Source: a virus. Taken from it: a stretch of DNA of 64,000 nt. Positions within the stretch are counted from its first letter, which is position 1; each line of letters opens with the position of its first letter. Location of the stretch: the IMG/VR virus record IMGVR_UViG_3300016469_000277, positions 44,308 to 108,307 of that record; one strand, given 5' to 3'. This document shows, one piece after another, positions 1 through 64,000 of the stretch. A program made the translations under genes and the position numbers. The notes beneath the pieces were generated by a model. That model searched no databases and had not been told where the DNA came from. It was given only the letters and a program-made list of their open reading frames with translations.

Positions 1-1841
1 TCATCATGAACAACATTAACTAGTTTAACTACTCCAAATAAGTTATTAGGTAATATATAATCTTGCCAAAAGTAAATACCAGCAAGTTTAGTTATTTCAG
101 CTGATTCGCCTTGTACACAATAGTTTTGGGAAATTCTTTCAATTTCTCCTTTTTTGCTAAAGTACTTTGAAACTTTCTCTCTCATTCCTAGAAAAGTTGG
201 AGAGTCACTTGCTTTTTCTTTTAGAGTTCTATACCTAGCCCAATAAGATTTATCAAAAGTCTTTTCTAGTTCCTTAAATTCATCAAAGTAATCAATGTAG
301 CATTTTTTACCTGTAATTTTTGATAGTGTGACATAGCCTTTTTCAAGAGCTTCTTTCTTTCCTGTCTCAAAATAATCTTTAAGTTGTGAAAAAGCCTCAA
401 AGTACTTACCATAAATATCTTCTGCTTCTTCTTGGGTAAGATTTAATTGGTCAGCTAAAGCTTGTGCACTACCTCCATAAGCTAAACAAAAAGAAACAAT
501 TTTACTTTGCTGCCTTCTGTTCTTGTGATTCTTTTTAATTTCGTCTAGTTCTAAATGATTAAGTTCCTTAAACATTTTCTTTGCCACAAAACTATGCATG
601 TCAGAAAACCCTCTGTCATAGAATTCAAGCAGATTAGGCTCTAACGACTGGTTGGTTAAAACCACGGATTCCTGGGAACTGTAGTCGCAACTAATAAGCA
701 AGTTACCTTTCTCAGCTACAAAACAACTTCTTGTCTCTTCGTCTGAGGGGATATTTTGCATATTAGGTAGTTCTACTTTCATTACTTTGTCTTTACCGCC
801 AGAAGATAATCTGCCAGTATTCATTAACTGTTTATACTGGGTATGTATTCTTCCGCTTACAGGATTGATTAGTTTAAACCAGTTCTCACCGTAGGTACTT
901 AAGTCTTTTTGGCACTCCTTATATTTACAGTAAGTTTCGATAATAGGAAACTTCTTTGCAAACTTACTAAGGTGTCCTTGTTCTACGGTATCCTTGTATT
1001 CGCCTTTGTCCTTGACTTTAGTATTTACTCCAATTAAATTAAAGAATTGAATAACCTGCTTAGGAGAATTCCAATTAATAACTACTGAGAGTTCTCGATT
1101 AAAGAGGTCTCCTTGAAAGTTAATAAATTCTGTCATATTGTTCTCACGAATGAATTGATCCAGTTGGTTTTTGTACCCAATCATTTCTTTGCGAGTAGAC
1201 TCGATTTTAACTTTCCACTTTTCTACGTCTAGTTTAATTCCGCAATACTCTATATAAGCTAGAACTTTTACAAACCTATTATCTAGTTCGATAGAAACTT
1301 CAAGTTCTTTTTCTTTAATAAGTCTTTCTTGGATTCTTTTAATCTCCAAAAGATACTCTACGTCTTTACAGCCGTAAACAATAAGAGACTCAGTAAGTCT
1401 AGCAGAAATGTTTTTGCGTTCTTCTTTGCTTAATTCAATTCCTAAATACTCTTTACAAAGAGAGTCTAAACCTGCTCTATGAGAGTCGATACCTAGATAA
1501 AGAGTTCTTTCTGCGAGGAAAGTGTCAAAAATACGTGTCGGAACGATACGATGATGATAAAGAAATCTAAGGTCAAACTTGCCATTCTGCATAACAAGTA
1601 GTTTAGATTCAAGTAATTTTTTATAATTCTGGATGTCAATAGTAGCTGTGTCAATAAAATACTGATTAGTCCCATCACCTATTTGAAGACTTATGAGTGC
1701 ACAAGTATAAGGGTCAAAACCTAGGGTTTCGCTATCTACCGCAATCTCGTCTAGATTGTTAAGATAAGCTAGGCTTTCTTCTACTGTGCAAGTCTGGTAA
1801 TTAGGTGAAGGTAGTTTTTGTTTTGAAATTAAATACCTCAT
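1..1841 (-). CDS. polA: DNA polymerase family A with N-terminal 3'-5' exonuclease; runs off the window start (absent from ORF track)
   Basis: Translated by hand from the ATG at 1841: ExoI AVDSETLG, ExoII QNGKFDL, ExoIII YGCKDV, motif A ISCDYSSQE, motif B RRQQSKIVSFCLAYG, motif C VNVVHD(E) at the window edge. ATGA overlap with the upstream gene. Confidence 0.95.
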   Translation of the reverse strand, partial: MRYLISKQKLPSPNYQTCTVEESLAYLNNLDEIAVDSETLGFDPYTCALISLQIGDGTNQYFIDTATIDIQNYKKLLESKLLVMQNGKFDLRFLYHHRIVPTRIFDTFLAERTLYLGIDSHRAGLDSLCKEYLGIELSKEERKNISARLTESLIVYGCKDVEYLLEIKRIQERLIKEKELEVSIELDNRFVKVLAYIEYCGIKLDVEKWKVKIESTRKEMIGYKNQLDQFIRENNMTEFINFQGDLFNRELSVVINWNSPKQVIQFFNLIGVNTKVKDKGEYKDTVEQGHLSKFAKKFPIIETYCKYKECQKDLSTYGENWFKLINPVSGRIHTQYKQLMNTGRLSSGGKDKVMKVELPNMQNIPSDEETRSCFVAEKGNLLISCDYSSQESVVLTNQSLEPNLLEFYDRGFSDMHSFVAKKMFKELNHLELDEIKKNHKNRRQQSKIVSFCLAYGGSAQALADQLNLTQEEAEDIYGKYFEAFSQLKDYFETGKKEALEKGYVTLSKITGKKCYIDYFDEFKELEKTFDKSYWARYRTLKEKASDSPTFLGMREKVSKYFSKKGEIERISQNYCVQGESAEITKLAGIYFWQDYILPNNLFGVVKLVNVVHD

Positions 1842-2482
1842 GAAATAAGTGAGTTGACAACTCTTTCATACTTAGCTTGAGCTTCTAGTATAAGCTCGTA
1901 CTTTTCTTCTTGGGAATAGTTTCCTTCTTGAATTAAGTTTAAGTAATGTTTAAAAATGTCGTAGATTTGTTTTCTGTCGTTGTTACTTAGCTTTAAGTGC
2001 TTAGCGGAAAGGGCTAACATTTTTTCTGTAGTTCCTTCTCCCCACAATTTATTTAAAGTTTTTCCTAAGTTCCAAACGTGGTGTGGAGTGTACATATTAC
2101 ACACCTTACACAAAGGAGCAAGATTTAAAAGACTAAATCTTGTAGGACCTTTTGTTCTTCCTACAAAGTGTCCACATTGACTTTGTTTAGGATCTAAAGG
2201 AATTTCGCAAGCGTGACACTTATATTGGTGGGCTGCTCTAACTAACCAAGAAGTTACTTGGTCTAGTTTAGTCTGAGTAATAGTTTCTTGCTTTACTCGT
2301 TTCTTGTATTCTTTGCGAGCCTTTTGTTTTTCTTTTCGTTCTTTAACAAGACAAGTAGCGCATAATCTCTTGGTCTTGTTAGCCAGAGGTTTCATCTTTC
2401 CACAATCAGAACAAGGCTTTTGTTCTTTGTGTCTTACGGCTTCTCCTTTAACAGGAACTTTTTTTGGTTTAATGATTCTCAT
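1838..2482 (-). CDS. NinG/Rap-like His-Cys nuclease with N-terminal CxxC zinc finger
   Basis: CHAC...QCGHF...RFSLLNL..LCKVCN pattern typical of NinG/HNH-like proteins. Confidence 0.7.
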   Translation of the reverse strand: MRIIKPKKVPVKGEAVRHKEQKPCSDCGKMKPLANKTKRLCATCLVKERKEKQKARKEYKKRVKQETITQTKLDQVTSWLVRAAHQYKCHACEIPLDPKQSQCGHFVGRTKGPTRFSLLNLAPLCKVCNMYTPHHVWNLGKTLNKLWGEGTTEKMLALSAKHLKLSNNDRKQIYDIFKHYLNLIQEGNYSQEEKYELILEAQAKYERVVNSLIS

Positions 2483-2498
2483 ACCGATCTGATTAGTG

Positions 2499-2506
2499 CA
2501 AATATA
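2499..2506 (-). promoter_or_regulatory. Bacteroidota sigma70 -7 box (TATATTTG) upstream of the NinG-like/polA genes
   Basis: Matches TAnnTTTG and lies just downstream of a terminator. Confidence 0.7.
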
Positions 2507-2523
2507 GGGAAAGTCATAAAAGC

Positions 2524-2550
2524 AAAAAAGGAGAGAATTTCTTCTCTCCT
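2524..2550 (-). terminator. Intrinsic terminator
   Basis: AGGAGAGAA/TTCTCTCCT hairpin followed by a T tract on the minus strand. Confidence 0.7.
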
Positions 2551-2609
2551 CTTTTACTCAGATGGCGGCATGCAAAAGGCGTGCTGCAAATATAACTTAA
2601 AAGTTTAAA

Positions 2610-3080
2610 TTACCAAGAAGCTTGATAATAAAAATCTGCTCTACTAGTTCCTTTGTTAATACTTTTAACGTAAGGTTTAAGTACTTCAATAGTTTGCTCT
2701 ACTTCTTGAAAATAATAATCATCATACTCAGTAGAACCAAAGAAAAATCCTTCTGTGGTGGGAAGGAGTTCTTCTGCTTTACTATGATCCATGTTAACTT
2801 GTTTTAAAGTGTCATAGAGTTCAACTAGTGCTTCATCATAAATATTAATTTTTTGACATTCATCCCTTCCATAAGCACAGTTATTTACTATCCAGTTGTG
2901 AAGTGCATTGAATTTACGCCAATAAGCTACATTCTCCGAAACAGTAGAAATGTTTTCAGGATTTATATCCTTATAGATTTCTCCGCCTTTCTTAACAGTT
3001 ACATCAAACTGTTCTTCAGGAGATTGGTGAGGCCATTTTTTAACGTAGGTCTCCCGGTACATATACATATCTAATCCCAT
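2610..3080 (-). CDS. Conserved phage hypothetical protein (MGLDMY...YWRK.N..H.W...YQASW family)
   Basis: ORF track; recognisable motif of a widespread phage family of unknown function. Confidence 0.7.
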   Translation of the reverse strand: MGLDMYMYRETYVKKWPHQSPEEQFDVTVKKGGEIYKDINPENISTVSENVAYWRKFNALHNWIVNNCAYGRDECQKINIYDEALVELYDTLKQVNMDHSKAEELLPTTEGFFFGSTEYDDYYFQEVEQTIEVLKPYVKSINKGTSRADFYYQASW

Positions 3081-3940
3081 TATAGTGAATTTGAAAAGCT
3101 TGACATACTAGGAATAAGTTCTAAAGCACGATTGTTAATCTTGAAGCCTGAACCTTCCATTACGCTTCTAGCACGATCTCTTACATTGTCGTGGTGTGTA
3201 GTAAACCTAGTTACTCCGTTAAAGAGAGCCCATTGAGTACTGCCGTGAATATTTACGTCAGCTGCAATAGATTCTTTTAAAGTAACAAGACGGTTATCGC
3301 TGCGAGTATTTTCGCTAACTCCTAAGATTTCTCTTAAGAAATCATCATCAACTCTTGAAGGAATGTAAACACCACTCATTTCTTTAAACTTCTCAACTAA
3401 GAGAGTTTCCTGAAGGATAGCGTCTGACATTGTTTGTACAATAATAGAAAGTCTGTCGTGACTATTAGGAGTGTGTCTTACTCTGGTTACGTCGCTTAAA
3501 GACTTAAAGAAAGTGTTCTGACAAACAACTACTACATTGGTAGTACCAAATCCTAAAGGAGTTTGTCCGTCATGTGAATTTAAAGCAGTCAGCCAACGCT
3601 TTAATACGCTACCTCCGATAGTGTCTTCTCCTAAGTTAAGTTGATAGAATACTCTTTTTCCTTGAGAGATAGTTCCCCCACGAGAAATAGTAATGTTAGC
3701 GTGTTCTGCTGCTTGGTGTAAAAGGGCTAATAAGTCTCTATTTTGTGTAGGAGTGTACCTACTACCTACAGTAGCAAGATAATGCCCTGTGTCTTCTCTA
3801 AAGATACCGTGAGAGTCTGTTGTCCAACCTTCTTCTGTTACGAGAGGTTTTTTAACTACGTTCCAGTTAGTTCCTGATCTGTCGAGCATTTCATCAATTG
3901 AAATGGTTCCGTTTACTTGTGTGAAATTTGCAAGTGCCAT
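3080..3940 (-). CDS. DUF932/DUF945 (TIGR03299-like) phage/plasmid protein
   Basis: W.V.K.PL, VG.RY.P.QN, NSHDG, VVCQNT, T.WALFNGVT motifs. Confidence 0.85.
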   Translation of the reverse strand: MALANFTQVNGTISIDEMLDRSGTNWNVVKKPLVTEEGWTTDSHGIFREDTGHYLATVGSRYTPTQNRDLLALLHQAAEHANITISRGGTISQGKRVFYQLNLGEDTIGGSVLKRWLTALNSHDGQTPLGFGTTNVVVVCQNTFFKSLSDVTRVRHTPNSHDRLSIIVQTMSDAILQETLLVEKFKEMSGVYIPSRVDDDFLREILGVSENTRSDNRLVTLKESIAADVNIHGSTQWALFNGVTRFTTHHDNVRDRARSVMEGSGFKINNRALELIPSMSSFSNSL

Positions 3941-3981
3941 TGGTTTTTAATTTTATTTGTTTTTAGTTTTACTTTTCAAAG

Positions 3982-4185
3982 TTAAGTTTTATTTTCTTCA
4001 TTTCCAAAATTAGTATCGTCTTTTTTTAAATTAATTTTATCTGAGCCACATCTAGGGCATTCCTTAAATGAAAAAGAGGCAAGCTTAATTACTTGCCCCA
4101 TATTATCCTTAAGTTCTTTCTCGTCAAACTCTTGGGTTTCTCCTAAGAGCTTACCGCAATCGTGACAGATTGCTAAGTATTTCAT
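3982..4185 (-). CDS. Small zinc-ribbon protein
   Basis: CHDC...CPRC. Confidence 0.6.
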   Translation of the reverse strand: MKYLAICHDCGKLLGETQEFDEKELKDNMGQVIKLASFSFKECPRCGSDKINLKKDDTNFGNEENKT

Positions 4186-4194
4186 AAAATTCTA

Positions 4195-4410
4195 TTAAGC
4201 TTTATTTCTTATATCATTTTCTATTAATTCTAGAAGTTGAGGATCATCTGTTGGAGGACCTTCTAGCCATGTAATACTAAGTACATATCCTTCATCGTCT
4301 GTTGAAACAGTGAAATCATGTTCTTCTCCGAATAGTTCTAAAGTTCCTACATACCAGTAAGTAGCTGCAAAAGCTTCTGAGTCTATGCTTATGTTAAAGG
4401 TTTCAGCCAT
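4195..4410 (-). CDS. Hypothetical protein
   Basis: ORF tiling in operon. Confidence 0.55.
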   Translation of the reverse strand: MAETFNISIDSEAFAATYWYVGTLELFGEEHDFTVSTDDEGYVLSITWLEGPPTDDPQLLELIENDIRNKA

Positions 4411-5072
4411 TGTATTGTTTCTGCGTTTAAATCTTTTGTAATTTTGTTAATTTCAGACCACAGGTTATCATGTTTCCATTTTGTTCCTGAGTAGACTTCT
4501 GTTATAGGATGAGGTCTTTCTATAATATAATTCCAGAAGTCGTTAATAGCAGGTTTGAACTTTTGTGCATCTTTACCTAAAAGTACAAAAATAATTCCTG
4601 TGTTGTACTCTTGGATACCTTTGATTACTGAAAGAGTAAAGTTCTCCCAAATTTTCATGTGAGAGCCTGGAGACTTTTCCTCAACAGTTAAAGCTGCGTT
4701 AAGTAATAATACTCCTTCACCCGGTAAAGCGTGCCAATTAAGTATACCTTCTCCTAAGTCTTCTTGGATACATCTTGAGATGATTCTAAGTGAAGGAGGA
4801 ACATAATCAGGGTGTCGAGGTGCAAATGAAAGTCCACAAGCTACAGGCTCATTTTTGTAGACATTTGGGTACGGATCCTGACCAATCCAAACAAGTTTAA
4901 GTTTTTCTAAAGGAGTCATCCAAAAAGCCTTAAAGACTTCTTCAGACTTGGGAAAGACATTTACCTTCGATCTTCTCTCCGCTACGTACTTTCCTATCTT
5001 CAGTAGTTCCGTTTCCTGATTCTTCAAGAGTTTCGCCCAATCCTCCGGTAGGATATTGTTCAATATAGACAT
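4389..5072 (-). CDS. ung: Uracil-DNA glycosylase, family 1
   Basis: GQDPYP, ACGLSF, PPSL, GVLLLN, GSH and HP motifs. Confidence 0.95.
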   Translation of the reverse strand: MSILNNILPEDWAKLLKNQETELLKIGKYVAERRSKVNVFPKSEEVFKAFWMTPLEKLKLVWIGQDPYPNVYKNEPVACGLSFAPRHPDYVPPSLRIISRCIQEDLGEGILNWHALPGEGVLLLNAALTVEEKSPGSHMKIWENFTLSVIKGIQEYNTGIIFVLLGKDAQKFKPAINDFWNYIIERPHPITEVYSGTKWKHDNLWSEINKITKDLNAETIQWLKPLT

Positions 5073-5583
5073 TTAAAAATTGATTTAAGTTTTTTGTTAA
5101 GTTAAGAAGCATTCTGTCCACACTAATCTGATCTTCAATAGTTTGTACTGAATGAATAACAGTGCTGTGGTCTTGTCCTCCTATAAATCTAGCTATTGTG
5201 TTTAAAGTCCAACTGGTGTTGTGTTTTAACCAATGGGTTATTAACTGTCTAGCTAGGACTAATTCTCTTTTGCGAGAAGAGGACATTATTATTTCCCACT
5301 TAAGTTTAAAGAAGAAAGCAACTAACTTTCTTAAATTTTCTAATTGTTCTTCTTCTTGAATTTGAAGCTTAGATAAATCTAAACTAATGTTCTCGTCTAG
5401 CTCAAACTCAAGATAGTTCTCTGGTTGAAAATAAATAAAAGCAGAATGATCTGAAAAACAATTCGATATAAGAGAGTCGACTACTTCTTTTACTTCTGTG
5501 TAAGATTCCTTAATAGTAAGTTCGTTAAAGAGTTTTTGACTAATACTTCTGATTAGTTTTTTTCTTTGGTGGTATGTTGACAT
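4942..5583 (-). CDS. Protein with DnaA domain IV-like helix-turn-helix (no AAA+ domain)
   Basis: SSSRKRELVLARQ...L..IARFIGGQDHSTVIHS matches the DnaA C-terminal signature (R...ARQ, GGRDHTTV.H). Confidence 0.8.
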   Translation of the reverse strand: MSTYHQRKKLIRSISQKLFNELTIKESYTEVKEVVDSLISNCFSDHSAFIYFQPENYLEFELDENISLDLSKLQIQEEEQLENLRKLVAFFFKLKWEIIMSSSRKRELVLARQLITHWLKHNTSWTLNTIARFIGGQDHSTVIHSVQTIEDQISVDRMLLNLTKNLNQFLNVYIEQYPTGGLGETLEESGNGTTEDRKVRSGEKIEGKCLSQV

Positions 5584-5584
5584 A

Positions 5585-6541
5585 TTATTTAATAATATCT
5601 AGTATTGCTTGTTTGCCCATTTCTTTGTAAATATCTGAAGGATCCTTGGGTAAGTCCTTTGAATGAATAATACATTCTAATCCGTACATTTCTGCCATTT
5701 TCTTGCAGCCTATTTGTCCTGCTTCGTCGTTATCATACCAAAGTCTGATTCTTTTAAATCTGTCTTTGAGTAGATTAAAAGCATTCTGGCTAATAGGAGT
5801 GTTTTCGCTTCTTACAGCTACAGCATTTACTCCACAGCCATATAAAGTCATACAGTCCTTACGGCCTTTTGTAACAATTAGTTCATCTCCGGTAGGAGGA
5901 AGTTGATTCCAGCCTTCTAGTATTCCTCCAAAGAAGTTAGATCTAAATTTATTCTTTTTAGAGGCTAGAGGCCGATAAAGTTTAGTTTTACCTTTCTCGG
6001 TGTAACGGTAACAAGGGTCTATATCGTTTTTAATATACCAGAGTTTACCGTTTATCCAGGCTTTGTCTACTTTTCTAACTTCGTAAAAATCTAATATCTC
6101 AGGAGTAACTCCAAATTGTCCCCAGTAGTTAAAGTCAGTTGTCTTAAAATAAGTGACAGTTGTTTTAATATCACTAGGAGTAACTTCAACAGGAGGCTTT
6201 TCCGCTAGTCTAAGAGTACGAAGTTCATCCATAGTCAAAGAGTTAAGCTGAAAGTCTGATTCAATTTTATAAAGGATATCAGGAAATCCATAACCAGTTT
6301 TCAGCTGAGCTATATCTAAAGCACTAAAATAAACTTGTTCTGTAGCGTAGTCTACGAAATATAAATTTCCTTTGCTGGTCCACTTATAAAAACAAGAAGC
6401 ATTCCTATCATCTCTGAAAGGATTTACATAACGCTTACCTATTACTACTGGATAGCAATAAGTACTCATTATGGCTTCTTGTCCTACTAAGTCGTAGATA
6501 CGCTGAACAGTAGTAAAGGTTTCTATTTCGTGAATGTTCAT
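5585..6541 (-). CDS. DNA primase (Toprim, crAss-type)
   Basis: NPFRDD..S N-terminus, TKG.KD, WYDNDEAG and KDPSD motifs. Confidence 0.85.
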   Translation of the reverse strand: MNIHEIETFTTVQRIYDLVGQEAIMSTYCYPVVIGKRYVNPFRDDRNASCFYKWTSKGNLYFVDYATEQVYFSALDIAQLKTGYGFPDILYKIESDFQLNSLTMDELRTLRLAEKPPVEVTPSDIKTTVTYFKTTDFNYWGQFGVTPEILDFYEVRKVDKAWINGKLWYIKNDIDPCYRYTEKGKTKLYRPLASKKNKFRSNFFGGILEGWNQLPPTGDELIVTKGRKDCMTLYGCGVNAVAVRSENTPISQNAFNLLKDRFKRIRLWYDNDEAGQIGCKKMAEMYGLECIIHSKDLPKDPSDIYKEMGKQAILDIIK

Positions 6542-6547
6542 TTTTAA

Positions 6548-6760
6548 TTAAATATTCTCTAGTACAAAATTAATATCGTAATCTTCTTTTGTTTCGTCAG
6601 TTATTATACTGTCTATTTCAAAACTATCGCATACGTAATTATCGTCTGGTTCTGAAAGAAACTGTTTTAACGCAAGAATAATTGCAGAGTTTAAATCATC
6701 TGCTTCAACATTTATTCTTTTGTATGATTGCCATACTATAGGAATACTGTATTTTTTCAT
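6548..6760 (-). CDS. Hypothetical protein
   Basis: ORF tiling; VEA...A motif shared with 8414-8665. Confidence 0.55.
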   Translation of the reverse strand: MKKYSIPIVWQSYKRINVEADDLNSAIILALKQFLSEPDDNYVCDSFEIDSIITDETKEDYDINFVLENI

Positions 6761-6761
6761 T

Positions 6762-7022
6762 TTACACTTTTTCGTAAGTCATTTCAAAGATGTCTGGTTT
6801 GCAAGGATAAAATTCTCCCTTAACTCCTTTGATAATATAATCACCTTCGGTTGCAATGTGTTGACCTTCTAAGGTTGGAATTATGCAAGTAGCAATTCCA
6901 TTAATACGCTTTTCGATAGTTAGCGTATGTGCATTATCATTCGTAAACGACTTTACTTCATCCCAATTATTACGGGTAAATTTTACTGCTTCAATTTCTA
7001 CTGGTTTTTTTCTGTATTTCAT
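6762..7022 (-). CDS. Conserved phage protein (KYRKKPV.IEA...GDYIIKG..GEFYPCKPDIF family)
   Basis: Highly recognisable phage family motif. Confidence 0.8.
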   Translation of the reverse strand: MKYRKKPVEIEAVKFTRNNWDEVKSFTNDNAHTLTIEKRINGIATCIIPTLEGQHIATEGDYIIKGVKGEFYPCKPDIFEMTYEKV

Positions 7023-7204
7023 TTTCCGTATTCTTCGTTGTAGTATTGTTCAAATTCATGTATAGCTCCATCTTCATCACCTGCATACCAAGCATCTTCA
7101 ATTTGTTGCTTCTCCATTTCTTTGGCTTGTTCTTCTCTTTGAATGCCTATATACCCATCTTTTTTATATTGCTCAACCAACCATTCTACTGCTGTTTGTT
7201 TCAT
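7019..7204 (-). CDS. KQTAVEWL-family small protein (likely start MKQTAVEWL)
   Basis: Paralogous motif; start trimmed from ORF-track 7399. Confidence 0.65.
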   Translation of the reverse strand: MKQTAVEWLVEQYKKDGYIGIQREEQAKEMEKQQIEDAWYAGDEDGAIHEFEQYYNEEYGK

Positions 7205-7205
7205 C

Positions 7206-7511
7206 TTATTCTGATTTAAAGGTTTCGTTGTAGTATTCTTCTGGATTGGGGGATATTGATGTAGTTCTAAAATTAAATCCATCAATAGTACCTGAGTGGT
7301 AACTATTTTTGATTTGCTCCTTCTCCATTGCTTTGGCTTCATCAACCACATTCCAAAGTGTGCTTTGAGGTAGGGTATATGGAAAAGCAATAAATCCACG
7401 ATTGATTAATATTTGAATCAGTCTATCTACTGCTGTTTGTTTTTTATATAGTCCGTCTTTTGCATCATCGTTCATAATGTCTATAATTAGTTTCTTTTGT
7501 TGGTCTTTCAT
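7206..7511 (-). CDS. KQTAV-family small protein (likely start MKDQQ)
   Basis: Paralogous motif; ATG 4 nt after the TATATTTG box at 7516-7523. Confidence 0.65.
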   Translation of the reverse strand: MKDQQKKLIIDIMNDDAKDGLYKKQTAVDRLIQILINRGFIAFPYTLPQSTLWNVVDEAKAMEKEQIKNSYHSGTIDGFNFRTTSISPNPEEYYNETFKSE

Positions 7512-7522
7512 TTTACAAATAT

Positions 7523-7555
7523 AAAAGAAAGAGGGGGATTTCTCCCCCACTCTCT
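7523..7555 (-). terminator. Intrinsic terminator
   Basis: GGGGGA/TCCCCC hairpin with T-rich tail on the minus strand. Confidence 0.65.
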
Positions 7556-7573
7556 ACACTATGAAAATACACC

Positions 7574-8389
7574 TTAAAACAATCCGCCAGTAGAACTGGA
7601 GCTGCTTGAAGGTGTATAATCTGGTTCATCATCAATAAAAGGATTTCCGTCATCAACAAATTCCTTCAACAGGAAAGAGTCTCCATAGAAATCTTTACAA
7701 CCATATTCTCCTGTGAATTTCTTCTTTACATAATCAGTAATAGGAGAGTTCAAGTGGAGAATCCCTTTAGTAAATACAGATTGGAATTTACCATCTCTGA
7801 TAGTTAAAGGAATTTTAATACCGGAACCTTTAGAATTAAAAGCCTCAAAGAATTCACGAAGTTCGCTTACATTACCTTTAGTAATTGCTTTCCAATTATC
7901 TAGTACAAAAGGTTTTTCTTTTGGTCTAGCGTTGGCATAAGCTTTCAAAAGTTCATAAACATCCTCTTCGCCTGTTTTTGCTTCACGAATAGACTTAGTA
8001 TCTAAACGATAACTAGGATCTTTAGATTGTTGGTCTTGACTCAAAGTAGCCAAGTCAACAGCCCAAGCTGTTTTAGTAAAATTATCAATATACTGAGTTT
8101 TACCGCTATTTTTACCTACTACGGTTTCATCGTTTACCCAAAGACTAAACTTACCGAGAAGTTCAGTTTCACAGCTTGGGTGATTTTTGTACCAAAAGTC
8201 CAGACGCATTTTTCCTTCGGTCTTATCATACTCAGGATTTTTAATCTTTTCAATGTCTGTGTTAAAAAGACTAGCCAATCCTTTTTCGTTAGGATTTACT
8301 GATACGATTTGTACAGGAGCATAACCTGTGTAGAGTTTCTTTTCAAAGCCTTGTGCGCTTTCTTCTACTTCATTTACATTAATTGCCAT
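7574..8389 (-). CDS. Putative single-stranded DNA-binding or recombination protein
   Basis: Replication-module position near the AAA ATPase; acidic, flexible C-terminal tail ending in GLF. Confidence 0.5.
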   Translation of the reverse strand: MAINVNEVEESAQGFEKKLYTGYAPVQIVSVNPNEKGLASLFNTDIEKIKNPEYDKTEGKMRLDFWYKNHPSCETELLGKFSLWVNDETVVGKNSGKTQYIDNFTKTAWAVDLATLSQDQQSKDPSYRLDTKSIREAKTGEEDVYELLKAYANARPKEKPFVLDNWKAITKGNVSELREFFEAFNSKGSGIKIPLTIRDGKFQSVFTKGILHLNSPITDYVKKKFTGEYGCKDFYGDSFLLKEFVDDGNPFIDDEPDYTPSSSSSSTGGLF

Positions 8390-8413
8390 GATTTTTTGTT
8401 TTTAATTTGTTTG

Positions 8414-8665
8414 TTAATTTTGATAAATTGTTTGATAGTCTTTACTTGAATAAAGTTCTTCTGTTGGTTGTCCGTCGTTTTCTTCCTTACTCATAAGTTC
8501 AGTAGTCTCAAAAATAGGTTCCCAAGAGTACTCACTTACTTTTCCGTTTTCTACTAATTCTATAGCTAGTTTTTTAGCTTCTTCGTAATTTTCTGCTTCT
8601 ACTTCAAAGTTAGTTCTGTTCCAACTTGTTACTTTTTGGTCAAAAAAGAATTGAAATTGTTCCAT
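8414..8665 (-). CDS. Hypothetical protein
   Basis: ORF tiling. Confidence 0.6.
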   Translation of the reverse strand: MEQFQFFFDQKVTSWNRTNFEVEAENYEEAKKLAIELVENGKVSEYSWEPIFETTELMSKEENDGQPTEELYSSKDYQTIYQN

Positions 8666-9330
8666 TAAGAATAGTATTCGTCGATTTTTTCTGAGACATA
8701 TTTTAAGTCATTGGGAATTTGTGTCTCTTCAAACATTCCCATTGGAGATTTAGCAGGACGCTTTTTAAAACGATTAGTCAAAAGAAAATACTCTGAACCG
8801 CTTTTGCCTTCATCTACATAAGTATAAAGACAAATAGTAAAGAGTCCTTCAAGATTAATGTTATTATCTAACATCTTGCCGATGGTTTTCATTTTATAGC
8901 TTACAATCTCTCCTCCATCTTCTACAGGCTCAGAGTGGCCAAGACAAAATACTTTTAAGTCTTTTCTTAGTCCTCTAGCGTTAGATAGAATACTAAACAT
9001 ATTTTGGCCTATCTGAGAGAATTTAGTATAACCTATCTCAGAAGCTCTCTTCATAAATTCAAAGCCCATTACATACTGAATATCGTCGATTACGATATTT
9101 TTAATGTGGGTTCCTTTCTCGCTGATATTCTTAAGAGTCTCAACGATTTCTTTTGAAGTAGAGATTTCTACATAGTTCTTGTTCTCTAGATTGTACATCT
9201 TAGAAGCTCCTTTGAAAGGAAGTTCTTTTCCTGCTACACCAATGATTAGAGTTTCTTTAGGATCTAATGTCCTAATGCTTGTTGATTTACCTTCGCCTGA
9301 AGGTCCAATGATACCTACTAGTAGTGCCAT
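8665..9330 (-). CDS. AAA_24/Sak4-like ATPase
   Basis: Walker A GPSGEGKST, Walker B IVIDD, AKSP.GMF; likely start MALLV at 9330. Confidence 0.85.
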   Translation of the reverse strand: MALLVGIIGPSGEGKSTSIRTLDPKETLIIGVAGKELPFKGASKMYNLENKNYVEISTSKEIVETLKNISEKGTHIKNIVIDDIQYVMGFEFMKRASEIGYTKFSQIGQNMFSILSNARGLRKDLKVFCLGHSEPVEDGGEIVSYKMKTIGKMLDNNINLEGLFTICLYTYVDEGKSGSEYFLLTNRFKKRPAKSPMGMFEETQIPNDLKYVSEKIDEYYS

Positions 9331-9341
9331 ATCTGATTTAT

Positions 9342-9644
9342 TTAGTTTAGTTGTTTTCTTTCTATGGTAGTCCAGCCAAAAAATGTAGCAAACTGTTGAG
9401 CTGCTCTTTTGCAAGCTTCTTTGTTTTTAGAAGTTATTTGCATTAGTTCTTTTCTAGCCGGTAAGCTGTTATAAAGATAATTAGTTAACCAATCTACAAA
9501 CTCTTGTTCTTGTTTTTCAGTCCAAGTATAATTAAGATACCAATCGTCTTGTTTAACATATTCGTCTGAGTAAGCTATACCAGTTTCCTCAAACATTTTC
9601 TCTAAAATGATCCGTAAATGTTCCTTAATTGGCGTTTTTCTCAT
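9342..9644 (-). CDS. Hypothetical protein
   Basis: ORF with TATCTTTG box (9649-9656) 4 nt upstream of the ATG. Confidence 0.65.
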   Translation of the reverse strand: MRKTPIKEHLRIILEKMFEETGIAYSDEYVKQDDWYLNYTWTEKQEQEFVDWLTNYLYNSLPARKELMQITSKNKEACKRAAQQFATFFGWTTIERKQLN

Positions 9645-9667
9645 AACACAAAGATAAAGAAAGTGTA

Positions 9668-10798
9668 TTAACTTTCCAAGTTATATTGTTCATTTTTACT
9701 CTTGTTTACATAATATTCATAGTTATTCTTTGTTCCTCCCATACTTTGTGCTTTAGGCAATTCTTCAAAATAAGGAACCCCTCTAGCAAAGTATAAGCCT
9801 AGTCTACCTGATAACCCCGATAGACGATCTTTTAAAAATCTAATACTGCGATAATTGTCTTGTAAGTAATTAATGTCGTAACCCTGATGTATTTCTATGT
9901 CGTATCTAAATGGTGCAAAAATTCCTATCACAACATCTGCTGAACGCTGAGTAGTCTTACAGTCTGCTAAGTCTGCTAGACTAGGTTCTAGTTTAGCTTC
10001 TACCAGTTCACCTTTATTAGTGAACATTTGAGATTCACCACTAGCAGCTTGCTGTTGAATAGGCACAAAAATTAATCCGTATCTTTTACAAAATATTTCC
10101 AGTCCGTAATGATCCACAAAAAACGCAAGAGTCTCTCTTAAGTCATGATAAACTCCTTGAATGGTTTCGGTATGAAGAAGAGAGATATGATCCACTACTA
10201 CAAAGTAATAAGTATCGTCTGCGTGCTTATAGTAAAGAGGATACTTCTTTTCATCTCTTTCCTCATAAACCATTTGGCCTTTGGTTGAATTATCGAAATA
10301 TCTTTCTACGTATTTTTTTATCCCGGTTGGATTAGAGATATGGTCAACGATTTCTACATGGTTCTCAAAGAACTTTAAGAACTCTGATTGACTTGCTTCT
10401 CTAATCCAACCTAAGATTTTGTCAGGGACTGTATAGTTACCAAAACTTAGCATCATTTCTGGTGTTACTATTTTTCCGTGAGTGTAATAAATACAGATAG
10501 ATATTGCTTCTAAGTAAAGTTTTTCTTTAGATTCCTCTAGAGCAAACCAAAATATCTTAATGTTAAAAGGATTCTTCCTCCACTTAATATAATTGGAGAC
10601 TATGATAAGCCATTTAGTAAATTTTGACTTTGCTATACCAGAGGAAGCAGTTATAAGATACATTTTACCTTTAACCCAACCTGGGTAATTATATTCGGTT
10701 GAAAGTCTATCTAGGTTCCAAGGAATAGAGTTATACTTGCCTTGTAAGCGATTATCTCTATTCTCTTCTATCTTTTTGTAGACTTCTTCAAACTGCAT
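9668..10798 (-). CDS. Replicative DnaB-like (SF4) helicase, crAss-type
   Basis: Walker A-like ASSGIAKS, FALEE, VVDHISLL, IQQQ, SADVV.G; likely start MQFEEV. Confidence 0.8.
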   Translation of the reverse strand: MQFEEVYKKIEENRDNRLQGKYNSIPWNLDRLSTEYNYPGWVKGKMYLITASSGIAKSKFTKWLIIVSNYIKWRKNPFNIKIFWFALEESKEKLYLEAISICIYYTHGKIVTPEMMLSFGNYTVPDKILGWIREASQSEFLKFFENHVEIVDHISNPTGIKKYVERYFDNSTKGQMVYEERDEKKYPLYYKHADDTYYFVVVDHISLLHTETIQGVYHDLRETLAFFVDHYGLEIFCKRYGLIFVPIQQQAASGESQMFTNKGELVEAKLEPSLADLADCKTTQRSADVVIGIFAPFRYDIEIHQGYDINYLQDNYRSIRFLKDRLSGLSGRLGLYFARGVPYFEELPKAQSMGGTKNNYEYYVNKSKNEQYNLES

Positions 10799-11295
10799 TA
10801 TAATTCTCCTCCAAAGCGGTTTTCTTGGCGGTCTTTTCCTTCTTTTAAATAAGCTTCGCACCAAGTAGCAAGATCAGAGGTATCAAATCCTCTTTCAGTT
10901 CTCTTGTAAACAAAATAGTGCGCTTGACGAATATACTGAGGAGTGCCTTGTTTCTTCCAATGTGCAATATACATATTGGTAGCCCCCATTATAGTGTCTT
11001 TGTCAAAGTTGTATTCCTTAATAAATTTCTCCATTTTCTCGCTGACTTGTTTTACAGAACTTGTCTTGCCAACAATTCCTATACTTTTGCGAGAAAACTT
11101 TTCAATAAACTCTTCAAGCCAATCTAACTCTGTGATTAGACTTAAAGCTTTATCTACGTTAACAAGTTCTAGGGCTTCAGGAGTCCAATACCACTCGTTA
11201 CTTTTTTTCACTAGAAGCCCTAGAGCTACCCACTCTTGAATCTTTTGTTCCTTCAAGAGTATCTTCCATAGTACTTCGTAGAATGTTAGTTTCAT
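10798..11295 (-). CDS. Hypothetical protein coupled to the helicase
   Basis: TAATG overlap with the helicase start. Confidence 0.6.
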   Translation of the reverse strand: MKLTFYEVLWKILLKEQKIQEWVALGLLVKKSNEWYWTPEALELVNVDKALSLITELDWLEEFIEKFSRKSIGIVGKTSSVKQVSEKMEKFIKEYNFDKDTIMGATNMYIAHWKKQGTPQYIRQAHYFVYKRTERGFDTSDLATWCEAYLKEGKDRQENRFGGEL

Positions 11296-11393
11296 CTGTC
11301 TTTAATTTTTTGGGGGCATCAAAATTACGTATATAAGTTATACGTGTCAAGTAGTCTTGGGGATTTTCTTCTCTCCTTAATATTTCTTCATAA

Positions 11394-12011
11394 TCATTCA
11401 TAAATATAAGTTCCTATCCATTCTCTATGTCCTTCTGGAGTGGTGGTTGTTTTTATTTTGTTAGTATTTGCATTTAAAAAACCTTTACCTTGTTCTCTAA
11501 TCTCATCAATATTCATTGGGATGGTTACACATTCAAACCCAATAGGCATCTTTGGTTGTGATAGGGATTGTAAAATTTTATCAAACTTCTGCATATCAAC
11601 ATAGCCTTTGCCATCCACAATAGAAAATGCTTCGGAAGTTACTCTTATGCCAAAAGTTATCATATCTTCTTCTGTGTATTTGTACTTTCCTTTTGCTGCC
11701 TTGTAGCCAATAACTATTCCTGGGTAAATATCATCTTGAGCAGTCTGATATACAGAGTATGCTTTAGATAGTTGGTTTGCTATATTCGCAACATCATCCT
11801 CTAACGGCGGCAGCAAATCCACACCTTCAAGAATAGGTGAGCCGTTAAGTGGTAGGTGGCTGATGATGTTTTTTGTTATGCTGTTTTCGCCATATTCAGC
11901 ACCGCCACTATGTTTTACTTTGTTTATATAGGCATCATAGTACCAACCTTTAATATCACTTTCATCTACTACAAGTAGATAGTCGTCTGTTTTAATTATT
12001 TCGTATTTCAT
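11394..12011 (-). CDS. Hypothetical protein
   Basis: ORF; N-terminus similar to 12008-12331. Confidence 0.65.
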   Translation of the reverse strand: MKYEIIKTDDYLLVVDESDIKGWYYDAYINKVKHSGGAEYGENSITKNIISHLPLNGSPILEGVDLLPPLEDDVANIANQLSKAYSVYQTAQDDIYPGIVIGYKAAKGKYKYTEEDMITFGIRVTSEAFSIVDGKGYVDMQKFDKILQSLSQPKMPIGFECVTIPMNIDEIREQGKGFLNANTNKIKTTTTPEGHREWIGTYIYE

Positions 12012-12331
12012 TTTATTTTAAGTTTACCTTCAACAAACTCTACTTCCCATTCTGTACCACCAATATAACCTTTCCAACTTTTCTCACCAATTAGTTCTTT
12101 TACTTCTGATAAGAAAATAATTTCTCCACCAAACCATTCAAGTGATTGTGTTGAGTGGGTGATTTTTGCATAACCTCTTCCATTCAACGATTTAGAATTG
12201 ATTATATCGGCTAAACTTCTATTAGCTTGTACAATTATTCCATTGTCAAAACTGTATAACCAATTCCCTTCTTTAATCTCTGAATCATCCACTATAATAT
12301 AGTAGTCTGTGTTAATTTTAATTAATTTCAT
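12008..12331 (-). CDS. Hypothetical protein
   Basis: ORF; paralogous N-terminus (IK.D.Y..VD.S.IK.W). Confidence 0.65.
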   Translation of the reverse strand: MKLIKINTDYYIIVDDSEIKEGNWLYSFDNGIIVQANRSLADIINSKSLNGRGYAKITHSTQSLEWFGGEIIFLSEVKELIGEKSWKGYIGGTEWEVEFVEGKLKIK

Positions 12332-12349
12332 TTTATTTTAAGTTTAATT

Positions 12350-13243
12350 CTAGAAGCAATAACGAATAGTATTCCATCCGATAATTTCATCGTGTAGTCT
12401 TGTCCACTCTTTAATGTATTGAGCTTTCAATCCTGCTTTGTAGCGGATATTCTTTCCGCCAAACTGAGAGATTTTACTTTCTTGGATTTCAGGTTTCCAA
12501 ATTAAGTGTTCTCCGGGTGTTCCGTAAATTAAGTTTCTTTTGTGCTTCTCCTCATTATGGGTAAGGAAGATAACTTCTGCTTTGACTAATTCCTTATAAC
12601 TAACGTATTCGTTTACTTGTTTAAACAAATATTCATAATGCTCTAACCATCTATCATGGACTATAACAGGACTAAAGTTTATGTGAACATCGTATCCAGC
12701 TTCTATGAATCTATTAATTGCTTTGATTCTAGCATCTATAGAACTTGTGTTAGGTTCTAATAAGTCCGAATAGTGCTGAGGCATAAGACTAAACCTTATA
12801 CGTATCTTTCCTTCAGGATTGTACGTACAAAGTTTATCGTTTACATACTTAGTTGCTAAGGATCCCATAGCCCTAGGATGATTCTTAAAGAAGTCAAAGA
12901 TGTATTCCCACTCAATATGTTTTGCGTGTAGTGGTAAATCGAAATTGCATCCGATGTCGTAGCTTATAAACTCAGGATGTGTTTGATTCGGTTTATCCAC
13001 TACCGCAAACATAGCGTGATTATTAATTTCCGTTAAGATTTGATTTACATTTGTAGAGATTGTTATTCCTTCAGTAACATGTCTTTTACAAGTACAATAA
13101 CTACAGTTATAACCACAGCCAAAAGCAAAACTTGGACTAATAAAATCTGTTGATCTTCCCGAAGGTCTAATAATCATAGACTTTCGAGTTACTTTTTCAA
13201 CTAAATGGTTTTGGTTGAATCCAAGTGATGTTTTCTTTGCCAT
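12350..13243 (-). CDS. Spore photoproduct lyase-like radical SAM protein
   Basis: CGYNCSYC radical SAM motif, DIGCN, ATKYVN, RIRFSLMP, GYDVHINFSP, S.FGG.NIRY. Confidence 0.85.
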   Translation of the reverse strand: MAKKTSLGFNQNHLVEKVTRKSMIIRPSGRSTDFISPSFAFGCGYNCSYCTCKRHVTEGITISTNVNQILTEINNHAMFAVVDKPNQTHPEFISYDIGCNFDLPLHAKHIEWEYIFDFFKNHPRAMGSLATKYVNDKLCTYNPEGKIRIRFSLMPQHYSDLLEPNTSSIDARIKAINRFIEAGYDVHINFSPVIVHDRWLEHYEYLFKQVNEYVSYKELVKAEVIFLTHNEEKHKRNLIYGTPGEHLIWKPEIQESKISQFGGKNIRYKAGLKAQYIKEWTRLHDEIIGWNTIRYCF

Positions 13244-14255
13244 AATATTCTAGTCCTTTACGAGTCCAAACAATATCTCTGGTATTGTTCATGCAGATAA
13301 TGTGAAGTTCTGCTTTTTCTCCTTCTAAGAAATTAAGAGTTCTTGCGATTCTTTGCGCTGCTTTAGAACTAGAAGCATAAGTATGAAGAATGATTGCTTT
13401 GTTTAAGTTGGGAAAAGTCACACCTGCGTTTAACTGATTTACAGTAGCCAGAAAGTTAATTTCTCCTTCGTTGAACATTCTTAGATTCTCTTTATTTACT
13501 TCGTCAGAGTTTTTAGAATGATACCCATAACGACAAATCTCTCCGCATTGTTGGATAGTTTCCACAAAAACTAAGCATCTGTTGAAAGTACTCAACAATT
13601 CTCTTAATTTATTCCACTTAGTTTGGCTTCCTGCAATACTTTGGATTAGTCTAAGCATCATGTGAAAATTCTCATCTGACTTAGATTCATAAAAGTTAAT
13701 CTGAGCCTTTTCACTCCACATACCTCCAGACTTTCTAGGAATGTTTCTAATCTCTGAAGGATTAACCAAGTGTACGTAAATATGATAAGGTTTATTTAAA
13801 ATACCTGTGGTTTCGTCAATAGTTCTTTCGTATCTGACAGGAGTTAAGGTTTCGATAAAAAGCCTTTTTCTAGTACCCTTACGAGGAATAGTACCTGTTA
13901 GACCGTTTAGAATCTTAGGACGATCTTGAGCAATAAATTGCCATTTAGCTTCAGATAGTTGGTCAATCTCATCAATGATAACAGCGTCATATTTTCTTAA
14001 ATCTTGTTTGTCTAGACTAGCAAAAGTTGTAAAAGTGATATGGTCTACATTAAATCCGAACTTTTCTGCGTCAGATTTCCAAGCTTCTGCAATAGATTTA
14101 TTAGGATAAGCTACTAGTACCTCATCATAATAATCTGCTAGCTTCAATCCTACGACGGTTTTACCGCTACGCATAGGCATAACAGCTGTTCCGCTTCTTG
14201 CTTTTAAAGCCTCGAAAGCTTCTTCTTGGTATTCTGCTCTTACATCATTACTCAT
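13197..14255 (-). CDS. Superfamily 2 helicase (UvsW/ResIII-like)
   Basis: EYQ, PMRSGKT, IIDEID, GLTGT, L.AGV.FPNL and QRIAR motifs; likely start MSNDV. Confidence 0.85.
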   Translation of the reverse strand: MSNDVRAEYQEEAFEALKARSGTAVMPMRSGKTVVGLKLADYYDEVLVAYPNKSIAEAWKSDAEKFGFNVDHITFTTFASLDKQDLRKYDAVIIDEIDQLSEAKWQFIAQDRPKILNGLTGTIPRKGTRKRLFIETLTPVRYERTIDETTGILNKPYHIYVHLVNPSEIRNIPRKSGGMWSEKAQINFYESKSDENFHMMLRLIQSIAGSQTKWNKLRELLSTFNRCLVFVETIQQCGEICRYGYHSKNSDEVNKENLRMFNEGEINFLATVNQLNAGVTFPNLNKAIILHTYASSSKAAQRIARTLNFLEGEKAELHIICMNNTRDIVWTRKGLEYYGKENITWIQPKPFS

Positions 14256-14496
14256 TGTTGTTAAATGTTTCGTTGTAGTATTGTTCTGCCGATTTGTATT
14301 TTTGTTCCCAAGTTCCATCTGGTAGGTCAATACAATAATCTCCTTTGTCCCAAGCATCTTCAATCTCCTCCTTGTGCATTGCTTTGGCTTTTTCAAAAAT
14401 TTCAACTTCTGTTTTAAATTCTGTTGAATTACCTGATACCATTGCATGTAAATTTTTGCGATAAAATTCTAAGCTACTTAACTTTTTATTTTCCAT
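14248..14496 (-). CDS. KQTAV-like family small protein
   Basis: AKAM.KE.IEDAW...EQYYNETF shared with paralogs. Confidence 0.6.
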   Translation of the reverse strand: MENKKLSSLEFYRKNLHAMVSGNSTEFKTEVEIFEKAKAMHKEEIEDAWDKGDYCIDLPDGTWEQKYKSAEQYYNETFNNNE

Positions 14497-14501
14497 CTTG
14501 T

Positions 14502-14693
14502 TTATTCTTCAATTTCTATTAAACATTCGTTATAGCCTTTTTCGTAATATTCTTGGTTTTGATTTTCCTCTATTGCTTTGGCTTGTTTTTTTACATTATT
14601 AAGATGTTCTAATTCTGACCAAGAAAGTTTACTACTAAAAGCAGTAAATACTTCATTGTAGAAAAATTCTACGCTACTTTGTTTGTCAGTCAT
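14502..14693 (-). CDS. KQTAV-like family small protein
   Basis: KQSSVE...QAKA.E. Confidence 0.55.
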   Translation of the reverse strand: MTDKQSSVEFFYNEVFTAFSSKLSWSELEHLNNVKKQAKAIEENQNQEYYEKGYNECLIEIEE

Positions 14694-15268
14694 TTTGTTA
14701 AATGTTTGTACTTAGCTTGAATGTTAAGTTGAAAGCTCTTTTCTTCTTGAACAAATTCATCAAGTGTAAAGTACTTTTGATGAATTGGTTCATTTCGACG
14801 AATCCAGCTTCTTTTTGTCCAAGAAAGACTTGTAATCTTATATAAACGAATTGTTTCTGAACTAGTCTCAATAGATACTGGAGCTGTGTTAAAAAGTACA
14901 TAAAGTTGCCCATTGTTGCTTGAGTTATCTCCTTCAAAAAATAAAGATATTTCCGTATTGTTTGGGTTTTTTAAATAATACTCATCTTCAAACATTTTAG
15001 TAACACAATTTGTCCCGTATGTAAGATTCACTGGGTCAAATTCTTTGTTAAATTCGTCAATCTGTTTGTGGAATTTTTCTTTTAATTCTCTAGCCATAGC
15101 TTTATTAAAACTATAAATAGACTTTCTGAATGCTTCTATACTATCTATGTTTTGTTTAAGAGTAGCCATTGAAAATCTACCTGGAGTTTCAGCAGGAGGA
15201 TTTAAACGAGTAAATTCTTTTTGTAAATCTAAGATTAGGTTATTTTGAAATTCTGTTAAGTTTGTCAT
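14690..15268 (-). CDS. Hypothetical protein
   Basis: ORF tiling. Confidence 0.6.
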   Translation of the reverse strand: MTNLTEFQNNLILDLQKEFTRLNPPAETPGRFSMATLKQNIDSIEAFRKSIYSFNKAMARELKEKFHKQIDEFNKEFDPVNLTYGTNCVTKMFEDEYYLKNPNNTEISLFFEGDNSSNNGQLYVLFNTAPVSIETSSETIRLYKITSLSWTKRSWIRRNEPIHQKYFTLDEFVQEEKSFQLNIQAKYKHLTK

Positions 15269-15269
15269 T

Positions 15270-15503
15270 TTAAATAGATGATTTATTTGCGTTCATTTTT
15301 TGTTTAAAATAATTAAATACTTCAGGAATATGTTTTTTATAGTAAGGTTGATTATCTTTACACCAAGTTTTTAACTCTGAGTCTGTCTTAAAAGGCTTTA
15401 TATGTGATCTATTTGACATAATCATGTTAAATATTGGTTCTAAGTCTTCAATAAAATCTTGAACAGTCCAGCCTTCCCAGATATGTTTGTCTAAGTTTGT
15501 CAT
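15270..15503 (-). CDS. Hypothetical protein (HIWEGWTV..FI...QPYYKK.IP family)
   Basis: ORF tiling. Confidence 0.65.
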   Translation of the reverse strand: MTNLDKHIWEGWTVQDFIEDLEPIFNMIMSNRSHIKPFKTDSELKTWCKDNQPYYKKHIPEVFNYFKQKMNANKSSI

Positions 15504-15730
15504 TTGTATTTTCTAATTAAGTTAAAAGTTTCTTTGAGATTTGTCATTTCTAATTCTCCGTTAAAAAAAGCAATAGTAAATCCATGGTTAGCTGTCCAAT
15601 CTTCTTTCTTTACTCTTTTGCCGTTCACATGAGTTAAATAAATCCAAGGAAAGTTTCCCATTAAGTCTAAACGGATTCCTATTTTTTGTAATCTTTCGAC
15701 TAATTTGTTTAAAGTATTTAAAGGTGACAT
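15500..15730 (-). CDS. Hypothetical protein
   Basis: ORF tiling. Confidence 0.6.
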   Translation of the reverse strand: MSPLNTLNKLVERLQKIGIRLDLMGNFPWIYLTHVNGKRVKKEDWTANHGFTIAFFNGELEMTNLKETFNLIRKYK

Positions 15731-16176
15731 TAGTATTCTCTTTTAGGGGTAAATTTTTCTACATTTGTAATGTATTCATCAACAATAGAAGTACGAGTTC
15801 CTGTATAGTATCTCTCGCCTATTTTAAAAGCTCTGTGTATCTCAGTTTTTCCTTCATAATTAACCTCTACCATATATTGATTGTCTGGATTAAACCTAGA
15901 GTGAAATACTAAGGTATCGGCTTCTTTTTCTAAACTATTTGGATACAATGGATTTTTGTTTAACCACTCAAACAAATGAATTCTCTGTCCTTCTGTCATT
16001 TGATGCCAATACTTATCTGTTAGGTTGTGCCAAAACATAGTTCTTGCTATAGGTCGAGGAGGAATACAGGCTTCAGCTAAAAAAGCCAATTCAAAGAAAT
16101 CTATTACAAATCTTGTTTCTTGTTTTGGATCAGAAGTTACTTGTTCTTGTTTTAGCTTTTTCATCTTTTGCAGCAT
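15730..16176 (-). CDS. Hypothetical protein
   Basis: ORF tiling. Confidence 0.6.
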   Translation of the reverse strand: MLQKMKKLKQEQVTSDPKQETRFVIDFFELAFLAEACIPPRPIARTMFWHNLTDKYWHQMTEGQRIHLFEWLNKNPLYPNSLEKEADTLVFHSRFNPDNQYMVEVNYEGKTEIHRAFKIGERYYTGTRTSIVDEYITNVEKFTPKREY

Positions 16177-16302
16177 TCTTTAAATCGTTATAAAGTTGTT
16201 CTATTCTCTTGTACATTATTCTTAAATAAAAAAATCTAAGCTCTTTGTTTTGTTTGTAAGTTTTTCTTTTGCGGAACTTAGACTTTCTTTTTCTTTGAAT
16301 TT

Positions 16303-16518
16303 TCATATCTTTTCCAACTGCTTTTTTACTTCTTGCCAATATTTAAATTCCAAAGTATAATATGTATAATGTATTGCATATAAATCTAATATCTCATCCA
16401 CTGCTATCAAAGCACATTGTTTGGCTGTTTTATGTTCTAATTGTCCTTCGTCAGTAAACGATGGTATTGAATAAAAAAATGCTTCGTATAACTCATCAGC
16501 TTTTTCTTTTGGTGTCAT
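16303..16518 (-). CDS. TPKEKA-family small protein
   Basis: PKEKA.EL...AKQCALIAVDEIL...YWQEVK. Confidence 0.65.
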   Translation of the reverse strand: MTPKEKADELYEAFFYSIPSFTDEGQLEHKTAKQCALIAVDEILDLYAIHYTYYTLEFKYWQEVKKQLEKI

Positions 16519-16718
16519 AACTTTTCTAATTCAATTTTAACTTCTAAATAATGATTATAAATATCGTCATGAGCAAAGAATGCTACTTTTAAAATCTTGT
16601 CTACTGCGATTAAAGCACATTGTTTAGCAAAATATAAAGTTATTAGACTAGATGCGTCTGAATGTACTTTATACATTTCTTTTACTAGCTCCACTGCTTC
16701 TTCTTTTGGGCTAATCAT
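16515..16718 (-). CDS. TPKEKA-family small protein (likely start MISPKEE)
   Basis: Tandem paralog of 16303-16518. Confidence 0.65.
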   Translation of the reverse strand: MISPKEEAVELVKEMYKVHSDASSLITLYFAKQCALIAVDKILKVAFFAHDDIYNHYLEVKIELEKL

Positions 16719-16969
16719 TCTTCTTGGTTCTTTTGTATTTTGCTTTTTAGTTCTTCTGCGTAAAACTGTTCTACTAAAGTACAATAATTATCGTAGTCAA
16801 ATTTAATTACATCTGAATCTATAAGTACCCCAAAATCAATTGCTTTTTCTACCAATTGGTGTTCTTTGGTTTTGGCCTGGTGAATTACTTCTTTAGGAAT
16901 GGAGACTTTAATAAATCCCCATCCTTGTCCTTGTATTTCGTTTAAAAGCCAATCTACTGCTGATTCCAT
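16715..16969 (-). CDS. SAVDWL (KQTAV-like) family small protein
   Basis: Paralogous motif. Confidence 0.6.
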   Translation of the reverse strand: MESAVDWLLNEIQGQGWGFIKVSIPKEVIHQAKTKEHQLVEKAIDFGVLIDSDVIKFDYDNYCTLVEQFYAEELKSKIQKNQEE

Positions 16970-17181
16970 TACATTCTTTTTATTAGTCCTTCGTCTATGT
17001 CAAAGTCTGAACCTAGTTTTTCGTTAACGCGATTAGCTGAAAATCCAGCAGCCAGCATAAGAGATTTAAACATCTCTACTATTTCTGTAGAAGTTAAATC
17101 TGAGTTAGGTTTTTCTATTGTGATTTTTTCTCCGTAATGTTCTAGAGTAAGTCTGAACGGAAATTCTAAATTATTCTTCAT
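16969..17181 (-). CDS. Hypothetical protein
   Basis: ORF tiling. Confidence 0.55.
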   Translation of the reverse strand: MKNNLEFPFRLTLEHYGEKITIEKPNSDLTSTEIVEMFKSLMLAAGFSANRVNEKLGSDFDIDEGLIKRM

Positions 17182-17389
17182 ATTTGTCTATTTCGATTAA
17201 TACTTGTTCCCAAAAGTCTCTACCTCTATCTGCTGTTGTAAAGTCTAAGACTTCATGAGCTAGTTTACGAGCAAAAGCTTGAGCAGTTGGAAGATAAATT
17301 AAACTATAGTCTGATAGTTTAACTCTTGGGTGATTTAAAAAGAACTCTATTAGTTCTTTAGCTTTCTTTCTTGGGTTCAGTTGTTCCAT
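17171..17389 (-). CDS. TPKEKA-like small protein
   Basis: PRKKAKEL...FWEQV..EI. Confidence 0.55.
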   Translation of the reverse strand: MEQLNPRKKAKELIEFFLNHPRVKLSDYSLIYLPTAQAFARKLAHEVLDFTTADRGRDFWEQVLIEIDKYEE

Positions 17390-17570
17390 TTACAATTTCA
17401 TTTAATTGGTTAAGGATAGCTTGCTGTGTTTGCCCCCAATACATATCACACTTAGTTCCTTTTCTTGGAGATTCAACAAAATAAGATTGTAAAATATCAG
17501 CAGGAGCTGTGAACCTGTAACAAGCTTCTTTCATAGGGCATTCTTGGTCTTTACATTTAGTTATGTCCAT
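17358..17570 (-). CDS. Small Cys-rich protein (DITKC...CP...CYR...C)
   Basis: Four Cys; follows a hairpin and a TAAATTTG box. Confidence 0.6.
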   Translation of the reverse strand: MDITKCKDQECPMKEACYRFTAPADILQSYFVESPRKGTKCDMYWGQTQQAILNQLNEIVNGTTEPKKES

Positions 17571-17629
17571 TTTAGTTTAAATTAAGTAAGGGAGCCGAAG
17601 CCCCCTTACTAGTTACAAATTTACAAAAT

Positions 17630-19894
17630 TCAGTCAAATAATCTTTCAATATTATTTTCGGCTTCAAAATAAGATTCTGGTACAAAAAAGTAAGAACCAC
17701 AGTGATCGCAAGATAATATATCTGTGCAATCGTCGTGTTTTACTATTGAGTCACTAAAACAACAAGGACAATAACCTAGTTCTAACTCTGCAATAACTTC
17801 ATCATCTGTTATTTCTTCGTATTCTAGAACATGACGATACTTGTAAGTTGGAATTTTAAGTTTAGGCTTTTTTTGTTCAAAAGAAGAATTCCAATCGTCT
17901 ACTTCGTAGTCCTCACTCCATCTTTCTCCATAATTAACTGTAGTAGGCTTAAGTGGATAATCAGAAGTAGCTTTGTGTTCCCACTTAGTCTTTCCTAGAG
18001 TAGTTAAACACTCGTAACCAAAATTAATAGAATTTTCCAAAGCTTGTATAGAGGTAATTTCTTGTTCGGAATGCTCGTCAAAATAACCGGCTGATATGTT
18101 GCACCCAATGCAATTTACCCCAGGCAACTTAACAATCTCTCCAACATCAGTATAAACTCCATTGCTTTCAAAAAACTCATATTTTTCCATAATAGGTTTA
18201 GCTGCGTCAACAAACTCCTTACTGCAAGTTTTTACACCATTAGTATGAGTTATTAACTCCAATCCTTTATATGCATTCCTATCCATTTGAAATATCATGG
18301 AACAGTCATGAAAAAAGGCTACATCAGCTTGTTTACTTCCCACACCTTATTGTTACCATGTAAGCTCTTTATCTTACATTTCTGCACTTTCTTTTGTTAT
18401 ATGTGCAGTTCAGACTATATCATCACCATATAGGTGTTCCGCGCTCGTGGTGTTTTACCGTCCTTAACTTAATAGTAGGACTCCATACACTAGTCGTTGA
18501 ACCTTCAATGCGTTTCTGCAAAGCTTGGCTGCTGATTGTCCTCTTCAGGATTTTCCAGCAATTCACGGAATTTTAATTGGTCATGTGGGTATTTTCTATC
18601 TAAATAACAAGTTGCGTCTTTATAAATATAATTTAAAAATAAATTTTTTTCTTCAGTAAATTGCCAAACAAAAACATTTCTTTTAGTGTATCGAATGTTT
18701 CCAAAAGGTTTTTTAAATTTATTTTTAAAATAATTTTTAAAGTCTTCTAAAATTGAAGAAGTTTTACTAGTAAAAAGAATATTATTTCCAGAAAAACATC
18801 CATCTCCGTCAAAATAACCTCTTATAAAATGTCTAATCAAGTTTTCTAGAATATTAGGAATTTTTAAATCCATATAGGTTTTTCTATTTCCTAATCCAAG
18901 TTTTATCAAATGATCTACAAATTTTGTAGAACTAATTGATAAAGCATATTGATTTTTTCTCTTATACTTTTGATTATTCATAGGAGAGATAAACTCTTTT
19001 CCTTCTCTAAAATGTAAAGGTCCTTTATGACCTAACTCTTTTTTAAAAAATTCAAGAATGTGTTTATCTTTTTCTGCTAAATTAATAGTAAATGATTTTT
19101 CAATCCAAAAATCACTTCTTTTTCTAATGTAAATTCCTCCATCGGCAAACACAAATCCTAAAAAATATGCTTTAGCTTCTGTATCAATATTTTCAAAATA
19201 ATCTTCATTATACTGATACTTTTTACTAAATTTTTTTAAAGGATATTCAAAATCATAGTGTTTAAAAAACTTTTTTAAGTATTTTGAACACTTATTAAAA
19301 TGTTTACCAGTTTTAGTTATTGACCCGTTACTTAAATAGTAGGTATAGTATTGTTGTACGTTTTCTAAAGATTCCATATTACAAATATAATACAAAATTT
19401 AAAAAACCCAACACTCCTATACACATTTATTTTTAACCAATTTCTTCGTCTTTAAAAAATGCAATCTTAATCTCGTCGATAAGATCAAACATCATCAAAG
19501 CAAAAAGACAACCATTCTTGTCATCAAAGCCTACACCGCATTGCAAACCTGTTTCGTTGTCTATACCGTAAACAAATTTGTCTGTTCTTTCTATGCGGAG
19601 TTCTTTTTTGAAATCTTGGTTAATGTCGGTATGCGCTATAACACAAGGATACAAATCAGTATCTCCTTTGACTGCATAGAGATTTCCAAATTTATCTTGA
19701 GAGACTCTTACTCCAGGAGTTTTTTCTAATCTTTCTTTAAGCCAATTAATAAATCTATCTTGATGAGCAGATCCGCTAGGAGTTTGCTTATAAAGTAAAG
19801 TAAAAAATAAAGACCAATCTATTTTGATTGGATTGTCAAGTTTGGGAAAAGAGGGTTTAGCCTCTGAATACCCGTAGTTATAGTAAGAACGCAT
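17630..19894 (-). CDS. M28/M20-like zinc peptidase, spliced: join(19894..19435,18345..17630), about 391 aa, with C-terminal zinc ribbon
   Basis: Exon 1 has AHTD, GFDDKNG and EEIG; exon 2 has (C)VGS, QMDR, YTD, NISAGY..EH. Splicing restores EEIGCVGS in frame. Confidence 0.85.
18346..19434 (-). mobile_element. Group I self-splicing intron (1089 nt) with a homing endonuclease in the P1 loop
   Basis: P AATTGCTGGAAA, Q AATCAGCAG, R GTTCAACGACTA, S ATGATATAGTCT; P3 TTCCGTG/CGCGGAA. IGS GACCAATT pairs with the 5' exon AATTGGTT with a terminal U-G; P10 CCCACAT pairs with the 3' exon GTGTGGG; terminal G at 18346. Confidence 0.92.
18505..19377 (-). CDS. Intron-encoded double-motif LAGLIDADG homing endonuclease
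   Basis: AYFLGFVFADGGI and HFIRGYFDGDGCF motifs; likely start MESLE 4 nt after TATATTTG (19382-19389); the 3' end reads into the intron core. Confidence 0.9.
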   Translation of the reverse strand: MESLENVQQYYTYYLSNGSITKTGKHFNKCSKYLKKFFKHYDFEYPLKKFSKKYQYNEDYFENIDTEAKAYFLGFVFADGGIYIRKRSDFWIEKSFTINLAEKDKHILEFFKKELGHKGPLHFREGKEFISPMNNQKYKRKNQYALSISSTKFVDHLIKLGLGNRKTYMDLKIPNILENLIRHFIRGYFDGDGCFSGNNILFTSKTSSILEDFKNYFKNKFKKPFGNIRYTKRNVFVWQFTEEKNLFLNYIYKDATCYLDRKYPHDQLKFRELLENPEEDNQQPSFAETH

Positions 19895-21560
19895 TGCTTT
19901 CTTCGGTTTTAATTGTTGTTTGTGTGATTTCGTTTTCTTTGATTTTGTTTTCTTCTTCTTGCGCTTCCTCATTTTCCTTAAGTTCCTTATCTTCCAAATA
20001 ATTTTGATACTTGTCGCTGTCTACATGATAATACTCACCTAGTTCGTTTACATAAACTATATCATCATGGTCTTCTTTGTTGTACCATTTTCCTCTAAAT
20101 TCGATACAATCTTCTTCAATTTTGTCATCTAGATACCAGTTACCTTGTACATCTTCAATACAATCGTCTACTAGGGCGTATTCTCCGTCATAAAGTTCTA
20201 CACAATCGTCAGCATAATAATACCCATGTACATAACGGCAATACTGTGCATCATCATTGTGAACATACTCGTCGCTTTCTAACCAAGTACAACAATCATT
20301 ACAAAGACTTTCTCCACGGGATCTACCTCTGTCAATATAGTGAAGATCATCGTCATCTCTACGGTCTCCGCAACAATCACATTCTGATCCTTCGTGCATT
20401 GGGCCACCTTCTGCGTTTGTTAGTTCGTAATCATAACTACAAGAACCGTAATTACCTAAACCACTACCTAATACAAGATATTGAAAAGTATCCATATAAG
20501 GATAATATCTAAAATCAGTTTGGGCTAAGTTAATAAAATAACTAACATCCTTATAATCTCCGTCATAGACATTTTTATATCCTAGACTTTCTAACTTAGC
20601 TTGAAGAGTGATTCTTGTTGCCTCGTCTATGTAATAAACTCTGTCAAATAGTACATCGTCTTCGTGGTTCCAAACTAAAGCTCTAGCTGCAATTTGTCCT
20701 TCTTTCTTAAGAACTGCTAAAGAGATTTTATCTGGATTTTCTACATAAATATCTAGATACTCTTGACAATTAGAATAACGCATACAGCTTCCGTGAAGTG
20801 TGCCTCCACAACCATAATAATTACGATCATAATAAGCCCAGCGAATATCTTCTCCTTTAAGTTCTTCGTAAAGTAAATCACCTAAATCGCCACATTCTTT
20901 AAAGCTTTCTAGTTTGTAAAGTCCTACAAATTCATCTATTTGTTTGTCCGTAAAAGATTCTCCAAAAGCATTTAGAACTCTTCTGATTGCTTTACCTGCA
21001 GAACTATGATACCTTTTATTAGGGTCATAAAGTGCATTCTCTAAATTAGGAGTGTGTAATTCTTTAGTAATAGAATAATCGAGATACTTAAGAGCTTTAC
21101 TTACACGTATAAAAGAAGTAGTTCCAAACATACTTTGTGTTTGAAGATGAAATATTGTGTCAGTTTTTAGTAACGCATCTTCAAAACAATCGTATTCATC
21201 TAAATAAATAGGATCATCTGATATTTCTAAATCGCTGAAAATAAAATCCTTTTGAGAATAATTTGGATCATATTCAGTAGGAATATCACTATCTACGCTA
21301 TTTAGATGAGGAAATCCTTTTGGACTAAAGTTAAACTTAATAGAAGTAAGAACAGGTCTTGGTGCGTTTTGTTCTGAAATCCTTTTTATTCTTGAGTTAT
21401 CTAAATAACTAATAAAGATAGGATTACTCATACTAATGCTAAGATAGTTAATGTCTAGATTTTCGCTTTCTTGGTTTTCTAGTTCAAGAATTTTTCTAGC
21501 TATATCAGAATTGATTCTACCTAGTTTGTCCTTAAATAATTGGTTGAATGTCAGTATCAT
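19878..21560 (-). CDS. Conserved phage protein (GSCM, ARALVW, DRVY, YPYMDT) with Cys/acidic repeats
   Basis: Long ORF coupled to the peptidase; function unknown. Confidence 0.7.
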   Translation of the reverse strand: MILTFNQLFKDKLGRINSDIARKILELENQESENLDINYLSISMSNPIFISYLDNSRIKRISEQNAPRPVLTSIKFNFSPKGFPHLNSVDSDIPTEYDPNYSQKDFIFSDLEISDDPIYLDEYDCFEDALLKTDTIFHLQTQSMFGTTSFIRVSKALKYLDYSITKELHTPNLENALYDPNKRYHSSAGKAIRRVLNAFGESFTDKQIDEFVGLYKLESFKECGDLGDLLYEELKGEDIRWAYYDRNYYGCGGTLHGSCMRYSNCQEYLDIYVENPDKISLAVLKKEGQIAARALVWNHEDDVLFDRVYYIDEATRITLQAKLESLGYKNVYDGDYKDVSYFINLAQTDFRYYPYMDTFQYLVLGSGLGNYGSCSYDYELTNAEGGPMHEGSECDCCGDRRDDDDLHYIDRGRSRGESLCNDCCTWLESDEYVHNDDAQYCRYVHGYYYADDCVELYDGEYALVDDCIEDVQGNWYLDDKIEEDCIEFRGKWYNKEDHDDIVYVNELGEYYHVDSDKYQNYLEDKELKENEEAQEEENKIKENEITQTTIKTEESNAFLL

Positions 21561-22101
21561 GGTTTTCTTCGGTTGTAGTTTCTGTAATTACTTCTTCGAT
21601 TGGGGTTTCTTCTGAATACGGATTAATACCTATAACATCGCTTAAATCTGTTAATGGTATATATTCTACCTTTGGTGGTAAAGAATTTATCATAAAAGAG
21701 CCATCCGTAATAATAGAAAAATCAAGTTGTTTATCAAATAAGCCGTCAAACTTACCAAATCTTAAAGATTCTTCTGTTATTGCTTCTGAATTTGAATCTG
21801 CATTATCTAGACAGAATCTGTGAAGCTTTATAGCTCTATAAATTCTAGCAGCAGTTTGAACCTTTTCATCTACTTCAGAACTTGCTATGCCTATGTGGGT
21901 GTTTTCAGAATATCCCCAGAATTCTTTGTTGGCTTTTAGCGATTCTTTAAAATTCTCTCTAGATTCTTCCGGGATTAAATTCTGAAGAGGCTCGAAATCA
22001 TTCAAAACTTCTAACTCTACAAGTCCTAGTTTGTAATAAAGTTTAAGTGCATCCATGATTATTTCTTGGATATACTTGTCGCAAGTTATTTTACTGTTCA
22101 T
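21532..22101 (-). CDS. Hypothetical protein
   Basis: ORF tiling. Confidence 0.55.
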   Translation of the reverse strand: MNSKITCDKYIQEIIMDALKLYYKLGLVELEVLNDFEPLQNLIPEESRENFKESLKANKEFWGYSENTHIGIASSEVDEKVQTAARIYRAIKLHRFCLDNADSNSEAITEESLRFGKFDGLFDKQLDFSIITDGSFMINSLPPKVEYIPLTDLSDVIGINPYSEETPIEEVITETTTEENHDTDIQPII

Positions 22102-22498
22102 TTTTCTTGGTTTTTAATTCTTTAACTATTTTAATTAATCTATCAATAGCTGTTGTTTGTGCTTCTTCGTAATTATTATAATACCTTCGATTGTTATCAT
22201 CTAAAATATGAGGAAAGCCATCTATTTCACCTATTCTAAAAAAGAATTGTCCTTTACCACAAGCTATCTCGCAGTGTAAGTTATAGTTTTGTCTAAACCA
22301 GCGAAAAGCAGCTGAATAAGTAGGTGCATCAACAGCTTCTTGGACTAAACCAGGTTCACTGTTCTTAAAACAGGCTCCTAAATAAAACTTAACTTCTTGA
22401 TAGTCGTGGTATTTTCCGTAATAACCCAAGGATACTTCGTGGTATCCTAAATCCTTAAACTCTAAAGACTGGCTGTGAGATAAAAAATCTTTTAACAT
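22091..22498 (-). CDS. Hypothetical protein (APT.S.AFRWFR...YEEA family)
   Basis: ORF tiling. Confidence 0.6.
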   Translation of the reverse strand: MLKDFLSHSQSLEFKDLGYHEVSLGYYGKYHDYQEVKFYLGACFKNSEPGLVQEAVDAPTYSAAFRWFRQNYNLHCEIACGKGQFFFRIGEIDGFPHILDDNNRRYYNNYEEAQTTAIDRLIKIVKELKTKKNEQ

Positions 22499-22501
22499 AG
22501 T

Positions 22502-22726
22502 TTAAATCCAAGGATCTCTTTGTATTGTATAATCAGGATTAGCTCTTCTAATTATCATAAAGTGAAGATACCCATAAGGGCCTTCATACAAATCTCCTAT
22601 AAACTTTTCGTTTACAGTATACCATCTGTCTTCTGTGTAATCGTAGTACTCGTCTTGTTTGCGGATCATGTCTCCGTCTGTAAGCATAAAGTACTTAGGA
22701 TTAGGATTGTGAATATCTTTAATCAT
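22502..22726 (-). CDS. Hypothetical protein
   Basis: ORF tiling. Confidence 0.55.
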   Translation of the reverse strand: MIKDIHNPNPKYFMLTDGDMIRKQDEYYDYTEDRWYTVNEKFIGDLYEGPYGYLHFMIIRRANPDYTIQRDPWI

Positions 22727-22958
22727 TTTTCGTGAGATTATCTTTGCTCATTAAATCCCCTAATTGAATCATGTCTTCTTCGCTTAAAACTTGTTGGTTT
22801 TCAAGCAAAAGGTCTTCAGCTTCTTTTAGTTCGTCTTCTTGAGCTTTATCAATAATACTTTTAGGCAGTGGCCCCATAATCGTTTCGAATATGGGGTTTT
22901 GCCACTGCTCTATTTCCATATGTAGCTCTTCAGCCATTTGTTCCCAAGTTTGTTTCAT
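22719..22958 (-). CDS. Hypothetical acidic protein
   Basis: ORF tiling. Confidence 0.55.
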   Translation of the reverse strand: MKQTWEQMAEELHMEIEQWQNPIFETIMGPLPKSIIDKAQEDELKEAEDLLLENQQVLSEEDMIQLGDLMSKDNLTKND

Positions 22959-23533
22959 TTGTATTTTTGTCTTAGTTTTAATTCAATGTACCTTACTCCT
23001 TGTTCGTAAGCTTGTCTGTCTGCTCCGTGATAAGATTGAGGAATCCAACTGTAATAGTTTAATCCAGACTTAAGTTTATTTCTAGCTTGATAGGAGTTTA
23101 CCATAAAATCTACTGAATAAGTCCAATGTCTAAAAGAGATGTAACCTTCGTGGTCTTTAAATCCAAATAAATTGTTAACCTTAGCAGAACTATTAGGAGA
23201 GAAGTAACCAGACTCATAAAGTCCTTGTGCTGTAGTTTCGTAAGGATGCGTACAACCAATTAATTTAGTGTACTCGAAAAGATTTCTTTCGGTTAATTGA
23301 GAGTCACGAAACCCTACAACTTTAAGCTTTAAAGCCATAGTATCGTACATTTTAAGCATAAGGCTGTCTTCTGCTACATCTCTACACACTACAGGGTTAA
23401 TTGCCCTATAAGTAGTATGAACAGATAAAGCGAAGACAACCCCGCTTAAAAACCAAATCAATCTATTTTTCCACTTCCAGCTAGAGGTTACATCTTTAAT
23501 TTCTAAATTCTTTGATACTTTCTGTATTACCAT
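22955..23533 (-). CDS. GH73 glucosaminidase-like (lysozyme-fold) protein with N-terminal membrane segment
   Basis: AQGLYESG...NNLFGFK...F..W..SV; hydrophobic LIWFLSGVVFALSV. Confidence 0.7.
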   Translation of the reverse strand: MVIQKVSKNLEIKDVTSSWKWKNRLIWFLSGVVFALSVHTTYRAINPVVCRDVAEDSLMLKMYDTMALKLKVVGFRDSQLTERNLFEYTKLIGCTHPYETTAQGLYESGYFSPNSSAKVNNLFGFKDHEGYISFRHWTYSVDFMVNSYQARNKLKSGLNYYSWIPQSYHGADRQAYEQGVRYIELKLRQKYK

Positions 23534-23700
23534 AATTTTCTTTGATAGATTTTCTTAAATTAGAATGAAACTCGTTAAACTCGTCTGCTGGTATTTCTGT
23601 TGTAGGATTGATTCTTGCAAACCAATCTTCAAACCTTTCAGCTTCTTTAACTTCCGGCTCTTGAAACCAAGAGTTAATTCTGTTCATTAATGTTTTCATA

Positions 23701-23997
23701 TTATTGTGTAGGATCGTCCAAATCTCCATAACCATCATCTCCTGATTCGTAGTGAGGACCTTCTGAATCTTTGTTTACAGTAACCTCTTTACTGTAACTT
23801 TCAGGAAAGTACTCTTGGTACCAATCATCGAAACATCCATAAAGAAATCCTGTATTAGGGTGCGCTAAACGGCTAGACTCAAAGCAACTATCTAAGACTC
23901 TTTTTTCTTGATCTACTAAGACCGATTCTAAAAGAGGAAGAGTTTCTGCTTCTCCTTTTCTAATTACTTCCATTATTATTTGAACTGGTGTTTTCAT
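23701..23997 (-). CDS. Hypothetical protein (distant KTAV/KTPV family)
   Basis: ORF tiling. Confidence 0.55.
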   Translation of the reverse strand: MKTPVQIIMEVIRKGEAETLPLLESVLVDQEKRVLDSCFESSRLAHPNTGFLYGCFDDWYQEYFPESYSKEVTVNKDSEGPHYESGDDGYGDLDDPTQ

Positions 23998-23998
23998 G

Positions 23999-24220
23999 TT
24001 ATTCAGTTTGTGTTGTTAATACCCATTTAAGAATGTTTACTTGACTTGTTAGTTTTTTTAATTCACTATGTGCAGCATCTACTTCTCCGTAATCAGCTTG
24101 TCCCCAAAGTTTTTTGTCTTCACGATACCTCTCACAAGCAGATTTAGCCCAGTCTTTTACTCCTTCGAGTTCAAGTTCTAATTCTTCTAGTCTGTGTTCA
24201 ATTTCTTCTTGAGATTTCAT
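23999..24220 (-). CDS. Coiled-coil hypothetical protein
   Basis: ORF tiling. Confidence 0.55.
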   Translation of the reverse strand: MKSQEEIEHRLEELELELEGVKDWAKSACERYREDKKLWGQADYGEVDAAHSELKKLTSQVNILKWVLTTQTE

Positions 24221-24438
24221 TAGTTAATACAAATTGCGTTAGGTTTAAGTATCTCTGAATTAACAGGTTCTGGATAATTACTTTCTGGATCATCTACTGT
24301 GATTATTCCTGGAGTAAAGTTTACTTGATGATAGTGATTACCTTCATCGTCTGCTGAGTAAATTACAGGAAATTCTGCATATTCAGGATGTTTTTCTAAA
24401 AGTGTATTTAAGCACTTTGCGTAATGTTTTAGTGTCAT
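24220..24438 (-). CDS. Hypothetical protein (V.Y..DDEGN family)
   Basis: ORF tiling. Confidence 0.6.
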   Translation of the reverse strand: MTLKHYAKCLNTLLEKHPEYAEFPVIYSADDEGNHYHQVNFTPGIITVDDPESNYPEPVNSEILKPNAICIN

Positions 24439-24668
24439 TGTTTTGAATTTAGAAATTTTTGTAATAGTTCTTTTGTTGAGTAAATACCTGATTTATATAA
24501 CCAATCTCCATCATTTTTAAAATGAGCATTTTCTGCCACAAACTGAGCAAAGTCAATCATATCTTTTTCCGTAAAGTTTTTTTCTAAACAATCAGGATAA
24601 GTACAGTTATTGTTTAAACTGCAGCTTTCTCCTTCTTTTTTTATCCCGTTTTTAGAACAGGTTGTCAT
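24435..24668 (-). CDS. Hypothetical protein with Cys-rich N-terminus
   Basis: ORF tiling. Confidence 0.55.
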   Translation of the reverse strand: MTTCSKNGIKKEGESCSLNNNCTYPDCLEKNFTEKDMIDFAQFVAENAHFKNDGDWLYKSGIYSTKELLQKFLNSKQ

Positions 24669-24669
24669 T

Positions 24670-25023
24670 TTAATCTATCTTAAAGTGTAAACTTGCTTGT
24701 CTTATTCTGTCATCTTCTTCTTCCATTTCTATTATATCGACTAAAGAGATTGTATGTCCGTTTATAGTCATTGGGAAGAGTTTAGAGACAGTTTCGTAAC
24801 AATAATTATCAAATCCTCCATGTCTAAAGTAAAGATGCTCTAATCCGCTAGAAATGCCTGTATTGATATAGGGCATATCTGTATACTTTAGTTGTCTGTG
24901 TTCCTTAAAATAATTGTGGTCAGCTTCCATTTCGATACTTATGCCTTTATCTAGTAAGATTTTGGCTAATTCTTTAACAGTATCTAGTAGAGGGTCTGCG
25001 AGTATTTGTTCTTTGAATGTCAT
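24670..25023 (-). CDS. Hypothetical protein
   Basis: ORF tiling. Confidence 0.55.
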   Translation of the reverse strand: MTFKEQILADPLLDTVKELAKILLDKGISIEMEADHNYFKEHRQLKYTDMPYINTGISSGLEHLYFRHGGFDNYCYETVSKLFPMTINGHTISLVDIIEMEEEDDRIRQASLHFKID

Positions 25024-25472
25024 TTTGATTTTGATTTTCTTAATACGATTGAGACACGGGGCTGTTCTGCCTCAAAATAATGTTCCCATGTATATCTGAG
25101 ATCTTCAGACATAATCGCTAAAGAGTAACGAGGAACAAGAAACTCTTTTATTTCTCCGTCTTTTCTAAATTTAAGAACTCCGTCACTTAAAAGACTAATA
25201 ATATAAATAGCATTACCTCCGTCAGGTGCGTCTTTATGCCAGTCTATTCTTTGTCCTTCTTTATACTCATTGATTGTTACAGAGTCAAAAGTTAAATCAA
25301 ACTTAAATATTTCTGGAATATGATAAGATACATGATGAGTTCCATAAGGTCTTCTAGCTCCATACCTTATTATTTGATTTCTATCTTTACCTTTAGCTCT
25401 TTTAGAGGGAATTAAAGCCAAGACTTTTTCTTCAAAGTCCTGGTCTACATAATTTTCAATTACTTCTAACAT
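25020..25472 (-). CDS. AlkB-family 2OG-Fe(II) dioxygenase
   Basis: INEY..GQ.I.WHKD (HxD), ISL, SL..M...RY.WEH, R.SIVLR. Confidence 0.85.
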   Translation of the reverse strand: MLEVIENYVDQDFEEKVLALIPSKRAKGKDRNQIIRYGARRPYGTHHVSYHIPEIFKFDLTFDSVTINEYKEGQRIDWHKDAPDGGNAIYIISLLSDGVLKFRKDGEIKEFLVPRYSLAIMSEDLRYTWEHYFEAEQPRVSIVLRKSKSK

Positions 25473-25483
25473 AATATTTTAAT

Positions 25484-25557
25484 TTTTAACAAAGTGCAAG
25501 CGCAATTTTAAAATCAAACAATGGTAACAACTGCGCCTGCACGACTGTTAGCGGCAA
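25484..25557 (-). repeat. attC-like imperfect palindrome A
   Basis: Minus strand CGCTAAC...GTGCAGGCGCAGTT/AATTGCGCTTGCAC...GTTAAAA; 12 of 14 arm positions complementary. Confidence 0.6.
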
Positions 25558-25580
25558 TAAATTAAAATTGCCTACGCACA

Positions 25581-25733
25581 TCAACTACCTGCATCTCCAA
25601 GAAATTCATCCCCATAATCTCTTTGTGCCATAAATCGCTCAATTGCTTCATCGGTATTATCGAAAATATACCAAGCATCTTCACCGCAATCTCTTGCCCA
25701 ATCAATAAATTCTTCTAATAATTCTTTTTCCAT
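25581..25733 (-). CDS. 50-aa acidic cassette ORF (MEKELLEEFIDWARDCGEDAWY...DAGS), below the ORF-track cutoff
   Basis: Translated by hand; fills the space between two attC-like sites. Confidence 0.6.
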   Translation of the reverse strand: MEKELLEEFIDWARDCGEDAWYIFDNTDEAIERFMAQRDYGDEFLGDAGS

Positions 25734-25755
25734 CGCTCTAAATTTTAATTTACGT

Positions 25756-25853
25756 GCCTATAACAGCGGTTTAGCGCAATGCCGCTGGACAGGCACAGGT
25801 TTAATTTAAAGTTTATCAATGCGGCACTGCACCAAGCCGCAAAACGTTATGTA
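25756..25853 (-). repeat. attC-like imperfect palindrome B
   Basis: Minus strand ACATAAC...GCGGCTTGGTGCAGTGCCGC/GCGGCATTGCGCTAAACCGC...GTTATAG; 16 of 20 arm positions complementary. Confidence 0.65.
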
Positions 25854-25922
25854 AACCTACCCATTTACAATTTGTCAAAATTTGACAATTCATAAGTTGA
25901 CAATTTCTTTTTTTCATAGTTA

Positions 25923-25960
25923 AAATAAAAAGTTAGGAGGAGATTTCTCTCCCCCTAACT
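25923..25960 (-). terminator. Intrinsic terminator
   Basis: AGTTAGG..GAGA/TCTC..CCTAACT hairpin plus T tract. Confidence 0.65.
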
Positions 25961-25984
25961 AAAACCCTAAACAATAGTCCTTAA

Positions 25985-26512
25985 TTAGAATACTGAGTTA
26001 GCTGCAACAGGTGTAGCGGATTCTTTCAAATCTGCTGTCATATCCTTAAGAGGAATATGAGCTACTAGAATATCATCGCTGGTGCCGTCATTTGTTACTT
26101 GAACAAATTCTTGCTTGCGATAAATATTCTCTCCATCAGCAGTAACTAGTTCTACTCCGTCTTTTCCAGACTTCTTAATAGAAGCATAGTTTTCTTTAGC
26201 CCAAGCTTCGTCAGTAGATTCTACGATACGAATTCTAACAGGGAAAGGAAGAATTTCGCTAAGATTAATGTTAATCGGAGTTACATTCTCATAACCTTCT
26301 TTCAAGTTAGCAGTATCAATACCAATTGACTTAGCTACATCTTCTGTAAAAGATACAGTTACTACACGACGATTCTTTTGGCCCATCATAAAGCCAATAA
26401 GATTAGCTGCTTCGCCTTTTTGCTCCATCATTACACTGATAGGACGAGTGGTTGCATTAGGATTGATCCAAGCTGCAATAGCGATTACCGGATTTTCGTT
26501 TTTGATGTTCAT
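25985..26512 (-). CDS. Hypothetical protein (possibly nucleic-acid binding)
   Basis: ORF with its own terminator. Confidence 0.6.
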   Translation of the reverse strand: MNIKNENPVIAIAAWINPNATTRPISVMMEQKGEAANLIGFMMGQKNRRVVTVSFTEDVAKSIGIDTANLKEGYENVTPININLSEILPFPVRIRIVESTDEAWAKENYASIKKSGKDGVELVTADGENIYRKQEFVQVTNDGTSDDILVAHIPLKDMTADLKESATPVAANSVF

Positions 26513-26548
26513 TTTCTTTTTAATTTAATTTTGTTTAGTTTGATTAGT

Positions 26549-26776
26549 TTATATTATGTTTTGAATTGTAACAGGTTTGTTGTAATCCGTAAATATGTAA
26601 CCAGTCTTTGAAAAATCAGCAAAGTTTTCTGCTTCAAAATTCCATTGATTTTCTGTTAGAGGTAAACCATAGTTTTCTCTTACCATGTAAAAAATGTGAC
26701 CATTATCACTTTGCATTAATTTAGGGTAATCAACAGTTAGATTTACCCCTTCTTCTTTTTTAATTATTATTGCCAT
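26549..26776 (-). CDS. Hypothetical protein
   Basis: ORF tiling. Confidence 0.55.
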   Translation of the reverse strand: MAIIIKKEEGVNLTVDYPKLMQSDNGHIFYMVRENYGLPLTENQWNFEAENFADFSKTGYIFTDYNKPVTIQNII

Positions 26777-27135
26777 TACTTTCTTTTGATTGGTTTTCTT
26801 CTTTTTGAGTTAGTTGTTTTGGGTTTTTTCCGTAAAGTTGCTGTTGATTTCTTTTTAGGTAACTCTGGTCTTGTCTCTGGTGCATAATTAGGTTCTTCTT
26901 TAGGACAATCTCTAAAAATAGTAGATTTACCTGCTTTAATTCTGCACATCAAAGGGGCTACAATACAAATGTCAAAAATAAAAATAACTAAAGCTAAGCA
27001 AATAGCCGAAGTACAGATAAATTGCCAAACTCCTGTATTATCAAGAGAGGTGTTAAGAACATACCCTACACCTAGTAGAGTAGCGATTGTTGCGAGGATT
27101 CTAATTCCCCACATTAAGATGTTATTTGGTATCAT
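26776..27135 (-). CDS. Two-TM membrane protein with basic C-terminal tail
   Basis: Two hydrophobic segments and a Lys/Arg-rich tail. Confidence 0.6.
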   Translation of the reverse strand: MIPNNILMWGIRILATIATLLGVGYVLNTSLDNTGVWQFICTSAICLALVIFIFDICIVAPLMCRIKAGKSTIFRDCPKEEPNYAPETRPELPKKKSTATLRKKPKTTNSKRRKPIKRK

Positions 27136-27203
27136 TGTTTTTAATTAGGTTAAAGTTAAAGTTCCCCCTCAGCACTACCTGGTCGGGGGAACTATGAAAC
27201 GCA

Positions 27204-27599
27204 TTAGTAAGGAAGCCTCCCTGCAATTTGTTTAGTTAAATCATTATACTTTAGAAGTATACGATTCATCCACAACAGTTTTGCATCAGATTTAAACTCT
27301 TTGATGAAGTTTTCAATCTGTTTAGCTTCTTCGAATTTAGCTTCAAAGCCATCTTTGTCTCCTTTCATTATAAGCTCAAAAGCTTCTTTTTTAAGTTGAC
27401 TAATCTGACTTTCCAGCTTAGAGAATGTCTCCCGAAGATTAAGTTCAATTGTTTCTTCAAGAGTCTTTACGAACAAAGAGGTATGTTTTGGAAGAACATA
27501 CTCATCTTGTACTCTTACAGGCTTCTCTTTAGGAGGTGTGTAAGAGCCTACTTTTTCTGCTGAATACAGCTTTCCGTTTTGTCTGAATGTCTTTTTCAT
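27204..27599 (-). CDS. Coiled-coil hypothetical protein (likely start MKKTFRQ)
   Basis: The ORF-track 5' extension overlaps a tRNA-like element and is probably spurious. Confidence 0.6.
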   Translation of the reverse strand: MKKTFRQNGKLYSAEKVGSYTPPKEKPVRVQDEYVLPKHTSLFVKTLEETIELNLRETFSKLESQISQLKKEAFELIMKGDKDGFEAKFEEAKQIENFIKEFKSDAKLLWMNRILLKYNDLTKQIAGRLPY

Positions 27600-27618
27600 A
27601 GTGTTTTTAATTAGTTTG

Positions 27619-27725
27619 TGCGAGTGACAGGATTCGAACCTGTACGTAGGACCTACAATTAGATGATCGGCTATCCTACAGTAGTGATGATAATACTTGC
27701 GTCTAACCAATTCCGCCACACTCGC
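27619..27725 (-). ncRNA. tRNA-Leu-like RNA with non-canonical anticodon arm and enlarged variable arm (107 nt)
   Basis: Acceptor GCGAGTG/CACTCGC+A; D arm TGGCGGAATTGGTTAGACGC; T arm ACAGGTTCGAATCCTGT; anticodon stem AGTA/TACT with a 10-nt loop; variable stem GTAGGA/TCCTAC. Confidence 0.75.
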
Positions 27726-27807
27726 ATTTTTCTCCTTATAAACCCTTCCGGTGCACCGAACAAGAAACTGGGGAGAAGTTGTTTCTACTTTTAATTTTAA
27801 CTTAAGT

Positions 27808-28104
27808 TTAATCTGATTCTCTTCCTGAATAGATAATAGTATCTGAATAAATATCTAGCCAGTAGTCAATAAATCCGTCATGCTTTAGATAATAAACTCT
27901 GTCAAATTTAGGTTTCTTAAGACATAAAAGAATGTGAGAGTCTAATTTGAACACACAATGATTGATACAAGTATCGTGATCTAGAATGTGCGCTACAAAA
28001 GAAGAATCAAACTTTGTTAAAGGAGGAAAGTCCGAATGCACATTTAACTGTACATCCGGACTCTTACAAGCAAAAAATAGAGGGATAAGGATTAAAAGTC
28101 TCAT
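27808..28104 (-). CDS. Putative lipoprotein
   Basis: Short signal peptide with lipobox-like FFAC. Confidence 0.55.
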   Translation of the reverse strand: MRLLILIPLFFACKSPDVQLNVHSDFPPLTKFDSSFVAHILDHDTCINHCVFKLDSHILLCLKKPKFDRVYYLKHDGFIDYWLDIYSDTIIYSGRESD

Positions 28105-28451
28105 AATCCTAGCATTACTTCAACAACTTTTTTCTTTTCGTTACGATTAAGCTTTTTAATCATAGCCAAAATGATGTCTAGTTGTTGTTCTACTGACAAT
28201 TCTTGTTTAAGGTCTCTTCTTGCGTTCTTTTGATTTCCTAAAGTGGAAATTCCGCTAGAAGAAACTACAGTCATAACAGTTCCCTCATGTCTTAACTTAG
28301 AATAATAATAAGCTGAAATAGCCCCTACGGTTCTTTCAGGCATACTAACAGCTGCTTTCTCAAAAGCTGCTCTTAAATTGTTAGGATACTGCTTCACAGC
28401 AGACAAAACGATGTTCTGGTCTTCTCTAGACCAACTTAATCTAGTACTCAT
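28101..28451 (-). CDS. Myb/SANT-like HTH protein
   Basis: WS.ED...L......N...AF..AA....RT..A....Y pattern. Confidence 0.5.
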   Translation of the reverse strand: MSTRLSWSREDQNIVLSAVKQYPNNLRAAFEKAAVSMPERTVGAISAYYYSKLRHEGTVMTVVSSSGISTLGNQKNARRDLKQELSVEQQLDIILAMIKKLNRNEKKKVVEVMLGL

Positions 28452-28493
28452 AGTATTTTTTTCTTGGGTTTATTTTTTCTTGGTTTGTTTTAA

Positions 28494-28531
28494 TTAAAAA
28501 AATAAGGTAGTGAACTTAATCACTACCTTAT
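28494..28531 (-). terminator. Intrinsic terminator
   Basis: ATAAGGTAGTGA/TCACTACCTTAT hairpin plus T tract. Confidence 0.75.
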
Positions 28532-28680
28532 CATTGAAAATCACAGTACAATGTGATTTTTGTTGCTCTTTATTCTATTACCCTTTTATTTCAGAGCAAA
28601 CCTGCTTATCTATAGCGTCTCGCGTCCAAACGGTTATGGACCGTGGTGCCTTTATAAGATTTCAAGGGTACAGGTTTTTG

Positions 28681-28812
28681 TAGTCAGGACAGGATTCGAA
28701 CCTGTATGATGTACTGCTTCACTTCCAAAACGGTTGATTCCCTTGTATGGACGCATCGACACATCTCCTATTTAATCTTATAGTAGCGTCTAACCAATTC
28801 CGCCACCTGACT
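28681..28812 (-). ncRNA. tRNA-Leu-like RNA with non-canonical anticodon arm and very large variable arm (132 nt)
   Basis: Acceptor AGTCAGG/CCTGACT+A; D and T arms identical to the 27619 element; anticodon stem CTAT/ATAG with an 8-nt loop; variable stem GATGT/ACATC enclosing about 45 nt. Confidence 0.75.
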
Positions 28813-28985
28813 ATGTTTGCCTTTTAAAGTAGTTTAAACGACGTCAAAGTATTTGCAAAGGCTAACTAATACTTCTATCTCCTATACGATGAGAACGGAC
28901 TTAATCCGTGTTTTACGATCCTCTGGCCTAGAGGCTAGTTTCTTCTCTAAAGCAGCCTTTGCAAAGATAATAAAGTTTAGAAAAT

Positions 28986-29384
28986 TTACCAAATAAGATG
29001 CTTAACTATTTCTAGTACTTCTTCGTTAGGGATAGTTTGACAACCTACTTGAATTTTTCCTTTTTTGAAGGTTACTGTATAATCTCCTACGTTAACAATT
29101 GGAGGGGCTTTAAAAGAAGGATCTAACTCAAGAGAAATAATCTCTACTTTATTTTCTGTTAAGTTTACTGAGTTTCCCTTTCTAATACTCCAAGAATAAT
29201 CAAATCCTAATTTGTCATAACAGAGAGCTCCATTTTTTACGTTTTGACAAAGATAAATGTCTCCATCTTCTTTTTGGATTCTTCCTTCACACTCAACTTC
29301 TTCAATCTTAGCTTTGAATTTAGTACCTACTGGTACATTATCCCAATCAGGGATTAATACGGTTTTAAATAAGTTATTTTCCAT
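28986..29384 (-). CDS. Hypothetical protein
   Basis: ORF. Confidence 0.65.
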   Translation of the reverse strand: MENNLFKTVLIPDWDNVPVGTKFKAKIEEVECEGRIQKEDGDIYLCQNVKNGALCYDKLGFDYSWSIRKGNSVNLTENKVEIISLELDPSFKAPPIVNVGDYTVTFKKGKIQVGCQTIPNEEVLEIVKHLIW

Positions 29385-29406
29385 GGTTTTTTAGTTTAAT
29401 TTTTAG

Positions 29407-29482
29407 TAGCCGGAAGGGGAATCGAACCACCTATCTCCAAGATGAAATCTTGTTGTCCTAAAATCCATTAGACGATCCGGCC
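29407..29482 (-). tRNA. tRNA-Glu(UUC), CCA not encoded
   Basis: Acceptor GGCCGGA/TCCGGCT, D arm GTCTAATGG..AGGAC, anticodon loop ATTTCAT, T loop TTCGATT; one mismatch each in the anticodon and T stems. Confidence 0.8.
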
Positions 29483-29743
29483 ATTTTACCAAATTAGAAA
29501 CAGCGAAAACCGCCCAAAGTAAAAGAGTCAGTAAGTTTCTTTACAGAAGCTTTAGCTTTGTTAGCAATTACTCCTTCGCTTTCTCTTTTCTCTACTGTAG
29601 TAGTAGATTTCTGTGTTTGATACGTTGTCTTTTTCATAGTTTTTATAGTTTAGTTTTTCTTTTTCTTGATTTACGAACATCAACAGGTTTAGCCTCAAGA
29701 CAAAACCCTAAAATAAAAGCAGAAAGAATTAGGATTACGTAAG

Positions 29744-29974
29744 TCATAATCCTAATTCCTCGTACTCGTTAAATTCAATGTCTCTAATATCTGCTTCTAG
29801 GAAACATTTTTCAATATTTCCCATTACAGAATTAGATGGACTTGGTTTACCCTCGTTAAGTAACGATTCGTAGTGACTAATAATTTTAGAAACACTAACC
29901 CCATTGCGAACTGTGCCGTCAATGAGATTAGTGAATCTAATTTTAGTTTTTTCAAGAGCTTCAGTCTTTGTCAT
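29744..29974 (-). CDS. Hypothetical protein (likely start MTKTEAL)
   Basis: ORF tiling. Confidence 0.5.
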   Translation of the reverse strand: MTKTEALEKTKIRFTNLIDGTVRNGVSVSKIISHYESLLNEGKPSPSNSVMGNIEKCFLEADIRDIEFNEYEELGL

Positions 29975-30773
29975 TTGGTTCCTCCTCGCAAAGATTATCT
30001 TTAGCAAACTCATATTCTTCCATAACAGATTTAAAGCGATAATTTCTGCCAAATCTTTCTTTACGGTCATTATCCCAGTAATAATCAATAGCAAGAATCT
30101 TATCAAGCAAACTCAAATGATAAATTTGTGATCCTTCTAACTTTTTTATTTCTATAAAAGGAGGACCATAAGTAAACATACCTGTTTGTGCTTGGTCAAT
30201 ACGAACTTCATAACCTTGCGACAAAGACTCTATTATTTCGTCTTTAAGCAATAGAAAGTATTTACGATATTCATCTTCATAACTTTCTTTTAGTTCATAA
30301 AACATACTTTCTATTGCTTCTTCTTGTAATTTATAAAGAATGTTACGATCTTTAGAAAGTAAATCAGCAACAGAAGTGTAAACTTTAGGATTACTACTGA
30401 ATTGACTATCCACTAAAAAGTATATTTTAGCACTGATTGGATAACTTTCTTCTGTAGAGTAATCATATTCACTTCCTTCATAAGTATAGATACCAAGCTC
30501 AAAACTTTTATCAATTGAGCTATTAAATGTACTGTCAGTTAGTTCAATAGTATCAATATACTTAATGTCGTGATCGGGATAAGCAAGTATTTTTGCTTTT
30601 TCTTGTTCAATCTCTTCATACCTAGGACTACCTGGTTTGTAGTCATTTGAAAAAAGACGATGAACTTGTTTTTTTTGATGATACTCTGTTACAATTTCTG
30701 CAAAAGAGTCAGAAGCTTGTGTAGTTAGGATATTATCCAACACAAAAATGTTTTTTAGTTTTATTTTTCTCAT
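29961..30773 (-). CDS. Hypothetical protein
   Basis: Long ORF. Confidence 0.65.
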   Translation of the reverse strand: MRKIKLKNIFVLDNILTTQASDSFAEIVTEYHQKKQVHRLFSNDYKPGSPRYEEIEQEKAKILAYPDHDIKYIDTIELTDSTFNSSIDKSFELGIYTYEGSEYDYSTEESYPISAKIYFLVDSQFSSNPKVYTSVADLLSKDRNILYKLQEEAIESMFYELKESYEDEYRKYFLLLKDEIIESLSQGYEVRIDQAQTGMFTYGPPFIEIKKLEGSQIYHLSLLDKILAIDYYWDNDRKERFGRNYRFKSVMEEYEFAKDNLCEEEPNDKD

Positions 30774-30812
30774 AGTTTTAGTTTAGTTTAAGTTTAAGAA
30801 AAGAGAGCCCTA

Positions 30813-31118
30813 TTACAGGCTCTCATTTACGTCTTCCGCTGTATAATAGTGTTTACCAGAACGCCATTGATACCATTCGTATTCTTCGTAATTATAAAAT
30901 TGTTCATAATCACAAGTAATATCTTCAGGATCTTGAGAATAAAATTCTTCTTTTGTCATACTAGGAACAAAGACTTTATTTTTTTCATTCTCTTGTTCTA
31001 CGTAGACTTTAGCATCTTCTTCCCTAGCGAATACTTTGTAGAGATAAACACGATACTCTTCGTAAGGCAGTTCGTTATCATACCATACGAGGTAGACTTT
31101 TTTAACAGTATTTTCCAT
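30813..31118 (-). CDS. Hypothetical protein (KVYLV...VF..EE.AK.Y family)
   Basis: ORF immediately downstream of a twister ribozyme. Confidence 0.65.
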   Translation of the reverse strand: MENTVKKVYLVWYDNELPYEEYRVYLYKVFAREEDAKVYVEQENEKNKVFVPSMTKEEFYSQDPEDITCDYEQFYNYEEYEWYQWRSGKHYYTAEDVNESL

Positions 31119-31143
31119 AGTTTATACTTTTTAGTTTAGTTTA

Positions 31144-31290
31144 AAATTTACCCCTCTGCACTCAGTTGTAACTCCAGGTTTATACCCTGAGATTCAGACA
31201 TTACTACGCTGCAGTCTTTCTCTGCAGATGCTCGTATTCTTATTACAACTGTCAGCCCTTGGGAAGCTGAAGTGGTGCGTTAAAAAATTT
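31144..31290 (-). ncRNA. Twister ribozyme (type P1) with extended P5; predicted cleavage at 31282/31281
   Basis: UAA-CGCA-CC...UCAGC-UUCCCAAGG-GCUGA; P5 CAGUUGUAA/UUACAACUG; AGUGCA-GAGGG; T1 CCC/GGG and T2 CC/GG; one C-A mismatch in P2. Confidence 0.75.
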
Positions 31291-31533
31291 GAACCTGTAA
31301 ATAATAAACAGCAAGGTGTGGACTTTTACCACAGTTAAGGAAGTTTGCAATTCCTTTCACAACCTCATGTTAGGCTTGTACTTCTTGTACACCCTCGCCA
31401 TTTATTTTTATTATCCCTCTGCACTCAGTTGTAATAGATAGCCAGTAGTACTACAGTATGGGTTACATACTGTCCATTGCTGATTCCAACGCAGCATTAC
31501 CTGAAGTTGGCGGTCACTATCTGTTACAACTGC

Positions 31534-32067
31534 TCACCCTTGGTGAGTGTGCTGAGGAGTGTAGTACCACTTATATCCATAAGCGGTTTTACTACTATCT
31601 TTAGCTGCTTTTGACAAGCAGGTAGTTTTATAATTTAATTCTCTTTCTATGTCTTTCATACAAGACCACTCTTTGATAAATAACCCATCAAGAGTGTATT
31701 GGTATAGTTTTTTAGCTTTACCATGTTTAGCTCCAGAAAACATTTGAGAAAGTTTTTTCTTAGTTTCTTCAGTATGCTTAGGTCTATTTCCTCCTTTATT
31801 GAGATTAAGACCTTTGTTTTCATCTTTCCAATAGCATTTATAAAAAGCAATCCAATATTGCTCTCTTTCATCCGCTAAAGTGTCAGAAACCTCTTCTATT
31901 ATCTCACACACATGATTCGCAAAACCATATTTTTTCAAAGAGTTATGTAATCTATATTGAGTTCTACAATGTAGAATTTTATATAAATTCATTCTCTTTT
32001 TATAATCCTTTGTTTGCCCAATATATACCTTTCCTGTTGGACTTGTGATTTTGTATATTGTTATCAT
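31534..32067 (-). CDS. GIY-YIG homing endonuclease with NUMOD3 and NUMOD1-like DNA-binding modules
   Basis: TIYKIT...VYIGQT...R...E...N; KHTEETKKKLS; YQYTLDG.FIKEW...TAYGYKW; ATG 4 nt after TATATTTG (32072-32079). Confidence 0.9.
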   Translation of the reverse strand: MITIYKITSPTGKVYIGQTKDYKKRMNLYKILHCRTQYRLHNSLKKYGFANHVCEIIEEVSDTLADEREQYWIAFYKCYWKDENKGLNLNKGGNRPKHTEETKKKLSQMFSGAKHGKAKKLYQYTLDGLFIKEWSCMKDIERELNYKTTCLSKAAKDSSKTAYGYKWYYTPQHTHQG

Positions 32068-32137
32068 AATACAAATATACAAAATAATGCACCATTTCCC
32101 AAGGGCTTAGGAAAATAAATTTCTTTATCACCCTTGG
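31534..32137 (-). mobile_element. Free-standing endonuclease insertion bounded by a 10-bp direct repeat CCAAGGGTGA
   Basis: tcacccttgg at 31534-31543 and 32128-32137; removing 594 bp restores a continuous twister. Confidence 0.75.
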
Positions 32138-32322
32138 GAAACTGATTAACTAACAATATACAACAGAGGATTTTACAACTGCTGTTATTATTCTTCATTA
32201 ATCAGTGTGGTTTCACATCTTGACCCATCAAGCAGGGCAGCGACAAGAAGTCTTTATATCCACGTGAGTTATGGTGCATTAATAAATTGCTATTTAACGG
32301 ATAGCTCCGACAGAATCAGCTT

Positions 32323-32538
32323 TTATGTATAAGCATTAATAAAAGCGTATTGAATAAGTTTAAAGCCTTCAGTTTCTTTCATTTCATCACAAGGATGAAT
32401 GTAAGCATAACTTACGTTACTAAAAGCCCCGTGCCACACTGCTTTAACAAAGGCATCTCTACCAAATTCAGCAATGAAAACATTCATGGAGTTGATTTCT
32501 TCAACTGAAACCATTTCTCCTATACCTACTGTAAACAT
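32323..32538 (-). CDS. Hypothetical protein
   Basis: ORF. Confidence 0.55.
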   Translation of the reverse strand: MFTVGIGEMVSVEEINSMNVFIAEFGRDAFVKAVWHGAFSNVSYAYIHPCDEMKETEGFKLIQYAFINAYT

Positions 32539-32615
32539 AGTTTTTGATTGAAATTTCGTTTTTTCGCAAAGAAGGTTGTTCTCTCCCTACTAAGAGAGAG
32601 AGAAACAACCAATCT

Positions 32616-32849
32616 TCAACCTTCGTAACTTTGACTTTCAAATGAATTGAGTTCTGACTCATTTTGTAAATCAATTAGCTGTTGTAGTTTATTAGCAGGA
32701 AAACTAATATAATAATACTCAGCTTCAATTTCTTTTTTTGTTAATGCAACAGCGTATCTTTCAATAACTGTTGTACCTGTAGAGTAATTGATAAACTCTA
32801 CTGTAAAAGGATTATATCCTATTACGTTGTGTGAAATATTATTGCTCAT
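32616..32849 (-). CDS. Hypothetical protein
   Basis: ORF followed by a hairpin at about 32572-32612. Confidence 0.55.
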   Translation of the reverse strand: MSNNISHNVIGYNPFTVEFINYSTGTTVIERYAVALTKKEIEAEYYYISFPANKLQQLIDLQNESELNSFESQSYEG

Positions 32850-33079
32850 AGTTTATGTTGATTTTTAGTCGTTTTTGTTTGATAGCCAGTTTGTTCGGAA
32901 ATTTTTCACTTTTTTCAAAGGCAATTTTTTGAGAATTTTTGTAAGATGAGGAGGTAAAAACCGCCTTTTTTCTACAAATTTACCTATATTTTAGTAGATA
33001 AATCTCGAGTTGTCTCCGAAATTCCCGGGAAAACACCAACTCATCTCATACTTTTACTACAAATAAGAGAAAAAAGCAC

Positions 33080-33106
33080 AAAAAAGGGGGAAATTAATCC
33101 CCCTTT
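33080..33106 (-). terminator. Intrinsic terminator
   Basis: AAAGGGGGA/TCCCCCTTT hairpin plus T tract. Confidence 0.75.
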
Positions 33107-33109
33107 AAG

Positions 33110-33379
33110 TTAAAAGTTGATACTTTCTAGGACAAAACGCCTGTAAGTTATCTCATTTACTGTTCTTGGTTCTATTTCTCTAATAGTAATTGTCTCTGCT
33201 TGTTTAAGTTGAAACATATCACTAATGGGAAACTGTGCTTTACTGCCAATAATAATCTTTTCGGATTTACCGTCAAAGTCTACTGTGATAGCAGCGTAGT
33301 CACGAACATAGGTGAAACCTTTTACAGGCTTTGTGAAGGTGGCGTTAGCCACGATAGCGGATTTAGTTGTAGTGCTCAT
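33110..33379 (-). CDS. Small beta-rich hypothetical protein (likely start MSTTTK)
   Basis: ORF between a conserved upstream motif and a terminator. Confidence 0.65.
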   Translation of the reverse strand: MSTTTKSAIVANATFTKPVKGFTYVRDYAAITVDFDGKSEKIIIGSKAQFPISDMFQLKQAETITIREIEPRTVNEITYRRFVLESINF

Positions 33380-33410
33380 TGTATTTAGTTTTAATGCCAC
33401 ATTAGGCACT

Positions 33411-33427
33411 ACCAACAAAGGGGCATT
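33411..33427 (-). promoter_or_regulatory. Conserved 17-bp upstream motif, copy 1 (AATGCCCCTTTGTTGGT)
   Basis: 16 of 17 positions identical to 34792-34808; both precede small minus-strand genes. Confidence 0.5.
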
Positions 33428-33484
33428 CCTAAAAAAATACCCTACTACAACCTAATCTCTATCTAAGATAGACTTAACTTAAAG

Positions 33485-33543
33485 TTCTGTTTCGACCCTC
33501 AATTAGGTCATCATCAGCAGAGAGAATAACTCTCTGGACAGAA
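33485..33543 (-). ncRNA. Type III hammerhead ribozyme; cleavage after GUC at 33537/33536
   Basis: UUCUG-UC|CAGAGAG-UUAUU-CUCUCUG-CUGAUGA-U-GACC-UAAUUGAG-GGUC-GAAA-CAGAA. Confidence 0.9.
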
Positions 33544-33936
33544 ATTAAAACAAGCAGTAGATAAACTCTCGAAATATAGTGGCCACTATAAACGATACAA
33601 AGATATTTACAGATTTCTCAGGTCTGCTTTCTCTTTAACACAATTGAGAATGTGTTCGTACTTCTCTACTACTTGTTTTAATAGTATATATCAGGAATAT
33701 ACCAGCACCGCTGTTTTTGCTCGTAGTCTACAGCTTAACCACAAGCCCCTATCCTTTCCCCTATTTACTACATTCGGGAATACTTTCAGGTAATTTTTAA
33801 AGATTGCATGTTTTTGAATAACGCTTTTGTATTTGGTTAACTCATAAGCGTCGGATAGAAAGCAAAAGAGTTTGGTATGCAGTAATATACCATTCTCTCT
33901 CTTTACTACAAGGAATGCCTTCCATAGTAGTGCTTT

Positions 33937-33996
33937 TTTCTGTTTCGGGACTCGATTATCCCATCATCAGGTAGAACAAAAGTCCTACGACAGAAA
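33937..33996 (-). ncRNA. Type III hammerhead ribozyme; cleavage after GUC at 33989/33988
   Basis: UUUCUG-UC|GUAGGAC-UUUU-GUUCUAC-CUGAUGA-U-GGGA-UAAUCGAG-UCCC-GAAA-CAGAAA. Confidence 0.9.
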
Positions 33997-34002
33997 GGGA
34001 GA

Positions 34003-34332
34003 CTAAGCTCCCTGACTTTTAAGTTGGTAGAACGAATGACTTCTATACCTTTCTTCAAGATAGTTAAGTATTCTTTCTAGTATGGGTGCTTCTTCAGCCC
34101 ACATATCTGACTTGAGATAGTGGTCACGAAGTTCTTGCGAACCCAAGTCTTTACCACTGGCTATCTGAAAGCCAATAGTATCGAACCAATTAAATGCACC
34201 TTCTACATAGCCACCACCATATTTGGTTTCGTGAACAGGTACATTAAGCACTTCATTGCAGATATCTTCATCTAATTTGTTGAGAGATACTGCTTCGTTT
34301 GTTTCTTTACTGTATAGTTTAAAGCAAATCAT
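34003..34332 (-). CDS. Hypothetical protein
   Basis: ORF ending just upstream of a hammerhead. Confidence 0.65.
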   Translation of the reverse strand: MICFKLYSKETNEAVSLNKLDEDICNEVLNVPVHETKYGGGYVEGAFNWFDTIGFQIASGKDLGSQELRDHYLKSDMWAEEAPILERILNYLEERYRSHSFYQLKSQGA

Positions 34333-34411
34333 AGTTAAGTTAGTCTTTCAGATTATCCTGCTAACGGACAAGAGCAGTTTTGTTTTGAGAACCCAACAGA
34401 AACGAAACGAC

Positions 34412-34436
34412 GAAAAAGGGGGGTTGCCCCCCCTTG
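34412..34436 (-). terminator. Intrinsic terminator with GCAA tetraloop
   Basis: G-run/C-run hairpin plus T tract. Confidence 0.75.
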
Positions 34437-34439
34437 TCG

Positions 34440-34751
34440 TTAGAACATTGTGCTGAAGCGTGGGTAATCGCCCTTGGTTGTGGAGTTGATACCACGGAAG
34501 ATAAGGGTGATTTCCGAATTCTTGAACGAGAGAACTTCAGCAAGTGTGCCGTCAAGTAACGCATTGAAGCGAGTCTTGAATTTGGGACAATCGACATAGA
34601 TGCGACAGATTGGCTTACCATTGATAGGTGCCATAGGCTGCACATTGGTGATTGTGCCGTGGATGCACTCTTCGATGTTGATTTTTGCCAAGTCTTTGGC
34701 TTCAGTTGGTGCTTGCGTAGCAAGGCTTGCGATGTTGAATGTATTTGACAT
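34440..34751 (-). CDS. First gene of the left arm; small beta-rich protein (likely start MSNTFN)
   Basis: ORF with visibly higher GC than the genome and its own terminator. Confidence 0.65.
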   Translation of the reverse strand: MSNTFNIASLATQAPTEAKDLAKINIEECIHGTITNVQPMAPINGKPICRIYVDCPKFKTRFNALLDGTLAEVLSFKNSEITLIFRGINSTTKGDYPRFSTMF

Positions 34752-34791
34752 ATCTGTATTGTTTAAGGTACGGGGTACTGTCACCCGCGAA

Positions 34792-34808
34792 ACCAACAAG
34801 GGGGCATT
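34792..34808 (-). promoter_or_regulatory. Conserved 17-bp upstream motif, copy 2 (AATGCCCCCTTGTTGGT)
   Basis: Near-identical to 33411-33427. Confidence 0.5.
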
Positions 34809-34954
34809 GAAATAATAAACCCCTATTCCCCTATACATACCGGGGGTTTTAAAATTTGAAAAAATTTTAGACTTTAAAACTAGGAGGGGGGGGGTTCTAA
34901 AAAATTAAAAAATTGGGTGGGGGTGTTTTCTCAAGTACCCGTAGTAGAAAAGAC

Positions 34955-34984
34955 TTGTATAAATTTCAAAAAAATCTATCTTTG
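34955..34984 (+). promoter_or_regulatory. Bacteroidota sigma70 promoter TTG-N19-TATCTTTG
   Basis: Consensus -33/-7 boxes at the start of the right arm. Confidence 0.75.
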
Positions 34985-35000
34985 TGTAAATTGAGTCAAG

Positions 35001-35633
35001 GTGCAGTTAAATCACAATCTTAAAGGGTATAAGTGTTTAGTAAGGTTAAGTCACTTTACTAAAAGGGAAGAGGATAGGAATACTTTTCATCAGGGATATA
35101 TGTTTGCGCTACAGTCTGTCTCTATGAAGATACTTACCTTTCATGTTATGACTGACTACGGCATGCTAAGAAGTAGGGTTCCTTTAAGTGAGATCTTTTT
35201 CAAAGAACCTCTAGCGGATATTCCTTATTACTTTAAACAGTTGTGGGACTGCTTCTCAGAGAATGTCTCAGTAATCGAGTACGAATTTTTAAAAGAAAAA
35301 AGATGTCAGGTAATTTTAAGAGACGGAAGTAAGGTGTGGGCTACTTACCTTTTTACAGTAGACTGGTACAATAACGGATACTCAGATGAACCTTCGGATT
35401 ATAAGTGTGGCCATGTCCTAGTAGCAGATGAAGGTTATTTACTTTGCCAACCAAATAATAGGATATATTGGAGAGACTCTAATTGGGTAACTAAGCCTTT
35501 TCCTATCAATCCAAGAGAATTTAAAGTAGACGAAGAAATTCCTTCTGTTGAAACCGTAGCAGATAGGTGGATAGCTGAAGATACAGATTCTTTTTACTAT
35601 AATATAAATGACATAGAAAATACACCAACTTAA
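35001..35633 (+). CDS. Conserved phage hypothetical protein (QLWDCFS...YLFTVDW...QPNNRI family)
   Basis: ORF behind a promoter; recognisable family motifs. Confidence 0.75.
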   Translation: MQLNHNLKGYKCLVRLSHFTKREEDRNTFHQGYMFALQSVSMKILTFHVMTDYGMLRSRVPLSEIFFKEPLADIPYYFKQLWDCFSENVSVIEYEFLKEKRCQVILRDGSKVWATYLFTVDWYNNGYSDEPSDYKCGHVLVADEGYLLCQPNNRIYWRDSNWVTKPFPINPREFKVDEEIPSVETVADRWIAEDTDSFYYNINDIENTPT

Positions 35634-35643
35634 ATATATAATT

Positions 35644-36018
35644 ATGTTCACTATAAAAACATACCTTAAAGAATCTCCAGGGAAAGGGCTGGGAATCTTT
35701 GCTAAAAAGTTTATACCAAAGGGCACAGTTATTTGGGAATTTCTAGAAGACTTTGATATTAAAGTTCACAAGGATAAAATCAAAGAACTTAATTTAGTTC
35801 AGAAAGATTTTATCTTTAAGTACTTTTGGCAAGAGGGGGATTATTATTATTCTTCTTGCGATCATTCTATTTTTCAAAATCACAGCTATGACCCTAACTC
35901 TGTTCCTCAAGGAGACTATATGATAGCTTCTAGAGATATTGAAGCAGACGAAGAAATAACAACTAACTATCAGCACTTTGACGACGGATTCGATGCCTAT
36001 AAAGATATTTTGTTTTAA
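35644..36018 (+). CDS. SET-domain protein (lysine methyltransferase fold)
   Basis: G.GIFA...I.KG, NHS.DPN, A.RDI...EEIT..Y. Confidence 0.9.
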   Translation: MFTIKTYLKESPGKGLGIFAKKFIPKGTVIWEFLEDFDIKVHKDKIKELNLVQKDFIFKYFWQEGDYYYSSCDHSIFQNHSYDPNSVPQGDYMIASRDIEADEEITTNYQHFDDGFDAYKDILF

Positions 36019-36072
36019 AAATTGACTTCCATTTGAGATTAGTTTATATTTGAATTTATATTTGAACTTATA

Positions 36073-36351
36073 ATGACATTTGAAGAATTCCTCATAGAAA
36101 AAAATATTCCCTTTAAAAAAGAAGGCGACGATATTTGGGTAGAAGATTCAGACCTTATGGGGCATCTTCAAGAAATTACCGAGAAGTTTCCCTTTGTAGC
36201 TTTTGATTTTATAGGAGAAGACGGAGAACTTGACCCTGACTTAGAAATAATCTTCAAAGAAGAATTCACAGAAGAAGATTGGGACGAGTACTGGGAAGAC
36301 GATCTTGAAGATTGGGAAGGTAATCTAGATATAGAAAAAGACGAAGAATAA
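36073..36351 (+). CDS. Highly acidic hypothetical protein
   Basis: ORF behind tandem TATATTTG boxes (36045-36052, 36057-36064). Confidence 0.6.
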   Translation: MTFEEFLIEKNIPFKKEGDDIWVEDSDLMGHLQEITEKFPFVAFDFIGEDGELDPDLEIIFKEEFTEEDWDEYWEDDLEDWEGNLDIEKDEE

Positions 36352-36563
36352 TGCATACCATTACAATTGACCTAGAAAAGAAAGAAGTAATCCTTGACGA
36401 CATGAATGCTCAAGAGATTAAAGAAATCTTAAACCTATTTTCTAACCTAAAAGAAGTTAAGCTAAGTGTTCGTTCTAAAAAGAAAGAACCCTACGTTACA
36501 ATAGAGTGTTCAGGAACTCAATACTCTAAGAATAGAGATTTAGAAAACAGGGTGCAAATTTAA
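36351..36563 (+). CDS. Hypothetical protein
   Basis: TAATG coupling. Confidence 0.55.
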   Translation: MHTITIDLEKKEVILDDMNAQEIKEILNLFSNLKEVKLSVRSKKKEPYVTIECSGTQYSKNRDLENRVQI

Positions 36564-36650
36564 AGTTAAGTTTAAAGGTAATAAATCCTAAAGTTTTCTA
36601 CAAAGCTTGAAAATGTCAAGATTTTTTCGTAGCTTTGCGGGACTTTATCT

Positions 36651-37172
36651 ATGAGATGTGTTTATAAATTATCCTTTACAGGATGTGATAAAGTTTATAT
36701 AGGGTCAACATTTAATTTAGAACGTAGAAAAACTTTTCACTTAAGAGATTTAAGGGTCAATAAACACAGTAATCAGTATCTTCAAGAGTGTTACAATACT
36801 TATGGAGAGGACTGTATAACTTTTGAAGTTCTTGAGGTTATAGACAATCTATCTACAGGTAAAACGTATCTCTTAACAAGAGAGAAACATTATTTAGACT
36901 CTTTTAACAAAGAATGTCTTTTAAACATTGATTTATTTATTATAAATCCTAAAAGATTTAATTTATCTCATAAAAACAATAAGTATAAACCTAAGCATAG
37001 TTTATCTTTTTTACTTTTAAAGAGAAGATTAAAATACAAAGAAGACTATTTAAAAGATATTTGTGTTTTAACAAAAGTTCCTTTAAGTGTTATACTGTCT
37101 ACAGTTAAAAAGCTAATTAACTCTAGACATCTTGAATATAATAACGGTGAATATACTGTGGTTCGGCAGTAA
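36651..37172 (+). CDS. GIY-YIG endonuclease
   Basis: CVYKL...VYIGST....R...H..L....H.N..LQ...E...N; promoter box TAGCTTTG at 36630-36637. Confidence 0.85.
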   Translation: MRCVYKLSFTGCDKVYIGSTFNLERRKTFHLRDLRVNKHSNQYLQECYNTYGEDCITFEVLEVIDNLSTGKTYLLTREKHYLDSFNKECLLNIDLFIINPKRFNLSHKNNKYKPKHSLSFLLLKRRLKYKEDYLKDICVLTKVPLSVILSTVKKLINSRHLEYNNGEYTVVRQ

Positions 37173-37592
37173 TTGTCAACAAATTACCCACAATTTAATG
37201 TTTTATAACTTTTAATGTTAGTTATTTACTATATTTGTTTTATGAAAACCATAAAACCAAAAAGAGTAACTGACTCAAACGAATTCTTACTACAGGGTAG
37301 TACAAAGTTGAAGGTAGGTTCTTGGAACTTAGCAGCTAAGGATTCTTTTTTGAGAAAAGAGTTTATGAAGGTTTTTAAAAAGAACCAAGACAACCAGGTA
37401 ATCTATCCATTGTTTGACTAATGTTGTCCAAGGAAGAAATTAATTTAAGGTTTAGTGAAGGCAATGTCTCTATCCAGGAAGGATTAGAAATCCTCAGAAG
37501 CTACATCTTCCTGCGCAAGAACCAAGACATTTCAGTTATACCTCCTAGAAATTCTATGGAGATGGGAATGTTTCAGTGGTTTCTTGAAATCA

Positions 37593-37835
37593 TTAAGAGG
37601 TGGAGTTCATAGGCCGAGAGTTGTCAATGGATCTCATAGGAGTTTTGCCCATGGTGTCCATGTACTCTTCAGCAAATTCTTCCACTGTTAAAGGCCACTT
37701 CTCATACTCTTCCATGAACCCTTTATATACCTTTTGTTTGAACTCGTCAGTGGCATCTATAAAGAGAAAACCATTTGCTTCAACGGCTTTTTGAAACTTC
37801 TTCCAAACTTGCCTCAAGGTAATCTTTCTGTTCAT
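37593..37835 (-). CDS. Hypothetical protein, counter-oriented within the right arm
   Basis: Plausible protein with a TATATTTG box on the minus strand at 37862-37869. Confidence 0.5.
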   Translation of the reverse strand: MNRKITLRQVWKKFQKAVEANGFLFIDATDEFKQKVYKGFMEEYEKWPLTVEEFAEEYMDTMGKTPMRSIDNSRPMNSTS

Positions 37836-37906
37836 GGCTATAGACTTAAAATGGAATACACCAAATATAATCAGAAATCAAAAATAATCAAGTAAAATAA
37901 TCATTT

Positions 37907-38293
37907 ATGGCAAAATTCACATACTTCAGAGCAGTTGATATTCCTATCTATAGAACTTACCTTTTTATAGCTGTAGGGCTAACAGACACTCAATTGGAAG
38001 AAAAACTAAACGACTATGTAGCAGACAAAGATTATATTGCTAATCTTGTTAAAGATTCTCACGTAGACTCAAGCTACCAAGCTATGACTGCTTTCTGTGA
38101 AGGCTACAATATAGTAAGATTTAACACCCTACCAGACGTTCAAGACATAAACATGATAGCCCATGAATCTTTTCATGTAACTTGTAGTATAATGAATCAT
38201 GTAGATGTTACCCTTTCAGACGACTCTGAAGAGGCATTTGCTTACTTATTAGGATTTATCGTAGAGCAGTTTGAACCCTTACTGGATAAGTAA
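37907..38293 (+). CDS. Putative HExxH zinc metallopeptidase-like protein
   Basis: IAHESFH...EEAFAY. Confidence 0.65.
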   Translation: MAKFTYFRAVDIPIYRTYLFIAVGLTDTQLEEKLNDYVADKDYIANLVKDSHVDSSYQAMTAFCEGYNIVRFNTLPDVQDINMIAHESFHVTCSIMNHVDVTLSDDSEEAFAYLLGFIVEQFEPLLDK

Positions 38294-38325
38294 CTAACTC
38301 TTTAAATTAATATCATTCTAAAAAT

Positions 38326-38358
38326 TAAAGCAAGTGTAAAAAATACTTGCTTTTTTTT
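38326..38358 (+). terminator. Intrinsic terminator overlapping the next promoter (TTG-N19-TATATTTG, 38347-38376)
   Basis: AAAGCAAGT/ACTTGCTTT hairpin plus T tract. Confidence 0.6.
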
Positions 38359-38411
38359 ATTTTAAGATTATATTTGTACTAAAACCAACTTAAAACCAAT
38401 TAAAAACCAAT

Positions 38412-38768
38412 ATGAAGAACTTAAGAATTGTAAGAAATTACACAGACGATATAAGCTATTACGAAGGTTATATTGCTGTAATTCTAGCATTTGCAAGTAT
38501 TAAAATGACTCAACTTCATATTAGCATACTTGCACATGCAGCGTTATTTGACAGACTAGACAAAGAAGTAAAACTAAAGATAGCTGAAAGAAACAACACT
38601 AATGAACAAGTCGTAGCTAATGGAATTTCTAAACTAAGAAAGCTCAAACATCTTGAAGGCAGTAAGGTTACTCCTAAACTTACCCCTCCTAAAGACCTTC
38701 CTATAGCTTTAACTCTAATCATGAATGTTAATCAAGAAGCAAACAGAACCAGATCGCAGGAAGCCTGA
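38412..38768 (+). CDS. Putative winged-HTH protein
   Basis: IA.......VV.N.ISKLRK pattern. Confidence 0.5.
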   Translation: MKNLRIVRNYTDDISYYEGYIAVILAFASIKMTQLHISILAHAALFDRLDKEVKLKIAERNNTNEQVVANGISKLRKLKHLEGSKVTPKLTPPKDLPIALTLIMNVNQEANRTRSQEA

Positions 38769-39444
38769 GTTAAAAGTATTTAGTTTTTACTCTAAAGTCG
38801 CCAAGGAGCTAGGAATTAATATAGCAGACGTAGACAAAATCTACTCTGACTATATAGACCAACTGATAGAAATACTTCCTTCTTCCAACAAGATAGTTGT
38901 TACTAACTTAGGCGAATTTAAAGTAAATCCTAGAAAACTTAGGGTAACGTTCTTTAAAAGAATTATCTATATGTGTGACTTACTTTTGGATCCAGATTAT
39001 CCTAAAAGGCAAGAAAGAACAGAAAACACTCTTGAGATATTAAAAGTCACCCTAGAAAAAATGATAAAAGACTTTGAAGCTTGCGTAATCTGCAATAAAA
39101 AAGAACACGTAAGTTATATGTGCGTAAGAAACGTAGTAGGCAACATCTATTTTAATATAGACAGAATAGCCCATCTAACCGACGAAACAGCGCAACTTGC
39201 TATCTCCACACTCAAAGAAATGTATGAAACCTACGCACCTAGAATTATAAAAAAAGCAGACGAACTAGGTTCTGTAGAGTTTGGCCAAAAATACAAAGAG
39301 TTTATTTTAAAAATAAGACCAGACCTAGAAGAAAGGTGGGGTAAAGGAAGTGACTCTAAGATTAAATTAACTAGCAAATATCTTTCAATAGATGAACTAG
39401 AACAAATCTACATTCCTCAATACGACATAAGATACTATCTATAA
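38725..39444 (+). CDS. Protein with HU/IHF-like N-terminus
   Basis: VAKELGI...DV..I...I.V.NLGEFKV. Confidence 0.45.
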   Translation: MLIKKQTEPDRRKPELKVFSFYSKVAKELGINIADVDKIYSDYIDQLIEILPSSNKIVVTNLGEFKVNPRKLRVTFFKRIIYMCDLLLDPDYPKRQERTENTLEILKVTLEKMIKDFEACVICNKKEHVSYMCVRNVVGNIYFNIDRIAHLTDETAQLAISTLKEMYETYAPRIIKKADELGSVEFGQKYKEFILKIRPDLEERWGKGSDSKIKLTSKYLSIDELEQIYIPQYDIRYYL

Positions 39445-39455
39445 AAACCAAATAT

Positions 39456-39824
39456 ATGAACTACAAAGAATTTTTCTCACTGGCCGGTAAAGGAATTCAA
39501 AACTTTGACAAGATTGCCGAAGGTGTTTGGAACGAAATAGCTCACAAGACTCTAAGTTCTAAACAAAAAGAAGAAATAACAAAACGTACAGAAATATGTG
39601 CAAATTGTCCTTTCAATTCGGAAAATTCCCGATTATCTGATGAATATTTTACATTATATGGGGAAAATTACAAAACATCTAGAAAGGATCCTCACTGTGC
39701 TCTTTGCGGTTGTGTTCTTAAATTTAAAGTTGCTTCTCTTTCGTCTAATTGTGGCATTGAGATACATAACCAAAGACACCCAGATAAAAAACAAATTCTT
39801 AAATGGACAGCATTTAAGGGCTAA
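39456..39824 (+). CDS. Cys-rich zinc-binding protein
   Basis: R..IC..CP...C..CGC.L..K.....S.C. Confidence 0.65.
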   Translation: MNYKEFFSLAGKGIQNFDKIAEGVWNEIAHKTLSSKQKEEITKRTEICANCPFNSENSRLSDEYFTLYGENYKTSRKDPHCALCGCVLKFKVASLSSNCGIEIHNQRHPDKKQILKWTAFKG

Positions 39825-40206
39825 AACAAATAAAGAAATGAAATATACAAGTTCTCACAAAACAAAATACACCATAACAAATGGTTGTGGTGGTAAAAAA
39901 GGAACCAAGTGTGGAGTAGAAGTCTACATTATGCCTTACGCAGTTGCTAAACCTGTAGCTCCAGGTAGAGTAGCTGACAACAATCTGGAACCTAAAGGAA
40001 AGTAATATGAACAAAAAACCAAATCCTAATACTTTCCAAGATGACCTATTTGAAATCTTTCAATTGTTGTGGAAAGGCGGATACGCTTACAGACACAACA
40101 AAGAAAAGAACGGACATCTGTTTTACACAAACATGATAGAAGATTTGATGGTTCTTCCTAAAGAAGAATTTATTGCCAAGTATAAATTTTACGAGAACTA
40201 ATAACC

Positions 40207-40521
40207 ATGGCAAAGAAAGAAATATACACCTCCGCAGAACTTGAGTGGTGCGAACAAAAACTTCTTGAATGGAAAGAATACATTGACCAAAATCCTATAT
40301 CTGGACTTCAAGACCGTATTTCCTATAAGACTACTGCAAATGGGGGATCTATTCCTATGGTTGTTTCTTCGGTTGAAGCTCAAATCAAATCTCTAAGAGA
40401 TACTATGAAAGAGTATCTTGTAATGCTCCAGCAAGTAGAGGCTATGAGAGAAAAAGAAGCTCAAAGGGCTCAAGCTCGTGGTAGCGCAGAGATTAACGGA
40501 ATGATGACTGATTATCAATAA
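40207..40521 (+). CDS. Protein coupled to TerL (terminase small subunit candidate)
   Basis: TAATG overlap with TerL; helical. Confidence 0.5.
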   Translation: MAKKEIYTSAELEWCEQKLLEWKEYIDQNPISGLQDRISYKTTANGGSIPMVVSSVEAQIKSLRDTMKEYLVMLQQVEAMREKEAQRAQARGSAEINGMMTDYQ

Positions 40522-42533
40522 TGAACTTACAATCGCCAGAATTACTAATTAACATGAAGTCTCTGCCTGATAAAGATTCAGCAGAGTATAAGTCTTTTTG
40601 GCAAAATGAAGTTAAAAAAATAAGAGAAGGAATAACAATCAATGGGTTCGAATTTTCCCCTTTTTTGTATTGGCATCTTAATCTATGGAGCATTTATGTT
40701 GATATTCTGGTTAATGGCCGAGTACTACGAAGATTAGATCGCCCTCAGTTTTGGGATAGTTTTATCTTAATTGACGAAACTATTAACAAGGCTGAAAATC
40801 ATCCAGACGGAAAAAAGGGAGTAGCTATTGTAGGCTCTCGTCGTCTTTCTAAGTCGGTAATCATTACTTCGAGAGTAGCACACCAAGCAGTAGCTTACCA
40901 GAATACCGAATGCTTAGTTTCAGGAGGTAATCAACCTGACATCAAGAACTTAACTGATTATCTAGACTTAGGACTTAGGAATCTTCCTGAGTACTTAAGA
41001 TTTTCTCGTGTAGAAGATGACTGGAAAAAGTGTGTTACTTTTGGATTTAAAGAAAAATCCACCAATAAACGCCACGAGTGGTCTAAGATTCATATAAGAA
41101 ACTTTGACGACGGAAATAATACAGAAGCAGCAGCAGGTCTTACTCTTTCAGGATTTCTTCTAGACGAAGGAGGTAAGTTTCCTTTTCTTTCGGCTTTAGC
41201 AGCGACTACTCCCTGTTTTGATTCACCTTACGGTTGGAGATGTTCTCCAATTATTACCGCTACCGGAGGTGATATGAAAAAAGCAGGAGATATGCAGGAA
41301 CTATTTAATAATCCAGAAGCTTATAACTTTCTCTCCGTTTCTGCTAAAGAGGATGGCACCTCTATTTCCTTATTTATACCGGGTACACAGTCGTTAAAGA
41401 TTCCTCGTGAACCCAAACTACTCTCACACTATTTAGACGTTTCAGAAGGCTCCGAATTAGACAATATGACTATTTGGGTAGCTGATGAGGAAAAAGGAAA
41501 AGAACTTATCTTAAAAGGCAGAGAACAAACTAGAAAATCTTCTGGTATGGAAGCTTACCTTAAAGAGGTAATGTACTATCCTTTGACTCCTGAAGAATGC
41601 TTTCTAGACGCTTCTGAGAATATTTTCCCTGTAGACTTACTTCAAGAACAACTTAATTTTCTTGAGTCAGGAGGTTATATCAAGGATGTAGATTACGTAG
41701 AACTTTACCGAGATATAAACGGAGTAGTTAAACACAAACCTACCGATCATAAACCAGTAAACAGTTACCCAGCTAAACCTTCAGAAGATAACTCAGGGGT
41801 AGTTCAGATATTTGAGTTTCCTATGGCAGATGCTCCTTATGGACTTTATACAGCAGGAACGGACCCATATAAACAATCACAAGCTCACTATTCTACTTCT
41901 TTGGGGGCTACTTACATATTTAAAAGAATCCACAACCTAACAGGGGAAAGATTTCAAAATATGCCAGTAGCTTGTTATGTAGGAAGACCAAAGAAAATCC
42001 AAACCTGGTACGAGGAGACTCGCAAACTTTTAGATTTTTACAACGCTAAAACTCTTTGCGAAAACATGGATATGGGGTTCATTGACCATTGTATTGAAAA
42101 GAAAGACCCTGACAAATACTTAGAAAGAACCCCTTCTATCTTAAGAGAAGAAATCCACGCAAACACTAGGGTAAATCGTACTTACGGAATCCATACCTCT
42201 ACAGGAATTAAAGATTATATCAATTCTTTAATTATAGAATACCTCCAAGAGACTATTGAAGTTAAAACTGACGAGGAAGGAAACCACAAACAAGTTCTAG
42301 GAGTATCTCGTATTTTAGACCCAATGCTAATTAAAGAACTACTCAAGTATACTCCAAGATCCAACGCTGACCGAAAAGATGCATTTGGTTACTCACTCTT
42401 AATGGCTAAGAATCTTAACCGGAGTGTAATTGTCTCCGATAGAGTAGACAACCGCTACGAATCTTATAAAAACATTGCAAAGAAAAGAAAAACTTTATTT
42501 TCCTCTTCAGGAAATCCCTTTAGATCTTATTAA
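40521..42533 (+). CDS. terL: Terminase large subunit
   Basis: SRRLSKS Walker A-like, LLDEGGK Walker B, TATGG, nuclease AGTDPY, N.DR.DA; directly upstream of the portal. Confidence 0.9.
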   Translation: MNLQSPELLINMKSLPDKDSAEYKSFWQNEVKKIREGITINGFEFSPFLYWHLNLWSIYVDILVNGRVLRRLDRPQFWDSFILIDETINKAENHPDGKKGVAIVGSRRLSKSVIITSRVAHQAVAYQNTECLVSGGNQPDIKNLTDYLDLGLRNLPEYLRFSRVEDDWKKCVTFGFKEKSTNKRHEWSKIHIRNFDDGNNTEAAAGLTLSGFLLDEGGKFPFLSALAATTPCFDSPYGWRCSPIITATGGDMKKAGDMQELFNNPEAYNFLSVSAKEDGTSISLFIPGTQSLKIPREPKLLSHYLDVSEGSELDNMTIWVADEEKGKELILKGREQTRKSSGMEAYLKEVMYYPLTPEECFLDASENIFPVDLLQEQLNFLESGGYIKDVDYVELYRDINGVVKHKPTDHKPVNSYPAKPSEDNSGVVQIFEFPMADAPYGLYTAGTDPYKQSQAHYSTSLGATYIFKRIHNLTGERFQNMPVACYVGRPKKIQTWYEETRKLLDFYNAKTLCENMDMGFIDHCIEKKDPDKYLERTPSILREEIHANTRVNRTYGIHTSTGIKDYINSLIIEYLQETIEVKTDEEGNHKQVLGVSRILDPMLIKELLKYTPRSNADRKDAFGYSLLMAKNLNRSVIVSDRVDNRYESYKNIAKKRKTLFSSSGNPFRSY

Positions 42534-42544
42534 AATAAAATAAA

Positions 42545-44998
42545 ATGATAATAGAAGCATACCTCAATCTACAAAAGAATACAACTGACCTTTATGGTTA
42601 TCCAGACCAGTTCACTACCATGAAGGAAAAGGAGACAGGAGATTGGATTAAAAAGAACCTAGACTATTTTGCTGGTGTAGCGTATTCTAAGTATCGTCAA
42701 AATGAGGCATTCCGCAAAAACTATAAATTGTTAAACGGAGAGTTTGACTTTGCGGATTATTTTGTTATTCCTGAAACTAAGATGATTTTAGATTATCTTA
42801 AAGATGTTCCAGACCAAGAACAAGATATTCCCAAACATCTCAAACATTATCCTATTCTTAATCCTCCGATTAATACTCTTTTGGGCGAACTTACAAAGAG
42901 GCCTCATAAGTACGCAGCTAAAGCTGTAGATGATATATCTATGGAGGAAAATATTGATTTCAGAACTAACTTGATTAAAGAGTTTGTAATTAATCAACTT
43001 AGAATGAAAACTCAAGGTATGCCCCCCGAACAACAAGAAGAAGTAATAGCTAAAGAAATCCAAAGCAAAGTTATGAATTACACAACTATTGCTGAGGAAT
43101 GGGCCAATAAAGTACTAGGGGCTTTAAAGCATCATTTTGATTTTCGTCATAAGTCGTTCATGGCGTTTCGGGATTTACTAGTTACAGGAAGAGAATACCA
43201 TCACTTTTACCCTGATAACTCTCGTTTAGGTTTTACTTATCGTGTAGAAAACCCAGCTAATGTATGGACTCTCAATTACAGAAACGCAATTACTACTAAA
43301 GATTGTTGGGCTGGAGGTACTCTTGAAGTGCTTACTTTTGCTGAGATTATCAATCGTTATAAGTTAACCGACGAAGAAATGGAACACTTGAAGACTTACT
43401 CTCTTCAAGGTCTTCGTAATAACGAATACTCTGCTTTTTCCCCTGCTATGCCAAATCCTAACTACGATCCTATTTGGCAGTTAACTTTTGAATCAGCAGA
43501 TCTTTCTATTGACGGAATTACTCCTAATGCTTATGCTTTCTCAAATCAGTTTAGTTATACAGTAGTAACTGCTTACTGGGAAAGCCAAAGACCTGTTTAT
43601 AAAAGAACTTATGTAGACCAGTCAGGTTACGAGCAAACTGATTTTGTAAACGAACAATACAAACTATGTAAAGACTGTGGAGATGTTTCTCTTGAAAAGA
43701 CTTGGGAGAATATCTGGATGAAAGGAATTAAAATAGGAGCTAACATTTATTTCTGTGAACCACTAGAGTATGTAAGCTGTATGCCTATTGTGGGAATTGT
43801 GAATACTTTCAGAAATACCCAGGGTAAATCACTTCTTTCTATGATGAAGCCCTACCAAGTTCTTTATAATATCTGTTTGAATCAGTTGTGGGAGGCACTT
43901 GAAAAAGATTTAGGGGTACAGGCAATCATTGATATGAAAGTAATCCCCAACAATGATGATGCAGATGCTATTGACCAATTTAAAACTGTAGCAAAAGAAA
44001 CTGGTTTCCTAGTAATTGACACTTCTGTTGAGAATACAGGAGGCCCTGTTCAGTTTAACCAAATGACTAGAACAGACCTAAGCCAACAGACTTATATTAG
44101 TTCTCGTATTCAATTAGCTGAATGGGCTAGAAACCAAGCTTGGGAACTTGTAGGTATAACACGTCAACGTACTGGGTCTGTACTTGCTACAGAAACCGCA
44201 ACAGGGACTCAAACAGCTATGGCGCAGTCTTTTGCTCAAACAGAACCATGGTTTCATTTTCATGATGTAATTCTTAAAGATGTGTATCAAATGATTCTAG
44301 ATATAACTCAGTATATAGAATTACAAAAACCAGATTCTACTCTAAATTATCTTAACAACGAACTTGAGTCTGTTTTTTTAAGAGTCACTAGAGATGAGTT
44401 ACTTAGAGATCTTCAAGTTTATGTAACTTCTTACGCAGAAGATAGAGATACAATTGAAAAGCTTCGTTCTCTTATGCAACCTGCTATGCAGAATGGTGCA
44501 GACTTAGCTGATATAGCAGATATGTTAACTGCTGAATCTGAAAGGGGTCTTCGTGAAATTTTACAAAAAGTTCAACAAAGAAACCAACAAGCCAGAGAAC
44601 AACAACAACAACTTGAACAACAAAAGCTTCAACAAGCTCAAGAGCAATTCCAAGCCAATCTACAAGCACAACAAGAAAAAGAGGTGAGAGAGATGCAGAA
44701 TGAAAACATGAACAAACAGCTTGATAGGGAAAATCGTCTCCAAATAGAAGAACTAAGAGGTATAGCAGCAGAAGGAAGTTACTCTCCTACTACGGATACT
44801 ACAGAGCTTTTAACTGAACAAACTAAGGCTGCAATGGAACGATCTAAGCTTGAATTTGAAAAACTTGTTAAACAAAGAGAACTTGCTCAAAACGACAGAA
44901 AACTAAACATAGAAGAAAAGAAAGCGCAAGATGCTTTGGATATAGCCAAACTTAGAGATAAAGGCACTTTGAACCCAAAGCCAAAAAATAAGAAGTAA
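42545..44998 (+). CDS. Portal protein (crAss-type)
   Basis: 817 aa, follows TerL; HYPI..P.I..L.GE, ELVGITRQR.G, C-terminal Q-rich coiled coil. Confidence 0.85.
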   Translation: MIIEAYLNLQKNTTDLYGYPDQFTTMKEKETGDWIKKNLDYFAGVAYSKYRQNEAFRKNYKLLNGEFDFADYFVIPETKMILDYLKDVPDQEQDIPKHLKHYPILNPPINTLLGELTKRPHKYAAKAVDDISMEENIDFRTNLIKEFVINQLRMKTQGMPPEQQEEVIAKEIQSKVMNYTTIAEEWANKVLGALKHHFDFRHKSFMAFRDLLVTGREYHHFYPDNSRLGFTYRVENPANVWTLNYRNAITTKDCWAGGTLEVLTFAEIINRYKLTDEEMEHLKTYSLQGLRNNEYSAFSPAMPNPNYDPIWQLTFESADLSIDGITPNAYAFSNQFSYTVVTAYWESQRPVYKRTYVDQSGYEQTDFVNEQYKLCKDCGDVSLEKTWENIWMKGIKIGANIYFCEPLEYVSCMPIVGIVNTFRNTQGKSLLSMMKPYQVLYNICLNQLWEALEKDLGVQAIIDMKVIPNNDDADAIDQFKTVAKETGFLVIDTSVENTGGPVQFNQMTRTDLSQQTYISSRIQLAEWARNQAWELVGITRQRTGSVLATETATGTQTAMAQSFAQTEPWFHFHDVILKDVYQMILDITQYIELQKPDSTLNYLNNELESVFLRVTRDELLRDLQVYVTSYAEDRDTIEKLRSLMQPAMQNGADLADIADMLTAESERGLREILQKVQQRNQQAREQQQQLEQQKLQQAQEQFQANLQAQQEKEVREMQNENMNKQLDRENRLQIEELRGIAAEGSYSPTTDTTELLTEQTKAAMERSKLEFEKLVKQRELAQNDRKLNIEEKKAQDALDIAKLRDKGTLNPKPKNKK

Positions 44999-45034
44999 TT
45001 TTTAGCCACGTAAGAGGGGGTACATTATAACTTC

Positions 45035-45064
45035 TTGTGTTATTTTTTTAAAAATATATCTTTG
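45035..45064 (+). promoter_or_regulatory. Bacteroidota sigma70 promoter TTG-N19-TATCTTTG for the capsid genes
   Basis: Consensus match. Confidence 0.75.
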
Positions 45065-45103
45065 ACGTAATCTTAAGTTAGATTAAAACCAAACAAAACC
45101 AAT

Positions 45104-46327
45104 ATGCCAGATAATAACTTAGATTTCCTCGATTATCTTAACGATGATGGGGAGGTAAACTTAGATCAAATTAACGGATTTCTCGATAAAGTCCAAAAAG
45201 TAGACGAAGTTGAGGATACCGAAGATCCCAATCAGGGTTCTGATTACGAAGAAACCGAGGAAGAAGATGACAACTTTGAACTCGAAGAAAACGAAGACGA
45301 GGAACCTTATATTGATGGGTTAGAGTTCTTAAACCAGAAAAGAAAACCAGCAGAGCCTGTAGACGAAGAAGAAGAGGAAGACGACAACGAAGAATCTGAT
45401 GAGGATGAAGATGATGAAGACTCAGAAGAAACCGATGAAGAAAACCCCTTTGCAATCTTTGCTAAAGGCTTAGCTCAAGTTGGAAGACTTGTTCTGGATG
45501 ACGACGAAGACCCTGAAAAAATAAATTGGGACGAAGAAACGTTCATTGAAAAGTTTGACGAAACAGTAGACAACTCTGCTTGGAGTCGCTTGGAAGAACT
45601 AGCTACAGAAGCTATGGGAGAAGAAGGTGTTCGAGTAATTGAAGACCTTTTCATTAACAAAGTCCCCGTACACGAGTACTTAGCTAGTTTCCAACAACAA
45701 CAAAGTTTTGAGAATGTAGACCTTTCTAACGAGAGAAACCAAGCACAGCTTGTAAGCTATTACTTAAGAACTGTAGTTGGAGAGACTGATGAAGAAGAAA
45801 TCATGGATCAGATTCAGTACATGAAAAACAACGACACTCTTGAAAAGAAAGCAAATAACTTCCAACAGAAACTTATAGCCCATGAGTCTCGTGCAAGAGA
45901 AGCAATGGCTGCAGAGGCTCAAGCTCGTCAACAACAAATGGAAGCATTTGAACAGGAAAGAATCCAAATGTACTCTGAAATTGCTGAAGAAGCAGTAAAA
46001 GCAGGAGAACTTAATGGGCTTCCTTTCAATAACAAAGATTACGAAAAAGTTTTAAATGCAGCTTTAAGTAAAGAATACGTTCTTCCAAATGGACAAAAGA
46101 TTACTCCATTTGAATATAAGTTAGCAACTCTTCGCAAAGATGACCCTGCTAAATATCTTCAAATAGTAAAACTTGTCGAAGATGGTGTAGATCTTACCCC
46201 GGTAATGAATAGAGGAGTAACCAAGAAGACTAATGAGATTTTCAAAGGACTTCAAAATAAAACTAAAACTCCTACTAAACCTCGTAAGAATCAAAACGTC
46301 TTCTCTAAATACATGAAACAAGGGTAA
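45104..46327 (+). CDS. Acidic scaffold-like protein upstream of the MCP
   Basis: D/E-rich N-terminus, coiled coil, crAss synteny. Confidence 0.65.
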   Translation: MPDNNLDFLDYLNDDGEVNLDQINGFLDKVQKVDEVEDTEDPNQGSDYEETEEEDDNFELEENEDEEPYIDGLEFLNQKRKPAEPVDEEEEEDDNEESDEDEDDEDSEETDEENPFAIFAKGLAQVGRLVLDDDEDPEKINWDEETFIEKFDETVDNSAWSRLEELATEAMGEEGVRVIEDLFINKVPVHEYLASFQQQQSFENVDLSNERNQAQLVSYYLRTVVGETDEEEIMDQIQYMKNNDTLEKKANNFQQKLIAHESRAREAMAAEAQARQQQMEAFEQERIQMYSEIAEEAVKAGELNGLPFNNKDYEKVLNAALSKEYVLPNGQKITPFEYKLATLRKDDPAKYLQIVKLVEDGVDLTPVMNRGVTKKTNEIFKGLQNKTKTPTKPRKNQNVFSKYMKQG

Positions 46328-46375
46328 CACCTAACTATAAATAAAACAGTCTAACCACAATTATAATCTAGAATT

Positions 46376-47941
46376 ATGCCAAACATGAACATCCCACGCG
46401 TCAATGGCCGAATAGTCGCTAACGCTGGAACTGCTAGTTCTTACTATCAGAAGAATAAACTTGGAAAGTTTACTGATAAGAACTTTATTGAAACAATGCT
46501 TCGTACTTCCCCCGATCAGTACGACAAAGCTATGATTCGTCTTTTCACTGACACCCGTCTTTACTCAAACGACTTTGTTGATTTGGTGATGAACTCAGGT
46601 GCTCCTTTCGTTTCTAACGATCCTAACGGTGTTTTTACCTACAAGATTAAGAAAAGGGCTGAGCTTCCTAAAATCATGATTAACTTGGCTGACACCACTC
46701 CTAAGCCTGGTGTTGACGGTCAAACTTTTGAGTTGGTATTTGACAAAGAAATGTTCGCTGTTAATGATGTGATCTCTGCTCATCGTCGTGAACAGGAAGT
46801 TTTGATTCAGATTGTTTCTGATTTCGAACCTTATCAGAACTTCTTCAAATACACTTGTAAAGCTGTAGGTGAATCTACTGACTACGTTCACCAGCGTTTC
46901 TTGAGTGTTGGTACCGAATACTTCAAAATCGGTATGTTGTCAGGCGAATACACTACCAGCTGGTCTAGCCTTGGTGCTATTGACGGTAGCTTGGAAGTTG
47001 TAAACGACGTATTGCAACAGTACGGTATCGAACATACTATCACCGATTGGGCTGACGCTACCAAAATTGGTGTTAAGTATGACGCTGCTGGTAAGCCTAT
47101 CAACGACATCACTTACTACTCTATCGCTGAAATTGACATCAATGGCCAACCTATCAACGTAACAGTTGGTTGGGAACCTACCGTATCTAAATTGATGCGT
47201 ATGGAAATGATTCGCATGAAAGCTAACACTTTGATGTGGGGTCGTAAAGGTAACGGTGTAGATGAAAAAGGTCGTCCTGTACGTGCTAAAGCTGGTTTGT
47301 GGCAGCAATTGCACCTTGGTAACGTAATTTATTACGACAAAGGTCAATTCTCAATCAACTTGCTTCGTTCTGCAGTAGGTGACTTGTTCTACAACCGTGT
47401 ACGTATCGAAGATCGTCACGTTAAAATCTACACAAACCGTTCTGGTATGGAATTGGCTGCTACCGCTATGAAGAAAGACTTCAATGCTTCTGGCTTCACA
47501 GTGTTGGCTTCTGATTTCTTGGATAGCAAAGCTAACGGAGCAAACGGTAAAGACCGTCGCTTGAACCAGGGTTATGCTTTCCAATTCGACCACTTTATGA
47601 CAGTTGAAACTGGCTTGGTTGAATTCAAAGAACTCGAACAGTTGAACGAACATGCTACTTTCTTGGAACTTGGTCCTAACAAGAAAACTCCTCCGATCTA
47701 TATTATCCTTGATATTTCTGGCGAAGGTGGATCAAACATCCGCGAATGTAAGCTTGGCACTCGTCCTAACATGATGTACAAATACATTCCTGGTGCTACA
47801 GATTCTAGCATTGCTAAAATGTTTGGAAACTTGGCTACCTCGAAAGATCCGTATGATACTATCTTGATGAAAGACTGGGCTGGTATCTTCTTGGAAGATC
47901 CTACCAGGACTATCCTCATCAAAGAATATCCTCAGATCTAA
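46376..47941 (+). CDS. Major capsid protein (crAss-type)
   Basis: 521 aa, strong high-expression codon bias, synteny, C-terminal GIFLEDPTR. Confidence 0.85.
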   Translation: MPNMNIPRVNGRIVANAGTASSYYQKNKLGKFTDKNFIETMLRTSPDQYDKAMIRLFTDTRLYSNDFVDLVMNSGAPFVSNDPNGVFTYKIKKRAELPKIMINLADTTPKPGVDGQTFELVFDKEMFAVNDVISAHRREQEVLIQIVSDFEPYQNFFKYTCKAVGESTDYVHQRFLSVGTEYFKIGMLSGEYTTSWSSLGAIDGSLEVVNDVLQQYGIEHTITDWADATKIGVKYDAAGKPINDITYYSIAEIDINGQPINVTVGWEPTVSKLMRMEMIRMKANTLMWGRKGNGVDEKGRPVRAKAGLWQQLHLGNVIYYDKGQFSINLLRSAVGDLFYNRVRIEDRHVKIYTNRSGMELAATAMKKDFNASGFTVLASDFLDSKANGANGKDRRLNQGYAFQFDHFMTVETGLVEFKELEQLNEHATFLELGPNKKTPPIYIILDISGEGGSNIRECKLGTRPNMMYKYIPGATDSSIAKMFGNLATSKDPYDTILMKDWAGIFLEDPTRTILIKEYPQI

Positions 47942-47952
47942 TCAACCCTATA

Positions 47953-47985
47953 TTAGTGGGAGAGCTTAATTGACTCTCCCACTAA
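47953..47985 (+). terminator. Stable hairpin after the MCP
   Basis: TTAGTGGGAGAG/CTCTCCCACTAA; no U tract. Confidence 0.55.
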
Positions 47986-48016
47986 CTAATTAAACCAAAA
48001 ACAAAACCAAAAACCA

Positions 48017-48973
48017 ATGCCACGTTCTAGAAAACAAGAAAAAAGTCCTGTAGAAGGTTTGAAAATTATCAGACCCTACATGAAAAAACCTGCAAATGAC
48101 AGGACAATTGAATCAAGTCTGTATAAAAACGGACACGCTTTCATCCCTAATACTTTGAGAACATTTCTTCCCAAAGTAGACGCAAGAGGAGCTGTACGTA
48201 CAGGCTTAGACCCCGATGCAATTAAGATTAAAGCAATCTTTGATCCTGAGTTGCGTCAACAGGAGAAGGAAAGAATTGAATCCTTAAAGGCTTATTACGA
48301 GTCTATTTTAGGTGAAAGTTTGGACCCAACTGCAGAGTTCTTTAAAGAAGTAAAAGATCAAGGCTACGCTTTAGAAGACGGAGACAACGTATTCGATTTA
48401 GCTAATGCTCGTCAAGCAATCACTTACTACTGGTTGATGGAAACCGGAATGATTGCAAATAGTATTGACGAAATTGAGTCAGGTAAACTTGACCCAAGTA
48501 TCGTTAAATTTTATGTACATGACGAAGACATGGATGCTAAGTTGAAGTTTGAGAAGAAACGTAAGACCAACGAAGCTAGAGTACGTCTTGACCAAATGAG
48601 CCCAGTTGAGAGATCAAGAGTTGCTAAACTTTTAGGATTAGGTGTAAGCTTTAACACTAAGTCTGAAGATGTTTATAACATTCTTGACGACTACTTGAGT
48701 AAACCTGCAAGTCAACTTGGTCTAGATCCTATTGAGACATTTAACAAAACGGCCTCAATGTCTAGCGAACTCATTGAAATTAAGTCCTTTGTGATTGACT
48801 TAACCAGAGCAAATATCATCCGTCTAAAGGGTAGTATTGTAATGGAAGGTAATCAAGTTTGGGCTAAAACAGTAGAGGAATTTGAACTCTTCCTCTCAGA
48901 CAAAGCAAACAAGGAAGTCTACGACGCGTTCAAAGACAAACTTAAAAACAAAATAGCGATAGATAATATCTGA
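48017..48973 (+). CDS. Conserved crAss-like protein following the MCP
   Basis: Synteny; TGLD motif. Confidence 0.6.
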   Translation: MPRSRKQEKSPVEGLKIIRPYMKKPANDRTIESSLYKNGHAFIPNTLRTFLPKVDARGAVRTGLDPDAIKIKAIFDPELRQQEKERIESLKAYYESILGESLDPTAEFFKEVKDQGYALEDGDNVFDLANARQAITYYWLMETGMIANSIDEIESGKLDPSIVKFYVHDEDMDAKLKFEKKRKTNEARVRLDQMSPVERSRVAKLLGLGVSFNTKSEDVYNILDDYLSKPASQLGLDPIETFNKTASMSSELIEIKSFVIDLTRANIIRLKGSIVMEGNQVWAKTVEEFELFLSDKANKEVYDAFKDKLKNKIAIDNI

Positions 48974-49686
48974 TGATTCCGGTAAATGAGCTTTTTAATG
49001 AATTTAAATTATCTCTGAATAAAGTAGCTAGGGAGGATAACTTCTCCCTACCTACTCCAGACATAATTACTTTTCTTAACAAAGCTCAAATAAGTTGGGT
49101 TAAAGTAAGAATGAACCCAAATAATACCTTAAAAGTTGGATACGAATCTATCAGAAAAAGAATAGACGACCTGCAAATACTTAAAGTCAATGACTATAAG
49201 TTAAACGTAGTAAAGTCTGTTGAGCCCACATACCAATCGTATGTATGTTCTTTGAAAGACGCACCTGACTATATGTTTTATGTAGCCTCACACTCAATCG
49301 CCAAGAAAGGCAACTGTGAAGACGCAATATTTAACAACTTAGTTAGAGAAGGTGATTTAAGAACTCACTACTTTGACGTCAATTACAACCCTAACTTCGA
49401 ATGGAGAGAAACATTAGCAACTTTGGGTTCTGATAATTTGTACATCTATGTAACTGACTTTGAGATTACTGGCGTTCATTTAACCTACTTGAGATACCCC
49501 CAATATATTGACATTGAAGGGTATACTAGGTTAGACGGCACTTCTTCAGTGAATCAGGATTGCGAACTCCCTGAGTATGCAAAACAAGACATTGTAGATT
49601 TAGCTGTAAAATTTGCTGCACAAGCAACCGATAACGCATTCCAGTCTCAAGCTGCGGATAACCGTATCACCTTAAACGACGAATAA
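48973..49686 (+). CDS. Tail ring/adaptor protein
   Basis: I..FLNKAQ, YLRYP, CELP....DIVDLAV; synteny. Confidence 0.7.
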   Translation: MIPVNELFNEFKLSLNKVAREDNFSLPTPDIITFLNKAQISWVKVRMNPNNTLKVGYESIRKRIDDLQILKVNDYKLNVVKSVEPTYQSYVCSLKDAPDYMFYVASHSIAKKGNCEDAIFNNLVREGDLRTHYFDVNYNPNFEWRETLATLGSDNLYIYVTDFEITGVHLTYLRYPQYIDIEGYTRLDGTSSVNQDCELPEYAKQDIVDLAVKFAAQATDNAFQSQAADNRITLNDE

Positions 49687-49716
49687 AATAAACATTAACC
49701 CTAATTAATCTAAATC

Positions 49717-51009
49717 ATGGATTACACTATTAATCGAATATTTGTCCCCCTTGGTAACTTGATTACCACTGGCGACACTTCTGCTTTGACTCTTCAAGAG
49801 ATCGGCTTCTACAACCCTAACACTTTCCAAGCTCTTGCTGCCTACAACGTAGATCAGCTTTTGGTTGCTTTTGGTAGCGGTGTTTCTCAGTGGGGTAGCT
49901 TCAAAAGCTCAACCCTTAAGAAATCTAATGTTATCGACTTTACCAAAAGTGTAGCTAACACTACCTCTAAGCAACAAATCACTTGGATTGGTTGGGATGG
50001 CGTTAGCGATTCTACTGCTCCTACCTTCAAGTGTGACGAAGAGTACATTATCACTTTCTTGATTCGTGAATACTACTCTCGTGGTATTTTCCAACCTTTG
50101 ATTCGTGAGTCTGTACGTATCAAAACTTCTTGCTGCGACGAATGTTCTAGCAACTGTGATGCTCTTGATTGCAAAGACTTCATGCAGTCTGCTGTTGACC
50201 AAATCAACAACAACCCCTTGTTGAGCAAATACCTCGTAGCTGAAGCTGTAACTGATTGTACCGGAGGTACTGAAGGTTACACCACTTTCACTTTGACAGT
50301 TCCTACTCCCGATGACGAAGGAGATTTTGAATTGGCTCTTCTTGACTTCTATGGTGACTGTATCGCTGAAGGCGGTATCAGCTATGAAACTGGTGATGAA
50401 AACACTACTTTCACCATCATTCCTCTTCCTGGTTGTGGTCGTGAGACTTTCGACGTATACGAAGGTGTTGAGTGGGAAGAAGTTTACGTTCCTGGTAGCC
50501 AAACTTGTAAGTGTGGTATCAAAGTAACAGGAAATGCTCTTGATGACTTCGGTACTCCTTGTATCCCTGATGCTGTTCCTTATGTTGCTAACTTGGTTCG
50601 TTTCCATGCTGTAGTACACGAAGGCCCTTACAACACTCAGGATTTTGACATCGAACAAGAGTGCGGTGCTTGGAGTGTTATCACTACCCAAAACGTACAA
50701 TACTCTATCGGTGATAGCTCTGCTATGGCTGAACGTGAACGTCACTACTTCCGTTACAACCTCCCTGGAAATGTTTATCAGGCTGGTTACTACTGGAATC
50801 CTGTGTACAATAACGACACCAAGTTGTATGCAGATCCTACTGCTGAGTACATTGTGTATCGTGTTAACTACTACATCAACGAGCCTAAAGGCTTTGAGAA
50901 GAAGTTCCCTTACACTGAGGCTGTAGAAATTTGGGTAGACTCAACTAACGCAGTTCTTGCTGCTGCTATTGAGACTGCTCTTGAAACCTTCACTGGTATC
51001 CTCGTATAA
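49717..51009 (+). CDS. Auxiliary capsid or abundant structural protein
   Basis: MCP-like codon bias, synteny, followed by a terminator. Confidence 0.6.
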   Translation: MDYTINRIFVPLGNLITTGDTSALTLQEIGFYNPNTFQALAAYNVDQLLVAFGSGVSQWGSFKSSTLKKSNVIDFTKSVANTTSKQQITWIGWDGVSDSTAPTFKCDEEYIITFLIREYYSRGIFQPLIRESVRIKTSCCDECSSNCDALDCKDFMQSAVDQINNNPLLSKYLVAEAVTDCTGGTEGYTTFTLTVPTPDDEGDFELALLDFYGDCIAEGGISYETGDENTTFTIIPLPGCGRETFDVYEGVEWEEVYVPGSQTCKCGIKVTGNALDDFGTPCIPDAVPYVANLVRFHAVVHEGPYNTQDFDIEQECGAWSVITTQNVQYSIGDSSAMAERERHYFRYNLPGNVYQAGYYWNPVYNNDTKLYADPTAEYIVYRVNYYINEPKGFEKKFPYTEAVEIWVDSTNAVLAAAIETALETFTGILV

Positions 51010-51017
51010 TGAATAAA

Positions 51018-51056
51018 GGGAGGGGGAGTAAAATCCTCCTCCCATTTTTCTTTTTT
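51018..51056 (+). terminator. Intrinsic terminator
   Basis: GGGAGGGGGA/TCCTCCTCCC hairpin plus T tract. Confidence 0.75.
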
Positions 51057-51082
51057 GAAAACAACTTTAAACTAAAAATAAA

Positions 51083-51610
51083 ATGAGTGAAATAATTTTA
51101 ACCAGTGGATCCTATCACAAGTATGTAAGTGGCAGTTCTATTGCAAAGACTGTTGTAAAACATGGTGGTTATTCTTTGACTACTGCTGTTTTGGATATTC
51201 TTGCTGCTAACACTTGCTGCACCAAAAACATTGTAGCTGATAGTTTGACTGTAGAAGGTCCTATTACTTTTACAGTGGGTTCTAGTACTCTCCATGCAGC
51301 TTTTGTACCTAGTGCTGCTCCTCAAAACATTACTGCAGGAACAGGTGGCGCAATTAACGTAACTAGCTTTTTTACTACTTTGAATACTGATGCAGGCGGA
51401 GATACTTATACTCTTGCTAACGGAACAGTAGTAGGCCAACTTAAAAAGATTTATCTTTTGGTTGATGGAGGCGGAAACGCTGTAATTACTCCTGTTAATC
51501 TTGCTGCCGGAACTACCATTACTATGAACGACGCAGGTGACTACGTAGTTCTTCTTTGGAATGGTACCGATTGGGTAGTAATTGAAAACATCGGATCTAC
51601 TATTGCTTAA
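51083..51610 (+). CDS. Structural protein (head/tail fibre-like beta domain)
   Basis: TLA.GT..GQ.K...GD.V.L.W.GT.W motif. Confidence 0.6.
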   Translation: MSEIILTSGSYHKYVSGSSIAKTVVKHGGYSLTTAVLDILAANTCCTKNIVADSLTVEGPITFTVGSSTLHAAFVPSAAPQNITAGTGGAINVTSFFTTLNTDAGGDTYTLANGTVVGQLKKIYLLVDGGGNAVITPVNLAAGTTITMNDAGDYVVLLWNGTDWVVIENIGSTIA

Positions 51611-51613
51611 TAA

Positions 51614-52135
51614 ATGAAACTTCAACTTAACGTAGAACCATTAGAAACTTGTGATTGTAAAACTCTTGCAATCCTAGATACTAGTTATTACCCTGTAACT
51701 CCTACAAATCCTACGTTAGTGATTGAGATGCCTGGATTTGTTCCGGTACAATTTAACTTTGTGACTGGTCAAGTGAATACGTATAATTCGTATTCACTTG
51801 GCTTGTCTTCTACTAATACAGTAGATACTTTAATTGATTTACCTGATGGGTTGTACATGCTTACCTACTCAGTTAGTCCTAACGATCAGTTGTTTGAAAC
51901 TAAACACTATTTAAGGACTTGTCAAATAGAATATAAGTTTGCTCAAAAGTTTGCCAAAACTGTAAACTATTGTGAAACAGATTCTTCTTTTATGAGAAAA
52001 CTCCAACAAATCGAAGTACTTATAGAAGGAGCAAAAGCAAACGCAAAAGTATGTAACCCAACCAAAGCCGTAGAATTGTATAGAAAAGCAAATGAATTAC
52101 TCGACAGACTCGATGCTAAATGCTGCAATTGCTAA
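51614..52135 (+). CDS. Structural protein (tail hub-like)
   Basis: D.S.Y, PG, LPDG.Y...YSV; synteny. Confidence 0.55.
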   Translation: MKLQLNVEPLETCDCKTLAILDTSYYPVTPTNPTLVIEMPGFVPVQFNFVTGQVNTYNSYSLGLSSTNTVDTLIDLPDGLYMLTYSVSPNDQLFETKHYLRTCQIEYKFAQKFAKTVNYCETDSSFMRKLQQIEVLIEGAKANAKVCNPTKAVELYRKANELLDRLDAKCCNC

Positions 52136-52266
52136 AGCAGGAATCCAACAACTGAATGCTATTAGGTATTTATTTGAGCCTCCTAGCCACCAGCGATTTA
52201 CTTTTTTAAACAGACTACGCAAATACAAAAACTTTATTGACCCCACAACTTATAACGCACTAATAC

Positions 52267-52860
52267 ATGATTTGTAATCCACTTGATAAATGTTGTGAGA
52301 TTATCTCTAGTAACTGTGTAGTGTTTGTAGGCAAACTAGCTACAAATTCTACTTTATGTTTAGCAGATAACTCTTTGACTACTTTCCTTACGGAAGTAGA
52401 TTCATCCCTTGTTGATGTAGCAAGAGCTAGCCACATCTTAAAAGGAGATCTTGACAATGTAAATATTTGCGTTCCTAAGAAAATTATTGATACAACAGAC
52501 TTAGCTCTTAAAAAGAAAGTTTGTAATAATCAAGTTATTTCTGAATACTACTATACCAGCGATGTAGTACTTCAACTTATAGGAAGTAACTGCACACTAC
52601 AGAATCGCATAAACTTAATTTATACCGAAACATTTAATCCTCTTAAGCCTCAGACTAAAGGTAAGCTTACTGAGGACTTTATGAATTTTGAGTTGCCTGA
52701 TTCTTATAAAGATAAGTTTAGGTGTTTAGTTTGCGAAGAAGTTTGTGACCAACAAACTGTTACTACCATTGGGGATTTGCTTGAAGTTATGGCTAAAAAA
52801 ATTCTTGCCCTTCAAGCTGCTACTGAAATTAGTGCTGGAGCTTGTAAAGAATGTCTGTAA
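52267..52860 (+). CDS. Cys-rich structural protein
   Basis: ORF in the tail module. Confidence 0.55.
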   Translation: MICNPLDKCCEIISSNCVVFVGKLATNSTLCLADNSLTTFLTEVDSSLVDVARASHILKGDLDNVNICVPKKIIDTTDLALKKKVCNNQVISEYYYTSDVVLQLIGSNCTLQNRINLIYTETFNPLKPQTKGKLTEDFMNFELPDSYKDKFRCLVCEEVCDQQTVTTIGDLLEVMAKKILALQAATEISAGACKECL

Positions 52861-52883
52861 ACTAAGAATTAAAAAATAAAATA

Positions 52884-54650
52884 ATGTGTAACTCATATTG
52901 TAACTCTTGTAACTACTGCGTAAGTCAATGCACTTGCACTAATCCTACGTTGGTAAATCCTGCAACTATTCCGGCTACAGGATGTATCTCAACCAACTAT
53001 GCAAGGTGTATTTACTACTCAGGAAATAATATTACTTGCGGAATTACCGCAAACAACGGAGAGAATCTTGATACCATAATTGGTAAGATTGCTACTGCAA
53101 TTTGTAATGTAACTCCTGCAGATTTAAACTGGCCAGCTTTTGATTATCAATGTCTTCGTCTAGATGGGAGTTTGACTTCTTCTGGACCTTCTGATATTAC
53201 TACAGGTCAAGAATTTGCTGAAGCTGTAAGTATTGCTCTTTGTACTTTAGCAACTGCTACTGATGTTACTCCTAATATTACTATCTCTGGGCCTTGTTCA
53301 GCTTACTTCTCAGGATTAACTCCTGGAACTTCTACTTTGGTAGATATTCTTGATGACTTTATAGTTAAACTTTGCGATCTTAATGCTCTTAACTCTACTG
53401 CAGGTGTAACTACCGCTTGTTCAGCTGGAGTTTGGACTTCTGTTCCTGCAGGAGGAAGCACTCTTGGAACTTGGGTTAACTGGATTAAAACTAACGTATG
53501 TTCGTTAGTAAGCGGAGTTCAAGCTGATATAACTAATCTTCAGACTTTCCAAACTAATGTAGAGACTTTTGTAGGTGATCCTTCATTCTCTCTTATTGAT
53601 AATTCTACTTCTTGTATATCAGGAAGCGGAGCAGATGATTTGCTTACCACAATTAACTTAATTAAAAACAAACTCTGCTCAATCAATACTACTGTATCTG
53701 GACTTCCTAATCTTTCAGCTTTAACTCTTCCATGGTCTACTTGCCCAGGTTTATTCCCTAGTTATGGAAACACTGCTAGTTTGACTACTCAACTTACTAG
53801 AATAGTAAACGAGATTGCTGCTAGAAGCTTTAGCTTTAGTGGAGATTTTACAACTACTGCAACTGCTTGTGGAGTATCTGTTAGTCTTGCTTCTGCTGGA
53901 ACACCATTTACTTGTTCAGATCTTGCTAGCTGTGCTCTCTTTAACATTGGAGATGTAAATGCTTATGGACTTGGAACAGGAGCTACCTTTAACTCTACTG
54001 GACTTTTCTGGAATAGTACTGCTACAGGTTGGAGTGCAAAGAAATTTGCAATGACTTCTAGCAACGGAACTTGTGCAATTAGCTATGTAGATAATGACGT
54101 AGCAAATACATTGACTTATAACATTGAGTCTAATATTTCTGTTACTACTAGTTCTAACACAGGTCTTCTCACTCCCGTATCTTTGGTTTTAGGAACTCCC
54201 TCAGCAGGTACTACTCCTTTGACTCTTGAGTATAACCCTAACTTAATGGGTGGAACAGGAGTACCCACAACTTTTGCTTTTGCTCCTGTTATCCCTGGAA
54301 CATTAACTGTACAAGCTTCTACTACTGGGCCCCCTTCTACGTTAAACACTCTTCAAGCTATTATCAGAAATAGTCAGATTTTTATAGAGGGGCAACTTGA
54401 TCTTGTAGTTGCAGGAGCTGGATTAGCTGCTGGAACTCAATATACTCTAGGAACATTTTTTGCCCCTTCAGCTCCTATCGTTACTTTTACTTCTTGGAAT
54501 TCTGGGTATAGCATAGTAGATACTGCAACAGGAGCAGCTATTCCTGTATTTGTTGGTTATAATGCTAACACCTTAAGTATATTTACTACAGTTGTTGTGC
54601 CAGTTGCTACTTATACTTTGTCTTTAGCTGGGCAAGTATTTAGTTACTAA
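52884..54650 (+). CDS. Cys/Thr-rich tail fibre-like protein
   Basis: Repeated L..I...IC coiled-coil units and a beta-rich C-terminal domain; followed by a hairpin at 54690-54720. Confidence 0.6.
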   Translation: MCNSYCNSCNYCVSQCTCTNPTLVNPATIPATGCISTNYARCIYYSGNNITCGITANNGENLDTIIGKIATAICNVTPADLNWPAFDYQCLRLDGSLTSSGPSDITTGQEFAEAVSIALCTLATATDVTPNITISGPCSAYFSGLTPGTSTLVDILDDFIVKLCDLNALNSTAGVTTACSAGVWTSVPAGGSTLGTWVNWIKTNVCSLVSGVQADITNLQTFQTNVETFVGDPSFSLIDNSTSCISGSGADDLLTTINLIKNKLCSINTTVSGLPNLSALTLPWSTCPGLFPSYGNTASLTTQLTRIVNEIAARSFSFSGDFTTTATACGVSVSLASAGTPFTCSDLASCALFNIGDVNAYGLGTGATFNSTGLFWNSTATGWSAKKFAMTSSNGTCAISYVDNDVANTLTYNIESNISVTTSSNTGLLTPVSLVLGTPSAGTTPLTLEYNPNLMGGTGVPTTFAFAPVIPGTLTVQASTTGPPSTLNTLQAIIRNSQIFIEGQLDLVVAGAGLAAGTQYTLGTFFAPSAPIVTFTSWNSGYSIVDTATGAAIPVFVGYNANTLSIFTTVVVPVATYTLSLAGQVFSY

Positions 54651-54777
54651 AAGATATAGTTCATGGGTTTATTGGTTTTCCTTTGAACGCTGAGTGAGCC
54701 CCGTAATAGGGGCTTCTCAGTTAAAATAAACTAATAGTTACTTGACTTAAGTTTTAAATTCGATTATATTTGTAAAA

Positions 54778-55404
54778 ATGACTAATGCGGAGATTATATC
54801 GCAAATCAGAACAAGTAATAAGTCTATTCAGGACGATTCAAATATAACTGATAGATTTGTTTATCGCATAGCAAAAACACAAGCCGCATTTCTTCTTCGT
54901 CAAGAACTAAATAAAAGAAGACTTCTTACTTCTGATAACGTATATCAAACTTACGAATGTCTTGATTTAGTTTTAGTTGATGGTACAGAATGCGACTGTA
55001 CTACTAAAGTAAGACGCAGTAGAGATCCTCTTCCTCAAATAGAAGAAGGGCTTTATTCTTATTTTATTCAAGGGGTATTTAATATCAATAACTCTGCTGA
55101 GATCTTCCCAACTAGTTTCCGAGAAAGCATTAATTATAATAAGTTAAGAGTAAAAGAAAAGAAAAACTTTTATCTTATTAAAAACAGATACCTTTATGTT
55201 CTTAACGAAGACATTGAGGCAGTAAACATTTATGCATACTTTACAGAAACAATAAATGTTTCTCCCTGTGTGTCTATGTACGACAGAGAGTTTAAGTTCC
55301 CCCCTTATCTTCTTTCTTCTTTGTTTGCTATGTGCAACAACGAACTTCTTAACTACCATAAGATACCAAAAGATGTTGAAGACAACAACAGGGAAGAGCC
55401 ATAA
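54778..55404 (+). CDS. Tail ring protein
   Basis: DD..I.DR, P.D..DN; promoter TTG-N20-TATATTTG (54742-54772). Confidence 0.6.
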   Translation: MTNAEIISQIRTSNKSIQDDSNITDRFVYRIAKTQAAFLLRQELNKRRLLTSDNVYQTYECLDLVLVDGTECDCTTKVRRSRDPLPQIEEGLYSYFIQGVFNINNSAEIFPTSFRESINYNKLRVKEKKNFYLIKNRYLYVLNEDIEAVNIYAYFTETINVSPCVSMYDREFKFPPYLLSSLFAMCNNELLNYHKIPKDVEDNNREEP

Positions 55405-55825
55405 TGAGCTGATTAAACTTTCCAGAAACCGCATTAAGGCAGATACAAGTCTTTTAGATAAAGCGAGTTACTCTAAGTTTAAAAAAAACACAGGTTGCGA
55501 TAATATCTCATCCCAAACAAGAAGCGCAGTTATCAAAAGGATAAATGAGCTTATTATGGATACAGTGATAGAGGGTAATTATAATATCCGAATACCTAAC
55601 TTAGGAATTATAGCTTTAATTAAGTTTAAAGCAGCAAACCTTAACTACCATGCTAAAACTAAGAATGGAGATCTTGTAGCTAAAGTGCATGTTTACTTTC
55701 AACTAAGTGGAGAAAACAACAGAACTTATATAACTGATTTTGATTTTAGCCCTAAAAGAGAACGTAGTAGGTACTTAAAAAAGATTTTTCCGCAAATTGC
55801 AGATACTTTAAAAGAGACTTATTAA
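55373..55825 (+). CDS. IHF-like protein of the crAss tail module (start uncertain)
   Basis: I...N..I...VIEG...RIPNLG.I; synteny. Confidence 0.45.
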   Translation: MLKTTTGKSHNELIKLSRNRIKADTSLLDKASYSKFKKNTGCDNISSQTRSAVIKRINELIMDTVIEGNYNIRIPNLGIIALIKFKAANLNYHAKTKNGDLVAKVHVYFQLSGENNRTYITDFDFSPKRERSRYLKKIFPQIADTLKETY

Positions 55826-55835
55826 TCTTACTTCT

Positions 55836-56699
55836 ATGAATTACAAAGAATACCCTTATATATCAATAGATACTTTAGTTGCGGAAGTCAAAGAAGAGAT
55901 GAAGTCTTACTTTGAGTCAGGAGCTGTAACAGAGATAATGCTCCCTACCTACGTAGAACAGTGTCTTCGCAAACTCAAAACTACAGTTTTAAAGCCAGAA
56001 CAAGCTCTTCTTTTTATCGAAGACTACAAAGGTACTCTTCCTCCAGACTTCCATCTTTTGAACTACGCAATCAGCTACGAGATGAGAGCAGACCGTCACC
56101 ACAATATAGGTGCTACTCTTCCTTCTACTGTGGGATATTACTCAAAAGATATTTCTTGCGAAGGAAATTGTGATTTAGACGGAGGTTGCGCACCTGGGTA
56201 TCAAGTCTTTGAAAAGATTACTTGTCAAAGATACCAAGACGTTAAATACACAATGACTCGTCCAGTTTGGATACGAGTTTATTACGGCTCTAGAGATCTT
56301 TGTATTGCTAACTGCCGTAACCTAAGTGTAAGGTCTGACGATATTATTACTATTCACGAACACAAGGGCGTGACTGCAACTTTTGAAAAGGCTTGTGTTT
56401 ATCTTTCTTATTTTTCTAAACCCGTAGACGAGATTACAGGACTTCCAATGATTCCTGAAGTATTAGAAGTTGAAGAATATGTAAAGAGTCACATTAAGTT
56501 TAAACTATTTGAACAGTTGTGGAACTCTGTAGTAGATGAAACTTTTAATCAGATTCAAAATAAAATGCAATACTACAAACAAGACAGCTTAAATAAACTT
56601 CAAGCTGCTATTGGAGTGTTGCGTCAAAGAACTCGTCAGCAAGTAAATGACGACATAGTACGCCAAAGATCTCGCCTAATTAAGTACAACATTAGTTAA
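55836..56699 (+). CDS. Tail tubular/ring protein (P22 gp4-like)
   Basis: Y.S.D, Y...LP.D, G.PMIP; directly upstream of the muzzle. Confidence 0.65.
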   Translation: MNYKEYPYISIDTLVAEVKEEMKSYFESGAVTEIMLPTYVEQCLRKLKTTVLKPEQALLFIEDYKGTLPPDFHLLNYAISYEMRADRHHNIGATLPSTVGYYSKDISCEGNCDLDGGCAPGYQVFEKITCQRYQDVKYTMTRPVWIRVYYGSRDLCIANCRNLSVRSDDIITIHEHKGVTATFEKACVYLSYFSKPVDEITGLPMIPEVLEVEEYVKSHIKFKLFEQLWNSVVDETFNQIQNKMQYYKQDSLNKLQAAIGVLRQRTRQQVNDDIVRQRSRLIKYNIS

Positions 56700-59600
56700 T
56701 GGAAAACAAACTAAACCAGAACGTCAAAGGTATGAACCTTGACTCCTTGACTAATCAAGTGGGTCAAGGAGAAGTTACATGGGCTTTAAACTCCAATATT
56801 CAATCTATTGATGGTTCTCGTTTTGCTTATACTAATGAGCTTTCTAACCAGTTGTGTACTGCTTTTAAACCTGGTTTTAAAGTAGTAGGTCAACCTTACT
56901 ATATTATAGAAAGCGATATAATCATTTTTGCTCTTTACAACCCTACTACTAAACAATCAGAAATAGGCAAAGTAACTGCTTTTAATAAAGACTGTCTTAA
57001 ACGTGTCTCAAAAGAAGAGGATTGTGGGTGTCAAAAAGGAGACGTACTAGAAGACGAAATAGTTGAGGTTTTAGAATCCCGTACTATAGAATGCGAAACT
57101 GTTGATTGTTATGACTTTCAAGTTTGGTTAAGTGATCCTACAGCTAGTGTTTTTGTAGAATATACTAACTGTCAAGGAGAAAGAGTAACCGAATGGACAG
57201 GAACTGGTTTTAGATCTGGTACTTTAGAAACTAACACAGTAACTCTCTATACACAAAGTGGGTTTCCTCCTGTTAAGTATCCTTATCCTGCAGATAAGTT
57301 TAATATTCTTTTTTCTGCTCAACCTATTAAAGTTAAACTAGATCCTAACTGTCAACCTATTGACATTCAGGAATGTTGTAAGTACGAAACAATTCTTAGT
57401 GCTCCTTGTTTAAACTTTTCTCAAGATTACCCTGTATGGTTCAAGCATAAAACAACAGCTTGCGACACGCTTCTTTATTTTGTCTCCAAGAATAATCCTC
57501 CTCGTAGATTATCTCTTTCTACTCCAAAAGGTGTAGATGCTTGCGGAAAACCTGTTCCAAAAGTAGATTGTAACGAACTAGACTTATTTCCTAAGACTTG
57601 TCATCCAGAAATCCTTCCAACCATAATTAATAGCGGAGGACAACTAAAAGCTGGAAGTTACAGATTTAGCTTAGCCTATACAGATAATCTAGGTAACGAG
57701 TTAACAGATTACTTTGATTTAACTTCTGAGGTTCCAATTTTTGAAAGAGCTATTACTTTTGATACAGACTACATTACCAATAAGTCTATTCAGGTTAATA
57801 TAAAACATCACACCGATGTTTTTGATTACTTTAATCTTGTAGTCCAACAAACTGCCAATACTGTTTCCACTTATTATCTTATAGGTACTTTTAGAGTTAC
57901 ACAAGACTCTAACTTTACTTATACCGGAAACTTCAAAGAGGAGTATAGCGCAACTCGTATTTTAAATAGAACTCCTCGTTACGAGTCTGCAACAATTATA
58001 GAAGACTCTGATGATATTCTTTTCTTGGCGGATTTAGAAGGAGACATAGATTACAATATTCAACCTCTAGCTAATAGGATTGGTCTTTACTGGGAAACAG
58101 TAGAGATGCCAGCTGACAAAAAAGATTTTAACTATCATAACGGAATTATTGTTTCTAACTTCCGTGGATACATGAGGGATGAGGTTTATGCTTTTGGTAT
58201 TAAGTTTAAACTTAAAAACGGAAAGTATACTAAAGTTTATCATATCCCAGGAAGAATAGCTAATGGAAACGATACCGCTTTTGCTCCTAAATTAATTAAC
58301 GGGGAAACAAACGAAGATCTTTTCTACGGCCCTTCTAATTGTCCTCCTCCTGTTACAGATATTCCTACTTGGAAAATTTATAACACCGCTACTGTATTTC
58401 CTCAAAGACTTCCTTGTACAACTCAAGATGACTTAAAGCAAAAAGAATTCTCTTGCGAGATTAATCCCTACGCACAAGGGGATTTTGCTTATTGGGAATC
58501 TACTCTTACTTATCCTTGTAATGAAGATATATGGGGGGATTTAGCAGGAAAACCTATTAGACTCCATAAGTTCCCTGAATGTGCTACAGGTGAAGGAACT
58601 CCTTTTTCTACTCACATACATAATAACCACAATATAGGAGGAGATGCTAAAATCTACCCTATAGGTGTTAGACCTAACTTACAAGCTCTTAATAACTTAA
58701 TTAACGAGTTTGGTATCTATAATCCTAAAACTGGCAAAAAAGATATTCTTCTTAAGGATATTATTTGTGGATTTGAACTCGTTAGAAGTTCTCGTGTTGG
58801 AAACAAAAGCGTAATCGCAAAAGGACTTACCTATGATGTAGGTATGGCTGAAGACAATGAGAATAACCGTACTTACTATTTTCCTAACTATCCTTATAAT
58901 GATGTAAGAAAAACAGTTCCTGATCCTTATTTAGGAGCCAGTTCCGAAATATATAAAAAAGGAGATAAAGGAAACTGGTGGGATGATGACCAGTTTAGCA
59001 AACTACTTCAGTACAATAGTCCTGAAACAAGACTTCGTTATACATTTCATTCGCCTGATACTCACTTTCAATTTCCTCAATTAGGCACTGAAATAAAAAT
59101 TGAATCTTGCGAAAAAGGGTATTGGAAAGGATCTTTTAGGGAAGTAAGAGAACACCCAAGATATAAATACTTAACTAAATTTGATTATGCTCTTTCAGCT
59201 TTAGTAGGCACTGCTCTTGCTTTAGAAATAACAAATAAAAGCCAAACCGATGTTACTGTTACTGGAGGAATAATTCAAGCTGGAGACGTTAAGTTTAACA
59301 TAGCCGATATTCTTGTTAATACAGAACTACTTTCTAATATTATAGAAAAACTTGTCCCTTGGACAAATTATGCATGGTCTTTTGTTTCTACAGGAAATTA
59401 CACCCAAGCTTCTTTTCCCGTAAGAGGAAACAAAAGAAGACAGTTAGATATTTCGGTTTATCTTTCTCCTTTAAATCAAACTGTAGGGGACAATCATCCT
59501 ATTTGGAATTACCAAAGAGAGTCTTCAGTTTATCTTAAATTAAATGGTACTTTAGCTAATGCCAATCAAAAAGCATTCAAAGTTATAGAACCTTTATATG

Positions 59601-62017
59601 AAGAAGTATCTAGAGTAACTATAGGTTCTTGGGACAGAGATCACCCAGTTGGAGACCCAGATAAAACTTGGTGCGCTAACCCAACTCAAGAAAGAAGCGA
59701 GAAAATCAAATCTAATTATGTCTCTATTAAAAGAACTATAGAAGATCAATACGGCCCAATAGAAAATATTACCTATGTAAACACAGGAGACTTCTATCAA
59801 ATGACTACTTTGCCTAATGGCAGAGGTCATTTTTACTGCAAGTATTATCCTACGTTTGGAGGTGATATTTTTATAAATCGTTTCTCTTTAAAGCGTAAGA
59901 TACCTTTCTTTACTCAGAATATGGTAGGAAGGCCAGATGGAATTAACTTTGATTATCAGTTGGTTCCTAATGTAATGTACCCTACTTATTTTGCAGGAAC
60001 ATCTCCTAGTGAAATAAGCCTCAATGCTGTTACTACTGCAGGAATTACTTCTATGCTTCTAGGGTATACAACTTTAGCTCTTGCTAGTTTAGCTCCGGAA
60101 GGAAACTCAGTAAAACTTGCAAATATAGCAGGATTAATAGCTGTTGGTTTAGGGGCAGTAACGACACTCCCAGCTATTTTAGGAAGTTTTATTCCAAAAA
60201 ATAATTTAGATTGCGACAATACTATAGGAGCAGGAGGAAATATTATTGATCCTGTTATAGAACTTCCTACACTTGGCGGTAATCCTTTAGGTTTTACTGG
60301 AGGAAGTATTGATTTAAATTTAAATCTTGGAGGGGTATTTTATCAACAAGGTAAATTCTATCTTTCTGCTTACGGTATTCCTACATTCTTTGTAGAAAGT
60401 GAAGTAAATGTAGATATGCGCCATGGAAGAAACGAGAACGAAGAAAACTTCTATCCTAACGTAGGAGAAAACTATGATGACTGGTTACAAGAAGTAAGAG
60501 TGCCTATTAAGTTCGATAACTATTATTCTTACAACGCAACTTACTCTAAACAGAACTTTGAAAATTATAATCAGCCTTATGATGATTTTAAGCCTGATGA
60601 AATTTGCAGAAGTTACTACCCTAATCGTATAATCTATTCGGATCCTAGCTTCCAAGAAGAAACAAGAGACTCTTGGAGAATATTCAGAACTAATAACTAT
60701 TACGACTTCCCCAAGACTAACGGAAAGCTAATAGCTATTAATACAGTAGAAAACGAAAAAGTACTAGCTAGGTTTGAAAACACTACCCAGGCTTATAACT
60801 CTCGTATAGTTTTAGATTCTTCCTATCCTGTACAGATTGAACTAGGTACCGGAAGTATGTTCTCTCAGCGTCCTGTTGAATACGTAAAAGCAGACTTAGG
60901 TTATGTAGGTTCTCAGCATAGAGCTTATGTATCTTGTAAGTATGGATCGTTCTGGACAGATGCTAAAAGAGGGTTTGTTTACCAACTTTCTGGAAGTTCT
61001 GGATTTGACGAAATTACCAAAAATAACTTTAACTGGTTTAAAAGAAATCTTCCTTTTAATATTTCTGAAGACTTCCCTGATTTCCCTACAGATAACTCGT
61101 TTAAAGATGTAGGTATTGCTATGGTATGGGATGAACGCTTTGAAAGAGTCTTTATAACTAAAAAAGACTATAAAATACTAGACCGCTACAAGCCTTTTGT
61201 AACTTATAAAAATGGTAAGTTTATTTATGTAGAGGACGACATAGCAGCAGAGATTCAAGTAGGTAATCCTGTATTTTTTGAAGATAAATCTTGGACTATT
61301 TCTTATTCTCCTTTGACTAAAGGTTGGTTGTCTTTCTACTCTTTCCTTCCTAATTACTATGTAGGATTATCTACTCATTTTCAATCAGGAAATAGTTCAG
61401 GATTGTGGAATCACTTATTGTCTCCGTTGACTTACCAGACTTATTACAATAAGTTAGAACCTTACGTAATTGAATACAGTGTAGATAGTCTTCCTGTAGT
61501 GTCTACTATTAATTCTGTAACTCTTTACCAGGATATTCAGAAGTTTTACAATAAAACTGATTTCTATTCTTTAGGCAGTTCTAACTCTACCAATAAAATA
61601 AACTTTAATAAAGCATTTCTTTACAATAAAGAACAATGTAGCGGAATGCTTTATTTGGTTCCTGAGAACCCTAAAGATCTTTCTCAAAGACTTAAATACC
61701 CTAAACTGCAATCTGACCATATTGAGATTCTTTATTCTCACAGAGAGCAGAAATTTACCTTTAATGGATTTTGGGATTTAATAAATTGGACTTCTAACAA
61801 CCAACCTACTTTTACAACAGATTGGCGGTTAACCCAAAATTCTTATTACGTAGACAAAGTATTTAACCCTAAAGCTTTTAATTATCAAATCCGCCAAGGT
61901 AAACAAATGCCTTTAAGAGCTACTCATTGTAGAGTAAGACTTATCCAGGATCTTCATTTTAGATTTAGGTTTATAAATACTCTTCAAAACACACAAACAA
62001 ACCCAAGTATAGTATAA
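56699..62017 (+). CDS. Tail stabilisation/muzzle protein (P22 gp10-like), 1772 aa
   Basis: GMNLD...ALN, G.L..G.Y, GYMRDEVYAFGI, GGDIFI.RF, WTISYS.....W.SFYS..P. Confidence 0.8.
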   Translation: MENKLNQNVKGMNLDSLTNQVGQGEVTWALNSNIQSIDGSRFAYTNELSNQLCTAFKPGFKVVGQPYYIIESDIIIFALYNPTTKQSEIGKVTAFNKDCLKRVSKEEDCGCQKGDVLEDEIVEVLESRTIECETVDCYDFQVWLSDPTASVFVEYTNCQGERVTEWTGTGFRSGTLETNTVTLYTQSGFPPVKYPYPADKFNILFSAQPIKVKLDPNCQPIDIQECCKYETILSAPCLNFSQDYPVWFKHKTTACDTLLYFVSKNNPPRRLSLSTPKGVDACGKPVPKVDCNELDLFPKTCHPEILPTIINSGGQLKAGSYRFSLAYTDNLGNELTDYFDLTSEVPIFERAITFDTDYITNKSIQVNIKHHTDVFDYFNLVVQQTANTVSTYYLIGTFRVTQDSNFTYTGNFKEEYSATRILNRTPRYESATIIEDSDDILFLADLEGDIDYNIQPLANRIGLYWETVEMPADKKDFNYHNGIIVSNFRGYMRDEVYAFGIKFKLKNGKYTKVYHIPGRIANGNDTAFAPKLINGETNEDLFYGPSNCPPPVTDIPTWKIYNTATVFPQRLPCTTQDDLKQKEFSCEINPYAQGDFAYWESTLTYPCNEDIWGDLAGKPIRLHKFPECATGEGTPFSTHIHNNHNIGGDAKIYPIGVRPNLQALNNLINEFGIYNPKTGKKDILLKDIICGFELVRSSRVGNKSVIAKGLTYDVGMAEDNENNRTYYFPNYPYNDVRKTVPDPYLGASSEIYKKGDKGNWWDDDQFSKLLQYNSPETRLRYTFHSPDTHFQFPQLGTEIKIESCEKGYWKGSFREVREHPRYKYLTKFDYALSALVGTALALEITNKSQTDVTVTGGIIQAGDVKFNIADILVNTELLSNIIEKLVPWTNYAWSFVSTGNYTQASFPVRGNKRRQLDISVYLSPLNQTVGDNHPIWNYQRESSVYLKLNGTLANANQKAFKVIEPLYEEVSRVTIGSWDRDHPVGDPDKTWCANPTQERSEKIKSNYVSIKRTIEDQYGPIENITYVNTGDFYQMTTLPNGRGHFYCKYYPTFGGDIFINRFSLKRKIPFFTQNMVGRPDGINFDYQLVPNVMYPTYFAGTSPSEISLNAVTTAGITSMLLGYTTLALASLAPEGNSVKLANIAGLIAVGLGAVTTLPAILGSFIPKNNLDCDNTIGAGGNIIDPVIELPTLGGNPLGFTGGSIDLNLNLGGVFYQQGKFYLSAYGIPTFFVESEVNVDMRHGRNENEENFYPNVGENYDDWLQEVRVPIKFDNYYSYNATYSKQNFENYNQPYDDFKPDEICRSYYPNRIIYSDPSFQEETRDSWRIFRTNNYYDFPKTNGKLIAINTVENEKVLARFENTTQAYNSRIVLDSSYPVQIELGTGSMFSQRPVEYVKADLGYVGSQHRAYVSCKYGSFWTDAKRGFVYQLSGSSGFDEITKNNFNWFKRNLPFNISEDFPDFPTDNSFKDVGIAMVWDERFERVFITKKDYKILDRYKPFVTYKNGKFIYVEDDIAAEIQVGNPVFFEDKSWTISYSPLTKGWLSFYSFLPNYYVGLSTHFQSGNSSGLWNHLLSPLTYQTYYNKLEPYVIEYSVDSLPVVSTINSVTLYQDIQKFYNKTDFYSLGSSNSTNKINFNKAFLYNKEQCSGMLYLVPENPKDLSQRLKYPKLQSDHIEILYSHREQKFTFNGFWDLINWTSNNQPTFTTDWRLTQNSYYVDKVFNPKAFNYQIRQGKQMPLRATHCRVRLIQDLHFRFRFINTLQNTQTNPSIV

Positions 62018-62018
62018 T

Positions 62019-62408
62019 ATGGAAAACCCATTATTTAAAAAGACAATGGCCAAATCATCTGTAAAACCCGAAATATTTTTTGGGGTACTCTTTCACTCAC
62101 GTGATTGTATGCACTTAACTCATTTACAAACAACTAGCTACGCAGAGCATGTGGCCTTGAATGGATATTACGATGGACTCCTAGACTTGACAGATAAGCT
62201 AATCGAAACTTACTTCGGTGTAATAGGCAAAAAAATCTCAATCAAGATTCCACAAAGCGAGTTTATCAATGCACAAGCTCATCTAAAACAACTTTGTTCC
62301 TATATAGAAAGCAACAGAGGTATTTTTGAAGAAAGTCAACTTCAAAACATCATTGATGAAATTTGTGCTTTAATTAACAAAACTCAGTATCTTTTAACTC
62401 TTTCTTAA
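62019..62408 (+). CDS. Ferritin/Dps-like four-helix protein (DUF5856-like)
   Basis: H..H..T.SYAEH.AL..YYD....D...E.Y.G; NIIDEI...N...YLLTL. Confidence 0.7.
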   Translation: MENPLFKKTMAKSSVKPEIFFGVLFHSRDCMHLTHLQTTSYAEHVALNGYYDGLLDLTDKLIETYFGVIGKKISIKIPQSEFINAQAHLKQLCSYIESNRGIFEESQLQNIIDEICALINKTQYLLTLS

Positions 62409-62409
62409 G

Positions 62410-62868
62410 ATGAATCTTAAGCCTACATATAAAACAGGCGGTACTACGTCTCGCAAGCCCTCTAAAAACGATAGAGCTATGGTTAGCGGGGTATCTAGTA
62501 TTTTAAGAAAAATTAAAGATAAGAAGAACCGCAAAGAAGTAGCTGGTAGCATGGTTAAACAATTTAACCGTGAAGGAGTAGTTTATAATAAATTAAAGTT
62601 TTTAAAAAATTCCAACAGTTATAAATCTGGAGGCAAACACGGAGGACTAGACAGATGGTTTGCTGAAAAATGGGTAGACGTAAAATCTGGAAAACCCTGT
62701 GGTCGCCAAGAGGGAGAAAGTAGAGCTTATCCAGCTTGTCGTCCTTCTAAACGAATAAGCAGTAAAACTCCTAAAACTAGTTCTGAATTATCTTCCAAAG
62801 AAAAAGCTAGATTTAAAGCAACTAAAACTTCATCTCAAAGAATACCTTATAATCATAAAAGAAGATAA
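62410..62868 (+). CDS. Basic protein with xxGG motifs and a GLDRWF.EKW..C..YP.CRP domain
   Basis: ORF. Confidence 0.65.
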   Translation: MNLKPTYKTGGTTSRKPSKNDRAMVSGVSSILRKIKDKKNRKEVAGSMVKQFNREGVVYNKLKFLKNSNSYKSGGKHGGLDRWFAEKWVDVKSGKPCGRQEGESRAYPACRPSKRISSKTPKTSSELSSKEKARFKATKTSSQRIPYNHKRR

Positions 62869-62870
62869 TT

Positions 62871-63179
62871 ATGGCAAACAAACCTAATAATCCTAGCCTT
62901 TGGTCTAAAGCTAAGTCATTGGCTAAGAGCAAGTTTGATGTGTACCCGAGTGCCTACAGCAATGCTTTTGCTGCCAAATGGTATAAGTCCAAAGGTGGTA
63001 CTTGGCGCAAAGGCGAAAAAGGCATGAAAATGGAAAATGGAGGAATGACCCCTGCAAATAAAGCTGCTATGAAACTTGCTAAAAACATGAAAGGCAAAGT
63101 AATAGGCAGTGACAGAATGTTAAAGCATGGAGGATTCCACTCAAAACTAAAACAAGCGTACTTAAACAAATATAAATAA
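62871..63179 (+). CDS. Basic protein with YPSAY domain and xxGG motifs
   Basis: ORF. Confidence 0.65.
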   Translation: MANKPNNPSLWSKAKSLAKSKFDVYPSAYSNAFAAKWYKSKGGTWRKGEKGMKMENGGMTPANKAAMKLAKNMKGKVIGSDRMLKHGGFHSKLKQAYLNKYK

Positions 63180-63208
63180 CTCAATAAAATGAAAAAGACA
63201 ACTAACAA

Positions 63209-63829
63209 ATGATGAAAAAGGCTATGGGCCTTAAAGGATTTTTAAGCTCAATGTCTAAACCCAAGATGCAAATGGGTGGTACTCCAGAAACTTTTGGCTC
63301 TAGAAAAATAAAAACAGTTTCAGTTTCTCCAGACAAAAAGTACAAAACTACTGTTAAGGAAAAAATGGGACCTGAAGGAGTTTCAACTACTATTACTAAT
63401 AGAAGAACTGTTAAAGGGCTTTTAACTGGAGCTCCTAAAGCTTCTATGATGAAAGATGGGGGAAGCTTTCCTGATTTGAATAAAGACGGAAAAATCACTA
63501 AAGCTGATATTCTTATGGGTCGTGGAGTAATTGAGAAACCTAAGATGAAAAAAGGTGGTATGGGTTTTAAAAGCCCCATGGCTAAAGAAGCTGCTAAGAA
63601 CACCAAGCCTACTATCCCACATTCTTACTATCAAATGGGAGGAATGGACAATATGAATCCTCTTTCTTCTATGCTTCCTAAGAAATCTATGAAAAGCATG
63701 AAGCCTAAAATGGCAATGGGTGGAGATTTCTTTCCTCAAAATCCTTTGACCGCTTCTAAATATAAAGGAGATACCTTAATGGGTCAATCCTTTAAAAAAG
63801 GCGGAATAACTAAAAAGAAAAAGAAATAA
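63209..63829 (+). CDS. Met/Lys-rich protein with six hydrophobic-x-x-GG motifs and an EF-hand-like DLNKDGKIT
   Basis: ORF. Confidence 0.65.
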   Translation: MMKKAMGLKGFLSSMSKPKMQMGGTPETFGSRKIKTVSVSPDKKYKTTVKEKMGPEGVSTTITNRRTVKGLLTGAPKASMMKDGGSFPDLNKDGKITKADILMGRGVIEKPKMKKGGMGFKSPMAKEAAKNTKPTIPHSYYQMGGMDNMNPLSSMLPKKSMKSMKPKMAMGGDFFPQNPLTASKYKGDTLMGQSFKKGGITKKKKK

Positions 63830-63831
63830 TT

Positions 63832-64000
63832 ATGGCATCTAGGCTAAAAACTGCCTACATGAAAGCCTGTGGTTGTGGCGGAATGAAATACTCCAAAGGA
63901 GGAACCATTCCCCACACAACCAAAGGAGCTGGGGCAAACTATCGTCCTACTAAATCTGGAGCAGGAATGACTGCTAAGGGAGTAGCTGCTTACCGTAGAG
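63832..64000 (+). CDS. Basic protein, truncated by the window end (MASRLK...YSKGG...GAGMTAKGVAAYRR)
   Basis: Translated by hand. Confidence 0.6.
   Translation, partial: MASRLKTAYMKACGCGGMKYSKGGTIPHTTKGAGANYRPTKSGAGMTAKGVAAYRR

Follow-up and report, generated by a model that had tools for sequence, protein, structure and literature searches.

An RNA island at the start of the leftward arm

Between 27.6 and 34.0 kb of the window, by which we mean the whole 64,000-nt stretch of DNA analyzed, lies an RNA island in which every element is on the minus strand (Table 1). The island is the start of the leftward arm of an uncultured crAss-like phage, whose first genes are interleaved with RNA elements, and a genome-wide scan found the scaffolds confined to this single arm of the 108-kb genome. 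The arm is probably early in infection. The two hammerheads, two twisters, two tRNA-like shells and tRNA-Glu that an earlier note had placed on one strand are all present, the hammerheads being of type III, the twisters twister-like and the shells derived from tRNA-Leu. The same note counted at least three unnamed multi-stem RNAs; we find at least four further structured RNAs, supported by fold z-scores, compensatory pairs or conservation. Its description of the arm as one polycistron is contradicted by terminator-like hairpins on the minus strand at 34433, 33106, 30824 and 28532, which imply separate transcripts. An Rfam search of the region, also proposed there, named the tRNA-type elements only, and neither a hammerhead nor a twister.

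Table 1. Features of the RNA island, with homing endonuclease genes of the window
Feature	Coordinates	Strand	Details
Hammerhead 1, type III	33937..33996	-	Predicted cleavage after C33989
RNA between hammerhead cuts, 452 nt	33537..33988	-	Conserved multi-helix RNA in its 3' ~255 nt (33791-33537)
Hammerhead 2, type III	33485..33544	-	Predicted cleavage after C33537
Twister 2, 5' half	32128..32281	-	Predicted cut U32281/A32280; colinear with the uninterrupted L145 twister
GIY-YIG homing endonuclease gene, 182 aa	31534..32082	-	Inside twister 2
Twister 2, 3' half	31412..31543	-	P4 3' strand; P5 stem AGUUGUAA/UUACAACU; 89-nt insert
Four-hairpin RNA with long closing helix	31296..31410	-	Between the twisters; z -4.58
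Twister 1, complete	31144..31290	-	Predicted cut U31282/A31281
tRNA-Glu (UUC)	29406..29482	-	Sole canonical tRNA of the 108-kb genome
Multi-stem RNA	28851..28962	-	12-bp closing helix UUUGCAAAGGCU/AGCCUUUGCAAA; z -2.45
tRNA-like shell 2	28681..28812	-	Rfam tRNA 34.3 bits (cut-off 29)
Structured RNA 3' of shell 2	28565..28677	-	z -2.19
Small motif immediately before shell 1	27731..27793	-	Near-invariant in five other contigs
tRNA-like shell 1	27619..27725	-	Rfam tRNA 40.4 bits (cut-off 29)
LAGLIDADG gene	18505..19395

Hammerheads mostly precede start codons, and one pair brackets a conserved RNA

Hammerhead 1 pairs UUUCUG with CAGAAA in stem III, has the cut site GUC and a CUGAUGA core with an extra U, and closes stem II (GGGA/UCCC) with the loop UAAUCGAG. 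It is preceded by a hairpin (34011-33996) that contains the stop codon of ORF 34332-34003. Hammerhead 2 differs from it in stems I and II through compensating changes. Rfam model RF00008 gave no match in the region even at E<=10; the hammerhead core was nonetheless found in 31 viral contigs. Across 28 distinct sites, 95.2% of cells are paired and 12 of 17 pairs show change on both sides, with compensatory changes in all stems, a degree of covariation reached by none of 500 shuffles. Most sites (21 of 28) lie 16-35 nt upstream of a start codon, which indicates mRNA processing as much as small-RNA release.

The two predicted cuts lie 452 nt apart, and the pair does bracket a discrete RNA, the 452-nt spacer of the earlier note. 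The part next to hammerhead 2 is not variable cargo but the conserved, covarying ~255-nt RNA: of its 103 predicted pairs, 40 carry a compensatory change in comparison with relatives L009, L021/L002, L012, L025 and L016/L013. Its 17-bp closing helix stops one base short of hammerhead 2 stem III, and the upstream hammerhead is present in some relatives only.

Twister-like ribozymes with an invariant P5 base

Twister 1 comprises P2 (CGCAC/GUGCA), P4 (UCAGC/GCUGA) with the loop UUCCCAAGG, a P5 with a 71-nt insert, and a 3' strand, GAGUGCAGAGGGG, that ends 33 nt upstream of the ATG of ORF 31118-30813. Twister 2 is split. Its 5' half has the P2 strand UGCAC, an extra arm of ~117 nt (32262-32146) and the loop L4 UUUCCCAAGGG, then UGA; in its 3' half, GAGUGCAGAGGG comes after P5 and the insert. 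The last codons and stop of the intervening GIY-YIG gene fall within the second copy of CCAAGGGTGA (32137-32128 and 31543-31534), and L145 holds an uninterrupted copy of the split twister. The two twisters have in common a 24-nt 3' strand with 96% identity, whereas their P5 inserts are unrelated.

Rfam model RF03160 did not match the twister-like elements. Among 48 elements the twister-like fold is 98.4% paired, against 28-50% for slid controls, and covariation extends to all five P4 pairs, two P2 pairs and one pseudoknot pair (CCC:GGG to CCA:UGG in L009, L247 and L198), which 0 of 500 shuffles reached. In the first 7 bp of P5 the sequence itself, and not just the pairing, never varies. In 11 elements a plain closing helix stands in place of the pseudoknot, while P5, its arm and the 3' strand are kept. 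The next ORF lies within 100 nt of 44% of twister-like elements, compared with 19% for random positions, a looser coupling to ORF starts than that of the hammerheads. A twister cuts at its own 5' end only, so the insert remains a 5' leader of the downstream RNA unless another nuclease acts; the proposal that twisters release cargo is not supported.

The endonuclease raises the question of a selfish DNA mosaic, in which frames are kept mainly as recombination or homing sites and insert variety is a by-product of repair tracts. GIY-YIG genes lie inside a twister and end in its P4 strand in the window, L126 and L039, the window also has a LAGLIDADG gene, and units occur in differing contexts in relatives: the hammerhead unit of L009 is ~90% identical (BLAST; 92% mean column identity) with diverged flanks. 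We nevertheless regard this explanation as unlikely, as an endonuclease gene adjoins only 3 of ~130 twister-like elements, and compensatory changes in P2, P4, the pseudoknot (T1) and all hammerhead stems argue for selection on RNA, not on DNA alone.

tRNA-Leu-derived shells and further structured RNAs

ARAGORN called neither shell as a tRNA. In the Rfam tRNA alignment, shells 1 and 2 carry insertions of 46 and 68 nt at the expected place of the anticodon arm. Shell 2 has the acceptor stem AGUCAGG/CCUGACU with discriminator A, a Leu-type D arm and a canonical T arm, with an 80-nt centre in place of the anticodon and variable arms; shell 1 has the acceptor stem GCGAGUG/CACUCGC and a 55-nt centre unrelated to that of shell 2. 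The two shells agree in the D arm (93% identity over 27 nt) and the T arm (100% over 19 nt), whereas the acceptor stems are wholly different and each fully paired, and so fully compensated. The shell was found in 46 viral contigs with dozens of unrelated centres, and some phages have arrays of about ten. Shell 1 and tRNA-Glu sit between ORFs.

Of the other structured RNAs, that between the twisters shows six compensatory pairs against L002. The multi-stem RNA has a TAnnTTTG box (28969-28962) just upstream, and the RNA 3' of shell 2, of which 52 nt are 92% identical to L047, is followed by a strong terminator (28532-28501).

These observations bear on whether the elements are decayed, functionless tRNA and ribozyme pseudogenes. 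ARAGORN and the Rfam ribozyme models fail to recognize them and twister 2 is interrupted, yet the covariation counts already contradict decay: every helix tested shows compensatory changes, including the acceptor stem between the two shells. We consider this reading scarcely credible. Alignment across contigs instead shows selection on RNA structure for the hammerhead fold, the twister-like fold and the shells derived from tRNA-Leu, with frame sequences constant, or nearly so, over more than 100 phage contigs (the twister 3' motif occurs in at least 120). None of the scaffolds was found in 50,697 GenBank phage records, and they are essentially missing from the cellular genomes searched.

Exchangeable arms within constant frames

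The near-identical scaffold with unrelated insert that had been noted in the twister and tRNA-like pairs proves general across viral contigs: among related contigs, 162 inserts fall into 136 clusters (117 of them singletons) within constant frames, and no cluster is common to the twister and tRNA shell scaffolds. Comparison of close relatives shows that the twister P5 arm and the tRNA shell centre are swapped wholesale, with unrelated arms between flanks 94-100% identical (L271/L151, L074/L111, L065/L150, L113/L121 and L094/L102). Inserts are predicted to be mostly paired internally, with one or two hairpins each. Some 82% fold below shuffled controls, a modest excess of structure (mean z -0.93 and -0.55), and compensating changes appear, from printed sequences read by eye, to preserve the stems of related inserts. 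We found no strong motif common to the inserts compared, and no target, host look-alike or partner protein in the phage's own genome and the databases searched.

A constant frame with a highly diverse insert recalls guide-RNA systems, and the inserts had been suggested to be antisense regulators that would pair with phage or host transcripts. This is very unlikely: the five inserts in the window had sense or antisense matches in their own genome no better than shuffled controls, a search of 401 Bacteroidota genomes at E<=0.001 matched none of the inserts, and these are predicted to be mostly self-paired.

Alternatively, the island may be pure punctuation, with ribozymes and tRNA shapes only cutting and stabilizing neighboring early mRNAs and the arms being neutral peripheral helices. 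The hammerheads before start codons, twister 1 as the 5' leader of its ORF, the location of shell 1 and tRNA-Glu, the weak insert z-scores and the absence of a common motif all fit such a role. We find it doubtful in view of the arms themselves: every one of 119 distinct elements has a long arm (22-301 nt, median 69), whereas P5 is found in about 1% of annotated twisters and about 99% lack it (PMC6154101). This lower bound on length, the stems apparently kept in related inserts, the share of inserts folding below controls, and the 11 elements that lose the pseudoknotted ribozyme core yet keep the arm argue that the arm is under selection, and the sequence-invariant base of P5 also speaks against punctuation alone.

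A proposed model of processing and arm exchange

The full explanation, which we hold to be moderately probable, is that the island was assembled from modular RNA units that phages have in common and combines processing with exchangeable arms. Transcripts of the arm would be cut at the fixed ribozyme sites of Table 1, and host RNase P and 3' tRNA-processing enzymes would cut at tRNA-Glu and both shells. These cuts would part mRNAs from non-coding RNAs, leaving mRNAs that either begin with a folded 5'-OH leader or end in a hairpin and a 3' cyclic phosphate, and would yield discrete stable products: the 452-nt RNA, the 107- and 132-nt shells and the adjoining multi-stem RNAs. Such cleavage, processing and accumulation are inferred from sequence; processing is supported by the proximity of hammerheads to start codons and of twister-like elements to ORFs, and by hammerhead 2 abutting the closing helix of the conserved RNA. 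The twister and tRNA frames would serve as a chassis that folds, defines the ends of and protects the exchangeable arm. The arm would be the part that turns over fast and carries the function, and we infer that its likeliest role is to bind factors of the host or the phage early in infection. Arms may be swapped via recombination within the invariant frame sequences, sometimes aided by a homing endonuclease targeting twister DNA, in line with the GIY-YIG genes that end in the P4 strand and with the uninterrupted twister copy in L145.

Comparison with known systems

Type III hammerheads of bacteria and phages (Rfam RF00008) were reportedly described by Perreault et al. in 2011. The hammerheads here resemble them in the three-stem junction open at stem III, the CUGAUGA and GAAA cores, the GUC cut site, the conserved loops I and II, as expected for tertiary contact, and the phage context. 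They differ in the extra U that every copy has between CUGAUGA and stem II, an invariant 8-nt loop II (UAAUYGAG), the lack of any RF00008 score at E<=10, and a strongly patterned position, either immediately downstream of a large conserved RNA or some 20 nt ahead of a start codon.

The T4 tRNA cluster holds the stable RNAs species 1 and 2 (rnaC/rnaD) and the GIY-YIG endonuclease SegB, and phage T5 has RNA1/RNA2. Like these, the shells are phage RNAs that have tRNA-type ends but no decoding function and lie among tRNA genes, and as in T4 a GIY-YIG homing endonuclease lies in the same RNA gene cluster. Unlike them, the frame is a recognizable tRNA-Leu top half and elbow, constant in 46 contigs, with many unrelated centres and, in some phages, arrays; the shells have no sequence match among GenBank phages. 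The tRNA shape also acts as processing signal and stabilizing frame in murine gammaherpesvirus 68 tRNA-miRNA units, engineered tRNA scaffolds and mitochondrial tRNA punctuation. Those systems are eukaryotic, engineered or organellar, with cargo beside the tRNA or designed into the anticodon stem, whereas in this natural phage family other sequence takes the place of the anticodon and variable arms.

HDV-like theta ribozymes adjoin tRNA genes in gut Caudoviricetes infecting Bacteroidota, where host-independent RNA end processing has been proposed (PMC10879173); that paper makes no mention of hammerhead or twister. The island likewise places small self-cleaving ribozymes beside phage tRNA-type genes, but its classes are hammerhead and twister, and their partners are mRNAs, large non-coding RNAs and anticodon-less shells instead of suppressor tRNAs. 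Finally, the twister-like elements match known twisters (RF03160 twister-P1; PMC6154101) in the order U-AA, P2, P4 with a CCCAAG-type loop, P2' and GAGGG, and in the covariation of P2, P4 and the loop CCC:GGG pseudoknot. They depart from them in a loop end of AAGG, not AAGC, in the absence of any RF03160 score, in sister forms without the pseudoknot loop, in one copy that hosts a homing endonuclease gene, and in a P5 that is always present, with 7 invariant bp supporting an exchangeable arm.

Genome setting and transcription units

The window forms the rightmost 64 kb of a virus record that is linear and 108 kb long; PHROG matches for its terminase, portal, major head protein and DNA polymerase point to the crAss-like type. 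For the terminase, the nearest relative in GenBank comes from a Leptolyngbya phage and is only 42% identical; Cellulophaga phages and crAss-like phages of the gut rank next. Genes run leftward from ~34.9 kb and rightward, with the structural genes, from 35.0 kb; the RNA island therefore spans the opening 7 kb of the leftward arm, which continues to the replication genes and is probably expressed early. Every element listed in the earlier note on this DNA (two hammerheads, two twisters, two tRNA-like shells, a tRNA-Glu, unnamed multi-stem RNAs and tiny ORFs) was found on the minus strand. The small ORFs of the island are orphans, and a search for relatives with a 270-aa ORF returned none. The arm had been read as one polycistron; terminator-like hairpins at four positions instead split it into several units. 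One stretch, running from a TAnnTTTG box through shell 2 and its neighboring RNAs to a terminator, looks from its sequence like a dedicated non-coding operon.

Positions of features in the window and in related viral contigs (L-numbers)
Feature	Contig	Position	Strand	Remark
HHR1, upstream hammerhead	window	33996-33937	minus	predicted cut after C33989
HHR2, downstream hammerhead	window	33544-33485	minus	predicted cut after C33537
Two hairpins behind HHR2	window	33421-33484	minus	z -2.57
Second of these hairpins	window	33442-33421	minus	terminator-like
Twister 2, 5' half	window	32281-32128	minus	
Block interrupting twister 2	window	32127-31534	minus	594 nt
Twister 2, 3' half	window	31543-31412	minus	
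GIY-YIG site	window	31534-32137	minus	
GIY-YIG site	L126	1330-2627		two such genes in tandem
GIY-YIG site	L039	3877-4425		
Twister 1	window	31290-31144	minus	
Gene-end hairpin	window	30803-30824	minus	GAGCC-UGUAAYAG-GGCUC
Terminator-like hairpins	window	34433, 33106, 30824, 28532		
TAnnTTTG box	window	28969	minus	candidate operon, element 1
RNA	window	28962-28851	minus	candidate operon, element 2
Shell 2	window	28812-28681	minus	candidate operon, element 3
RNA	window	28677-28565	minus	candidate operon, element 4; then terminator
63-nt motif	window	27731-27793	minus	directly 5' of shell
63-nt motif	L163	1450-1512		directly 5' of shell
63-nt motif	L188	3139-3201		directly 5' of shell
Shell 1	window	27725-27619	minus	
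AlkB-like 2OG-Fe(II) oxygenase gene	window	25020-25472	minus	
LAGLIDADG endonuclease gene	window	18505-19395	minus	
Row of ~10 shells	L159	~8000-12300		adjoins 16 canonical tRNA genes

The GAGCC-UGUAAYAG-GGCUC hairpin recurs at gene ends just behind stop codons; it also lies upstream of hammerheads in L004, L023 and L026, and in several contigs it directly abuts the hammerhead. Genes for an AlkB-like oxygenase and a LAGLIDADG endonuclease are found farther along the leftward arm. Among the proteins of the window we found no RNA ligase, RtcB, kinase-phosphatase, Ro60 or other RNA repair partner enzyme.

A covarying hammerhead subfamily and the conserved RNA in front of HHR2

The Infernal/Rfam comparison proposed in the earlier note scored the tRNA-Glu and both shells, and no ribozyme family at E<=10. 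At gathering and E<=10 thresholds, the window, its sub-windows and five loci with short-insert twister copies yielded only tRNA and tmRNA. The hammerhead families gave no cmscan match at E<=10 (651 nt and 10 kb), and RF00008 had none in the genome; the twister families had no cmscan match in the window or the five short-insert loci, and RF03160 itself found nothing at E<=10. Since no ribozyme family was returned at E<=10 on sub-windows of ~0.6 kb, the ribozymes were tested against their relatives.

Both window hammerheads are ordered as stem III, GUC, stem I, CUGAUGA plus U, a 4-bp stem II with the loop UAAUYGAG, GAAA, and stem III, with predicted cuts 452 nt apart. The core is common to 31 viral contigs, from which 28 distinct sites (the two window copies and 26 others) were used for covariation analysis. 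Type III cores and the GUC are present at all of these sites, the single departure from the type III consensus being the additional U behind the CUGAUGA core. Across the 28 sites, 95.2% of cells pair (100% in stems I and II), while controls slid out of register pair at 37-50%; two-sided changes affect 12 of the 17 pairs, which none of 500 shuffles matched. The next ORF begins 16-35 nt past the ribozyme at 21 of the 28 sites, and the 5' side is taken up by a gene-end hairpin or else by 150-800 nt of non-coding sequence. In the window, two hairpins lie between HHR2 and the ATG at 33379, of which the second may serve the leader of an 89-aa ORF as an attenuator.

The whole hammerhead unit recurs in L009 within diverged flanks, at ~90% identity by BLAST; when the two are aligned pairwise, column identity averages 92%. 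The 3' part of the unit (~255-300 nt) is common to L021/L002, L012, L025 and L016/L013 at 70-76% identity. RNAalifold predicts 103 pairs in the RNA before HHR2, 40 of them with compensatory changes; its 17-bp closing helix stops one base short of HHR2 stem III. The upstream hammerhead occurs only in the window, L009 and L021/L002, so what stably goes together is a large conserved RNA with a hammerhead behind it. A hammerhead pair enclosing cargo had been proposed; with its compensated pairs the partner RNA is conserved rather than variable, and the upstream hammerhead is present in part of the relatives only.

Twister-like elements constantly carry an arm

The 3' 16-mer common to both window twisters is present in at least 120 viral contigs. 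Its 104 matches in 596 Gb of prokaryote genomes are at about chance level; some eight of them are genuine elements, each sitting on a short contig from a metagenome bin. The consensus 5' part comprises UAA, UGCAC, C, a short linker and P4 with the loop UUCCCAAGG, and the 3' part comprises P5 AGUUGUAAU, the insert, AUUACAACU, GAG, UGCA and GAGGG; copies with altered cores were recovered by a scan anchored on P5 only. In an alignment of 48 elements (A3), 98.4% of cells pair, and P4 covaries at 5/5 pairs and P2 at 2/5, matched by 0/500 shuffles. The P2 variants exchange GCAC/GUGC for GCGU/ACGC or GCAU/AUGC. The loop-to-tail pseudoknot T1 changes from CCC:GGG to CCA:UGG in L009, L247 and L198 of this alignment and, in the wider set, in L199. 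For T2 there is one candidate pair only, an invariant C-G at columns 17-36. The UAA is near-invariant at the expected cleavage place 5' of P2. P5 is present in every element, its first 7 bp identical in sequence; among annotated twisters it occurs in ~1% (PMC6154101). The arm-bearing elements follow the P1-type twister order and are twister-like in architecture, with departures, namely the constant presence of P5 and its sequence-invariant first 7 bp.

In eleven relatives P5 and its arm are kept, and the 3' strand, also kept, pairs with an upstream CCCUUUGCAC-type strand in a plain 10-12-bp helix, with P4 under a simple loop. These forms cannot fold into a twister core, and would represent either a ribozyme with catalysis lost or an ancestral three-way junction. 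Their closing helix itself covaries (L049, L063, L230, L263, L267). Twister-like elements also stand head to tail in L074, L077, L111 and L132, and run directly into a shell in L138 and L223.

A homing endonuclease gene interrupts twister 2

With a 594-nt block removed, the window halves of twister 2 are colinear with the uninterrupted twister of L145 across the junction of CCCAAGGGUGA and GCAGUUGUA; with this alignment, a reading of twister 2 as a non-cleaving closing-helix variant was rejected. The removed block is a GIY-YIG homing endonuclease gene (Pfam PF01541, 29.1 bits against a cut-off of 22.6; NUMOD1/3 weak) that PHROG homing endonuclease families match with E down to 2e-22. Its stop codon falls in a second copy of CCAAGGGTGA, and the intact endonuclease target is seen in L145. 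Related genes stop at the corresponding place in L126, where the protein is 82% identical, and in L039 (28%); the lineage appears, from its insertion sites, to be specialised on twister DNA. In all three contigs the gene ends within the 3' strand of P4, and GGGUGAG contains its TGA stop. Twister 2 also bears a second arm of ~117 nt on the 5' side of the L4 loop.

tRNA-like shells with exchanged centers

The tRNA-Glu scored 43.2 bits against the Rfam tRNA model, shell 1 40.4 and shell 2 34.3 (cut-off 29), and the alignment places insertions of 46 nt (shell 1) and 68 nt (shell 2) where the anticodon arm would stand. ARAGORN called the tRNA-Glu only and neither shell. Both keep a 7-bp acceptor, the D-loop GG and a UUCGAAU T loop. 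The frame, with acceptor AGUCAGG/CCUGACU, discriminator A, a Leu-type D arm and a canonical T arm, is present in 46 viral contigs with 39 distinct centers of 42-80 nt, among which no common anticodon arm was found. In shell 1, 7/7 acceptor pairs are changed and all are still paired. Some large phages carry ~10 shells beside true tRNA arrays, and ARAGORN calls none of these shells.

A near-invariant motif of ~63 nt lies directly 5' of shells in the window and in L163, L188, L115, L157 and L038. Its AGAAAC/GUUUCU and UUCUCC/GGAGAA strands could pair into a pseudoknot that encloses a small hairpin; the covariation there is sparse.

Among 50,697 GenBank phage records, neither the hammerhead unit nor twister 1 found a match, and blastn with shell 2 gave none at E<=0.01.

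Arms are diverse and exchanged wholesale

The 162 distinct inserts fall into 136 clusters, 117 of them singletons, and none is common to twister and tRNA-like frames. In five contig pairs the flanks are 94-100% identical and the arms unrelated. Arms are mostly predicted to form one or two hairpins. Their folds are modestly better than those of shuffled sequences, with z averaging -0.93 and -0.55 and lying below zero for 82% and 72% of arms. By reading of the sequences, related arms seem to retain their stems via compensating changes. No strong shared motif was found in the arms; only GNRA-capped hairpins (13 observed, 5.5 expected) and 7-nt loops are mildly in excess.

Searched in sense and antisense against their own genome, the inserts gave nothing above shuffled controls; in 401 Bacteroidota genomes they had no look-alike, only the tRNA-Glu matching, at 75-80% identity. 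The antisense role suggested for the inserts finds no support in either comparison. A twister arm would not be set free by its ribozyme alone. Overall, the scaffold-cargo picture holds in its architecture of constant frames with exchanged arms, and takes four corrections, on the release of the twister arm, the conserved hammerhead partner, the number of transcription units and the antisense role.

Discussion

The locus and its relatives combine defined folds, constant frames, diverse arms exchanged wholesale, and rules of position. Transcripts would be cut at the predicted ribozyme sites, shells would be processed by host RNase P and 3' enzymes, the RNAs may be stabilised by 5'-OH and cyclic-phosphate ends, and the arms might act as binding or decoy elements. 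A bolder reading, which we regard as improbable, is that twister and tRNA-Leu frames are a natural display chassis of uncultured environmental phages, expressing, trimming and protecting a large repertoire of recombination-shuffled short folded RNAs early in infection. They would then form an RNA counterpart of protein anti-defence islands, each arm being the decoy or sponge of a separate host factor. The same doubtful reading has the 452-nt RNA as possibly circular, since the stem III strand is common to the two hammerheads.

Self-cleaving ribozymes are found in clusters, close to one another and to phage genes, their purpose unexplained (PMC6765202), and theta ribozymes flank phage tRNAs (PMC10879173). 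In the literature we found no paper on a twister subfamily that bears arms, on its sisters lacking the pseudoknot or on the tRNA-Leu frame. For the open question of what bacterial and phage ribozymes are for, this locus and its relatives offer patterned, testable contexts: a hammerhead subfamily with a fixed place, either ~20 nt upstream of start codons or behind a conserved ~255-nt RNA at its 3' end, a twister subfamily always bearing an exchangeable arm, sister forms with the arm and without the catalytic pseudoknot, and a tRNA-Leu frame in the same role as the twister frame. If the arms bind host factors, they would make up a large store of natural RNA aptamers still to be explored, and engineered tRNA and ribozyme scaffolds would have a precedent in nature. 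If they are neutral, the locus would remain a record of phage early transcripts punctuated by ribozymes and tRNA elements, and of a homing endonuclease family targeting ribozyme DNA.

Known phages offer partial parallels. The T4 tRNA cluster holds a GIY-YIG endonuclease, and phages T4 and T5 both encode tRNA-like stable RNAs. Without a sequence match, T4 species 1/2 and T5 RNA1/2 share with the shells a likeness of kind.

Follow-up and report, generated by a model that had tools for sequence, protein, structure and literature searches.

It has been known since the 1970s that phage tRNA clusters encode stable tRNA-like RNAs of unexplained role. A tRNA-like fold can also act as a processing signal, as does the mascRNA of MALAT1, and a tRNA-scaffold approach for recombinant RNA was reportedly put forward by Ponchon and Dardel. 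An engineered 'tRNA scaffold' of this sort has been used for recombinant RNA expression in Escherichia coli (PMC3753655, PMC3401473). In plant mitochondria, t-elements use a tRNA-like fold to recruit RNase P and RNase Z, and so define the ends of neighbouring transcripts (PMC1920247).

Of the aminoacyl-tRNA synthetases, LeuRS is relevant here. The anticodon and the variable arm are dispensable for it, and its identity elements have been listed for E. coli (PMC9976931). According to the summary given there of Larkin et al. [quoted passage not shown]

Two tRNA-Leu-like elements in the window

The window, that is, the whole 64,000-nt stretch of DNA that was analysed, belongs to the genome (roughly 108 kb) of an uncultured phage; the virus record containing it encodes terminase, portal and head proteins. 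Two elements, E1 (27619–27725) and E2 (28681–28812), lie on the minus strand. Both match the Rfam tRNA model RF00005 above its gathering cut-off of 29 bits (40.4 and 34.3 bits, respectively), and in these alignments the anticodon region is an unaligned insert, of 46 nt in E1 and 68 nt in E2.

E1, a shell RNA of 107 nt, has a 5' half (27699–27725) made up of the acceptor strand, U8 and a leucine-type D arm (3-bp stem, 12-nt loop, G18G19), and a 3' half (27619–27643) with the T arm, the acceptor strand and A73 at 27619. E2, of 132 nt, is built in the same way from a 5' half (28786–28812; acceptor strand, U8, D arm) and a 3' half (28681–28705; T arm, acceptor strand, A73 at 28681). The two share an exact 19-nt D-arm word (27699–27717 in E1) and an exact 17-nt T-arm word (27627–27643 in E1). 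Each word occurs exactly twice in the 64 kb window, as against means of 0.00 and 0.09 in dinucleotide shuffles, which never contained either word twice; with shared adjoining bases, the identical runs reach 21 nt in the D arm and 19 nt in the T arm. The acceptor stems, GCGAGUG in E1 and AGUCAGG in E2, differ at six of seven positions, and each is paired at all seven and followed by A73. Over its first 28 nt, E1 shares 93 % identity with annotated tRNA-Leu genes of cyanophages; the shell of E2 is common to dozens of viral contigs.

Between the two halves is an insert of 55 nt in E1 (27644–27698) and 80 nt in E2 (28706–28785). Where an anticodon arm is expected, the minimum-energy fold of E1 has a hairpin with a 4-bp stem and a 10-nt loop (27680–27697), and that of E2 a 4-bp stem with an 8-nt loop that lacks U33 (28768–28783). 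A long arm follows at the variable-arm position, about 34 nt in E1 (27646–27679) and irregular and about 58 nt in E2 (28708–28765), and in both cases stops 2 nt short of the T stem. Relative to shuffled inserts, folding energy is z = −3.0 for E1 and z = −0.03 for E2. In E2, inspection by eye points to a putative contact between the 8-nt loop and the apical loop, which have four complementary bases. The canonical top half and elbow of a tRNA are therefore present in both RNAs (7-bp acceptor, discriminator, D and T arms, G18G19 and U54U55C56), and the canonical 5-bp anticodon stem and 7-nt loop with U33 and purine 37 are absent from both. At default settings ARAGORN made no call on either element and called only a tRNA-Glu(UUC). 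The preliminary description of this DNA was accurate in placing two tRNA-Leu-like shells here, with shared D and T arms, dissimilar but perfectly paired acceptor stems and A73, and the minimum-energy folds agree with it on the lack of a usable anticodon, the 10- and 8-nt loops and the oversized variable arms.

Both elements carry the E. coli-type LeuRS identity set, comprising A73, U8–A14, A15–U48, G18G19 with U55/C56, and an A in the 20a region of the D loop. In addition, E1 has C2–G71, an antideterminant against SerRS. An earlier suggestion that bacterial LeuRS, which relies mainly on A73 and the elbow, could charge these RNAs is consistent with these data, as every sequence-level E. coli identity element is present.

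A decoding function, either through a removable intron or through loops of 8–10 nt suited to quadruplet or frameshift reading, was considered for E1 and E2. When introns are allowed, ARAGORN does return models for both, a 'tRNA-Asp(atc)' with a 25-nt intron and a 'tRNA-Ser(gga)' with a 50-nt intron. In addition, the anticodon-like arm is 18 nt in both elements, one above canonical, and one related element has an 8-nt loop of the form U33-CAAG-G37. However, intron models also arose in 171 of 200 and 161 of 200 controls with shuffled middles (80–86 %) and are rejected for this reason; those of the real elements have mismatched stems and non-leucine anticodons. The E2 loop has no U33, and most related elements lack a hairpin at the anticodon position altogether. 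Rfam detected no group I intron or other ribozyme at E1 or E2. Between 27000 and 35000 there was no non-tRNA match at E ≤ 1, with inserts of just 55 and 80 nt to be matched, and ribozyme models (hammerhead, twister) gave no gathering-score match in the whole window and none at E ≤ 1 in 27000–35000. Decoding is thus highly improbable. The earlier claim that these RNAs are unable to decode stands, and the removable intron that had been named as grounds for abandoning it appears equally often when the middles are shuffled.

The sole decoding tRNA of the genome, tRNA-Glu(UUC) (29406–29482, minus strand; ARAGORN and Rfam), lies 594 nt upstream of E2, and the shells make up two of the genome's three tRNA-type genes. 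tRNA-Glu(UUC) and shells are also paired in relatives of the phage, which were gathered through the terminase; small neighbouring ORFs retrieved no relatives, and the ORFs adjoining E1 and E2 in the window had no informative Pfam or PHROG match. E2 lies mid-way in a protein-free unit of roughly 430 nt on the minus strand, with a non-coding leader (28813–28970; fold z = −0.3), a moderately structured non-coding trailer (28533–28680; fold z = −2.94) and, 148 nt downstream of E2, an intrinsic-terminator-like hairpin of 13 bp with a U run (28501–28532). The leader begins with a TTATCTTTG box (28962–28970), which resembles the Bacteroidota −7 promoter element. A box of this kind is found 84–103 nt upstream of the shells in three relatives (G001–G003), yet it is not enriched in the window (four found, 1.8 expected), so that as a promoter it is best regarded as a lead. 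On its own strand, E1 is separated by 82 nt from the preceding ORF and by 19 nt from the following one. U(−1) and A73–C74 are present at both elements.

A phage RNA family with a constant shell and exchangeable inserts

The same arrangement, with an oversized gap between the D arm and the T-loop core, was found at 59 viral loci, and a set of 104 distinct elements was assembled. Mean pairwise identity is 0.90 for the shell, 0.62–0.71 for real tRNAs in the same loci and 0.47 for the inserts, the shell value being inflated because loci were collected by the exact D-arm word. Acceptor pairs are kept in 99–104 of the 104 elements, with four to eight pair types per position, and T-stem pairs in 103–104; U8 is invariant, U48 is found in 102 elements and A73 in 82. 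Covariation in both stems bears out the proposal that the fold is under selection and contradicts random decay of the stems in homologues. At the level of sequence, the comparison shows that selection maintains the acceptor stem, the D and T arms and the elbow contacts, but not the anticodon arm.

The middle ranges from 34 to 133 nt and is unrelated between different members. Its folding energy is overall no better than that of shuffles (median z = −0.5), while a helix ending exactly 2 nt before the T stem is present in 45 of 94 real inserts vs 15 of 282 shuffled ones. A lenient test detected a canonical-looking anticodon arm in four of 96 inserts, and this was convincing solely in one real tRNA-Leu. 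The elements lie within tRNA arrays of phages and run in the same direction as the tRNAs, in one to three copies per genome, each with a different middle. U(−1) is found in 83 of 103 elements and C74 in 98 of 103, and the real tRNAs there are alike in this respect. Genes of the E1/E2 type occupy tRNA-gene sites, and the signals flanking them are those of the phages' real tRNAs.

E1 and E2 have leucine-type arms, U8, U48, an oversized middle and a phage tRNA neighbour. The modal D-arm and T-arm words are exact in both, and the acceptor is modal in E2 (AGUCAGG being the commonest in the family) and a minority type in E1. Sequence comparison thus confirms them as members of a large, phage-restricted RNA family with a constant leucine-type shell and an exchangeable middle. 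The 27-mer of the E2 shell at 28786–28812 was found in two of 185,579 species genomes, both times on Bacteroidota metagenome-assembled genome (MAG) contigs, one of which has a terminase beside it. A host origin of the shell was considered and rejected, as none of 401 sampled Bacteroidota genomes had a gene of normal length with the exact D and T arms. Among cultured phages the whole element is in no record, and single halves match real tRNA genes only. A full-text literature search found no description of this RNA family, and an Rfam search of the inserts revealed no known family in the window or in 18 loci with other family members.

The E2 insert recurs with 78–80 of 80 nt identical in six other contigs (L225–L230). 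Its carriers represent at least five genomic backgrounds in total; these have no flank homology, and no protein homologue (E ≤ 1e-4) is common to the flanks of the five. In L225, L226, L227 and L228, the insert has 0, 0, 2 and 1 changes in 80 nt, and the 52-nt shell has 5, 1, 4 and 1, i.e. 3/320 vs 11/208 (Fisher p = 0.004, for sequences that are not independent). The flanks of L228 and L229 are 72.6 % identical, and the available 116 nt of the element are identical (L229 ends inside the T stem). The near-identity of the E2 copies could in part reflect very recent horizontal spread rather than constraint. What is new is that, in the contigs compared, the E2 insert is conserved more strictly than the shell around it in unrelated phages. 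The expectation that the anticodon and variable arms of homologues would 'vary freely' therefore fails for E2, whose homologues are near-invariant; middles are unrelated only between different members.

Inserts are also found between different acceptors. G001 (acceptor AGUCAGG) and G002 (ACCAAAG) share an identical 75-nt insert, with homology spanning D arm to T arm only, and further pairs in the family combine the same insert with unlike acceptor stems. Compensatory changes are seen inside insert helices, and at one locus an insert module is also free-standing between two shells. G002 and G003 are close relatives yet differ in their element, homology resuming 3 nt past its 3' end. Near-invariance of the E2 insert in unrelated phages, together with the placing of inserts between different acceptors, argues that the insert is a selected, exchangeable module and not a product of decay. 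For E1, the acceptor-plus-D-arm 27-mer and a 22-mer of the insert are both absent from viral contigs, and the insert has no significant match elsewhere in its own genome; as it has no known relative, selection on the E1 insert is unproven.

The loss of the anticodon arm and the unrelated middles of different members would fit decaying tRNA-Leu pseudogenes. This reading is already contradicted by the covarying stems of the 104 elements, by the retention of an insert across unrelated phages and by the make-up of a genome in which two of only three tRNA-type genes are shells, and it is the most improbable of those considered.

Possible functions of shell and insert

The explanation we favour, with a probability of about 0.5, is that E1 and E2 are non-decoding natural small RNAs on a leucine-tRNA chassis, in which the insert would be the effector and the shell would serve processing, stability and perhaps leucylation. 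The host would treat the shell as a tRNA precursor, with the 5' end made by RNase P and the 3' end by tRNA-type trimming and CCA addition, and the outcome would be a stable, abundant and correctly folded RNA. Leucylation of this RNA is possible too, given that bacterial LeuRS can do without both the anticodon and the variable arm. The insert, presented from the anticodon/variable-arm side of the L shape, would be the acting part and could, for example, bind a host or phage factor. Phages probably swap inserts with one another by recombining through the conserved D and T arms. Of the roles proposed at the outset (processing signal, scaffold for cargo and decoy), the comparative data favour the scaffold for cargo.

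More tentatively, Bacteroidota phages and their relatives might run a plug-and-play small-RNA system, with a chassis that is matured and perhaps charged by the host and with inserts traded as cassettes via the D and T arms. The E2 insert would then be a widely shared effector, for instance a decoy or an aptamer directed at a host factor or at a defence. An antisense or guide function was tried as a candidate and rejected, the longest own-genome matches of the E1 and E2 inserts being 12 and 15 nt, within the shuffle range. Against 31 genomes of the family of a Flavobacterium MAG, the E2 insert gave scattered chance-level matches only, in differing segments and strands. No target, partner protein or complementarity was found in the phage's own genome, in those 31 genomes or in the flanks of the E2 backgrounds.

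It is also conceivable, if unlikely, that the shell alone matters, as a mimic of the tRNA-Leu acceptor and elbow that soaks up or misleads LeuRS, RNase P, the CCA enzyme or a tRNA-sensing or tRNA-cutting defence, with the middle as tolerated filler. Conservation of the shell, with its acceptor AGUCAGG, far exceeds that of the real tRNAs of the same phages, and the inserts are unrelated between members and of unexceptional stability. Cas13b systems that cleave the anticodon loops of tRNAs are found in Bacteroidota hosts (PMC13692257), which makes tRNA-directed defence plausible in this host range. However, anticodon nucleases require an anticodon loop, which E1 and E2 are missing, and filler would not account for an E2 insert more conserved than its shell in unrelated phages, for identical inserts between unlike acceptor stems or for compensatory changes in insert helices. 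The invariance of the 80-nt insert across unrelated phages is equally unexpected if the shell RNA is a by-product of processing punctuation, in which cleavage at the shell by RNase P and the 3' tRNA enzymes frees or stabilizes flanking mRNAs and non-coding RNAs. The close spacing of E1 between two ORFs on its strand, the central position of E2 in its protein-free unit with structured trailer and terminator, and the conserved module between two shells are all compatible with such a role. In large arrays, however, the flanking real tRNAs already supply cut sites, and a leucine-type D loop, A73 and a conserved acceptor sequence are all dispensable for RNase P; we regard punctuation as distinctly unlikely.

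The spread of near-identical E2 copies through at least five unrelated backgrounds might instead point to selfish mobile DNA, i.e. miniature elements with 8-bp inverted ends that move between phages and encode a functionless RNA. The ends do form inverted repeats flanked by T and A, and the difference between G002 and G003, with homology resuming just after the element, is in keeping with this view. Yet the 'inverted ends' are the covarying acceptor stem, the interior keeps the tRNA elbow nucleotides, and there is no transposase nearby. The elements are, moreover, always on the tRNA strand inside tRNA arrays, at one to three copies per genome with different middles, and a mobile-DNA origin is very doubtful.

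Comparison with known tRNA-like RNAs

Species 1 and 2 (rnaC and rnaD), at the end of the tRNA cluster of phage T4, resemble E1 and E2 in being non-decoding stable RNAs, tRNA-sized or larger, that are encoded on the tRNA strand of a phage tRNA array. rnaC also ends in a T arm and an acceptor-like helix, and the function of both has been unexplained for decades. They differ in having no sequence or model homology to E1 and E2, no leucine-type D arm and no shared shell; neither T4 RNA matches the Rfam tRNA model, the only hit being one to tRNA-Sec of 17.5 bits (E = 0.92), as against 34–40 bits for E1 and E2. A single leucine-tRNA shell that is kept better than the phages' real tRNAs and carries selected inserts common to unrelated phages is a much larger and sharper phenomenon. 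Such genes are missed by tRNA finders or, with the intron search on, are mislabelled as intron-bearing or suppressor tRNAs.

tmRNA and the Y-RNA-like YrlA are likewise non-decoding and join a tRNA-like domain to another functional domain. tmRNA, however, needs G3–U70, pseudoknots and a tag frame, whereas position 3–70 is G–C in E1 and U–A in E2, and the ARAGORN tmRNA search was negative. YrlA has its tRNA-like module at the closed end of the molecule, and Rfam gave no YrlA match at E1 or E2. The t-elements and mascRNA are degenerate, without a conserved isotype identity set and without a conserved insert. The A73 and D/T-loop contacts of the minimal tRNA-Leu substrates are exactly those retained by E1 and E2; those substrates are laboratory constructs assayed with E. 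coli LeuRS, whereas leucylation of E1 and E2 is a prediction and the host enzyme would be that of a member of the Bacteroidota.

The architecture of E1 and E2 is the same as that of the engineered tRNA scaffold, in which the anticodon region of a tRNA is swapped for an RNA of interest and the cell processes and stabilizes the chimera. The scaffold is man-made, whereas E1 and E2 are natural and phage-encoded, use a leucine chassis with a long variable arm and carry much of the insert at the variable-arm position. If the scaffold reading is true, these phages would encode dozens to hundreds of natural structured small RNAs, which may be effectors of anti-defence or host takeover, and would offer a ready, host-compatible chassis for RNA expression in Bacteroidota; the tRNA-scaffold trick of biotechnologists would also be an invention of phages.

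Genomic setting and structure of E1 and E2

The source record, from an uncultured virus, is 108,307 bp long and estimated to be 94% complete; the window covers its bases 44308–108307, and proteins encoded there include DNA polymerase, helicases, large terminase, portal and major head protein. In the whole genome, the minus strand carries all three tRNA-type genes, within 1.9 kb: tRNA-Glu(UUC) (29406–29482), the sole decoding tRNA of this 108-kb phage, and two tRNA-Leu-like genes, E2 (28681–28812; 132 nt) and E1 (27619–27725; 107 nt). Both E2 (34.3 bits) and E1 (40.4 bits) score above the 29-bit cut-off of the Rfam tRNA model, which leaves the anticodon region unaligned, skipping 46 nt in E1 and 68 nt in E2.

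Each gene consists of a shell (acceptor stem, D arm and T arm) enclosing an insert. The D arms of E1 and E2 are letter-identical, as are the T arms, and each of these words occurs exactly twice in the window, a count never reached in shuffles. The acceptor stems, GCGAGUG in E1 and AGUCAGG in E2, differ at six of seven positions and are both perfectly paired, preceded by U(-1) and followed by A73 and then C74. In the predicted minimum-energy folds, an anticodon-like hairpin has a loop of 10 nt in E1 and 8 nt in E2, and 3' of it, at the variable-arm position of leucine, serine and tyrosine tRNAs, a long arm ends 2 nt short of the T stem. Since word counts, acceptor pairing and folds agree, the preliminary description of these two shells, including arms, stems, A73, loop sizes and long arms, is correct in every particular. 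Annotated cyanophage tRNA-Leu genes match the first 28 nt of E1 at 93% identity, which supports ancestry from a leucine tRNA.

E2 lies in a protein-free unit, which starts with a TTATCTTTG box (28962–28970, minus strand) and continues with a 149-nt leader, E2, a non-coding trailer of 148 nt (28533–28680, minus strand) and a strong terminator-like hairpin (28532–28501, minus strand). The box, which is similar to the Bacteroidota -7 promoter element, is not enriched within the window, and is also present 84–103 nt upstream of shells in three relatives of the phage (G001–G003). The trailer is moderately structured (z = -2.94 against shuffles, 1 of 200 folding equally well), and may be a separate small RNA freed by 3' processing of E2. 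The preceding small ORF stops 82 nt before E1, and the next ORF starts 19 nt after it. Between E1 and E2, a 116-aa ORF (28101–28451, minus strand) matches a Myb-like DNA-binding model below threshold (20.5 bits; cut-off 24.4 bits) and has no relatives among the viral contigs searched.

Conservation of the shell amongst phages

A search for the D-arm word with the T-loop core beyond an oversized gap identified 59 viral loci. Amongst 104 distinct elements, each acceptor position is paired in 99–104, with four to eight pair types per position, and the T stem is paired in 103–104; U8 is present in all 104, U48 in 102 and A73 in 82. Selection on the fold, proposed from the sequence alone, is borne out by this pairing and is shown for acceptor, D arm, T arm and elbow; random decay of the stems in homologs is not upheld. 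The middles, 34–133 nt long, are mutually unrelated (mean pairwise identity 0.47). Mean pairwise shell identity is 0.90, against 0.62–0.71 for real tRNAs in the same loci, a figure inflated by retrieval with the exact D-arm word; the acceptor played no part in this choice, and AGUCAGG is found in 70 of the 104 shells, while the real tRNAs there have 8–23 different acceptor stems per isotype.

Each genome has one to three elements, located in phage tRNA arrays and oriented like the tRNAs; they share the flanking signature of the neighbouring real tRNAs (U(-1), 83/103; C74, 98/103). Both placement and flanking signals are tRNA-like. In 45 of 94 real inserts a helix terminates exactly 2 nt short of the T stem, compared with 15 of 282 shuffled ones. 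The first 27 nt of the E2 shell were found in two of 185,579 species genomes, both Bacteroidota MAG contigs, one with a terminase gene beside the element. In 401 sampled Bacteroidota genomes, these D and T arms were not found together in any gene of normal length, and the whole element was in no cultured phage record searched. One family element (L088, 636–730) has an 8-nt loop, U33-CAAG-G37, read by ARAGORN as a 4-base anticodon; such an element may stand midway between a real tRNA-Leu(CAA) and the shells, or may read quadruplets.

Conservation and exchange of the insert

A 22-mer from the E2 insert retrieved three metagenome contigs, one of 222.6 kb with the element in a 14-tRNA array, and three viral contigs (together L225–L230). 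Homology of the window to all six is limited to the element itself. With the element masked, the five backgrounds (the window, L225, L226, L227 and the L228–L230 group) have no DNA similarity to each other and share no neighbouring protein. In L225, L226, L227 and L228, respectively, the 80-nt insert has 0, 0, 2 and 1 changes and the 52-nt shell 5, 1, 4 and 1, the latter affecting acceptor pairs, T-loop bases and the length of the D loop (3/320 changed positions in the insert versus 11/208 in the shell; Fisher p = 0.004, for copies that are not independent). L228 and L229 are syntenic, with an upstream flank only 72.6% identical, and the element is identical between them over the 116 nt present in both, L229 ending inside the T stem. 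The anticodon-like hairpin and long arm are thus, in the aligned copies, the best conserved part of E2, and the expectation that these arms would vary freely among homologs is contradicted. Recent transfer may account in part for the near-identity. That the E2 insert is both conserved and exchangeable is the main new result for the window.

Exchange is also apparent in relatives with a terminase 60–68% identical, which carry tRNA-Glu(UUC) and one or two shells. An identical 75-nt insert is present in G001 (acceptor AGUCAGG) and G002 (acceptor ACCAAAG), with homology from D arm to T arm and none beyond, and four further pairs in the family have the same insert with different acceptors. Between G002 and G003 the tRNA-Glu genes are nearly identical and the downstream flanks 96% identical, but the elements differ; homology resumes 3 nt beyond the 3' end of the G003 shell. 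Compensatory double changes, e.g. C-G to U-A, occur in helices within insert classes. A module of ~83 nt, matching no Rfam family, is a shell insert in L054 (1039–1197) and stands free between two shells in L017 (11236–11318). Together, these comparisons show an insert under selection and exchanged between shells. The E1 acceptor and insert have no relative among the viral contigs searched; for E1 the shell argument alone applies, plus an insert that folds better than shuffles (z = -3.0).

Several further features accompany these loci. In jumbo-phage contig L225 a tRNA-Glu(UUC) precedes the E2-type element by 460 nt. In G001–G003 (L202, L203 and L205), a conserved leader of ~100 nt runs from the TTATCTTTG box to a hairpin and U run directly before the first base of the shell; this looks like a terminator/attenuator or a separate small RNA preceding the tRNA-like gene. 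TTGACA followed by a GCUCG/CGAGC hairpin lies directly upstream of a shell in L017 (11331–11353) and L203 (1632–1653, minus strand), with a third copy in L052 (6385–6407). Upstream of the ACCAAAG shell of L203 is a second, tandem shell of AGUCAAG type (oriented 1298–1445), with a mutated D stem and no tRNA-model detection at E <= 0.01, which may be a decaying copy or a donor in insert exchange.

Proposed function and related systems

We favour, with a probability of about 0.5, a tRNA-matured carrier (the shell) for an effector (the insert). The host would mature the shell as a tRNA, by RNase P cleavage at U(-1)/+1, 3' trimming and CCA addition; the product would be a stable, folded RNA. The leucine identity elements (A73, U8-A14, A15-U48, G18G19 and the T-loop partners) are all kept at sequence level in E1 and E2, and LeuRS charges tRNA-Leu variants without anticodon and variable arms (PMC9976931); both RNAs may therefore be leucylated.

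That the elements are real decoders is highly improbable. ARAGORN called neither in a default run, and only 4 of 96 family inserts passed even permissive criteria for a canonical anticodon arm, the sole convincing case being a real tRNA-Leu(UAG). With introns allowed, ARAGORN gave 'tRNA-Asp(atc)' and 'tRNA-Ser(gga)', both with mismatches in the anticodon stem; such solutions carry no information, because copies with shuffled middles yielded intron models in 171/200 and 161/200 cases. An intron-bearing reading was thus rejected. Apart from tRNA, no group I intron, hammerhead, twister or other Rfam family was found at E <= 1 in 27000–35000, and nowhere in the window did a hammerhead or twister match reach the gathering score. 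E1 and E2 are without decoding ability, as proposed in the preliminary description, the middle is not an intron, and the decoding loop has been lost in the shells. The run with introns allowed also reported a 'tRNA-Stop(tta)' with a 324-nt intron (47616–48036, minus strand), almost certainly spurious because its stem is poor and it mostly overlaps the opposite-strand major head protein ORF (46376–47941, plus strand). Pseudogenes, with a lost decoding loop and stems paired throughout the family, are the least probable explanation of all.

A decoy or sponge acting through the shell only is unlikely; the shell is the constant part of the family, and the insert is the better conserved part of E2. 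Processing punctuation is somewhat less likely again, with the conserved insert of E2 speaking against it. Selfish mobile DNA is improbable; near-identical E2 copies in unrelated backgrounds would fit it, but the covarying acceptor stems speak against it.

The family is not described in the literature covered by full-text searches. Among natural RNAs, the closest precedents for E1 and E2 are species 1 and 2 of phage T4, encoded where the T4 tRNA cluster ends; the setting is the same, but sequence and fold are not. Neither T4 RNA is recognised by the tRNA model, and of the two only rnaC has a T arm and partial acceptor. tmRNA, YrlA and t-elements likewise combine a tRNA-like module with another part, but the features defining each of the three are absent from E1 and E2. 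In function, the closest parallel is the tRNA scaffold engineered for recombinant RNA.

Follow-up and report, generated by a model that had tools for sequence, protein, structure and literature searches.

A twister-like RNA gene of an uncultured phage, probably invaded by a mobile GIY-YIG homing-endonuclease cassette

An analysis of the window (the whole 64,000-nt stretch of DNA examined here) revealed a structured RNA in two copies on the minus strand, copy A at 31140-31292 and copy B at 31411-32286. Copy B is most likely a twister-type RNA gene, belonging to a variant family, that was invaded by a mobile GIY-YIG homing-endonuclease cassette. The 594-bp cassette, only 60 nt of which are non-coding, splits copy B after the P4 3' strand and just before P5 (Table 1). 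Removing these 594 bp gave a continuous RNA that paralleled the intact copy A, as the first-pass annotation had claimed. When folded with ViennaRNA, the joined copy B formed P1, P2, P4, the internal domain and P5 with an energy of -85 kcal/mol, and its nested P1, P2, P4 and P5 were the same structure as that scored on copy A. Copy A itself had UCAGC/GCUGA as P4 and C at the first P2 position, which is usually U. The P5 cargo of copy B was 90% identical to that of an intact ribozyme in locus L072.

Table 1. Positions of the ribozyme and cassette features in the window
Feature	Position	Strand	Basis
Ribozyme copy B, 5' part	32127-32286	minus	sequence; fits family consensus
Copy B P1 5' strand	about 32285-32282	minus	
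Copy B predicted cleavage	between U32281 and A32280	minus	
Copy B P2 5' strand, UGCAC	32278-32274	minus	
Copy B L2 C	32273	minus	
Copy B P4 5' strand, CUCAC	32268-32264	minus	
Copy B P4-internal "class II" domain	32263-32142	minus	
Copy B L4, UUCCCAAGG	32140-32132	minus	
Copy B local P4 3' strand, GUGAU	32131-32127	minus	
Ribozyme copy B, 3' part	31411-31537	minus	sequence; model alignment
Copy B P4 3' strand, GUGAG	31537-31533	minus	
Copy B P5 with 89-nt cargo	31532-31426	minus	
Copy B P2 3' strand, GUGCA	31424-31420	minus	
Copy B candidate catalytic G; A	31419; 31418	minus	
Copy B T1 strand, GGG	31417-31415	minus	
Copy B P1 3' strand	31414-31411	minus	
Ribozyme copy A, uninterrupted	31140-31292	minus	100.7 bits, covariance model R1; alignment
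Copy A predicted cleavage	between U31282 and A31281	minus	
Homing endonuclease gene with GIY-YIG domain and putative NUMOD modules (177 codons and a stop)	31534-32067	minus	domain matches, dN/dS
TATATTTG-N4-ATG, Bacteroidota-type -7 promoter-like box abutting the nuclease start codon	32065-32079	minus	
Cassette leader hairpin	32095-32141	minus	inverted repeat; fold
UGGUGCAUUA, antisense to the cleavage-site/P2/L2 strand UAAUGCACCA (32281-32272)	32085-32094	minus	inverted repeat
Degenerate second copy of the ribozyme 5' half (GCAC-ACUCAC-CAAGG)	31538-31553	minus	model alignment
Upstream 10-bp direct repeat, CCAAGGGUGA (part of L4 and the P4 3' strand)	32128-32137	minus	sequence

The RNA belonged to a large phage family. 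About 90 copies were present in the fetched viral contigs, a pattern scan returned more than 75 relatives, and our own covariance model (R1) matched about 93 copies in 74 loci. The window genome contained two copies only, and the multi-copy core once proposed for it was not borne out. The window DNA is that of an uncultured gut-type phage. Compact members of the family exist as well, one example being L204 6515-6591. The family carried the twister core, composed of U^AA, P2, P4, the L4 sequence given in Table 1 and GAGGG, with P1, P2 and P4 in the canonical order and supported by covariation. Compensatory changes were found in all five pairs of P4, all five of P2 and eight of the ten of P5; the P2 strands UGCAC/GUGCA changed to UGCGU/ACGCA and to UGUAC/GUACA. 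P2 and P4 were paired in 95-99% of the alignment cells and P1 was weak (59-64%), while the stems taken together were paired in 90% of the cells versus 28-54% when the partners were slid. The T1 pseudoknot between CCCA of L4 and AGGG of the L1 3' strand was 100% complementary, and a compensatory change from CCC/GGG to CAC/GUG occurred as a single event in L046 (3221-3399). UAA and GAGGG, which contain the candidate general acid A and the candidate general base G, were invariant in the 52-sequence alignment; this invariance was partly imposed by the search pattern, and it was also kept in extra copies that the pattern had not selected. Abutting tandem arrays of the RNA were found in L076, L109, and L205. 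A possible hammerhead in the P4-internal domain was rejected by eye, as the domain had no CUGAUGA box and only one hairpin.

The twister ribozyme of type P1, with an optional P5, was reportedly described by Roth et al. in 2014. What we take to be the O. sativa twister sequence served for the first comparison, as a lead only. Like twister, the window family followed the order P1 - U^AA - P2 - L2 - P4/L4 - (P5) - P2' - GAGGG - P1', paired CCCAA of L4 with GGG (T1) with one compensatory change, had an A.G juxtaposition beside P2 and an optional peripheral P5, and was found in phage DNA near other small ribozymes. The twister L2 is a conserved GC, whereas that of the window family was C or CC. The first L2 C changed together with its 3'-strand partner (C-G to U-A in L015, L076, L042, and L066) as a fifth P2 pair, so that P2 behaved as 5 bp in place of the exactly four pairs of twister. 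L4 was closed by U.G instead of the near-invariant G-C, its last G pairing with its first U. At most one C:G pair was left for T2 in the alignment, and at most one or two pairs, C:G, in the comparison with twister, in which the T2 pseudoknot is formed by the GC of L2 with two bulged L4 nucleotides. P5 was nearly always present, with 70-100 nt of variable cargo, whereas about 1% of the annotated twisters have it (PMC6154101). Also unlike twister, a subgroup (class II) carried a large domain within the P4 loop, which was intact in L016, L030, L078, and L205. The cleavage of the window family was predicted only, and the family was invisible to every Rfam twister model.

Among the twister reference families (RF03160, RF02684, and RF02681), RF03160 and RF02684 were searched directly and gave no match. 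Rfam searches of the window, of an 8-kb stretch and of the compact relatives, at the gathering threshold and at E<=10, found no twister, twister-sister, hammerhead or group I intron at the element; for the window copies and the compact relatives there was no twister match even at E<=10. Because Rfam was negative, membership in twister rests on our own alignment and on published descriptions, whose order of the twister core agrees with the window RNA family (PMC5408937; PMC6154101). The RNA was named a twister-like variant because no Rfam model detects it and its T2/L2 region differs. This variant family occurs widely among uncultured phages but is not covered by Rfam. The earlier placement of the GIY-YIG gene between P4 and P5 of a twister was right as to the insertion point and the covariation-backed core, and its plain twister label was revised to twister-like.

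The full GIY-YIG ORF spanned 31534-32082 on the minus strand, with ATG 32067 as the likely true start of a 177-aa protein. This protein matched Pfam GIY-YIG (PF01541) with 29.1 bits (cutoff 22.6), a PHROG homing-endonuclease family with 2e-22, such families covering residues 6-174, and the I-TevI catalytic domain 1LN0 with E=6e-5. Residues Y15, R25, E69, and N88 were invariant and Y5 was kept in at least 90% of 30 aligned sequences. NUMOD1 (18.8 bits) and NUMOD3 (17.5 bits) were both under their Pfam cutoffs. The dN/dS was 0.08-0.10 (about 0.09) and no frameshifts were found; purifying selection acts on the gene, which is intact. The last codons of the gene were ribozyme-derived sequence, and the downstream copy of a 10-bp repeat supplied its end by encoding Q-G-stop, in agreement with the first-pass annotation. 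C-termini reading HEQL-stop and HQG-stop were translated twister sequences (GAGCAGUUGUAA and CAAGGGUGA, respectively), and such twister-derived ends were present in about 14 of the 30 aligned sequences (29 protein clusters and the window protein). At the other end, the over-extended N-terminus of P0024 was translated L4 plus anti-L4. L123 and the two nuclease genes of L122 shared the leader before the nuclease start, and the N-terminal over-extensions of P0004 and P0010, which read LYICN-M (with variants in P0003 and P0028), imply the same leader DNA. The promoter-like box had 5 matches in the window versus 1.33 expected, and the nuclease is probably expressed from this putative promoter of its own just before the ATG. 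No such ribozyme was found within 1.5 kb of the distant GIY-YIG relatives (<=45% identity).

Four occupied loci were read as DNA (the window, L123, L122, and L210); besides the window, a protein scan of viral contigs contributed two and a scan of metagenome contigs one. The RNA was broken after CCCAAGGGUGA in all four. The cassette sat at one and the same position in each of the four contexts, which were unrelated, and was 81-99% identical, whereas the flanking genes, the ribozyme 5' halves and the P5 cargos were unrelated, the cargo being different at each locus. L122 and L210 had 99.4% identity over 670 nt with unrelated flanks and nothing else in common, and the borders of this block were L4 and the P5 5' strand. 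Intact, unoccupied copies were the rule in the family and included class II copies. The exact insertion-spanning sequence was present in 37 of the 86 distinct intact copies, and none of the three cassette-bearing records had an intact site. Such a presence/absence polymorphism, with the same element in unrelated contexts, is the pattern of homing. Contiguous unoccupied copies were common in other phages, but none of those found was a syntenic empty allele in a close relative of this phage: the flanking 270-aa ORF had no relative in the viral contigs, and blastn of 29000-34500 against all loci returned only ribozyme and nuclease pieces. A blastn comparison of the region with deposited phages returned nothing. 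An alignment-based scan for more occupied loci was swamped by distant GIY-YIG genes, and a codon-level DNA pattern returned the same contigs only.

The cassette carried several strands related to its host RNA. In the leader hairpin, L4 (UUUCCCAAGGG) paired with CCCUUGGGAAA (32105-32095) on either side of an inner stem with a GAAAU loop (-22.7 kcal/mol, z -4.35), and an equivalent hairpin with other inner sequence was present in L123 and L122/L210. The antisense segment that follows it and the anti-L4 strand together formed a 21-nt clamp on the ribozyme 5' half. The fold of 32060-32295 (-73.7 kcal/mol, z -6.5) contained both clamp pairings, which recurred in an 890-nt fold. Since the antisense segment was degenerate in L123 and absent in L122, leaving the clamp partly absent there, the clamp may be a relic and not a function. 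The degenerate second copy of the 5' half had neither the cleavage site nor the L2 C, its L4 was without UUCC, and it overlapped the end of the ORF. The sequence at 31403-31576 aligned to the model end to end (56.6 bits), and the piece homologous to the degenerate 5' half was better preserved in L122/L210. In the predicted fold, the degenerate copy paired with the P2 and P4 3' strands. Strands of the cassette thus mask both halves of the occupied copy B in the predicted fold, so that copy B probably has no activity as long as the cassette is in place. The L122/L210 cassette contained a short P5 and a full 3' half, which rebuilt a compact ribozyme upstream of the gene (about 205-270 in L210).

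Both copies of the annotated 10-bp repeat (CCAAGGGTGA, minus sense) were present, at 32128-32137 and 31534-31543. The repeat was rejected as a target-site duplication because the close relative L123 had the same insertion without it and because it lay inside the longer degenerate ribozyme copy; it is explained by the degenerate 5'-half copy that the cassette carries at its own 3' end. A group I intron around the ORF was also rejected, since a search of 30800-32600 at E<=10 gave nothing for Intron_gpI.

The downstream piece, aligning end to end as a full, degenerate ribozyme, could be read in another way. A free-standing homing endonuclease may have lain between two tandem ribozymes, with the end of its ORF overlapping the decayed start of the downstream one, and loss of the DNA between the two L4 repeats would have removed the 3' part of the upstream one from the window and L123, mimicking a single split gene. 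We consider this history the less likely one, but it has points in its favor: a complete ribozyme stood upstream of the gene in L122 and L210, and one may place the gene there between ribozymes instead of inside one, abutting tandem arrays exist in the family, and the UAA at the cleavage site of the following ribozyme formed the end of the second nuclease gene of L122. However, the upstream piece broke off at the very ribozyme position at which the downstream one resumed, both in the window and in L123, so that excision restores one gene, and the common block of L122/L210 started and ended at that position in two different ribozymes. In addition, crossing over in the L122 L4 repeats would leave GGUUCAG behind L4, whereas the window has GGGUGAU. 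Insertion inside a ribozyme and insertion between tandem ones are compatible histories, and both imply ribozyme-targeted homing.

The other two alternatives concern the RNA and the cassette themselves. It is improbable that the RNA is a structured phage RNA of other function with a superficial likeness to twister, in which case the finding would be a nuclease gene in a non-coding RNA gene. The negative Rfam result even for compact copies, the departure of L2/T2 from the twister definition, the weak P1 and a self-cleavage that is predicted from sequence likeness would all fit such an RNA. Nevertheless, the catalytic and tertiary positions named in the literature were invariant (the post-cut A, the A.G beside P2, G-A-GGG, and CCCA of L4), one copy altered both sides of T1 together, and P1 tolerates imperfections, being reported as dispensable in twister (PMC5408937). 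That the cassette is a vertically inherited, domesticated gene without present mobility, or a decaying remnant, with common descent explaining its position, is scarcely credible. The reading of only four occupied loci and the missing syntenic empty allele leave some room for it, but the similarity of the cassettes between unrelated flanks, 5' halves and P5 cargos, and a gene with low dN/dS and no frameshifts, argue against it.

If copy B was invaded by a mobile cassette, as we prefer, the nuclease would cut intact ribozyme DNA around TTCCCAAGGGTGAG/CAGTTGTAA, the presumed target, in a cassette-free phage, and DNA with TTCCCAAGGGTGAGCAGTTGTAA would be the expected substrate. During co-infection the break would be repaired from the cassette-bearing genome, with short, highly conserved segments of the ribozyme core acting as homology, and the insertion would split the site and so protect the carrier. 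The cassette brings ribozyme-derived pieces with it, namely the degenerate 5'-half copy at its 3' end, supplying the last codons, and, at the 5' end of the window cassette, the antisense copies of L4 and of the cleavage-site strand. Tentatively, and with some doubt, these features may belong to a GIY-YIG lineage specialized on small self-cleaving ribozymes. Invariant core segments of 10-25 nt would serve as both cleavage target and portable homology arms with which the cassette jumps between unrelated phages, and the cassette's own parts would either rebuild a working ribozyme with a replacement 3' half (L122/L210 type) or silence the split one with decoy and antisense strands (window type). 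The striking variety of P4 sequences in the ribozyme family may result from selection to evade the nuclease.

Similar arrangements are known in other systems. The intron-encoded and free-standing GIY-YIG enzymes of T4 (I-TevI/Seg) have the same catalytic domain (Y, Y, R, E, and N), presence/absence polymorphism, a phage host and a structured leader before the gene, and their NUMOD-like DNA-binding modules have candidate counterparts, scoring below the Pfam cutoffs, in the window protein. Unlike theirs, the host site in the window was a small self-cleaving-type RNA gene instead of a self-splicing intron, an intein or an intergenic spacer between protein genes, the insert was not spliced out, and the cassette brought along duplicates of segments of its target. 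Non-intron insertion sequences in the rRNA genes of CPR bacteria also encode homing endonucleases (PMC11270868), and in both cases the nuclease gene occupies a peripheral helix in the gene for a structured RNA, with no surrounding intron. However, the CPR hosts are large essential bacterial rRNAs, whereas here the host is a phage RNA of about 90-300 nt of a self-cleaving class, and the cassette brings decoy halves and replacement halves of the host RNA with it. As with the nucleases in peripheral loops of group I introns, a selfish gene occupied a peripheral element and the conserved RNA core would provide a conserved DNA target. In contrast to them, there was no splicing, exon context or group I signal, and the catalytic RNA would cut and not splice, and appears masked in the predicted fold while occupied.

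Known locations of homing endonuclease genes are self-splicing introns, inteins, intergenic spacers and, as more recently described, genes for large structured RNAs; our literature search turned up none described within a small self-cleaving ribozyme. If the invasion of copy B is true, a small self-cleaving ribozyme would be a new kind of home for these genes, and any conserved RNA core, however small, could serve as a homing site. It would also provide a compact, testable system in which a selfish gene is set against the function of the RNA it interrupts, and a replacement half against silencing strands. An abundant twister-like phage RNA family missed by the current Rfam models is now exposed; its altered T2/P2 region bears on the essentials of the twister fold, and its variable P5 cargo and tandem arrays offer a clue to what ribozymes do in phage biology.

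A nuclease gene of the GIY-YIG type was located inside copy B, a split twister-like ribozyme gene. Common blocks of 24 nt and 20 nt linked the uninterrupted copy A to the flanks of the insert in copy B. As the first-pass annotation had claimed, the gene separated P4 from P5, and excision of the 594-bp insert (the cassette) restored a continuous RNA: when the two parts were joined in a script, the minimum free energy fold contained P1, P2, P4, the class II domain and P5 (-85 kcal/mol). The break point followed CCCAAGGGUGA in all four occupied loci (the window, L123, L122 and the metagenome contig L210).

Features of the window discussed in the text
Feature	Position	Strand	Remark
Copy A	31140-31292	-	uninterrupted
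Copy B	31411-32286	-	split
Copy B 5′ part	to 32128	-	through L4 and GGGUGA
Copy B 3′ part	from 31533	-	resumes as GAG-P5
Class II domain	32142-32263
Copy B P5 cargo	31426-31532
10-mer, upstream	32137-32128	-
10-mer, downstream	31543-31534	-	Q-G-stop
GIY-YIG enzyme ORF	31534-32082	-	PF01541, 29.1 bits (cutoff 22.6)
Nuclease start	32067	-	ATG, 177 aa
TA-nn-TTTG-N4-ATG	7509-7523, 9642-9656, 19375-19389, 32065-32079	-
TA-nn-TTTG-N4-ATG	37230-37244	+
tRNA-like gene	27619-27725	-	Rfam tRNA, 40.4 bits; 46-nt insert
tRNA-like gene	28681-28812	-	Rfam tRNA, 34.3 bits; 68-nt insert
tRNA-Glu	29406-29482		sole standard tRNA

No Rfam match was found at the element, at either the gathering threshold or E≤10. 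At least 118 loci in viral contigs matched the pattern CCCAAGG-N(85-115)-GTGCAGAGGG, and about 75 of the matches listed contained the whole element. The family consensus was UAAUGCACCAU, a linker, P4 (5 bp) closing UUCCCAAGG, P5, AG, UGCA and GAGGG; P5 consisted of CAGUUGUAA and UUACAACUG around a variable 70-100 nt (the cargo), and P1 could form from AU-rich flanks. The type-P1 twister with an optional P5 has the same order of elements (PMC5408937; PMC6154101). The family also shared the U-A step, followed by A, at which twisters cleave, the P2 adjoining the A·G juxtaposition, and the T1 pseudoknot, in which CCCA of L4 pairs with AGGG of the L1 3′ strand. Compensatory changes were found in all five pairs of P4 and 6 of 10 pairs of P5 in 33 hand-checked sequences. 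Our covariance model, R1, recovered about 93 copies in 74 loci, some outside the pattern selection, and in copies outside the pattern P2 changed from UGCAC/GUGCA to UGCGU/ACGCA (four) or UGUAC/GUACA (two). These copies also gave a single T1 change, CCC/GGG to CAC/GUG, in L046, and evidence for pairing between the final G of L4 and its first U: the pair was U-A in the copy at L076 10319-10479, and A also stood at that L4 position in weaker matches at L205 8473-8632 and L005 7447-7636. In an alignment of 106 distinct rows, fitted to nested helices with T1 and T2 outside the fit, 90% of the cells were paired, compared with 28-54% when partners were slid, and both-sided changes occurred in 25 of 31 pairs.

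In contrast to twister, the L2 of the family lacked the conserved GC, and its first C acted as part of a fifth P2 base pair, so that no more than one C:G pair remained for T2. RF03160 and RF02684, run directly, gave no match, nor did the compact short-P5 copies (L201-L209) match Rfam twister. Because the Rfam twister models were silent and L2 and P2 departed from the twister definition, the family was named a twister-like variant. The twister identity first proposed was supported by the core order and covariation; Rfam, the L2 GC and T2 spoke against it. The RNA is strongly suggested to be a ribozyme, a candidate twister variant outside Rfam that should work like twister.

Class I members, including copy A, had a simple P4 hairpin; in class II members, including copy B, the P4 5′ strand and L4 were separated by a conserved domain of some 110 nt. 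The skeleton of this domain, GUGGAUAUAAAGACUUCUU ... AAGAUGUGAAACCAC ... ACUGAUUAA ... UUAAUCAGU, was interspersed with variable hairpins and had no Rfam match; intact class II copies were found in L016, L030, L078/L080 and, three times, L205. Copy A carried C at the first P2 position (31279), where 91 of the 94 family members scored had U, and its activity is uncertain because the C·A mismatch adjoins the predicted active site. Tandem ribozyme arrays were observed at L205 7250-8640, L076 9870-10480 and L109 13512-13913, some members abutting as GAGGG-AUAAUGCACC, the end of one being the start of the next. The P5 cargo at L119 12531-12689 contained a tRNA T-arm-like GGTTCAAGTCCTA.

The window nuclease matched the PHROG homing-endonuclease family (2e-22) and, weakly, NUMOD1 and NUMOD3, and its top solved relative was the I-TevI catalytic domain (E=6e-5). 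Its start was assigned by alignment with relatives. Close homologues were present in L123, L122 and L210 (91%, 82% and 83% amino acid identity), with dN/dS of 0.08-0.10 among the four genes. TATATTTG-N4-ATG lay directly 5′ of the gene, and TA-nn-TTTG with ATG after a 4-nt spacer occurred five times in the window versus 1.33 expected. This arrangement may combine promoter and start for leaderless messages of the phage. The leader and the excess suggest that the nuclease gene is transcribed from a promoter of its own into an almost leaderless mRNA that would lack the ribozyme 5′ half.

The 10-bp repeat reported in the first pass, CCAAGGGUGA, was present at both ends of the insert, the downstream one forming the final codons and stop. 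It belongs to a second, degenerate copy of the ribozyme 5′ half, since R1 aligned 31403-31576 end to end (56.6 bits), a fuller duplicate, UUGCA-UUAACUCAU-CCAAGGGUGAG, existed in L122/L210 (59.6 bits), and the duplicate was lost in L123. There the ORF ended in H-E-Q-L-stop (GAG CAG UUG UAA, the P4 3′ end plus the P5 stem). The window ORF ended in GCAC-ACUCAC-CAAGG-GUGAG versus the canonical UGCACCAUAACUCACUUCCCAAGGGUGAG, and its duplicate lacked the cut site, the L2 C and the UUCC of L4. A target-site duplication as the source of the repeat was ruled out by this degenerate copy and its loss in L123.

L122 and L210 shared a block of 670 nt at 99.4% identity from L4 to the P5 5′ strand and were unrelated outside it (class II versus class I 5′ half, P5 cargo and flanking ORFs). 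The cargo was distinct in all four occupied loci, and the copy B cargo matched that of an intact class I ribozyme on an unrelated contig (L072 3908-4033) at 90% identity; P4 and the 5′ half differed between the two. P5 cargos behaved as exchangeable modules. By these comparisons, the insertion of the cassette is well supported, as is its movement from one ribozyme gene to another by exchange within the conserved core. Empty alleles were found in part: the uninterrupted insertion-point sequence CCCAAGG-GTGAG-CAGTTGTA was exact in 37 of 86 distinct intact copies, but a syntenic empty allele was missing because the search found no close relative of the window phage. The three cassette-bearing virus records, two of them fragments, had no intact site, only truncated junction copies. 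Alternatively, the nuclease gene may first have stood free between tandem ribozymes, as L122 and L210 show it, with a later deletion producing the split form; we consider this history unlikely. Direct insertion and this history both imply ribozyme-directed homing, and differ in whether the position inside the ribozyme is original.

Every inserted cassette opened with a long hairpin: its outer stem paired L4 with CCUUGGGA, and its inner stem varied by compensating changes; in L122 its loop was a GAAA tetraloop. The anti-L4 strand of the window cassette extended into UGGUGCAUUA, which is complementary to the cleavage-site/P2 strand, and both pairings formed in the fold of 32060-32295 (-73.7 kcal/mol, z -6.5). 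In the full 890-nt fold the degenerate 5′ copy occupied the ribozyme 3′ half. With both halves paired to cassette strands in these folds, copy B is probably inactive as long as the cassette is present. L123 has this antisense extension in degenerate form and L122 does not have it; rather than an adaptation, it may therefore be what remains of an inverted duplication. In L122/L210 a short P5 and an entire 3′ half stood at the start of the cassette instead; together with the recipient 5′ half they made up a compact ribozyme resembling the free-standing L202/L208.

The window, 64 kb long, lay at the right end of an IMG/VR virus record of 108 kb. Matches to phrog_6681, 6547 and 11589 were obtained for its terminase, portal and head proteins, and we take these to be crAss-like. 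The minus strand was the coding strand from 1 to about 33.5 kb, and the element was therefore read on it. In two tRNA-like genes, not called by ARAGORN, inserts replaced the anticodon region. A tmRNA (L201 69-403; Rfam 100.3 bits) was found on a viral contig also bearing a compact ribozyme.

Full-text searches found no paper connecting twister, or any other small self-cleaving ribozyme, to homing endonucleases, in line with the first pass, which knew of no such case; the closest published example was a set of insertions encoding nucleases within the rRNA genes of CPR bacteria (PMC11270868). Both the target of the nuclease and the activities of the RNA are inferred. L122 carried a second, 45%-identical GIY-YIG gene (737-1255; element 689-1255), with a pristine ribozyme 5′ fragment (AAUGCACCAUAACUCACGUGGAUAUAAA) on one side and a degenerate version of that fragment on the other. 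Its leader, TTGTATCTTTGTAAC-ATG, was the same as that of the first gene, and it terminated at the UAA belonging to the cleavage site of the next ribozyme. The arrangement repeats the same pattern at another ribozyme position. The protein database contained 31 related nuclease clusters at 55-97% identity. In an alignment of 29 clusters and the window protein, the C-terminus was HEQL in eight sequences, HKQL in one, GEQL in one and H-x-H-Q-G in four. Over-called N-termini translated the conserved leader TTGTATATTTGTAAC-ATG in several sequences, and that of cluster P0024 translated L4 (..LPKG..) and its complement (..KPWE..). By back-translation, these termini read as ribozyme or leader sequence, which argues that the link of the nuclease with the ribozyme is old and general.
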